Assembly (NCBI GenBank): GCA_031554075.1
Contig: JAVBKJ010000121.1
Location: 1 to 34,476 of the forward strand
Source: Oscillospiraceae bacterium
GTDB taxonomy: Bacteria > Bacillota > Clostridia > Oscillospirales > UBA929
DNA: 34,476 nucleotides
Direction of reading: 5' to 3'
Below, piece by piece: positions 1 to 34,476 of the stretch. The stretch's first letter is position 1, and each line of letters opens with the position of its first letter. The translations under genes were made by a program, and so were the position numbers. The notes under the pieces were generated by a model. The model saw nothing but the letters and a program-made list of their open reading frames with translations. It was not told where the DNA came from and searched no databases.

Positions 1-19
1 AAAAGTGGGGTAACTAACG

Positions 20-769
20 ATGAAAATAAAATCTAATTTGGTTTATGCAATAGTAGTTTCCACATTGTGTCTTAGTATTATTGCTTTTTTTGCAGTTAGG
101 GCAACTATACCACATACACCAGAACGAAAGGATGCGCCAACCCAAGGAGATTTTAAGCAGTACGAGTATGAAGAAATAAAAGAGACGGCGCATACAATTG
201 CAGTCGTCAAAATGAAGGATGCTCTAAGTGCCGAAAATAGTACTGTCGTTAAAAATGAAAATGACGCCATTACAGACTATTACTCAACGCGAAATGCAAC
301 TGTTCTCAAGTTTATTAAAAACGAAAAAGGGTATGGTGAGGAAATTAGTTTTCTGGATAGTGCCGCTATGACAAGCGACAACTATTATTTGCATGATGAG
401 CACTACGACGCGCCAGAAAAAAATGAGAAATACCTAGTGTTTTTATGCGAATCAAATATTTCAGGAAAAGATTTTGTAATATCTACTAATAACGGCATGT
501 TTGCCTTAAAAAATCTACAGAAAAACCTAAGACGTGATATTCTATATGCTACACTAATTGAATTTTCATCAAATACTTCAACATTTGATATAAAACGGTT
601 GAAACCCGCCACAGGTTTTACTGACTTTGTGTCGTCTGATTATACAACGATACTAACCGATTTTGGACCAGTCAAAGTTGAATATTTTTATTCAGAATAC
701 GACCAAACGGAGCACATTTGGATTGGTGGACGAGAGTATACTTGCAGCGGAAAAATGTTTGCAAGGTAG
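20..769 (+). CDS. Hypothetical exported/membrane-anchored protein
   Basis: 249-aa ORF, GGGG SD-like run upstream, N-terminal hydrophobic segment (LVYAIVVSTLCLSIIAFFAV); visibly more AT-rich than the downstream genes; no family recognised. Confidence 0.75.
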   Translation: MKIKSNLVYAIVVSTLCLSIIAFFAVRATIPHTPERKDAPTQGDFKQYEYEEIKETAHTIAVVKMKDALSAENSTVVKNENDAITDYYSTRNATVLKFIKNEKGYGEEISFLDSAAMTSDNYYLHDEHYDAPEKNEKYLVFLCESNISGKDFVISTNNGMFALKNLQKNLRRDILYATLIEFSSNTSTFDIKRLKPATGFTDFVSSDYTTILTDFGPVKVEYFYSEYDQTEHIWIGGREYTCSGKMFAR

Positions 770-776
770 CCAACAA

Positions 777-833
777 AAAACGGACTATTTGAATTGCAGT
801 GACCACTGCACCAAGTAGTCCGTTTTCTTTTTT
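777..833 (+). terminator. Intrinsic terminator (probably bidirectional)
   Basis: AAAACGGACTA (777-787) / TAGTCCGTTTT (816-826) stem followed by a T-run; inner palindrome TGCAGTG-AC-CACTGCA. Confidence 0.7.
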
Positions 834-928
834 GTAATTTGCCCAAAAAGGCATTTTCTACTTTCTTTTTTCAAACAAAAGTGATATACTGTTAGGATAG
901 GATACTATAAGAAAGAGGTGTTTATTGG

Positions 929-1813
929 GTGGCAGGTTTTTTTGGCTTATTCGATTACAATAAACCTGGCAAGGGTGTCGATATCAATGCACCCGAAAAG
1001 CGTGCGCCGTTTCGATTTTTAGAGCTACTATGGCGTAACCTTTGGCGCATGACAATTATAAATTTTCAGTACTTTTTGTGTGTATTGCCATTGATTTTAG
1101 CATTTCACTTATTTGTCTTTGACCCATTGGTTGTTTACTCGGGGGCAGAAGATGGCATGGCCGCCGCGCCGCTTACCATGCTATTTTCGGTTATACTGCG
1201 TATGCCTTCGTGGTTGCTTATTGCAATCGGCGTAATTAGCTTACTAGCGCAAGGGCCGCTCACCTGCGGTATGACCTACATGCTGCGTAACTTTGCCAGA
1301 GAAGAACATGCTTGGTACTCGGACTTTTGGCAGCGCGCGCTTCTTAACCTCAAGCAAGGTATCTTTTTAGGAATCTTAGATGCCGTGATGGTGACTGTGG
1401 GCGTTTACAATATTTCGCTTTACTTTACCGCCTCGGAAACCCTGTCTACCGTTATGCAGGCAATTCTTGTTGCTAGCATGGTTGTGTTACTGCTTTACAT
1501 GGCGATGCGTAACACACTGTACCTCATGGCTGTTACGGTGGAACTCACTAACATACAGCTAATACGCAACGCCTTTATCCTAACCTTTGTGGGCTTGCCC
1601 CGCCATTTGCTCATCGGCGTGTTGCAGCTGCTCGTTGTCGCGCTTACGTTGCTCGTGTCTGGCATGGTCGAGATTATTCTTTTGCCCACAGTTGCCTTTA
1701 GCGTGTTAGGCTTTATTGCCACCTTTATTTCGTATCCGCTAATACACAAGTACCTCATTTTACCGCATTTAACAGCGGCAGAAGATGCCCAAACAGCCGC
1801 CTTGGAACAATAA
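929..1813 (+). CDS. DUF624/YesL-like integral membrane protein
   Basis: GTG start after GAGGTG; N-terminal 'GFFGLFDYNKPGKGV', 'GPLTCGMTYMLRNFAREEH' and multiple TM segments typical of clostridial DUF624 proteins. Confidence 0.7.
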   Translation: MAGFFGLFDYNKPGKGVDINAPEKRAPFRFLELLWRNLWRMTIINFQYFLCVLPLILAFHLFVFDPLVVYSGAEDGMAAAPLTMLFSVILRMPSWLLIAIGVISLLAQGPLTCGMTYMLRNFAREEHAWYSDFWQRALLNLKQGIFLGILDAVMVTVGVYNISLYFTASETLSTVMQAILVASMVVLLLYMAMRNTLYLMAVTVELTNIQLIRNAFILTFVGLPRHLLIGVLQLLVVALTLLVSGMVEIILLPTVAFSVLGFIATFISYPLIHKYLILPHLTAAEDAQTAALEQ

Positions 1814-1898
1814 CCACAGTCGGCTGTATCGCAACAGAATGTGTCATTGAGAAACGTTTACCGTCGTAATACAACACCCATCGATTAGCGCAACTATC

Positions 1899-1927
1899 TT
1901 GCCAACGCGGTCAGAAAATGCTATACT
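1899..1927 (+). promoter_or_regulatory. sigma-A type promoter
   Basis: TTGCCA-17 bp-TATACT with extended -10 TG. Confidence 0.6.
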
Positions 1928-1972
1928 ATGCTGTAAGAAACATCTAATTTCGATGTTGAGAGGAAGCACATT

Positions 1973-4900
1973 ATGCTAGAACATATCTACAATATGTTAG
2001 ATTCCTTGTCGTCACCCGCTATCCTATGGAACTGCATTGATAACCGCATTGTCCATGTCAATGCCTTGGGTGAAACGTTGTTGGCAGACGCCTCGGGCTG
2101 GTCGAAGTCCCAAGGGGCGCACACCTCCTTGCGTGCGTGCCAGCCGCTGACACAGCTCTTTTCGCTAGAGGAACGCTTGGTGCGCCCGATTGTGAAAGCG
2201 CCGATGCTCTTAGAGGACGAACAGGGTCTATTTCTGCCGCTAGAAGGCTTTCTCTATTACCCCCACGCCAACCTCCAAGACCTTGGCATGGGCGCGACGT
2301 TGCTCATATTCCTGCCCATTAGCGACCTAACGAGTGATATTCGGCGCGCGATTCGCGCCATTAATTTCGATGTGCTACACAAAAATGTGGACACAGACGT
2401 GCGTGACCCTGCCTTTTTGCGTCAGATAATCGACGCATTCCCCGGCATGGTGTTTATTAAGGATTTGCAAGGCAAGTACTTGATGTGCAGTGAGGCATTT
2501 GCCCGCTTTGTGGGTCTGCCCTCTCCCGAAGATATTATCGGCAAGACAAGCTTTGATGTGTTGCCCCATACCTCGGCAGAATGGGCGACAAGGTTGGATA
2601 ACAGCCTGTTTGATACCTGTCAGCCCTCGTCTGAGGTGTATCCTTTTGCGTTGGAAAATAATAACTACACCAATTGGCAGCGTGTGTCGCGTTCTCCCCT
2701 GCGCAATGCCAAAGGTGAGATGATTGGTCTTGTCGGCGCGCTTGAGGACGTCGGCGGCGTGCTGGCACTCACAGAAGAACTTACGTACGCCAAGGCACGT
2801 TTTTTAGCCCTGTCCGAAGTGATGGCGTACAACACGTTTGCGCTAATTCTATGGGACCCTGCCAACATGACAGTCAACTATATCTCGAGTAACATTAGTT
2901 ATCTGGGCTTTAAGGCAGGACGTTTTACGCATTTATCCGATTGGGGCAACATTGTACATCCCGATGATAACAGCCTGTTTTGGGATGCGCGTCAGTGCCT
3001 GTTTGATAAATCCCCTTCTGTGGACTTTTGGCAGGAGTACCGTGTTGTCAACAGTAACGGCGATGTGCGCTGGCTTCACGAGCGGATTTCCTCGGTGAAT
3101 GTACCAGGGTCGTTGCTATACCGCAGCATGTTTATCGACACAACGGCGCGACATGAGCAAGAAAACATTACAAAACACATTCATAACCAAGATGTTGCCA
3201 CCGCGTCGAGCATTACGAATATGCACAGCCTACATTTACTGGATATCGTCAGCCGTGAGTACTTACAACAGCTGTCGGATTCTGTGGCACAAACGCTGGG
3301 TGTCAGCTCCAGTATTTTCGACTCGTCTGGCGTGGCACTAACAGACGGCACAGGGCTTTGCAACCTATGCCGCCTGATTCGTGAAACAGAACGCGGTAAC
3401 ACGCTCTGTCATCTTTCGGATGTCAACCTTGGCATTGCCGCGCGTGATGCGGGCGGCTTGGTGGTCGCACCCTGCGAAACAATCGGGCTATACACCGCCG
3501 CCGCGCCGATTACGATGGGCGATTTGCACCTTGGTACGTGGATTATCGGGCGGACGCGCGCTGGCTACACAATTGATGAATCCAACGTCCAAAGTCTTGC
3601 CGCGCGCCTGCAATTAGATACCGATGCGGCGCTTGAGGCATTTCAAGCAATGCCAGAACGCGACAGCAACGAAATTATGCAGATTTTCTCCTTACTCACC
3701 CCGTATGTAAAAGATATCTCCGAGTTTGTGCAACGCAGTTACTTGCTCATGCAGGACACCGAGAAAATGGTGAAGTCGCAAGAGGCGATTACCCAAAGTA
3801 CGGCGATGGAAGCGCTACAATCGAACCTTTACCATGTGTTCTTTAGACCGTCGCAGAACGATACGGCACGCTTTACAGAAGCATTGTCACTTATTTCTGA
3901 TTATTTTGGCTTTAACCGTGCGCTACTGCTCGAACGCCGTCCGCGGTTTTATGAAGTACGTGCGCAGTGGCATCAATCTCAGCTGTCTGATTTCCCCGAG
4001 GAAACCGTCAAGCTGATGGACGTAAAGCAGATTCTTGATATTTGCTCCACACCGAACGAAATTTACCAAATCCACCGCGACCAAATGTCCGACGCATGGT
4101 TGCAGTTTAGCAAAAACCACGAGATGGAAAACACGTTAGCGTGTACTGTCGAAAGTAAAGGGCGTCAACAAGCACTCTTGCAATTTATGCAGGCGGCTGA
4201 CCGTCCCCCCCTGTCTGATACTGAAGTCGGCTTTTTAACACAGATGATGGGGACGATTTCGTCCTTTGTCCTGCTAAAACAAGCCGAGCGCAAAATGCAG
4301 GAAACAAGCGACTCCCTGCAACTGATTCTGAATAATATGCAAGAAAGCATTTATGTTATCGACCAAAAAACGTACGAAGTCATCTTTGCCAATTCGCAGT
4401 TTGATGGCAGAGCCGTCACAGGGTCGAGAGGGGTCAGTTGTTTTAGACTGTTGGGCATGGAAACCCCGTGCGCTTGCTGTGGGCTAGATATGCTCCAAGG
4501 GCAACCCGTCGGCTATAGCTACACCTACGAAACCAGCGAGCGCGCGCCCGGCTCATGGCATTCCATTACCATGACGGTGATGCAGTGGCTAGATGAACGT
4601 CCTGTGTATCTCATTGCTGTGCGCGACATAACCGAGGAAAAAATTCATCAAGAACAATTAATGTACGCCGCCACCTTTGATATGACGCTTAAAATCCCCA
4701 CCATTGGGCGGCTTAATTCGCGGCTAACGCAAATCCTAGAAAAAAAGCGTACCTCAGGCTTTCTATTTTTAATCGAGGTAGACAACCTAAAACTAATCAA
4801 CAACGCCTATGGTCATACCTATGGTGACGCGTTGATGCAGGAAATTGTTACGTTTTTATCGTCACGTGTCCCCGAGGGCGAGTTTGTCTACCGTTATGCC

Positions 4901-5965
4901 ACCAACACCTTTGCGGTTTTGTATGAAGAAGCAAACGAGGCGCAGGCAGATATTTTTGTTAAGGCGATGTACGATCGGTTTAAGCATTCATGGCGTGTAA
5001 AGGAAAAACGTTGTTACTCGACCTTTACCGCTGCCATGGTACCCTACCCCGGCGAAAATACAGACGTCATTGGCATTATGCGTGATGCTGATACCGCCCT
5101 TTCGATGTGCTTTGACCGCGGGCGCAACAGCTTTTACAGCCTAACAAAGAGCATACACACAGACCACGAAGAAAAGCTTGACTTAGCAAACGACCTGCAC
5201 CAAATGGTCGGTGATGGTTGCAAGGACTTAGTCGTCTATTATCAACCTATCTGCGACCTGCACACGAACACGATTGTGTGGTTTGAAGCGCTCATGCGCT
5301 GGCGTCACCCCACAAGGGGCATTATTCCACCACTCAAGTTTATTGAAATCGCGGAGCATACATCACTCATTCAGCCGCTAAGTGAGGTTCTGATACGGGA
5401 AGCCGCGATACAATGTAAAAAATGGCGTGACATGGGCTATGACGTGGGTGTGAATGTCAACTTCTCGGCGACACATTCCCGCCAAGAGGGCATCGTACCG
5501 CTGATTATGTCAATTCTACAAGAAGTGGGCTTGCCGCCGAACCGTTTTGGCATCGAAATTACAGAGAACATTACCAATGCGGACCGTTCGTTTGTGGATA
5601 CCTTTTTGCGCGATATGCGCAATACGGGCTGTATGGTTGCCATTGATAACTTTGGTACGGGGCTATCTTCCTTGGGTACGCTGAACACAATGCCGATTAA
5701 TGTCATTAAGATTGACAGAAATTTTGTGTCGGATATATGCAATTCTGCCTACGACCAAGCACTTGTTTCCTTTATTGTTAAAATCGCAACCACGCTGGAT
5801 TTATTAGTTACCTGTGAGGGTGTGGAAACTTTAGAACAGTGCCACAAAATACGGGAGCTGGGTGTGGACCATGTGCAAGGCTATTACCTTAGCCGTCCTG
5901 CCTCTGCGTCAGAGATGACGCCCCTACTCGAAAATCCAGACAAGATGATACACTTACTCTCCTAA
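1973..5965 (+). CDS. PAS/PocR/GAF-like sensor with degenerate GGDEF and EAL domain (probable c-di-GMP phosphodiesterase)
   Basis: PAS motifs (FIKDLQGKYLMCS..., VHPDD...EYRVVNSNGDVRWL); PocR-type domain with Cys residues (LCNLCRLIR...LCHLSD...PCETIGL); GGDEF fold with ATNTF at the signature; EAL motifs FEAL, EITE, DNFGTG, KIDRNF, EGVE, QGY. Confidence 0.9.
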   Translation: MLEHIYNMLDSLSSPAILWNCIDNRIVHVNALGETLLADASGWSKSQGAHTSLRACQPLTQLFSLEERLVRPIVKAPMLLEDEQGLFLPLEGFLYYPHANLQDLGMGATLLIFLPISDLTSDIRRAIRAINFDVLHKNVDTDVRDPAFLRQIIDAFPGMVFIKDLQGKYLMCSEAFARFVGLPSPEDIIGKTSFDVLPHTSAEWATRLDNSLFDTCQPSSEVYPFALENNNYTNWQRVSRSPLRNAKGEMIGLVGALEDVGGVLALTEELTYAKARFLALSEVMAYNTFALILWDPANMTVNYISSNISYLGFKAGRFTHLSDWGNIVHPDDNSLFWDARQCLFDKSPSVDFWQEYRVVNSNGDVRWLHERISSVNVPGSLLYRSMFIDTTARHEQENITKHIHNQDVATASSITNMHSLHLLDIVSREYLQQLSDSVAQTLGVSSSIFDSSGVALTDGTGLCNLCRLIRETERGNTLCHLSDVNLGIAARDAGGLVVAPCETIGLYTAAAPITMGDLHLGTWIIGRTRAGYTIDESNVQSLAARLQLDTDAALEAFQAMPERDSNEIMQIFSLLTPYVKDISEFVQRSYLLMQDTEKMVKSQEAITQSTAMEALQSNLYHVFFRPSQNDTARFTEALSLISDYFGFNRALLLERRPRFYEVRAQWHQSQLSDFPEETVKLMDVKQILDICSTPNEIYQIHRDQMSDAWLQFSKNHEMENTLACTVESKGRQQALLQFMQAADRPPLSDTEVGFLTQMMGTISSFVLLKQAERKMQETSDSLQLILNNMQESIYVIDQKTYEVIFANSQFDGRAVTGSRGVSCFRLLGMETPCACCGLDMLQGQPVGYSYTYETSERAPGSWHSITMTVMQWLDERPVYLIAVRDITEEKIHQEQLMYAATFDMTLKIPTIGRLNSRLTQILEKKRTSGFLFLIEVDNLKLINNAYGHTYGDALMQEIVTFLSSRVPEGEFVYRYATNTFAVLYEEANEAQADIFVKAMYDRFKHSWRVKEKRCYSTFTAAMVPYPGENTDVIGIMRDADTALSMCFDRGRNSFYSLTKSIHTDHEEKLDLANDLHQMVGDGCKDLVVYYQPICDLHTNTIVWFEALMRWRHPTRGIIPPLKFIEIAEHTSLIQPLSEVLIREAAIQCKKWRDMGYDVGVNVNFSATHSRQEGIVPLIMSILQEVGLPPNRFGIEITENITNADRSFVDTFLRDMRNTGCMVAIDNFGTGLSSLGTLNTMPINVIKIDRNFVSDICNSAYDQALVSFIVKIATTLDLLVTCEGVETLEQCHKIRELGVDHVQGYYLSRPASASEMTPLLENPDKMIHLLS

Positions 5966-6076
5966 ACAATAAACGTGTCGCGCGCTCCATACAACAGGGC
6001 GCGCCATACGCATGTAATACTTTCACTTGAAACAAATGAGATTTGTACAAAACTAACTATAATAACAGGAGACTTT

Positions 6077-7168
6077 ATGAAACTAGGGATTGTAGGCTTG
6101 CCAAACGTCGGCAAAAGTACCTTATTTAACGCCATCACCTCCGCAGGGGCGCAAGCCGCCAATTACCCCTTTTGCACGATAGAACCAAATGTCGGCAGCG
6201 TTGCTGTGCCTGATAGCCGCGTGGAAGCGCTTGTTAGGATGTACAGCCCTGCCAAAGTAACGCCTGCTACCTGTGAATTTGTTGATATTGCTGGCTTGGT
6301 GCGCGGTGCTTCAAAGGGTGAGGGCTTGGGCAACCAGTTTTTGTCTCATATTCGTGAGGTAGACGCGATTTGCCATGTCGTACGCTGTTTTGACGATGAT
6401 AACATTGTCCATGTCGAGGGCGGCGCAGACCCTGTTCGCGATGCAGAGATTATATCGCTAGAACTTACCTTGTCCGATTTAGACTTGGTGGAACGCCGTC
6501 TGGATAAAACACGCAAGCTGCTCAAAGGCGACAAAACGTATGCCCGTGAGCTAGAATTTTGGGAAGCTGTCAAAGCACATTTAGATGAAGGACAACCCGC
6601 ACGTTCGATGGTGTTGACACCCGAGCAGGCAGAGTGGCTTGCCACCGCGCCGCTGATGTCTGCCAAACCAATTTTATATGTGGCAAACATGGACGAAGTG
6701 TCGTTTGCCAAGCGCGACACCCACCCTTACTTTTTGGCTGTGCAAGCCCTAGCGGCGCAGGAAAAGGCAGAGGCGTTGCCTGTCTGTGCCAAGCTAGAGG
6801 AGGATATAGCCTCGCTAGAGCCAGAGGAACGTACCCTCTTTTTAGAAGAACTAGGCTTGCAAGAATCGGGGCTTGGTCGCTTGATTCGTGCATCCTATCA
6901 CTTGTTAGGGTACATTTCCTTTTTAACAGCAGGTCAGCCCGAGGTGCGTGCGTGGACGATTACCCGTGGGCTAAAAGCACCGCAAGCCGCAGGTAAAATA
7001 CACTCCGACTTTGAGCGCGGGTTTATCCGTGCGGAAATCGTGTCGTTTGAAGCCTTGATGGAGGCTGGGTCTCTTGCCGCCGCACGTGACAAAGGCGTCC
7101 TTCGTAGCGAGGGTCGCGAGTACGTCATGCAGGATGGCGACGTCGTGCATTTTAGATTCAATGTCTAA
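6077..7168 (+). CDS. ychF: Redox-regulated ATPase YchF
   Basis: GIVGLPNVGKSTLFN, NYPFCTIEPN, DIAGLV, C-terminal TGS 'DGDVVHFRFNV'; start reassigned to ATG 6077 after AGGAG. Confidence 0.97.
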   Translation: MKLGIVGLPNVGKSTLFNAITSAGAQAANYPFCTIEPNVGSVAVPDSRVEALVRMYSPAKVTPATCEFVDIAGLVRGASKGEGLGNQFLSHIREVDAICHVVRCFDDDNIVHVEGGADPVRDAEIISLELTLSDLDLVERRLDKTRKLLKGDKTYARELEFWEAVKAHLDEGQPARSMVLTPEQAEWLATAPLMSAKPILYVANMDEVSFAKRDTHPYFLAVQALAAQEKAEALPVCAKLEEDIASLEPEERTLFLEELGLQESGLGRLIRASYHLLGYISFLTAGQPEVRAWTITRGLKAPQAAGKIHSDFERGFIRAEIVSFEALMEAGSLAAARDKGVLRSEGREYVMQDGDVVHFRFNV

Positions 7169-7874
7169 TACCGTGCCTGTGAAGGAACGCTATCAACTGA
7201 TAGATGCGCTGCGCGGTCTTTCGATTCTGCTCATGATGGCGTATCACTTTTTAGCGGCGATGATGTACTTTGGGCTATCAGGTGATAGGTTGTTCTACAG
7301 CCCGACATTACAAGTATTACAGCCCCTATTTGCCGCCATCTTTATCTTGCTATCGGGCATTTCTTGCCACTTTTCGCGCAATAATCTCAAGCGCGGCTTG
7401 CTAACGATTGGCTGTGCCGCGGTGATTACCGTTGTATCCATTTTCTTCGGGCTGAATATCTGGTTTGGCATACTGCACTTTTTAGGCTTGTGCATGGTGC
7501 TGTATGGGCTGCTTGGCAAGTGGATTGCAAAGATACCGCGCAAAATTGCGCTAGTTTGCTGGATTGTGCTGAGTGTCATAGGGTTTGTGGTGTTTCCCAT
7601 AGATATGAACACCCCTTGGCTTTTGTGGCTAGGGTTACGCCCCCCCACCATGATTATGTTTGACTACTTTCCGCTTTGCAAGTGGTTCTTCGTCTTTTTG
7701 ATTGGCACATGGTTGGGCACACCGATTAAAGCGCACCAGTTTCCTGCGTGGTTTTACAAATTTAACATGCCCCTCCTCCCCGCCATTGGGCGCAAGACAT
7801 TATTACTCTACATGATTCATCAACCAATTTTCTTTGGGATACTAACTGTATATCAGTTTTTTAACAATAAATAA
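7161..7874 (+). CDS. DUF1624 / heparan-alpha-glucosaminide N-acetyltransferase-like membrane protein
   Basis: IDALRGLSILLMMAYH, FGILHFLG, DYFPL, YMIHQP motifs; ATG 7161 overlaps the ychF stop. Confidence 0.85.
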   Translation: MSNTVPVKERYQLIDALRGLSILLMMAYHFLAAMMYFGLSGDRLFYSPTLQVLQPLFAAIFILLSGISCHFSRNNLKRGLLTIGCAAVITVVSIFFGLNIWFGILHFLGLCMVLYGLLGKWIAKIPRKIALVCWIVLSVIGFVVFPIDMNTPWLLWLGLRPPTMIMFDYFPLCKWFFVFLIGTWLGTPIKAHQFPAWFYKFNMPLLPAIGRKTLLLYMIHQPIFFGILTVYQFFNNK

Positions 7875-7906
7875 CTGTCATGTAACATGACATTTGGGGT
7901 GACAAA

Positions 7907-9199
7907 ATGCAAAGTGAGGAAGTTTGGAAGCAGGTAATCGAAAATCTGCGCGCGAATTTACCAGAAACGGTCATACGCGCGTGGTTTGATGATACCCGCA
8001 TTCATTACATAGACGACCAAAAAATCGTAATCGTCACGCCGTCGGAGCTAAAGCGTGATGCCCTACTCAAACGATACCAAGGACCTATCTCGCGCGCCCT
8101 GTATCTGATTTTTGAAAAGAACTATCAAATTGATATTATCATGAAGGACGACATGCCGCAAGCGCCGTCAAACGACCCGATTGAGCAGGCAGACAATTAC
8201 AGCTTTGAACGCTTTGTGGTTGGTCCTACCAATGAGCTTGCGTACGCCGCCGCTTCGTCTATTTCCGAAAATCCAGCAAAGGGGTATAATCCCCTCTTTA
8301 TCTATGGTGGGTCGGGGCTTGGCAAAACGCACTTACTCTATGCTGTGCGCAATCGGCTACGCGAACGCCGACCAGACTTTAATGTCTGTATTTTTTCATC
8401 TGAACAGTTCACGCGCGATTTGGTCACGGCGATTGAAACAGGCAACCGCGCCGTCTTTCACGAAAAGTACCGCACCGCCGATATGCTGATTGTAGACGAC
8501 ATACAATTTATTGCGACAAAGGAATTTGTGCAAGAAGAATTTTTTCACACATTTAACACCCTACACGAGGCAGGCAAGCAAATCGTGATGACCTCTGACC
8601 GTGCGCCCAAAGAGATGAAAAAGCTAGAGGATCGATTACGGTCGCGGTTTGAATGGGGTCTTGTCGTTGATATTCAACCACCCGATATTGAAACGCGTAT
8701 CGCCATCCTGCGGTCAAAGGCAATGGGCATCGGGCTACCGCTACCCGAACAGGTGTCAACGCATATTGCCCAGAACATTACGCAAAACGTGCGCCAGCTC
8801 GAGGGTATTATCAAAAAGCTGATGGCATACCACGACTTAATGGGCTTCTCGATTAGCATAGACACAGCAACGCGCGCGATTGGCGACCTAATGAAGGAAC
8901 TCCCGGGGCTTAACCCCACACCAGACTTAATCATCGAGCGTGTCTGCGATTTTTATGATGTAAATGTGAATGATGTCATGAGTTCGTCACGGCGTGCAAA
9001 GCTAGTGCAAGCGCGTCAAATCTCCATGTTTTTGATACGCGAAATCACAGGCAAGAGCTTTCAAGAAATTGCGGAAATGCTCAACCGTGACCATAGCACC
9101 GTCATGCACTCGATTGAAAAAGTGGCTGATCAACGTGCCGAGGATACCAATTTGCAAAACGACCTTAAACTTATCACCGAAAATATTCGGTCTGACTAA
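7907..9199 (+). CDS. dnaA: Chromosomal replication initiator DnaA
   Basis: YNPLFIYGGSGLGKTHLL Walker A, DDIQF, QEEFFHTFN, RLRSRFEWG, domain IV RDHSTVMHS. Confidence 0.98.
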   Translation: MQSEEVWKQVIENLRANLPETVIRAWFDDTRIHYIDDQKIVIVTPSELKRDALLKRYQGPISRALYLIFEKNYQIDIIMKDDMPQAPSNDPIEQADNYSFERFVVGPTNELAYAAASSISENPAKGYNPLFIYGGSGLGKTHLLYAVRNRLRERRPDFNVCIFSSEQFTRDLVTAIETGNRAVFHEKYRTADMLIVDDIQFIATKEFVQEEFFHTFNTLHEAGKQIVMTSDRAPKEMKKLEDRLRSRFEWGLVVDIQPPDIETRIAILRSKAMGIGLPLPEQVSTHIAQNITQNVRQLEGIIKKLMAYHDLMGFSISIDTATRAIGDLMKELPGLNPTPDLIIERVCDFYDVNVNDVMSSSRRAKLVQARQISMFLIREITGKSFQEIAEMLNRDHSTVMHSIEKVADQRAEDTNLQNDLKLITENIRSD

Positions 9200-9548
9200 T
9201 TTTGGCAGACAGACATGGTTGAAAATCTCCATAATTTGTATAAAATCTACTAATTTTTGGGTATTATTAACAAATAGTTACGAAGTTATCCACACTTATA
9301 ATGTCTGGAAAACCGACAAGCAATGACAACCTTAGCATGGCTTAGGTAGTTTTCCACAGCGTTCCTCATAACCCCACAAGTTATCCCACTGTTTTCCTTG
9401 TCGAAACCTGTTGATTTTACAAGACTTTAGCAGGTTATCCACTTACCACCAGACAACCACAACCACCACTTATTCTTCTATTCTATTCTATCTATCTATA
9501 GAACGAAAAATCGAAAGAAAAAGCGCGCCACCAGAAAGGAAACTGTTC
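9200..9548. other. oriC: Probable replication origin oriC (dnaA-dnaN intergenic)
   Basis: DnaA boxes TTATCCACA 9286-9294, TTTTCCACA 9350-9358, TTATCCCAC 9381-9389, TTATCCACT 9435-9443, followed by a 3-nt periodic tract and an AT-rich TTCTA/TCTA stretch (9454-9500). Confidence 0.75.
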
Positions 9549-10655
9549 ATGAAATTCAAATGTGAAAAAAGCTTACTCCAAAATGCGTTACTCACAGCGG
9601 CACGCGCTGTCACAACGCGTTCTACGTTGCCTGTACTTGAGGGTGTTTTATTACAAGTAGGCGAAGATGTCACCATTTCGGGCTACAATATGGAAACGGG
9701 TATCACAGCCAAGCTGTCGGCGAATATTAGCAAACAGGGTGACATCGTGCTGACAGCGCGCATGTTCTCAGACATTGTCCGTAAGATGCCAGATGAACAG
9801 GTGTCTGTCTCGGTGGAGGAGGACATGGTACACATCTCTTGCGGTGCTTCTGAGTTTAAGATTTTGGGGATGCCCTCTGGCCAATTTCCAAATCTGCCAG
9901 ATGTTAGCCAAGAGGCGTGCCTAGAGTTGCCGCAAGGTCAGCTAAAATCTATGCTAACAAAAACGCTGTTTGCCGTGTCTGTCAACGAAAATAAGGTCAT
10001 ACACACAGGGGCGTTGTTTGAATGTCAGGATTCTGTCCTAACGATTGTGGGGCTTGACGGGTTTCGGCTGGCATTGCGCCGCGAAACATTTGAAAATAAC
10101 AAAGAAGATATTAAATTTGTCGTGCCTGGCGCGGCGTTGCGAGAGGTCGAACATGTGCTAAGCGACAGCGATGAAGATGTTGTGCGCATTGTCATGGGCG
10201 GTCGGCATATACAATTCCAAGTGGGTGAGATAACGATTATCTCACGCTTGCTTGACGGCGAATTTTTAGACTACCGCAAAGCGATTCCGTCAGGGCAACC
10301 AACCACACTGGTAACAGGTACAAAAAAACTGCTAGAGGGCGTCGAACGTGTGTCACTGCTTGTGAACGATAAAATTAAGAACCCCGTCAGGCTGTTACTC
10401 GAAAAGGAGTGCATACAGCTGTCGTTGCACACGTCACTCGGCAGTGCGACCGATAGTTGCCCTTGTGAGGGAGACGGCGGTGAGCTAGAAATCGGCTTTA
10501 ATCATAAGTATTTAGTGGACGCCTTGCGTGCGTCGCTGCCAGACGAAACCATTCAAATTCGGTTTGGCAACCCCCTTGCGCCGTGTATTATTGAACCAGA
10601 GGTGGGTAACTCTTACCTGTTTATGGTACTGCCAGTGCGGCTGAAAGCAGACTAA
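9549..10655 (+). CDS. dnaN: DNA polymerase III beta sliding clamp
   Basis: MKFKCEK start after AGAAAGGA; LDGFRLA, SRLLDGEFLDY, IGFNHKYL, C-terminal MVLPVRL. Confidence 0.97.
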   Translation: MKFKCEKSLLQNALLTAARAVTTRSTLPVLEGVLLQVGEDVTISGYNMETGITAKLSANISKQGDIVLTARMFSDIVRKMPDEQVSVSVEEDMVHISCGASEFKILGMPSGQFPNLPDVSQEACLELPQGQLKSMLTKTLFAVSVNENKVIHTGALFECQDSVLTIVGLDGFRLALRRETFENNKEDIKFVVPGAALREVEHVLSDSDEDVVRIVMGGRHIQFQVGEITIISRLLDGEFLDYRKAIPSGQPTTLVTGTKKLLEGVERVSLLVNDKIKNPVRLLLEKECIQLSLHTSLGSATDSCPCEGDGGELEIGFNHKYLVDALRASLPDETIQIRFGNPLAPCIIEPEVGNSYLFMVLPVRLKAD

Positions 10656-11758
10656 TGATATTAAAAACGTTAGCGCTATATCAATTTCGCAATTTTAGCA
10701 GGCAAGCCGTGTCGTTTGCCGCGGGTGTGAATGTGATATGGGGTAAAAACGGGCAGGGTAAAACAAATCTGCTAGAAGCAGTGCATATTTTAGCCTTTAC
10801 ACGGTCAATGCGTAACGGTAGCGAACGAGATTGGCTACAGTTTGGCACAGAGGAAGCGTCGCTGTATGCCCAAACAAGCGAGTTGGATAGAGATAACACG
10901 CTTGAAATGCAGTTTCGCAAATCGGTGCGCCGACGGTTAGCGATAGACGGCGTGCCTGTTGACACCGCCAAGGGGTGGATTGGACACCTACCCATTGTGT
11001 TTTTCGGACCGCAGGAGTTGGCACTTATCCAAGAAGGACCAACCGCACGCCGCCGCTTTATGGATATGGCACTGTGCCAGATGCTCCCGCGCTACACACA
11101 GGCGCTGACGCTATATAAAAAAGCCTTAGAGCATAAAGCAAAGATATTGCGCGGTTATCATGAAAAACCAACGCTTGTGACCATGCTGCCCGAGTTTAAC
11201 AGACAGTTGGCCGAAACTGGGGCGTATATCATGCTGATGCGGCAGAAATTTGTGAAAGCGTTGGCAATCCGTGCGGGCGAACACCATCTCTTGATTTCAG
11301 GCGGTCGCGAGCATTTGACGATGGAGTACAAAACAAGTGTCGCATTGTCGGATACGGTCAAAGATATGATTGAGGCACTGTATGAAAAGTTTGACAGCCG
11401 CACAGAGCAGGAACTTCAAGCAGGCGCGACTTTAGTAGGTCCCCATAGGGATGAACTAAGGACATACATTGACGGTCATGAAGCGCGCGTGTACGCCTCA
11501 CAGGGGCAAACGAGAACAGCCGCATTAGCGCTCAAGATGGCGGAACGTGATGTGTTAGAGGAAAGTTTGCAAACGACCCCCATCCTGTTGTTGGATGATG
11601 TGCTGTCGGAGCTAGATGTGGGACGTCGCTCGTATATCTTGCAGCATCAGGTGAATGGTCAGATACTGATTACGGATTGTGAACCCGCGAGACTGGCGGA
11701 ATTGCAAACGGGTAAGAAGATAGAGGTCAGTCAAGGGCAAATAGTGAGTGAAGCGTAG
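10655..11758 (+). CDS. recF: DNA replication/repair protein RecF
   Basis: GKNGQGKTNLLEA, GPTARRRFMD, GPHRD, SQGQTR, LLLDDVLSELD; TAATG overlap with dnaN. Confidence 0.97.
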   Translation: MILKTLALYQFRNFSRQAVSFAAGVNVIWGKNGQGKTNLLEAVHILAFTRSMRNGSERDWLQFGTEEASLYAQTSELDRDNTLEMQFRKSVRRRLAIDGVPVDTAKGWIGHLPIVFFGPQELALIQEGPTARRRFMDMALCQMLPRYTQALTLYKKALEHKAKILRGYHEKPTLVTMLPEFNRQLAETGAYIMLMRQKFVKALAIRAGEHHLLISGGREHLTMEYKTSVALSDTVKDMIEALYEKFDSRTEQELQAGATLVGPHRDELRTYIDGHEARVYASQGQTRTAALALKMAERDVLEESLQTTPILLLDDVLSELDVGRRSYILQHQVNGQILITDCEPARLAELQTGKKIEVSQGQIVSEA

Positions 11759-11782
11759 GGGAAATTGACATAGCAAATTAAG

Positions 11783-12072
11783 AGTTTTACTCAATTTTTT
11801 GCAAAAAATTGCGGATACATAAGGCAGAGCCTTATGTCATGACACCTCAGCGTTGTGGTCGTTGTCCGCAGACAACGAAACCCACATGATACAAGCGCGT
11901 GTCGCAACACGCAAGAAACCATCGTCCTAAAATAGAAACTAACGTCGCAGAGCTGGGCATCTTGCACGCCGCGGCGTGCGCTCTAATCATGTGGCATCTT
12001 GCACGTTGCGACGTGCGCTTTGTCAGACTCCGTCCGACACCTGCAAGCTTTTGAAAAAGCTTGACCAAAACT
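11783..12072. repeat. Non-coding array of palindromes bounded by two inward-facing related repeat units
   Basis: At least 8 hairpins; left unit AGTTTTACTCAATTTTTTGCAAAAAATTGCGG... mirrors the reverse-complemented right unit AGTTTTGGTCAAGCTTTTTCAAAAGCTTGCAGG...; internal 27-bp direct repeat 11956-11982 / 11993-12019. Confidence 0.7.
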
Positions 12073-12120
12073 TTTGTGCTATTACTTCTGTGCAACATTG
12101 TTGCGCTAAAAGGGGCAACT

Positions 12121-14291
<2,171 letters not shown>

Positions 14292-14307
14292 AAAGGGGGT
14301 GCCATTC

Positions 14308-16809
14308 ATGTCAGACCAAACAAGCCATTTGGACACAGAGAAAATACTATCCATCGACCTCGAACGCGAGATGAAAAAGTCGTACATCGACTACGCCATG
14401 TCTGTTATTGTAGGGCGCGCCCTGCCCGACGTGCGTGACGGCTTAAAGCCTGTGCATCGCCGTATTTTGTACACTATGTACGAAGAAAATCTAACACCAG
14501 AACGCGCGTTTCGTAAGGCGGCCACCGCCGTCGGTGACGTGCTGGGTCGCTATCATCCGCACGGCGACCAATCAGTGTACGATGCGCTCGTTCGTATGGC
14601 GCAAGATTTTTCACTGCGCTACCTGCTCATAGACGGTCACGGTAACTTTGGTAGTGTGGACGGTGACCCGCCCGCCGCCTATCGTTACACAGAAGCACGC
14701 CTTTCTAAGATGGCGATGCACATGATGTCCGATATCGACAAGGACACCGTTATCTTTACCCCCAACTTTGATAATTCACGGGAAGAACCGTCCGTACTCC
14801 CCTCTCGTTTTCCCAACTTACTGGTAAACGGCAGCTCGGGTATCGCCGTTGGTATGGCAACAAACATTCCGCCGCACAATTTGGGCGAGGTGTGCGATGC
14901 CGTTCTCTGCGTATTGGACAACGAAAACGCAGAAATGTCCGATTTGATGGAGCATATCAAGGGACCAGACTTCCCAACAGGCGGCATTATCCAAGGTATT
15001 GTGGGCGTTCGTGCCGCGTATGCAACAGGACGCGGACGCGTGAAAGTGCGCGCCCGTGCGGAAATTGAAGACCACAAAAACCGTCAACGCATTGTGGTGA
15101 CAGAGTTGCCCTATCAGGTCAACAAAGCACGCTTGGTGGAAGCCATTGCAGGCCTCGTGCGCGATAAGCATGTCGAGGGTATCGCCGATATCCGCGACGA
15201 ATCCGACCACACAGGCATGAAGATGGTCATTGACCTAAAGCGCGACGCAAACGGGCAAGTGATTCTAAACAAGCTGTACGCCATGACGGCGATGCAGTCT
15301 ACCTTTGCGATTAATATGTTGGCACTAGTGAACAATCAGCCGCGCACACTTACCCTGCGCGAGATGATAGACCACTACATTACGCACCAAAAGGACGTCA
15401 TCACACGCCGTACAAGGTACGAGCTGCGCCGCGCGCGCGAACGTATGCACCTGCTAGAGGGGCTCAAAATTGCGGTCGATAACATTGATGAAGTGATTCG
15501 CATTATCCGCACCGCCTATAACGATGCCAAGGCACGGTTGATGGAACGCTTTAGCCTAGATGATGTACAAGGGCAGGCCATTGTTGATATGCGCCTAGGG
15601 CGTTTGCAAGGCTTGGAGATAGAAAAGTTGCAAGCTGAAATTAACGATTTAATGACAAAGATTATTGATTATGAAGATATTTTAGCAAATGTGGAGCGCG
15701 TTCGTCTGATTATCAAGCAGGAACTGACAGAATTGCGTAACAAATTTGCAGACCCACGCCGCACCGAAATTCAACCGCTGGACGATGAAATCGACATTGA
15801 GGATTTAATCGACAAAGAAGATTGCGTCTTTAGTCTTACCCATTTTGGGTACATCAAGCGCCTGCCCACCACCGTGTACCGCGCGCAACGACGCGGCGGA
15901 AAGGGTGTCATGGGGCAAACAGTGCGCGAGGAAGATTTTGTCGAGGATGTGTCTGTTGCGTCAACGCACGACACCTTGCTGTTTTTCACCAACAGGGGCA
16001 GACTGCACAGAAAGCGCGGCTTTCATGTCCCAGAAGCGGGGCGCACGGCAAAGGGCATGAATCTGACCAATCTCCTACCGTTGGAGGAGGGCGAAAAGGT
16101 CACAGCCATGATACCAGTGCGGCAGGAAGAAAAAGCCGAGTACCTTGTGATGGTGACACGCGCTGGTACAGTCAAGCGGATACGGCTAGACGCGCTAGAC
16201 ACGTCGCGCAAGAGCGGCATACGTGCCGTTACGATAGATGAGGGTGACGAACTCATCGCTGTTCGCAAAACAGACGGCACACAGGATATCGTACTGGCAA
16301 CGCGCGAGGGGTATGCGATTTGTTTTGCAGAAACCGATGTGCGGTCGATGGGTCGCATGGCGGCTGGCGTGCGCGGCATACGATTAGGCGAAGGTGACTA
16401 CGTGATTGGCGCGGCGCGTGCCAAGCCGGGCGCGTGCTTATTAACGATTACAGATCAGGGCTATGGCAAACGTACCCATCTAGAGGAATACATGCGCGGC
16501 GCGGCAGACGAAAAGTCCGCCCAGCATCGCGGCGGCAAGGGGTTGCGTAACTATAACCTAACGGAAAAAACAGGCAAAGTGGCGGCGGTGCGTGTCGTAA
16601 ACGAAGAAGACGACTTGCTCATTATGTCTGACGATGGCACGATAATTCGTGTAGCGGTGTCGAGCATTAATGTGTATTCGCGTTCCACACAGGGTGTCAT
16701 TATCATGCGTATGCAGGGCGAGTCGAAGGTTGTCGGCTGTGCGCGCACGCAAAAGGAAGAAGACGAACCAGAGCAAGCGACCCCCGAGGCAGTCACAGAT
16801 GAAATCTAA
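14308..16809 (+). CDS. gyrA: DNA gyrase subunit A
   Basis: [29 protein letters not shown], GyrA-box QRRGGKG; ATG 14308 after GAAAGGGGG. Confidence 0.98.
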
Positions 16810-16831
16810 AAACATATGTCTATGTTTTTAG
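16806..16831 (+). terminator. Possible terminator hairpin after gyrA
   Basis: CTAAAAACATA-TGTC-TATGTTTTTAG, an AT-rich 11-bp stem. Confidence 0.4.
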
Positions 16832-16915
16832 TAAAAATTAGTAAAAAAACAGTCAACGCATTATGTCACCTGTGAAGTAAAACTTGAAAGCATACCATAT
16901 ATTGAGTTACACCAC

Positions 16916-17094
16916 TTATCCACAAAGTTATCCACAGGTGACAATAACGGCGGTGCAAAACAACGCGGCAAAACGCGTATCATGGAAAAAATAAACGCCG
17001 CAAAGCGTTGGCGTAGAAGAGATTGCAGACTTATCCACAACGTTGCAAAACAGAGTATGGAAAGCAGTTAAGTGAGGTGACATAGTGTGGAAAA
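16916..17094. promoter_or_regulatory. Second DnaA-box cluster
   Basis: Perfect TTATCCACA at 16916-16924, 16928-16936 and 17031-17039; TGTGGAAAA (reverse box, 1 mismatch) at 17086-17094. Confidence 0.8.
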
Positions 17095-17755
17095 GACCCT
17101 TTGGGGCATTGTAAAGGCGAGTAGCGAAGCCGACCAACACAGTTTATCGCATGTCCGACGTGTCCACAGGCTTTGTATGCGTCTGCTGGCGGCACACCCC
17201 ACAGCAGATAAAGAGATTGTCACGGCGGCGGTCATATTACATGATATTGCCAGAATTGACGAGGACAACGACCCAAGCCATATCATCGACCATGCGTTAC
17301 TTGGCAGTGAAAAAGCTGAGGAAATTCTACTGAATTTGGGATGGTTACCCGATCGTGCCAAGCACGTGCGTGATTGTATTGCCACGCATCGGTTTCGCAA
17401 CAGCGGCAACGCGCCGCAAACTATTGAGGCAAAGCTTCTATTTGACGCCGACAAATTAGATTCTCTAGGGCTAATTGGTGTGGCGCGTGTATTTATGCTA
17501 TCGGGGCAGTACGGTGAGGAGCTGTATGTGCCGTTGTCACCCGAACAAAGAAAACTAGAGTACGCCCCCATGGTGCATCAATTTGCGCAATATGCGCCGA
17601 ATATTGAGTACTATGTGAAACTGCGGCATATTCCCGAACGGCTGTTTACAGACGCGGCAAAGCAGATAGCAAACATACGTCTGGCAAAGATGACAGCCTT
17701 TTTTGAGGGCTTGGCAAGCGAACTTGGGCTTGAGGATATTGAGGAATTGCAATGA
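17087..17755 (+). CDS. HD-domain metal-dependent phosphohydrolase (YedJ-like)
   Basis: H...[23 protein letters not shown]; GTG start after GAGGTG. Confidence 0.9.
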
Positions 17756-18192
17756 AACAATTAGAAATTTACACAGATGGCGCGTGTTCGGGCAACCCTG
17801 GTCCTGGCGGCTGGGGCAGTATTCTGCGGTATGACGGCAAAGAGAAGGAACTCAGCGGCGGCGAACCCCATACGACGAATAATCGCATGGAGCTGATGGC
17901 AATCATACGGGCACTTGAGGCGCTAAAAGAGCCGTGCCAAGTGACGTTGTATTCCGACTCTCGTTATGCAGTAGACGGCATCACCAAGGGTTGGGCGAAG
18001 GGATGGCGGGCGAAAAACTGGGTGAAATCGGACAAAACGCCCGCCAAAAACCCCGATCTGTGGGAAATGTTATTACAGCTTTGTGACAAGCACAACGTGA
18101 CCTTCGTGTGGGTGAAGGGGCATGAGAGCAACGCATACAACAACCGTTGCGACGAATTAGCCGTAGCGGCAAGGTTGCAAATCGCTCGGTAG
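17752..18192 (+). CDS. rnhA: Ribonuclease HI
   Basis: [43 protein letters not shown]; ATGA overlap with the HD gene. Confidence 0.97.
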
Positions 18193-18397
18193 GGGCGGCC
18201 ATAGGCCGTCCGCAAGCCATCCATAGGCCGTCCGCCAGCCAAATCATGTACACATGATAATATTGATTGAAACAGGACGCGCAATGCGCGCCCCTACGAT
18301 TTCAACCATAATCAACCAATTAAAAGGATACGTTACAAAGCAAATCGGATTTTCTATTTGGCAAAAACTTTGTCATGACCATATTATCCGTGATAAA
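18189..18397 (+). pseudogene. Internally deleted copy of a REP-associated transposase with an inverted REP pair (REPIN-like)
   Basis: GTAGGGGCGGCCATAGGCCGTCCG (18189-18212) and GGACGCGCAATGCGCGCCCCTAC (18275-18297); 18238-18397 aligns with 18718-18901 of the intact gene. Confidence 0.8.
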
Positions 18398-18454
18398 CTG
18401 TATGGATATTAGATTTTAAATGTATAAACGGTATGGCATTGAGGTGTACATTTG

Positions 18455-18985
18455 ATGAAAGATTTACCCAGACGAAAACAAAATAGATTGAAAGACTATG
18501 ATTACAGACAAAGTGGCGCATACTTTATCACAATATGCGTTAAAGGAAAACATGAATTGTTGGGAAAGATCAATGTAGGGGCGGCCATTGGCCGTCCGCC
18601 AGAAATTGGCCGTCCGCCAGAAATTGAGTTATCCGACAACGGTGAAATCGTTGAAAGTGCAATTTTAAACATCAGTGCTGTATACGAAACAATAACGGTT
18701 GACAAATACATTATAATGCCAAATCATGTACATATGATTATATTGATTGGAACTGGACGCGCAATGCACGCCCCTACTGGACGCGCAATGCGCGCCCCTA
18801 CGATTTCAACCATAATCAACCAATTGAAAGGATACGTTACAAAGCAAATCGGATTTTCTATTTGGCAAAAACTTTTTCATGACCATATAATCCGTGATGA
18901 ACAAGATTACCAAAACCATTGGCGATACATCGACGAAAATCCGATAAAATGGATGCAAGACGAATATTATGAGACAACTACATAA
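18455..18985 (+). mobile_element. REP-associated tyrosine (Y1/HUH) transposase, IS200/IS605 superfamily (RAYT-like)
   Basis: RLKDYDY...GAYFITIC, MPNHVH (HUH), WQKLFHDHIIR, YIDENP (catalytic Tyr); GTAG-type REPs inside and beside the gene. Confidence 0.9.
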
Positions 18986-19076
18986 GTAAAATAAGCATTT
19001 TCTACGTTTGCATATGCCCTACAGGAAAGCCTAAGTCGATTGAACACTTTACTTACATTACACTTGTTGACAGTCT

Positions 19077-19117
19077 AAAACAGCCACAGTACGAAGTTAA
19101 TCCGTACTGTGGCTGTT
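19077..19117. terminator. Bidirectional terminator between converging genes
   Basis: AACAGCCACAGTACG / CGTACTGTGGCTGTT 15-bp stem. Confidence 0.8.
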
Positions 19118-19140
19118 GTGTATCAATGGACTAATAATGG

Positions 19141-19965
19141 TCAAACAAGCCAGAAATATAACAGCACCACAATGCCTAGAACAATGCGATACCACCCGAA
19201 CACCTTAAAGTCGTGCTTTTGGATATAACCAACCAAAAATTTGATAGCCAGCACAGAGACAACAAAGGCAACGACCATGCCAACAAGCAACATAGCAAGC
19301 TCCATGCCCGTAAAGTCAAATCCAAACTTGACAATTTTCAGTAAACTTGCGCCCACCATGACAGGGACAGCCATGAAGAACGTAAACTCTGCGGCAATCG
19401 TCCGCGAAACACCGAATAGTATCGCGCCCAAAATGGTGGCACCAGACCGCGACGTACCGGGAAACACCGCGGCAATCAGCTGAAACATGCCGATGATAAG
19501 CGCGACACGATACGTAATGTGCCGCAATGTCGTCACTGTGGGCTGATGCCCCTTGTTATAGTTTTCCACAACAATAAACAGCACACCAAAGGCGATAAGC
19601 ATAATCGCAACGGTTTGATAGTTATAGAATAGAGCGTTAAGTTGGTCGTCCCACAACAGCCCGACAAACGTAGCAGGCAGACAGGCAACTATAATTTTCA
19701 TCCACATAGACAGAATATCAGGCTTAATACGCAACCCGCGTTCAACAGAAAAAGGATTCAGTTTTTGCCAGTACAGCACAATCACCGCTAAAACCGCGCC
19801 TAATTGTATGACAACAAGAAACATTTCCTTAAACGCAGCCGTGACATTCATATGTAAAAACTCGTCGAGTAAAATCATATGGCCCGTACTGCTAATGGGC
19901 AGCCACTCTGTCAAACCCTCTACCACGCCGAAAATAATCGCTTTTATAATTTCGATAAACTCCAT
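19141..19965 (-). CDS. uppP: Undecaprenyl-diphosphate phosphatase (BacA)
   Basis: GVVEGLTEWLPISSTGH, PGTSRSGATI, FGWYRI. Confidence 0.97.
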   Translation of the reverse strand: MEFIEIIKAIIFGVVEGLTEWLPISSTGHMILLDEFLHMNVTAAFKEMFLVVIQLGAVLAVIVLYWQKLNPFSVERGLRIKPDILSMWMKIIVACLPATFVGLLWDDQLNALFYNYQTVAIMLIAFGVLFIVVENYNKGHQPTVTTLRHITYRVALIIGMFQLIAAVFPGTSRSGATILGAILFGVSRTIAAEFTFFMAVPVMVGASLLKIVKFGFDFTGMELAMLLVGMVVAFVVSVLAIKFLVGYIQKHDFKVFGWYRIVLGIVVLLYFWLV

Positions 19966-20032
19966 ACATACCTCCCGTTTTCATCACTATATGCTCGACT
20001 AGTTTGAAACATGCCCAAGCCCAATCGTCCGT

Positions 20033-20061
20033 ATTCTACCATACCGCGTGGCATATGGCAA
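20033..20061 (-). promoter_or_regulatory. sigma-A type promoter for uppP
   Basis: TTGCCA-17 bp-TAGAAT on the minus strand. Confidence 0.55.
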
Positions 20062-20158
20062 CAATTTTCAAACAGCCGTGCTATATTCGTGAGTTGGTGT
20101 GGGTATGTTTTGTTTTGCTTGCGTTTACCCGACCAACTTCGTCATGGTTTTGCTATTC

Positions 20159-22105
20159 TTATTGCCCAACAGGATTTGTTAGCGTAAAGTCAATTCGACC
20201 AGATAGGGGATCACTGCCGACACAGAGTACTGTTACCGCGTCGCCCACTTCGTACTTGCGTCCCGAATTGACACCCTTCATCATCAGCCCTAATTCATCA
20301 ACTTCAAAGAAGTCGCCTTGCAAACTATGCACCGACACAAGCCCTTCTACTGTGGTCGCTAACTCCACATAAAAACCAAAGGTCTGCACGCCCGATATCA
20401 GCCCCTCAAAGGTTTGTCCTATAAACGGCTGCATATATAACGCTTTGTATAGCTTCTCTGCTTGACGCGACGTGGTATCCGCCGCTACTTCACGCGTGCT
20501 CGATTGCAGTGCCGATTCTGCCAATCGCTCGTAAAAAGAAGCAGGCTGTGCTGCTTGACCCAAATAGGCCTTGACACAGCGATGCACCAATAAGTCTGGG
20601 TAACGCCGTATGGGCGATGTAAAGTGACAATAGCACGCGGAGGCGAGCCCAAAGTGACCTGTGTTCTGGATGCTGTACCGTGCTTTCATCAAGCTGCGCA
20701 ATAACGCATTGTGCATGACGCGCTTGCAGGGTAGCCCGTTTGTTTGGTGCAGGATGGATTGCAGTACCCCCGAGGATACCGTTTTCGCCTTTTTGAACGT
20801 TAACCCCTTTGACAGCGCGAGGGCATAAAACGTCTCAAGCTTATCAGGGTTCGGGTCTTGGTGAACACGGTACACACAGCCCGCCTCTGCCCACGTGAGC
20901 AGTGACGCAACCGCTTCATTCGCCGCCAACATAAACGCCTCAATCAGCTTCTCTGAATCGCCGCGTTCACGCGCTTTTAGCTCGACAGGCAACCCTTCAT
21001 GATTACAAATAATCTGGCTTTCCACTGTTTCAATCTCTAACGCACCCTTGCTCGACCGCAGTTTTGTCATGCGCTTGGCTAGGTCGTTCATCTCGGGGAG
21101 AATCGCTGCCACCTCGGCATACTGCACCGCCACTGCCGTATCTCCCGCCAAAATCGCGTTGCAGTCCTTATACGTCATGCGCGCCTTGGAATGTATCACC
21201 GTACACCGCAACTCGCTTTCCAGCGTGCTGCCGTCCTCGTCCAATGTCATAAAGCATGACAAACACAGACGGTCCACGCCGCCATGCAGGGAACAAATGC
21301 CGTTCGATAGTTCCTGTGGTAGCATCGGTACAACTTGGTCGGCAAAATACACAGACGTGCCGCGCGCCCACGCCTCACCATCCAGTGGTGAATCCGTTTG
21401 CACATAGTGCGATACGTCCGCAATATGGACACCAAGCACGCGGCGTCCTTTGTCGTCTGTTGCCAGAGAGATGGCATCATCCAAATCCTTTGCTTCGGCG
21501 CCGTCTATCGTGAATATCAACTGGTCACGCAAATCTAGCCGCCCCACCAAATCTGCTTCACTGACACTGCGGGGCATACTCCGTGCCGCCGCGTTCACGC
21601 GCTGCCCAAACCTGCGACGCACGCCTTGCACATGCAGTATCGCCTCCACCGCCGCACCAAACGTGCCATCGCGTCCTAGCACTGTCGTCACTTCACCAAC
21701 AGGGGGCTTGCGGTCGCCGTAGGACGTCATGCGCAACCCAACCTTGTCCCCATTTTGGTGGTTAGGGCTTAGGCTCACACGCGGTATATCTATTTTTGGT
21801 GGCAGTCGGCGGTCGTCTGGCTCGACCCATGCCGATTTGCGGTGACGCTCTAAACGCCCCGTTACCTCCACATTTGTCCGTTGTAGCACTGTTTCCACGC
21901 GCCCTGTTGGGCCGCGTCCGTCTGGGTCGCCCATGGGCATGACAAGGACACGGTCGCCATGCCATGCACCGCCGTTGTCCTTTGGTGGTATAAACAGGTC
22001 GCGACTGCCATCATCGGGTATAAAAAAGCCAAAGCCCTTTTCCGACGCTGAAAAACGACCCTCTAATAATTTGGGATCGTGTTGATTTTTTCCTTTAAAA
22101 GACAT
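20159..22105 (-). CDS. rnr: Ribonuclease R (RNB family)
   Basis: KGFGF cold-shock domain, TIDGAEAKDLDDAIS, HIADVS, HFTSPIRRYPDL, C-terminal S1; ATG 22105 with TAGGAG SD; downstream of secG. Confidence 0.95.
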   Translation of the reverse strand: MSFKGKNQHDPKLLEGRFSASEKGFGFFIPDDGSRDLFIPPKDNGGAWHGDRVLVMPMGDPDGRGPTGRVETVLQRTNVEVTGRLERHRKSAWVEPDDRRLPPKIDIPRVSLSPNHQNGDKVGLRMTSYGDRKPPVGEVTTVLGRDGTFGAAVEAILHVQGVRRRFGQRVNAAARSMPRSVSEADLVGRLDLRDQLIFTIDGAEAKDLDDAISLATDDKGRRVLGVHIADVSHYVQTDSPLDGEAWARGTSVYFADQVVPMLPQELSNGICSLHGGVDRLCLSCFMTLDEDGSTLESELRCTVIHSKARMTYKDCNAILAGDTAVAVQYAEVAAILPEMNDLAKRMTKLRSSKGALEIETVESQIICNHEGLPVELKARERGDSEKLIEAFMLAANEAVASLLTWAEAGCVYRVHQDPNPDKLETFYALALSKGLTFKKAKTVSSGVLQSILHQTNGLPCKRVMHNALLRSLMKARYSIQNTGHFGLASACYCHFTSPIRRYPDLLVHRCVKAYLGQAAQPASFYERLAESALQSSTREVAADTTSRQAEKLYKALYMQPFIGQTFEGLISGVQTFGFYVELATTVEGLVSVHSLQGDFFEVDELGLMMKGVNSGRKYEVGDAVTVLCVGSDPLSGRIDFTLTNPVGQ

Positions 22106-22158
22106 CTGTCTCAACTCCTATCTGAATCTTTCGTATTAATATATACAGTAGTATAAAT

Positions 22159-22190
22159 AAAAACCTGCCGGCACATACATGCCGACAGGT
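22159..22190 (-). terminator. Terminator after secG
   Basis: Minus strand ACCTGTCGGCA...TGCCGGCAGGT followed by a T-run. Confidence 0.65.
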
Positions 22191-22195
22191 ACGGG

Positions 22196-22447
22196 CTATT
22201 TTATAAGCATAAGCGCCAGTGTTATGAGAATAAACGAAATGGCAATCCACTTGGTCATTTTCGCAAATTTCGCATCCCATGTTCTCGCTTGGTTTTTGCT
22301 CAAAAAGGTATCCGCCACACCAGAAATGGCACCAGACAATCCTGAGCGCTTACCTGATTGCAAAAGTACCACGGCAATCAAGGATATTCCCAACAGCATT
22401 TGCACAATGGAAACCACGAATTTTACAGTTGTTACATCTAAAATCAT
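22196..22447 (-). CDS. secG: Preprotein translocase subunit SecG
   Basis: Two TM helices flanking VLLQSGKRSGLSGAISG; secG-rnr synteny. Confidence 0.93.
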   Translation of the reverse strand: MILDVTTVKFVVSIVQMLLGISLIAVVLLQSGKRSGLSGAISGVADTFLSKNQARTWDAKFAKMTKWIAISFILITLALMLIK

Positions 22448-22480
22448 CTTCTGCGCCTCCTAGTCAAACATACAACTAGG

Positions 22481-22509
22481 AGTATAGCACACATTTTGCA
22501 TTTACGCAA
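22481..22509 (-). promoter_or_regulatory. sigma-A type promoter for secG
   Basis: TTGCGT-17 bp-TATACT on the minus strand. Confidence 0.6.
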
Positions 22510-22627
22510 GTGCCATATACAGTTTTTTGTTGAAAAAAGTTCCTATATGTTGATGAAACCTAACCACAGGGTGTTTGCGATGTCTCTACACACGAAAAAA
22601 CAGATGCCCTTGTCAGCAATCTACGTG

Positions 22628-23596
22628 TTACAGCGTAAAACCACCCTTAGATTTTTGTAAACGCAGGTCAGGGCCAAAAAAGTGTAGTTGCTTAAAGTCG
22701 CCCAACAGTCGCGAACAGATTTGCGGCATGTAGCGGCTTCTTAGCTCCTGTGCTGTTAGGTTAGCATTGATAATCGTTTTGCGCGTGGTAAGCAGGCGTT
22801 GGTTTATCACATCATACATCATAGACTGCACAAACGCTGTTGTCATCTCTGTGCCTAAATCATCAATGATGAGTAGTTCTGCTTCGTAAAACGGGCGTAC
22901 ATCTGTCTCGCCGCGCTCAAAATGCCGCCGTTCCAATTCGGTACACAGCGCAATTGCTGACGTATAGCACACATGCACCTGCTTGGCGGACACTGCGTCT
23001 GCAATACAGGCACACAGAAATGTTTTACCCTGTCCCGTACCGCCATTAAAAAACAAATTCGGCACATCCTTGCCAAATTGCTCTGTCCATTTCTTGCAAA
23101 TCATCAAATTGCCGTACATATTCTCACGTTGCGATAACCCCCACGTCGAGTCAGTGTCGGTGCTAAACAGCTGTTCATTAAACTGACGAAAACTAACGGT
23201 GGCTAACCCGCCCAACTGGGCCTTGCGCGCCTCGCGCAGTTCCACTTCTAGGCATTCACAGGGGCGTGAGTGGATATGACCTGCATCCTTACACAGTGGG
23301 CAATAGGGCAACTCTTGCAGAGCATCGGCGGCAAACCCGTGCTGTTCTAACAGCTTGCCAAGCTTGTCTTGCAACTGTAAGCTACGTGCCGCCTGTTTTT
23401 CCACATCCTGTGCGCCCTCGGGGGTAAACAGCTTGCCCAGTGTCCCTAGCAAAATATGTCTAATCTCCATGGCGATTGCCTGCGCCTGCGGCAATGTTCG
23501 CTCTATGTCAGCCACGGCGGCACTGCGTCGCGCCTGATACGCTGCGCGTTTGCGCTCGAGGGCTTGTCGCGCCTGTCGCTGAAGTTCGACGGTCAT
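22628..23596 (-). CDS. DnaC/DnaI-like AAA+ helicase loader (IstB-like ATP-binding)
   Basis: CPLCKD...CEC Zn motif, GGTGQGKTFL Walker A, LLIIDDLGTE Walker B, RYMPQICSRL; directly downstream of the DnaD-domain gene. Confidence 0.88.
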   Translation of the reverse strand: MTVELQRQARQALERKRAAYQARRSAAVADIERTLPQAQAIAMEIRHILLGTLGKLFTPEGAQDVEKQAARSLQLQDKLGKLLEQHGFAADALQELPYCPLCKDAGHIHSRPCECLEVELREARKAQLGGLATVSFRQFNEQLFSTDTDSTWGLSQRENMYGNLMICKKWTEQFGKDVPNLFFNGGTGQGKTFLCACIADAVSAKQVHVCYTSAIALCTELERRHFERGETDVRPFYEAELLIIDDLGTEMTTAFVQSMMYDVINQRLLTTRKTIINANLTAQELRSRYMPQICSRLLGDFKQLHFFGPDLRLQKSKGGFTL

Positions 23597-23597
23597 T

Positions 23598-24623
23598 TTA
23601 TCCCTCCTGCTCTTGACGCATACGCTTCAAAAATTCTTTCATTTCGTCAACCACCGCTTTTTCGTGCGATCCTGGCTCTTGTGGGGGACGGAAGCTAGGC
23701 TTTTGCGGCTGTGATGTTGGATGATTTATCTGCTGTTGCGGTATCGCTTTGCGCACATCGCCCGTTTCCACTTCTTCGGGTGTTAGGAGTTTTTTATCAT
23801 GCCAGCTTTTGAGGATGGTATCCATGTACTTCCAGCTTAAATTGCCTGTGCGCAGGACGGTTTTATCATACGCAAGCCCTATAAGTTCGGCACTAAGCCC
23901 ATACGACAACCACTCGTTGATATAACGTGCCTCTGTTGGTGAGGGTTCTCTGCCAAAAATGCTTAAAATGCCCATCACCTGTTGGCGCAATGTTTTGCGG
24001 TCTGCCAGCTCGGCAAGGTAGGCTTCGGCGCGCGCTTCGGTGTCTATCCCGTCGCGCTCCCATTGCGCCGCTTCTTTGTCTATTTGTTTAAGTGTGGGGG
24101 GGCGTTCGGGGCCGTAGCGCTGTCTTGCCTCCTCCATGCAATGTGTTACCAATAAGTACATGACGCCGGGGGGCAAGCCGCGCCATTCGTAAATGCTAAA
24201 CAGAATTTGCATATCGCTAGACGAAAGGGAGCGACCTAACAGTGTTTCCGTTTCGCGCACGACATTGCGAAAGTCCACCGTGCCTGTCATGACGTCTGCA
24301 ATTTGTTTTGAGGAGTAGATGGGGCGTTCGTCGCTTACTAGTCCTCTGGGGGCTTCTGGGGCTTGTTGCGGTTGATATGTTTGTTGGGTTTGTTGCTGTG
24401 TTTCTATTACAATCCCTGCTTGTTGCAATCGTTGCAAAGCACGGCGCAGTACTTCGGGCTCTACATTAAGCACACTAACCGCCGTTTCTTCTTTGTAGGG
24501 TTCTTGTATGGATAGCAGGTAGCAAAAAAGCAGGGCGGCATTTCCGTCCTGTAGGGATAGTACTTGATTCAGGACTTGTCGGGTTACCCCAACCGCCTGT
24601 CCTATTTGTAATTCAAACGGCAT
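23598..24623 (-). CDS. DnaD-domain (DnaB_2) replication protein
   Basis: Two DnaB_2-like modules; LSWKYMDTILKSW (YxxxIxxxW motif). Confidence 0.88.
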   Translation of the reverse strand: MPFELQIGQAVGVTRQVLNQVLSLQDGNAALLFCYLLSIQEPYKEETAVSVLNVEPEVLRRALQRLQQAGIVIETQQQTQQTYQPQQAPEAPRGLVSDERPIYSSKQIADVMTGTVDFRNVVRETETLLGRSLSSSDMQILFSIYEWRGLPPGVMYLLVTHCMEEARQRYGPERPPTLKQIDKEAAQWERDGIDTEARAEAYLAELADRKTLRQQVMGILSIFGREPSPTEARYINEWLSYGLSAELIGLAYDKTVLRTGNLSWKYMDTILKSWHDKKLLTPEEVETGDVRKAIPQQQINHPTSQPQKPSFRPPQEPGSHEKAVVDEMKEFLKRMRQEQEG

Positions 24624-24663
24624 CTTATGACGCTCCTTGTTCGCATTTGGGCACTTGGTATTT

Positions 24664-24692
24664 AGTATATACCATTTTGAGCGATTCGTAAA
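24664..24692 (-). promoter_or_regulatory. Possible promoter for the dnaD-like operon
   Basis: TTTACG-17 bp-TATACT on the minus strand. Confidence 0.45.
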
Positions 24693-24824
24693 GAGTGTGC
24701 AGGAGAATTGTCGGAAGGGAAAAGGGGGATACTATGGCTAGTGTTGGGATTGTTTTTTGCATAATGCCCTTTTTGCTTACAGCGTGCCTTTACCACCGCT
24801 GATGGCGAAATTGTTTTTCTTTTG

Positions 24825-24858
24825 CTTACTTTTCTTTTTGTCCAAAAAGAAAAGTAAG
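24825..24858. repeat. Perfect 16-bp-arm palindrome
   Basis: CTTACTTTTCTTTTTG-TC-CAAAAAGAAAAGTAAG. Confidence 0.8.
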
Positions 24859-24887
24859 TTGACAGGGGGGTATGTCTGTGCTATACT
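24859..24887 (+). promoter_or_regulatory. sigma-A promoter of the FMN riboswitch-ribU unit
   Basis: TTGACA-17 bp-TATACT with extended -10 TG. Confidence 0.8.
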
Positions 24888-24892
24888 GCGAT

Positions 24893-25048
24893 TGTATTCT
24901 TCGGGGCAGGGTGTGATTCCCTACCGGCGGTGATGCAACCTTACGGTTGACAAGTCCGCGAGCCTTTGTAGGCAGAACCAGTGTGACTCTGGTACCGACG
25001 GTGACGTGTGATGCTTGGCATCATATTTAGTCCGGATGTGAGGAGATT
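24893..25048 (+). ncRNA. FMN riboswitch (RFN element)
   Basis: TCTTCGGGGCAGGGTGTGATTCCCTACCGGCGGT...AGTCCGCGAG...GTACCGACGGT...AGTCCGGATGTGAGGAGA matches the RFN consensus; upstream of a riboflavin transporter. Confidence 0.96.
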
Positions 25049-25077
25049 TAGGGGGCTTTGCCCTACTTGTCATCTCT

Positions 25078-25109
25078 AGCACCCCGTTTAGTAGACGGGG
25101 TGCTTTTTT
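25078..25109 (+). terminator. Riboswitch expression-platform terminator
   Basis: AGCACCCCGTTTAGTAGACGGGGTGCTTTTTT between aptamer and start codon. Confidence 0.85.
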
Positions 25110-25137
25110 GTCCCGCATTTGAAAGGAAGTTTTTTTC

Positions 25138-25692
25138 ATGAGCCAGAGTAAACACATCAAAATGCTCGTCCGCATTTCGCTACTTGCCGCCCTAGCCACA
25201 ATTCTCATGTTTTTGGAATTGCCACCTTTTTTTCCTGCCGCACCGTTCCTAAAGCTTGACTTTTCAGATGTGCCAGCCGCCATTGCGACCCTAATCGGCG
25301 GGATTCCTGCCGGCGTTAGTGTCCAACTCGTTAAGAACCTCATCAACGCACTGACCACCAAAACGGTTGGGGTAGGGGAATTGGCAAACTTTATCGTTGG
25401 CGTGGCACTCATTTTGCCCTTTGGGCTGTTTCATAAGCTGCCGACACGGCTGTCTCACATACTTCGTATGATTATCGTTGGCTTGCTTGCCACTGTGTCT
25501 ATCATGCTGGCAGGTTGGATTTCCAATCGCTTTGTCATGCTGCCCGTCTACGCCGCCGCATTTCAAACGCCACTTGACATTCTGCTGAAATCCTTGCCCA
25601 TTATTACCCTGTTTAATGCCATAAAGGGGCTGACACTAACCGTACTAATGTGCCTGTTGCCGCCCCGTCTTCTCGCTTGGATGAAAACCTAA
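25138..25692 (+). CDS. ribU: ECF transporter S component, riboflavin-specific (RibU)
   Basis: PFLKLDFSDVPA, KNLIN, GVGELANF, FNAIKG; FMN riboswitch upstream. Confidence 0.92.
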   Translation: MSQSKHIKMLVRISLLAALATILMFLELPPFFPAAPFLKLDFSDVPAAIATLIGGIPAGVSVQLVKNLINALTTKTVGVGELANFIVGVALILPFGLFHKLPTRLSHILRMIIVGLLATVSIMLAGWISNRFVMLPVYAAAFQTPLDILLKSLPIITLFNAIKGLTLTVLMCLLPPRLLAWMKT

Positions 25693-25708
25693 ACGCTAGT
25701 AAACATGG

Positions 25709-27130
25709 TTACGATTCATATCCAATATAGCCCGTGACCTTAAATTTGCGCATCCATGCAAGCTTGCTTTCTTGCAATGGTTGCAAACATGTGTCGTCTA
25801 TTCCTAGCGACGCACAGAGCTGTTGCGCAATGATGATATCATTATACGTTAAATACGGATAGTCAACCATATGCTTGTTATAACTACCCGTATAGTATTG
25901 CGCATACCGTAGATTGCCGCTTGGCAACAGCCACTTTGTCTCTGCCACACCGCGTAACATGCGCTCCGCCAGCAATTTGTACTGGATATCCCCTGTTGCG
26001 CTATACAACTGCAAGAGGAAATTCATGCCGTTAAGATGATGATTCAGCGACACATGTGTTTTCTTGTGCGGCGACACCTGGCTGTAGTCAGAGACTAATA
26101 TACCTTGTCCTGTTCCATAACTCTTTGTATTAATATGGTTCACATAATACGCCGCGTAACGCAAACACGATTCTAAAAACGCTGGGTCACCATACGCTTT
26201 GTACGCACCTAGCAGACTTATCCCAAACCCATTATTAAAGCGGGTGTCGTAAAACCCTGCCCCTATCCCAAAATCACTTTTAAGCCATTGCGAGCGCGGT
26301 GCCGTTTCCCAGAAGCCTAACTGGTTCTGGTTTTCGACGCCGCGTTTCATAATATAGTAGGCAATATGCGACACAGCAGGGCAGGTGCATTGTCTAACAA
26401 ATCCGCCGCCTGCATACGCTTCGGGGTGCAAAAAGTACACATTGCGCCCCCCCGGCACATAGCCATCGAGCGTTTGGTAAAGATAGCCGTCGTAGCTTAA
26501 CCGCATGTTATCCACAAAATTGTTCACCTTGAATAGCGCGTCTGTTGCCGCTGATGTATTGTATAAGGTATGGGCAGACTGCACGCCCCATACCTCGCCT
26601 ATCCGTTTACTGTTTTGCGGAAAGGTGAACGTGATGAAAAACTCTTGCGCCCCTTTTGTGATAACAATGGGTGTTTCTTCGTTGGGACAGGCGGTAAGTA
26701 CGCCTTTTTGTGTTGGTTTTTGATACACCGCCGCAGGCCCTATGACCATCTCGTGTGTCTCAGTTTTGAGAAAAATCACCTCTTTGGGCAAGGTGGTCAC
26801 ACCCGCTTGCGTGATAAATGTGCCGTCTTGTTGCCGATAGTGTGTTTCAAGCGTTGTGCCAGGTATCGAGATAACGGCGGTATACGGGGCATTGCTGTCG
26901 CTTAGAAAATGGTAGCGACGTATCCACAACATGTCGCCATTGGGGAACACCGTGTTGCGCTGTGTTACGGTTGCCAAGGCGTTGCTCGTCGTTGTCTCTG
27001 TTTCGATTGGCAGGCTGGTCGCTGTGCTGACGGTCGGTGTTTGTAGCGGCGGCATCTCTGTCATGCTCGCTATCGGCAGACAGGCAAGCAACAAGCACAC
27101 TGTCAACAAACTGCCATATATTATTTTCAT
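25709..27130 (-). CDS. Secreted hypothetical protein with probable alpha/alpha-toroid C-terminal domain
   Basis: Signal peptide, Thr-rich linker, aromatic-rich helical C-terminal half (GFYDTRFN, HVSLNHHLNGMNFL); family assignment tentative. Confidence 0.7.
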   Translation of the reverse strand: MKIIYGSLLTVCLLLACLPIASMTEMPPLQTPTVSTATSLPIETETTTSNALATVTQRNTVFPNGDMLWIRRYHFLSDSNAPYTAVISIPGTTLETHYRQQDGTFITQAGVTTLPKEVIFLKTETHEMVIGPAAVYQKPTQKGVLTACPNEETPIVITKGAQEFFITFTFPQNSKRIGEVWGVQSAHTLYNTSAATDALFKVNNFVDNMRLSYDGYLYQTLDGYVPGGRNVYFLHPEAYAGGGFVRQCTCPAVSHIAYYIMKRGVENQNQLGFWETAPRSQWLKSDFGIGAGFYDTRFNNGFGISLLGAYKAYGDPAFLESCLRYAAYYVNHINTKSYGTGQGILVSDYSQVSPHKKTHVSLNHHLNGMNFLLQLYSATGDIQYKLLAERMLRGVAETKWLLPSGNLRYAQYYTGSYNKHMVDYPYLTYNDIIIAQQLCASLGIDDTCLQPLQESKLAWMRKFKVTGYIGYES

Positions 27131-27185
27131 ACAGAATCACTCCTCTGTCATATCATGTCCATTTCAGACAATACTACAAATGTCA

Positions 27186-27219
27186 AAAACCCTCAGTTCA
27201 CGACGAAACTGAGGGTTTT
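27186..27219 (-). terminator. Terminator after the DUF4349 gene
   Basis: AAAACCCTCAGTT / AACTGAGGGTTTT stem. Confidence 0.8.
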
Positions 27220-27221
27220 CA

Positions 27222-28220
27222 TTATTCTTCTGGATGATTATCGCTATTTGGGGTCACAAGAGGTGCTACAGGCGGTTGGGGCGTTGGCGCGCTAGGCGAC
27301 ATTGGCTTCTTTTTGCCATTCACAAGCCTGAGTGTCAACAGTACAATCCCTGTAATCACAGCACCCCACAACAATAAGTATAAAATATTACCAGCCACCA
27401 AGACAAAGAACGTGACAAAGAACGTACCTAACGTTTCTAGTGACGTCTGGAATTGTGCGCTGATGCGCTCGCCCACTGTTTTAGGCGGAACGACAACAGG
27501 GTCGACATCTTGATACACCACGACTTCTTGCAAGGTGACTTCTATTTTAGCGTAACTTACCAAGTCGTTCATGCGCTGTAATGTGCCTGTCATGCGGTCT
27601 ATTTCGTATAAAGTGTCTGTTAATGAATTTTCAAAGTCCACAATCGCTTTGCTGTCCGTGGTCTTTTCTAACAATTCTACCAGTCTATCGCGCCGCATTT
27701 CTAAAACTTGCAGGCGTGTTTGCGTATCGTAATAACTGCTTGTTATATCCTCTGTACCCTCTTGACGCTGTGTAACATTGCCAATGTCGCCCACAGAGCG
27801 TAGAAACCCTTCATAACTGGATGTGGGAACGCGAAATAGATACGTTGCTGTACGCATCTCATTTTGTGACGCATTCAGTGACCTGCCCTCTGTTGTTGCA
27901 CCTTCTATGTAGCCGCCTTTTTCGTTGCACAACGCTTCTATGGCGGTCACGCTATTGTTAAAATCGGTTGTTTCTATCCAAAGACTAGCGGTGTGGACTA
28001 ACTTACGGTTGGGGTCTGTCACTGTTATCTGGCTTGTCGCTTGCCCTTCGGCACCCTCTACCGTTATGCCATTGCCATCAGGGGGGACTACCGTCGTTTC
28101 GGCAGTGGGTGTTTCCTGTGGCGTTTCCATGTCTGCTTCATAGCTGCTAGAGGATGACGGTCGCGCGCTACAACCAGTAAATAGGAGTAAGAGTACAAGT
28201 AACCATGCAAATCGTTTCAT
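27222..28220 (-). CDS. DUF4349-family lipoprotein
   Basis: Lipobox LLFTGC; RKLVHTASLWIET, GGYIE, FRVP, EDITSSYYD, coiled coil, C-terminal TM. Confidence 0.85.
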   Translation of the reverse strand: MKRFAWLLVLLLLFTGCSARPSSSSSYEADMETPQETPTAETTVVPPDGNGITVEGAEGQATSQITVTDPNRKLVHTASLWIETTDFNNSVTAIEALCNEKGGYIEGATTEGRSLNASQNEMRTATYLFRVPTSSYEGFLRSVGDIGNVTQRQEGTEDITSSYYDTQTRLQVLEMRRDRLVELLEKTTDSKAIVDFENSLTDTLYEIDRMTGTLQRMNDLVSYAKIEVTLQEVVVYQDVDPVVVPPKTVGERISAQFQTSLETLGTFFVTFFVLVAGNILYLLLWGAVITGIVLLTLRLVNGKKKPMSPSAPTPQPPVAPLVTPNSDNHPEE

Positions 28221-28239
28221 ACAAATATACCCTCCTTTG

Positions 28240-28986
28240 CTACTTTGACGTCATGTTTGGCATCTTGTTCCATGTTTCTACCAATTTTTTCTCCTTTGGT
28301 GTGAGGGGGGCTGTTGCCATCATGTCTGGGCGGCGTTCCCATGTCCGCCTTAGTGCTTGCTCGCGCTGCCATGCCAAAATTTTCGCGTGGTCGCCTGAGG
28401 TTAGCACCTCTGGCACAGTGCGTCCCTCCCACACAGCAGGACGTGTAAACTGCGGATACTCCAACACGCCGCTCCAATGGCTTTCTTGCTCAAAACTGCT
28501 TTCGTCTGCTAACACCCCTGGTATCAGCCGCCCCACAGCGTCACAAACCGCCATCGCGGCGATCTCGCCACCAGTCATCACAAAGTCACCCAGCGATATT
28601 TCTCTGTCTACACAGCTATCAATAAACCGTTGGTCTACGCCCTCGTATCGTCCACACACTAAAATGAGATGTGGCAGCTGCGAAAGTTCACGCGCCAAAT
28701 CCTGTGTTAACGTTTCCCCCGAGGGTGACATGTAAAGCACAACACCTTGCCCGTGTGTTTGTTGCACATGTGTTAGGCAACGATAGAGCGGGTCTGCCTG
28801 CATCACCATGCCCAAACCGCCGCCATAGGGATAATCGTCCACTTGTTTTTGTTTGTTGGTTGTAAAATCGCGAATCTGGTGCGCCTCTATTTGCATATGA
28901 CCCCTTGTAATACCACGCCCTAATATACTCGTTGTAATCATCGGGGTCACTTGCTCGGGAAACAGCGTCAGTATATCAAACCGCAT
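28240..28986 (-). CDS. trmD: tRNA (guanine-N1)-methyltransferase
   Basis: [43 protein letters not shown]. Confidence 0.98.
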
Positions 28987-28989
28987 TGA

Positions 28990-29484
28990 CTACAACCCCT
29001 CGATGAGTGCTACCTGCATACGGCGCGCCGCCATGTCAATGTCCTTAATAAAGGCAGGCACAGCAGGAATCATCACTTCGCGCTCGCCACGGACAACGTA
29101 CACATCATGCGCTGGCAAAAATAGCACTTCTGCTAGGGTACCAACGGTTTGCGCTTGCTCATCTACCACCGTTAGCCCTATTAAATCCGCCGCAAAGTAG
29201 CGACCTTCGGGCAGTTTGACACTGCTTACGTCCGCTTTCACGACGCGCCCTTTCATGGCTTGCGCCGCCTCGACGGTGTTCACGCCCTCGAGCCTGACGA
29301 TTGCCAAGTGCTTATGCGGGCGAATGCTAACGACTGTGTACTGGGCTTGTCCCACCTGTAGCGTCTTGAACTGCTGTAAAAACTCGGGGCTATCACACCA
29401 ACATTCAAATTTCAGCTCGCCTGTTATCCCATGTGTGTTCGCCACACGACCAACATCTACAATTCTTTCCATCTTTAGCACCAT
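28990..29484 (-). CDS. rimM: Ribosome maturation factor RimM
   Basis: VGRVANTHGITGE, DLIGLTV, HDVYVV, IPAVPAFI; start 29484 or 29472. Confidence 0.95.
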   Translation of the reverse strand: MVLKMERIVDVGRVANTHGITGELKFECWCDSPEFLQQFKTLQVGQAQYTVVSIRPHKHLAIVRLEGVNTVEAAQAMKGRVVKADVSSVKLPEGRYFAADLIGLTVVDEQAQTVGTLAEVLFLPAHDVYVVRGEREVMIPAVPAFIKDIDMAARRMQVALIEGL

Positions 29485-29576
29485 TTCTCCGACGACACAT
29501 CAAAAAATATACAACTTAGCTTTTCGTCGGAGAAATGGTAAGTTGCTTGTACTATTCATACTGCTATCTAAATAAT

Positions 29577-29621
29577 AAAAAACGGACGACCTTCGCGCCC
29601 CGAGGGTCGCATGGCTCGTCC
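29577..29621 (-). terminator. Terminator/attenuator between khpA and rimM
   Basis: Minus strand CGGACGA...TCGTCCG followed by TTTTTT. Confidence 0.6.
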
Positions 29622-29632
29622 GCTATCAATCG

Positions 29633-29869
29633 TTATGCTTGTTCGACTATTTCTAAGTTTACCTTTGTGCCCGCATTGCCTGCGGCGGCGCGCAATAGCA
29701 CACGGAGGTCACGCGCGGTACGACCACTGCGCCCAATAATTTTGCCCATGTCCTCAGGCGCGACAGACAGTCGCAACAGCGCCTCGCCGTCTTTTTCCGT
29801 CACCTCGACTTGCACCTTGTCGGGATGCTGTACGAGCGCATTGACGATATACAGCAATAAATCCTTCAT
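29633..29869 (-). CDS. khpA: KH-domain RNA-binding protein KhpA (YlqC)
   Basis: DMGKIIGRSGRTA; rpsP-khpA-rimM synteny. Confidence 0.93.
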   Translation of the reverse strand: MKDLLLYIVNALVQHPDKVQVEVTEKDGEALLRLSVAPEDMGKIIGRSGRTARDLRVLLRAAAGNAGTKVNLEIVEQA

Positions 29870-29896
29870 GGTTTACAACTCCTTCGGATGCAATCC

Positions 29897-30139
29897 CTAC
29901 TTCAAGATACCTTGCTTTTTGAGCAACGACTTGACAGTATCTGTGGGTTGGGCGCCTGTTTTGATCCATTCCAAGGCACGTTCTGCGTTGACAACAACGA
30001 CAGAAGGATTCTTTAGTGGGTCATAGGTACCGATTTCTTCGATAAAGCGACCGTCACGGGGATAACGAGAGTCAGCCACCACTATTCTGTAAAACGGGGC
30101 CTTCTTGGCACCCATACGGCGCAATCTGATTTTAACCAT
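29897..30139 (-). CDS. rpsP: 30S ribosomal protein S16
   Basis: [34 protein letters not shown]; ATG 30139 after GGAGGTG. Confidence 0.98.
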
Positions 30140-30200
30140 GTTTTCACCTCCAACACGTGTATTTATAATCAACAACAACGTAAAAGTTGTTTGTTAATCG

Positions 30201-31538
30201 CTAAAAACCAGGGAAACGTCCCCTCATGCCCTTGCCCTTTTGCATTTTGCCGCTTGACATCTGCTTGGCCATCTGGCACATCATGTCAAACTGTTTGAGC
30301 AGCCTGTTGATATCCTCGACCTTCGAGCCACTGCCCTTTGCAATACGACGTTTGCGCGACGAATTGAGAATTTCGGGGTTTTCACGCTCGCGCACTGTCA
30401 TGCTAAGGATAATCGCTTCGACACGCGCCATCGCTTTGTGGTCTACTTCCGCACCCTCTAGGGCGCGTTTGTCAACCCCTGGCATCATGCCCATAATATC
30501 AGACAGGGAGCCCATACTCTTAATCTGCCCCAGCTGTTCGTAAAAATCGGTGAGTGTAAATTTGTTCTGGCGGAGCTTTTTCTCCATCTCGAGTGCTTTT
30601 TTTTGATCAACTGCCTGCTCTGCTTTTTCAATCAGTGTCAGCATATCGCCCATGCCGAGAATGCGCGACGCCATACGTTCGGGGTGAAACGGCTCAATCG
30701 CGTCTAGTTTTTCGCCAACGCCGATAAACCGTATTGGCTTGCCTGTAACGGCACGCACAGACAACGCCGCACCACCGCGGGCATCACCGTCCATCTTGGT
30801 TAGCAACACGCCGTCGATGCTCAATGCTTCATTAAAGGCGGAGGCGGCGTTTACCGCATCCTGCCCTGTCATCGCGTCAACCACGAGTAAGATTTCATGT
30901 GGCTTGACTGTGGCTTTAATGTTTTTAAGCTCTGTCATGAGCGTTTCGTCGATGTGCAGACGACCTGCGGTGTCCAAAAACACCATGTCGTTGCCGTGAC
31001 GAATCGCGTGGTCTATCGCTTTTTCAGCAATCTCGACAGGGTTGCCCTGCCCCATTTGGAACACAGGCACACCAAGCTGACTGCCAACGACCTCAAGCTG
31101 TGTAATCGCGGCAGGACGGTACACGTCACAGGCGACAAGCAGGGGACGTTTGCCTTGTTTTTTCATCAGCCCTGCCAGTTTTGCGCCGTTGGTCGTTTTA
31201 CCCGCGCCCTGCAAACCGACCATCATAACAATCGTCGGGGGGCGACCCGCTGTGTTAAGCTTTATATGGGTGCCACCCATGAGGGTGGTTAGCTCGTCGT
31301 TGACAATTTTGATAATCATTTGGGCAGGGGACAGGCTTTCCAGCACATCGACCCCTTGGCAACGCGCTGTTGCGGTTGCCACAAAATCCTTCACGACTTT
31401 ATAGTTAACGTCCGCTTCTAAGAGCGCCAAGCGCACTTCGCGCATGGCTTCCTTCACGTCGGCTTCACTAACGCGCCCACGCCCTCTTAGTTTGGAAAAC
31501 ACTTTGGATAGTTTTTCGGTTAAGCCTTCAAACGCCAT
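30201..31538 (-). CDS. ffh: Signal recognition particle protein Ffh
   Basis: GLQGAGKTT, DTAGR, TKMDGDARGG, Met-rich M domain. Confidence 0.98.
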   Translation of the reverse strand: MAFEGLTEKLSKVFSKLRGRGRVSEADVKEAMREVRLALLEADVNYKVVKDFVATATARCQGVDVLESLSPAQMIIKIVNDELTTLMGGTHIKLNTAGRPPTIVMMVGLQGAGKTTNGAKLAGLMKKQGKRPLLVACDVYRPAAITQLEVVGSQLGVPVFQMGQGNPVEIAEKAIDHAIRHGNDMVFLDTAGRLHIDETLMTELKNIKATVKPHEILLVVDAMTGQDAVNAASAFNEALSIDGVLLTKMDGDARGGAALSVRAVTGKPIRFIGVGEKLDAIEPFHPERMASRILGMGDMLTLIEKAEQAVDQKKALEMEKKLRQNKFTLTDFYEQLGQIKSMGSLSDIMGMMPGVDKRALEGAEVDHKAMARVEAIILSMTVRERENPEILNSSRKRRIAKGSGSKVEDINRLLKQFDMMCQMAKQMSSGKMQKGKGMRGRFPGF

Positions 31539-31548
31539 AGCGTCTCCT

Positions 31549-31926
31549 TTACAGTGCAGACTGTCCGTCTAAATTTTTGGTAAGGGCTAAAATTTCTTCG
31601 GCGCGTTGTTTTATCGTGGGGTTGGCGTAGCGGCGTTCGTTTGTTTCGAGAATTTCCTGTGCCGCCGCTTCTAGCTTATGGGCGGTGACGAGCAGATGAC
31701 CAAAGCGCGACACCAAGCCAAGCTTCGCTTCCATCTCCTGCAAAATCCCTTCGGCACGAGCGACAACGTCGCGCACGCCTTGCCGTGTGATGCCTTCATT
31801 TTGCGATATTTCACTCAGGCTTAAATCTTGCCCATAGTACAGCTCAAAATAATCCTGCTGTTTTTCTGTCAGCGTTTCGCCGTAAAAGTCAAACAGCAAT
31901 GCCATGGTAACGGGATTTTCTTTCAT
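31549..31926 (-). CDS. ylxM: YlxM-family putative DNA-binding protein
   Basis: LLFDFYGETLTEKQ...DLSLSEIS...ITRQGVRD; directly upstream of ffh; ATG 31926 after AGGAGG. Confidence 0.93.
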   Translation of the reverse strand: MKENPVTMALLFDFYGETLTEKQQDYFELYYGQDLSLSEISQNEGITRQGVRDVVARAEGILQEMEAKLGLVSRFGHLLVTAHKLEAAAQEILETNERRYANPTIKQRAEEILALTKNLDGQSAL

Positions 31927-32009
31927 ACGCTGCCTCCTTTTTCGGTCGTAACCCACTGCATGGGGAAATTCGCATTGTAAATTTGTAAAGGGTTCACGCT
32001 TTACAATGT

Positions 32010-32038
32010 ATTTTACAACGGATTGTTACATTTGTCAA
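32010..32038 (-). promoter_or_regulatory. sigma-A promoter of the ylxM-ffh operon
   Basis: TTGACA-17 bp-TAAAAT on the minus strand. Confidence 0.75.
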
Positions 32039-32100
32039 GCGCGTTTTACGGTAAACAGCGAATATAGCCACACCAGCCACGGTAGCTGAAACACAAAAAC

Positions 32101-32129
32101 TTGACTACTGGTGTAATGAGTGTTATACT
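32101..32129 (+). promoter_or_regulatory. sigma-A promoter of tRNA-Arg
   Basis: TTGACT-17 bp-TATACT with extended -10 TG. Confidence 0.75.
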
Positions 32130-32188
32130 ATATAAGCTGCCAATCGTCTGAGTAACAAAATTGGCATACGAGCAGAAAGGTAAGATGT

Positions 32189-32265
32189 GCGCCCATAGCT
32201 CAGCAGGATAGAGCAACTGCCTTCTAAGCAGTAGGCCGAGCGTTCGAGTCGCCCTGGGCGTGCCA
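32189..32265 (+). tRNA. tRNA-Arg (anticodon TCT)
   Basis: GCGCCCA/TGGGCGT acceptor stem, ACTGC-CTTCTAA-GCAGT anticodon arm, TTCGAGT T-loop, encoded CCA. Confidence 0.95.
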
Positions 32266-32267
32266 AC

Positions 32268-32304
32268 AAAAAGCCTTGTAGTTTCAACGACTACAAGGCT
32301 TTTT
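32268..32304. terminator. Bidirectional terminator between tRNA-Arg and gpx
   Basis: AAAAAGCCTTGTAGT...ACTACAAGGCTTTTT. Confidence 0.85.
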
Positions 32305-32333
32305 GTATTTATCTAAAGTTGCAAAACAACTGA

Positions 32334-32879
32334 TTATTGTGCCAACAGTTTTTCTATATCAGCGCTGACTTCCTGCGGGTCGGAAACTGGGGAATAACGA
32401 CCAACCACTTGCCCATCTTTGCCGATTAAAAACTTGCCAAAGTTCCAAACAATGTCGGAAGCACCCTTTGTGGTGCGCAATCCCTTGACTGTCAGCTCAA
32501 ATGCCTTTGTCTTTAGGCTGCTCTTGTCCTTGGGGGCTTGTTCCTTGAGCCATGTGAAAAGTGGGGATTCGGATTCCCCATTTACGTCAATTTTCTTAAA
32601 GCGAGGGAACGTCGTGCCGTACTTCATGGTGCAAAATGCAGTGATTTCCTCGTCACTATCGGGAGTTTGTTCCTTAAATTGGTTGCAAGGAAAATCCAAA
32701 ATTTCGAAGCCTTTGTCGTGATACTTCTTGTAAAGCGCCTCCATTGCCTCGTATTGTGGTGTAAGACCGCACTTTGTGGCGGTGTTGACTACAAGCAGTA
32801 CTTTGCCTTTGTAGTCAGCCAACGATACATCCTCATTTTTGTTGTTTTTAACTGTGAAATCGTGAATAGTCATGTTCAT
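32334..32879 (-). CDS. Cys-type glutathione peroxidase-family protein (probably thioredoxin-dependent)
   Basis: NTATKCGLTPQY, LDFPCNQF, WNFGKFLI; extra Cys in 'ITAFC' at the resolving-Cys position. Confidence 0.95.
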   Translation of the reverse strand: MNMTIHDFTVKNNKNEDVSLADYKGKVLLVVNTATKCGLTPQYEAMEALYKKYHDKGFEILDFPCNQFKEQTPDSDEEITAFCTMKYGTTFPRFKKIDVNGESESPLFTWLKEQAPKDKSSLKTKAFELTVKGLRTTKGASDIVWNFGKFLIGKDGQVVGRYSPVSDPQEVSADIEKLLAQ

Positions 32880-32906
32880 GCTCCTTCATATAAATTGTTT
32901 TTGAAC

Positions 32907-33095
32907 TTAGTTGGCGTCCTCGATTTTGACAAATAAATCACATTTGCAATCGCCTTTATGGATAAATTCATCGCAGGGACAAAGCGTTGTGGCATCTTTG
33001 TTCAAACGGCAAGGGCAGTGTCCTTGCTTTTTGTGTAGCCCATTGATAATTTTGGTGACGTGTTCTGTGTCTTCGTTTAGTTTGTACCCATTCAT
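32907..33095 (-). CDS. Minimal ferredoxin:thioredoxin reductase catalytic-subunit-like protein
   Basis: 62 aa with CPC-x9-CPC-x8-CKC followed by LFV, the FTR-c Cys pattern (CPC/CPC/CHC). Confidence 0.85.
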   Translation of the reverse strand: MNGYKLNEDTEHVTKIINGLHKKQGHCPCRLNKDATTLCPCDEFIHKGDCKCDLFVKIEDAN

Positions 33096-33100
33096 GGATG

Positions 33101-33415
33101 TTACTCAGCTCCTTTGGCGCTGTTTATAAATGCCGTTAGTTGGGTGTCGTCTAAAAAGCCCACGTTGGTGACAACGGGTTTGCCATCCCGAAAAACAATG
33201 AGGGTTGGAATGTGGTCGATTGAAAACCGCTCCGCCAAGGTGATATCATCCTCAAGGTCAACCTTAAAAAATTTTACGTCTGTCGTTGCCGCGGATACGC
33301 GCTCAAAGACATCGCTCAGTTTGCCGCAGGTGGGGCAATCTGGTGTAAAAAAATCCACGATGCTAACCCCTGTGACCTGTTCATCAAATGTGTGTTTGTT
33401 GATTTCTGTTGTCAT
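33101..33415 (-). CDS. Thioredoxin-family protein
   Basis: VDFFTPDCPTC, FFKVD, cis-Pro IPTLIVFRDG; ATG 33415 after GGGAGG. Confidence 0.92.
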   Translation of the reverse strand: MTTEINKHTFDEQVTGVSIVDFFTPDCPTCGKLSDVFERVSAATTDVKFFKVDLEDDITLAERFSIDHIPTLIVFRDGKPVVTNVGFLDDTQLTAFINSAKGAE

Positions 33416-33442
33416 ACGGTGCAACCTCCCTTACTGAAACCT

Positions 33443-33471
33443 AGTATACACCACAGAAGTTAATATGTCAA
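33443..33471 (-). promoter_or_regulatory. Consensus sigma-A promoter of the trx-ftr-gpx operon
   Basis: TTGACA-17 bp-TATACT on the minus strand. Confidence 0.85.
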
Positions 33472-33472
33472 G

Positions 33473-33502
33473 CACAATTTAATTGTATTCAATTTAATTT
33501 TA
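33473..33502. promoter_or_regulatory. Tandem OhrR/MarR-type operator
   Basis: Minus strand TAAAATTAAATTGAA-TACAATTAAATTGTG: two adjacent 15-mers resembling the OhrR box TACAATT-N-AATTGTA, abutting the -35. Confidence 0.7.
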
Positions 33503-33541
33503 TAGACGATGACAATTGCACCGTTTAACAAAAGTAAGGAC

Positions 33542-33570
33542 TTGTATTTCGTCGTGTCATATGATATACT
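33542..33570 (+). promoter_or_regulatory. sigma-A promoter of tRNA-Ser
   Basis: TTGTAT-17 bp-TATACT with extended -10 TG. Confidence 0.6.
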
Positions 33571-33610
33571 AATTACGCTCTAAACCGCATTTGGTGTTAG
33601 AGACATATAC

Positions 33611-33701
33611 GGAAGCGTATCGAAGTGGTTGTAACGGCCCGCACTCGAAATGCGGTTGTCACGAAAGTGGCACGAGAGTTCGAATCTCTCCGCTTCCGCC
33701 A
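33611..33701 (+). tRNA. tRNA-Ser (anticodon CGA)
   Basis: GGAAGCG/CGCTTCC acceptor stem, CCGCA-CTCGAAA-TGCGG anticodon arm, long variable arm, GAGAG-TTCGAAT-CTCTC, encoded CCA. Confidence 0.96.
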
Positions 33702-33702
33702 T

Positions 33703-33736
33703 AAAGCCTTGAAATTCAGGAGTTTCAAGGCTTTTT
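33703..33736 (+). terminator. Terminator-like hairpin after tRNA-Ser
   Basis: AAAGCCTTGAAA...TTTCAAGGCTTTTT. Confidence 0.75.
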
Positions 33737-33816
33737 CCATGCCCGAAAATCGTTTGAAAATTTGTTCCTGTCCCGTTTTTTCTGGTCAACTTCGTAATGT
33801 CTGCCCAAATTTACAC

Positions 33817-33942
33817 TTAAAATTTCGAACCCTCCTGTCCAAGAGTGGTCTTGTCAATCCACGTCATAGCGCTTGCCGATGCCAGCTTAGAATTGAACTC
33901 AAGATGAGCATACGTGTTCGCTGTAATTGCAAAATCGCTGTG
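33817..33942 (-). pseudogene. C-terminal remnant of a tyrosine integrase
   Basis: My translation: HSDFAITANTYAHLEFNSKLASASAMTWIDKTTLGQEGSKF*, matching the (LG)H-S-x4-T-x3-Y-x-H box II of tyrosine recombinases; next to the tRNA 3' end. Confidence 0.75.
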
Positions 33943-34140
33943 GGGCTGTGTCAAGAAAAAGACTAAACAAATTTATTTTTTAAGCAAAAAAATAAAATCT
34001 CTACGTTTTTAGTTATGAAATTTTACTTTAATAATTTAATTCATTCTATGAAAATAATTAAAGCCTATAGGTTTTTCGTAAATAGTAATACTCTTATAAC
34101 ACTACATTCTACCGAAAATACTTATACTGTTCGAAGCACA

Positions 34141-34320
34141 CTATTTGCCGCTATTACCATTTTTATTAGAACCAAGAGCAATGAAACCCGCCGTGACAGC
34201 AAGCGCAAACATGATGTTTTGCCCACCAAATGGATTGGATATTATAGAGTATACCAAATATACAGTGCAAGTACATAATATTACAATGGAGATACCTCGC
34301 AAGATTTTCTTAGTTTTTAA
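34141..34320 (-). pseudogene. Small two-TM membrane protein frame lacking a canonical start
   Basis: Open frame (L)KTKKILRGISIVILCTCTVYLVYSIISNPFGGQNIMFALAVTAGFIALGSNKNGNSGK*, beginning at TTA just after a GAGATGA SD-like sequence. Confidence 0.35.
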
Positions 34321-34476
34321 CGTTTAAATCATCTCAGGCACTACGTAATATTTTGTGTAAAAAGGATTTCTTCACAGTCGTAAATCTCACAATAATCAAT
34401 TGCTTTGTACCGCAAAGCACAATTAGGGTTTGCCCTTAGGTGCCGTGCCCCTACTGAGTTGTCCGAGGTATGCGCG

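Follow-up and report, generated by a model that had tools for sequence, protein, structure and literature searches.

The catalytic subunit of ferredoxin:thioredoxin reductase (FTRc, or FtrB; PF02943) from cyanobacteria and chloroplasts, represented by the structures 1DJ7, 2PVG and 7BZK, is known above all for regulating enzymes in response to light. It has about 110 residues, carries its six cysteines in the spacing CPC-x16-CPC-x8-CHC, and forms a heterodimer with a variable subunit (FTRV). According to PMC9025218, ferredoxin and thioredoxin touch only the catalytic subunit and FTRV is exclusive to oxygenic phototrophs. Two related proteins are the ferredoxin:disulfide reductase (FDR) of Methanosarcina acetivorans (4TPU; 173 residues including a rubredoxin domain) and a glutaredoxin/FDR fusion of Desulfotalea psychrophila (7PWE; 196 residues including a glutaredoxin domain). 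Both have the cysteine pattern CPC...CPC...CxC, lack a variable subunit, and are associated with atypical CPxC-type thioredoxin-fold partners. PMC6262447 describes the reduction of an atypical M. acetivorans thioredoxin by FDR and is inconsistent as to which one, with the table giving the ACPYC protein and the text the other atypical one.

Other systems resemble further parts of the locus described here. There are thioredoxin-dependent Cys-glutathione peroxidases (Cys-GPx), such as those of the structures 2P5Q and 3CMI. Clostridia can encode a thioredoxin, its reductase and a GPx together, as in the trxA-trxB-gpx cluster of C. acetobutylicum, which is under PerR. A route from ferredoxin to thioredoxin in Clostridia is established for the ferredoxin-dependent flavin thioredoxin reductase (FFTR), according to PMC9025218 and PMC5627308. 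Finally, the OhrR repressor of the B. subtilis OhrR-OhrA system controls an Ohr/OsmC peroxidase.

In this article, we analyze an operon in a contig of a gut clostridial genome (the window, i.e., the whole stretch of 34,476 nucleotides) that has features in common with these systems. On the minus strand, between a tRNA-Arg and a tRNA-Ser gene, lie a thioredoxin gene (trx), a gene for a 62-residue FTR/FDR-like protein (hereafter mini-FTR) and a Cys-GPx gene (gpx), in the order of transcription. Thioredoxin, its presumed reductase and GPx are encoded together as in the trxA-trxB-gpx clusters and FFTR systems, whereas the reductase is predicted to be a 62-residue Fe-S-type protein in place of a flavoenzyme of about 300 residues, and the regulatory box is OhrR-type, not PerR-type. 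With modest confidence, we consider it probable that the operon is a detoxification unit inducible by organic hydroperoxides and H2O2, which would form an extra branch beside the NADPH-TrxB/TrxA pathway.

Organization and control of the operon

The preliminary description of this DNA had proposed a self-contained operon of three co-oriented genes, encoding a thioredoxin, a protein of the FTR catalytic type and a GPx, with one promoter and one terminator between two tRNAs. The layout itself is confirmed (Table 1). The open reading frames are co-oriented on the minus strand with gaps of 5 nt between trx and mini-FTR (33096-33100) and 27 nt between mini-FTR and gpx (32880-32906), Pfam matches agree with all three gene identities, and the two tRNA genes are on the strand opposite to the unit. 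A single promoter and a single terminator hairpin are present, the latter 28 nt past the gpx stop codon and directly after tRNA-Arg, and common to both. The word self-contained has to be given up. There is no ferredoxin gene within the three-gene unit, the gene for the electron donor being located elsewhere, as is that for the regulator in this genome.

Table 1. Positions of the genes, signals and borders of the operon in the window
Feature	Position	Strand	Description
tRNA-Arg(TCT)	32189..32265	+	unit boundary
Hairpin terminator	32266..32306	both	18 pairs, 6 GC, A5/T5 flanks
gpx	32334..32879	-	Cys-glutathione-peroxidase-family protein, putative thioredoxin-peroxidase type, 181 aa
mini-FTR	32907..33095	-	FTR/FDR-like, 62 aa, CPC-x9-CPC-x8-CKC
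trx	33101..33415	-	104-aa thioredoxin of atypical kind with D-C-P-T-C as active site; cis-Pro (IPT) retained
Promoter	33443..33471	-	sigma-70-type, TTGACA-17-TATACT, 11/12 matches; -35/-10 conserved in cassette alignment
Operator	33473..33502	-	tandem OhrR-type, two 15-mers (33488-33502 and 33473-33487)
tRNA-Ser(CGA)	33611..33701	+	unit boundary

Two of the start codons allow alternatives. The trx reading frame reaches 33424 from a TTG, and the ATG at 33415, where the preliminary description places the start, is the likelier one because GGGAGG is found 9 nt upstream of it. The second ATG of gpx, at 32873, has better spacing to AAGGAG, and translation may start there.

Contigs from an RNA library match the operon at 100% identity over 32415-32916 and 32974-33414, with low depth (3.3-3.7) and possible DNA carry-over. 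The second contig spans the junction of mini-FTR and trx; the first is not counted as a bridge between gpx and mini-FTR because only 10 nt of it are on the mini-FTR side. These data bear on the possibility that the adjacency is functionless, three unrelated genes having been transferred between the tRNAs without being co-expressed. The GC content of the cassette (42.6%, compared to 48.3% for the window), which is only suggestive as a sign of transfer, would fit such an origin, as would the rarity of mini-FTR within the family, where just 1 of 24 further genomes was found to have it. Against it stand the bridging RNA contig, the short gaps, and the recurrence of gene order, promoter and operator at three other loci (L011, L012 and L013), and we regard a functionless assembly as extremely improbable.

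On the promoter side, the operator ends 1 nt before the -35 box. The operator is identical to the B. subtilis ohrA operator (reference sequence from PMC2651793) at 27 of 30 positions, its two 15-mers having 2 and 1 mismatches. A scan of the 1.87-Mb assembly found no second tandem site, and the block is invariant in all four aligned cassettes (4/4). No OhrR box with at most 2 mismatches was found at the related loci L029 and L056, nor by eye in L029:3380-3700. OhrR-like genes are located inside the L011 and L013 cassettes. In the window's own genome, the OhrR orthologue is encoded on another contig (C102:67-486), unlinked to the operon. Its best PDB match is B. subtilis OhrR (1z91, E 4.1e-40) and the sensing cysteine is kept in NQLCF; its score with NF052638 is 172 bits, below the 200-bit cut-off. 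Both the operator and a regulator with its sensing cysteine are like those of B. subtilis, whereas the predicted targets are trx, mini-FTR and gpx instead of an Ohr/OsmC peroxidase. The operon is apparently switched on by organic peroxides via OhrR, a mode of regulation predicted here that the preliminary description did not include. A search of the literature on OhrR with GPx, thioredoxin and Clostridia returned no paper on mini-FTR or the operon.

The three encoded proteins

By its cysteine pattern, its Pfam score at the cut-off and the core fold of its model, mini-FTR can be assigned to the FTRc/FDR superfamily. Its match to FeThRed_B (PF02943) is borderline, with 22.0 bits at a cut-off of 22 and 25.3 bits in a six-frame search, and no NCBIfam model matched it. 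An alignment of 120 homologues shows no exception to the six cysteines (C27-P-C29, C39-P-C41, C50-K-C52), nor to H26 and R30. A profile search against PDB placed FDR first (4tpu, E 3.3e-7), followed by the Grx-FDR fusion (7pwe, 1.6e-5) and FTRc (about 5e-3), the three CxC motifs aligning to those of 4tpu, 7pwe and 2pvg. The AF2 model has a pLDDT of 91.6, and the 13 best rows of a Foldseek search with it are all FDR or FTRc (query-normalized TM 0.68-0.75). Superposition on these structures gives Z scores of 6.3-6.7 and an rmsd of 1.7-2.6 A over 59-61 of the 62 residues; a Z score below 8 would by itself be weak, and the values carry weight because they are paired with the sequence match. A complex prediction for mini-FTR with a 4Fe-4S cluster and the operon thioredoxin scored 0.42, compared to 0.23 for the control, and carries no weight in either direction.

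The best matches in both sequence and fold are 4TPU and 7PWE (Z 6.3-6.4; 60-61 residues aligned, of which 36-37% are identical), with which mini-FTR shares the six-cysteine pattern, the presumed lack of a variable subunit and the atypical CPxC-type partner described above. In contrast to these larger proteins, mini-FTR is the bare 62-residue core. It ends 10 residues past CKC, with no rubredoxin domain of the FDR type at its C-terminus; the spacing between motifs is x9/x8 compared to x14/x12 in 4tpu, and the third motif is CKC, not CYC. With FTRc it shares the core fold (Z 6.6-6.7, rmsd 1.7-1.9 A, 59 residues), the six cysteines and the arginine after the first CPC, but it departs from the classical spacing and histidine (x9 and x8, with Lys51 replacing His), has shorter loops, and lacks the flanking parts of FTRc and, presumably, a partner subunit. 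The context also differs, being a peroxide-stress setting in an anaerobe.

Longer forms of mini-FTR were searched for, yielding one unrelated-looking protein of 303 residues with a lectin-type domain, which is probably a gene-call artefact. Among 14 longer proteins from a representative search, none had a thioredoxin fusion; PF02943 was present in 10 of the 14 (2 of them below the cut-off), and some had SpoIIID, HNH or Fer4_12 parts. The literature search found no paper on mini-FTR, the biochemistry of its 58-79-residue subfamily or the operon, and short clostridial forms are possibly included in Balsera et al. 2013 (Planta) and Kumar et al. 2015.

The name thioredoxin, given to the first product in the preliminary description, stands as to fold and family (PF00085, E 1e-16) and fails as to the canonical type. 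The active site is DCPTC instead of WCGPC, and the score with the TrxA model TIGR01068 is 70 bits at a cut-off of 96.8. Only 9 relatives were found at E<=1e-10, every one with CPxC, and C27, C30 and P70 are invariant in their alignment.

The third product had been described as a Cys-GPx with a candidate resolving cysteine, i.e., of the two-cysteine thioredoxin type, and alignment to yeast HYR1 agrees. The Pfam GSHPx match has an E value of 4.5e-40, and the best PDB matches are poplar Gpx5 (2p5q, 1.5e-46) and yeast HYR1/Gpx3 (3cmi, 5.1e-45). Cys37 (peroxidatic), Cys65 and Cys83 align with the three cysteines of the thioredoxin-dependent yeast enzyme, and Cys83 fits the position of a resolving cysteine about 46 residues past the peroxidatic one. 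The catalytic features are present (C37 in TKCG, Gln in FPCNQF and Trp-Asn in VWNF). Compared to 3cmi, the protein has an extra insertion of about 20 residues (about 117-140), and its partner would be the operon-encoded CPTC thioredoxin. Neither gshA nor gshF was found in this assembly, which is 76% complete.

Relatives of mini-FTR and the supply of electrons

A Pfam Thioredoxin gene is located immediately upstream of mini-FTR relatives at 48 of 79 loci, or 51 of 79 when tblastn is included, and an adjacent trx is found at 4 of 6 loci of a more distant FTR-like tier (L005, L007, L008 and L010). Downstream of the trx-miniFTR pair there is a flavodiiron-type gene at 15 loci, followed in 11 of these by a rubredoxin gene. 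Elsewhere the pair has a desulfoferrodoxin (superoxide reductase) gene as its neighbor (L017 and L047) or rubrerythrin (L081). The flavodiiron, superoxide-reductase and rubrerythrin neighbors, together with the OhrR-type operator, strengthen the case for a predicted role in the response to peroxides.

The window's genome contains further redox genes. Its TrxB is of the NADPH type (333 bits, with CATC and an NADPH-binding motif of HRR type), its TrxA has the canonical WCGPC site, and a second GPx stands alone on contig C27; rubredoxin and PFOR (1839 bits) are encoded as well. In view of the first three of these, the exclusively NADPH-independent route of the preliminary description is not supported, and the operon would supply an inducible branch in addition to another route. 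They also allow GPx to be recycled mainly by the housekeeping NADPH-TrxB/TrxA pair, the CPTC thioredoxin and mini-FTR having some other job in peroxide stress. Such jobs could be the re-reduction of oxidized OhrR, the repair of methionine sulfoxide reductases or of oxidized protein thiols, or the protection of Fe-S enzymes. TrxB and TrxA could serve GPx, the GPx on C27, which stands alone, depends on a reductant encoded elsewhere, and the trx-miniFTR pair is independent of GPx in that GPx is found at only 5 of 80 related loci. However, the 6 GPx-linked mini-FTRs form one clade (support 95/78), all with a CPxC thioredoxin, and travel with GPx across four family labels; one pathway is likewise favored by the close packing of the genes behind a single promoter. 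We consider the housekeeping route unlikely.

The same genomic data bear on the donor of mini-FTR. The chain could operate as proposed with rubredoxin, flavodoxin or an NAD(P)H-linked oxidoreductase in place of ferredoxin. Rubredoxin genes are present at 11 of the 15 flavodiiron loci, at L081 and in the window's genome, the M. acetivorans FDR has a fused rubredoxin domain (the molecule name in 4tpu is 'Rubredoxin'), and a 62-residue protein offers little docking surface. On the other hand, rubredoxin at those loci is the expected donor of the flavodiiron and rubrerythrin enzymes themselves, and rubredoxin potentials are far more positive than that of the thioredoxin disulfide, which counts against such a donor. 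At L081, moreover, an ORF with 2x[4Fe-4S] ferredoxin motifs is located directly upstream of trx, and PFOR is encoded in the window's genome. A donor other than ferredoxin has a low probability in our assessment, and we retain ferredoxin as the likeliest one.

The distribution of TrxB was compared across 301 genomes sampled from the whole class, almost all of them with a completeness of 90% or more. A TrxB-like gene was lacking in 21 of 58 carriers of a mini-FTR relative compared to 10 of 242 non-carriers (Clostridia; raw counts, not corrected for relatedness); it was present in 36 of 57 carrier genomes. With a stricter limit (best E below 1e-80) the contrast is weaker (27/57 versus 43/242 without TrxB); the limit of E<=1e-30 was kept because ferredoxin-dependent flavoenzymes may score lower. 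For the genomes of the closest subfamily, 38 of 50 had no TIGR01292 match at E<=1e-30; the TrxB search covered loci other than L061-L090. The TrxB-less carriers keep a canonical WCGPC thioredoxin beside the mini-FTR relative. In many Clostridia that have not been cultured, the relatives of mini-FTR seem to take the place of the ordinary thioredoxin reductase.

These observations also argue against mini-FTR being a Cys-rich partner of thioredoxin that binds Zn or is non-catalytic in some other way (a sensor, chaperone or regulator) and has the FTR fold by descent only. The short loops, the lysine in place of the catalytic-site histidine and the threshold Pfam score would suit such a protein. 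The invariance of six cysteines in the FTR pattern and the enrichment of carriers among TrxB-less genomes that keep the adjacent WCGPC thioredoxin would not, and we deem a non-catalytic role quite improbable.

A broader reading, which we hold tentatively and consider possible rather than probable, is that the stand-alone FTR-like proteins of 58-79 residues are minimal [4Fe-4S] thioredoxin reductases, the smallest disulfide reductases known, which in TrxB-less gut Clostridia would be the sole reductant of thioredoxin and would tie thiol control to the ferredoxin pool; the cassette of the window would then be a mobile offshoot. In that reading, the TrxB-less hosts are numerous gut Clostridia, uncultured and with small genomes, together with some Bacilli and Actinomycetota. 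The offshoot itself would be a mobile and specialized cassette of CPTC thioredoxin and GPx under OhrR control.

Proposed pathway and its significance

In the detoxification unit that we favor, an OhrR-type repressor would occupy the tandem operator abutting the -35 box in the uninduced state, and hydroperoxide would release it by oxidizing its sensing cysteine. By homology, Cys37 of GPx would then reduce ROOH or H2O2, giving a Cys37-Cys83 disulfide, which the CPTC thioredoxin would reduce, as the shared operon and the type of GPx suggest. The oxidized thioredoxin would be recharged by mini-FTR acting as a stripped-down FTR/FDR core, in which, by alignment, Cys27, Cys39, Cys41 and Cys50 would bind a [4Fe-4S] cluster beside a Cys29-Cys52 redox disulfide. 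A low-potential carrier would supply the electrons, most probably ferredoxin that PFOR has reduced. The recharging of the neighboring thioredoxin, already suggested in the preliminary description, gains comparative backing from trx adjacency, from the enrichment in TrxB-less genomes and from the fold with its six cysteines; the ferredoxin donor, the binding of an Fe-S cluster and the reduction of thioredoxin itself we infer from the family, the adjacency and the anticorrelation with TrxB.

Strict anaerobes of animal guts face oxygen as well as lipid and organic hydroperoxides, and in many of them the NADPH-thioredoxin reductase familiar from textbooks is missing. Should an Fe-S protein of 62 residues indeed pass electrons from ferredoxin to thioredoxin, this would explain thiol reduction in these anaerobes and would show what the FTR/FDR fold needs at minimum for its catalytic core. 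The operon would then represent a small peroxide-reducing module that works without NADPH, has a known sensor in OhrR and could be rebuilt from four small proteins, and the OhrR regulon, as predicted from the operator, would widen from Ohr/OsmC peroxidases to a GPx-thioredoxin system.

Gene order and signals of the operon

The trx-miniFTR-gpx operon is real, and the preliminary description is correct in its three open reading frames, the intergenic gaps of 5 and 27 nt, the promoter, the hairpin and the two flanking tRNAs. The contig (C96; 34,476 bases, entire) belongs to an assembly, G000, of 1.87 Mb in 167 contigs that is 76% complete. The ATG of trx at 33415 has GGGAGG 9 nt upstream and an alternative TTG at 33424 touches that GGGAGG, while a second ATG of gpx at 32873 is better spaced to AAGGAG. 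The mini-FTR of the window, a 62-aa protein, matches no NCBIfam model.

Features of the trx-miniFTR-gpx unit and its flanks
Feature	Position	Strand	Basis or remark
Thioredoxin ORF, trx	33101-33415	minus	Pfam Thioredoxin, 1e-16
mini-FTR, 62 aa	32907-33095	minus	Pfam FeThRed_B, 22.0 bits (cut-off 22)
GPx, 181 aa	32334-32879	minus	Pfam GSHPx, 4.5e-40
Promoter TTGACA-17-TATACT	33471-33443	minus	5' bracket of the unit
Hairpin with A/T-run flanks	32266-32306		other bracket of the unit
tRNA-Arg(TCT)	32189-32265	plus	one flank of the operon
tRNA-Ser(CGA)	33611-33701	plus	other flank of the operon

One metatranscriptome run (invertebrate-gut metagenome) contained 59% of the sampled words, and its contigs cover 32415-32916 and 32974-33414 with zero differences, the latter spanning mini-FTR, the 5-nt gap and the whole of trx, at a low depth and with DNA carry-over possible.

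Directly past the tRNA-Ser, at 33800-34476, GC falls to 31-36%. The minus strand there has a 45-aa ORF (33817-33954) with a tail resembling the C-terminus of a tyrosine recombinase and stop-rich in-frame sequence upstream; this segment may be what is left of an integrase that used the tRNA as its attachment site.

Family and predicted fold of the mini-FTR

A word-indexed search yielded 199 proteins of 58-79 aa related to the mini-FTR, nearly all metagenomic, the few named ones being labelled Clostridia or Bacilli; some relatives already carry the NCBI label 'ferredoxin thioredoxin reductase catalytic beta chain'. An exhaustive profile search gave 954 clusters (50% identity) at E<=1e-3 and 64 at E<=1e-10, and the best 150 listed of the 954 are mostly 50-110 aa long. 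The residues invariant in 120 aligned homologues are G25, H26, C27-P-C29, R30, T37-L38, C39-P-C41, F44, C50, C52 and L54. Among solved structures the family profile matches the ferredoxin:disulfide reductase (FDR) of M. acetivorans (4tpu, 3.3e-7), the glutaredoxin/FDR fusion of D. psychrophila (7pwe, 1.6e-5) and, at about 5e-3, classical catalytic chains of ferredoxin:thioredoxin reductase (FTRc). The profile alignments place the three CxC motifs in register and show their spacing to be CPC-x9-CPC-x8-CKC in the mini-FTR family as opposed to CPC-x16-CPC-x8-CHC in FTRc and CPC-x14-CPC-x12-CYC in FDR. The AF2 model of the mini-FTR is confident (pLDDT 91.6), every one of the 13 best Foldseek rows is an FDR or FTRc, and VIA-align superposes 59-61 of the 62 residues on these folds (Z 6.3-6.7, rmsd 1.7-2.6 A). 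Because both the sequence profile and the modelled fold match FDR and FTRc, the mini-FTR is the FTR/FDR fold reduced to its bare core: the segments that flank this core in FTRc are missing, and so are the rubredoxin or glutaredoxin domains carried by FDRs. Relative to the literature searched the stand-alone 62-aa form is new, with an earlier mention of short clostridial forms being possible.

Genomic neighbourhood and co-occurrence with TrxB

The preliminary description had called for a search for trx-ftrC-gpx neighbourhoods, and of this arrangement the trx part recurs while the gpx part is infrequent. The survey comprised 80 loci from species-representative genomes, 79 of them with upstream sequence. 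A Pfam thioredoxin is the directly upstream co-oriented gene in 48 of the 79, and tblastn adds L039, L043 and L052 (51/79), whereas GPx follows the mini-FTR in just five of the 80 (L011, L012, L013, L029 and L056; L004, with identities the same as those of L012, is probably the same genome). Elsewhere trx lies directly downstream (L058) or one or two genes off (L047 and L021), and most of the linked Trx proteins have a canonical WCGPC or WCPPC active site. A gene of the ODP/metallo-beta-lactamase type (236-418 aa) is found downstream in 15 loci, and all three of the proteins re-scanned also have a flavodoxin domain, the architecture of flavodiiron proteins; a rubredoxin-motif ORF comes next in 11 of the 15. 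Desulfoferrodoxin occurs at L017 and L047, and L081 has the order ferredoxin-motif ORF, trx, miniFTR, rubrerythrin, rubredoxin. With trx so frequently upstream and the third gene varying, trx-miniFTR is the conserved core, beside which oxidative-stress enzymes are a recurrent yet variable third element.

The order trx (WCGPC), miniFTR, flavodiiron-type gene, rubredoxin is seen in uncultured Clostridia (L015, L018, L034, L038, L048, L050, L052, L060, L071, L082 and L089), whose mini-FTRs form one clade. Two loci from 'uncultured Bacilli' (L070, L080) have a radical-SAM/Fer4_12 protein of 296-298 aa directly upstream of the mini-FTR, and a 220-aa protein, P0255, combines Fer4_12 and an FTR-like domain in one chain; this association may connect the mini-FTR with the chemistry of activases or of anaerobic ribonucleotide reductase. 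Mini-FTR genes of Actinomycetota MAGs (Eggerthellaceae, Coriobacteriaceae; L040, L041, L045, L051) form a starred clade (99/97) with no adjoining trx, and TetR-family genes adjoin two of them. At L021 a 555-aa Pyr_redox_2 plus rhodanese protein (2307-3971), CoA-disulfide-reductase-like in architecture, is directly upstream of the mini-FTR, with trx one gene further up.

Genes similar to thioredoxin reductase (TrxB) were scored with TIGR01292, which was positive in 14 of 14 control genomes. No match at E<=1e-30 was obtained in 38 of the 50 genomes of the closest subfamily (L011-L060), for which completeness is not reported. In an evenly drawn class sample of 301 genomes (294 at >=90% completeness and <=5% contamination), 58 contain an FTR-like gene by the A2 family profile, and 269 of 300 have a TrxB-like gene. 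The latter is missing from 21 of 57 carriers excluding G000 (21 of 58 counting G000, which has one) and from only 10 of 242 non-carriers, so that carriers make up 21 of the 31 TrxB-less genomes, counts in which related genomes are non-independent. Both genes are present in 36 of the 57 carriers. Five sampled genomes have a close mini-FTR (E about 1e-33); three show no TIGR01292 match and two a weak one, about 187 bits. The systematic pairing of mini-FTR with trx in often TrxB-less genomes is new relative to the literature searched.

The TrxB of G000 has 298 aa (333 bits; CATC, GGGNTALED, HRRTGFRG), and the assembly also encodes a WCGPC TrxA, PFOR (1839 bits) and rubredoxin; gshA and gshF had no match in this 76%-complete assembly. 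A second, stand-alone Cys-GPx of 182 aa (C27:998-1546, L100) has three Cys as in the operon GPx, and contig C27 has no OhrR box at <=2 mismatches.

The GPx-linked cassette and OhrR-type sites

On a tree of 81 mini-FTRs, many forks of which are unresolved because the alignment has only 64 columns, a single group (95/78) unites the six GPx-linked rows, whose labels are Oscillospiraceae, Anaerovoracaceae, 'Eubacteriales' and Lachnospiraceae, and the window mini-FTR clusters with L011 and L012 (95/81). All six are accompanied by an atypical Trx, its active site being either DCPTC (window, L011, L012) or GCPMC/GCPVC (L013, L029, L056); this type is rare (9 proteins at E<=1e-10). A PNPOx-like gene separates miniFTR from gpx in L029 and L056. 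A mini-FTR is present in only one of 24 other genomes of the window's own family and the cassette is slightly AT-richer than the flanking DNA, which is compatible with transfer.

Alignment of the sequences upstream of trx (window, L011, L012, L013) reveals an invariant block adjoining the -35 box. On the minus strand of the window this block is TAAAATTAAATTGAA TACAATTAAATTGTG, separated from TTGACA by a single C, and it is identical at 27 of 30 positions to the B. subtilis ohrA operator, TACAATTAAATTGTATACAATTAAATTGTA, used in OhrR binding assays and given in PMC2651793. With up to 2 mismatches allowed per 15-mer, the assembly has no other tandem site; the box was not found at L029 or L056. 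Isolated 15-mers that differ from the OhrR half-operator at 2 positions occur at C131:7919-7933, C50:27036-27050 and C83:3997-4011. The L011 and L013 cassettes include a MarR-family gene (162 and 149 bits with the NCBIfam OhrR model, cut-off 200), and an orthologue with 62% identity is encoded in G000 at C102:67-486; among solved structures the orthologue is closest to B. subtilis OhrR (1z91, 4.1e-40), and the N-terminal Cys is kept, in NQLCF. This gene begins 66 nt from the contig end (region C102:1-486, L103), and ABC-transporter-like genes are downstream. Its promoter, TTGATT-17-TATACT, is preceded by bases resembling the end of an OhrR-type box, cut by the contig edge, and owing to this apparent remnant autoregulation is possible.

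The separate components have precedents in FDR/FTR-like enzymes, Trx-dependent GPx and OhrR; the cassette trx-miniFTR-gpx under predicted OhrR control is new relative to the literature searched. We infer that hydroperoxide would derepress OhrR, that GPx would reduce ROOH or H2O2 via Cys37 and Cys83 and be reduced in turn by the CPTC Trx, and that the mini-FTR, fed by reduced ferredoxin, would reduce this Trx via a [4Fe-4S] cluster adjacent to its Cys29-Cys52 disulfide.
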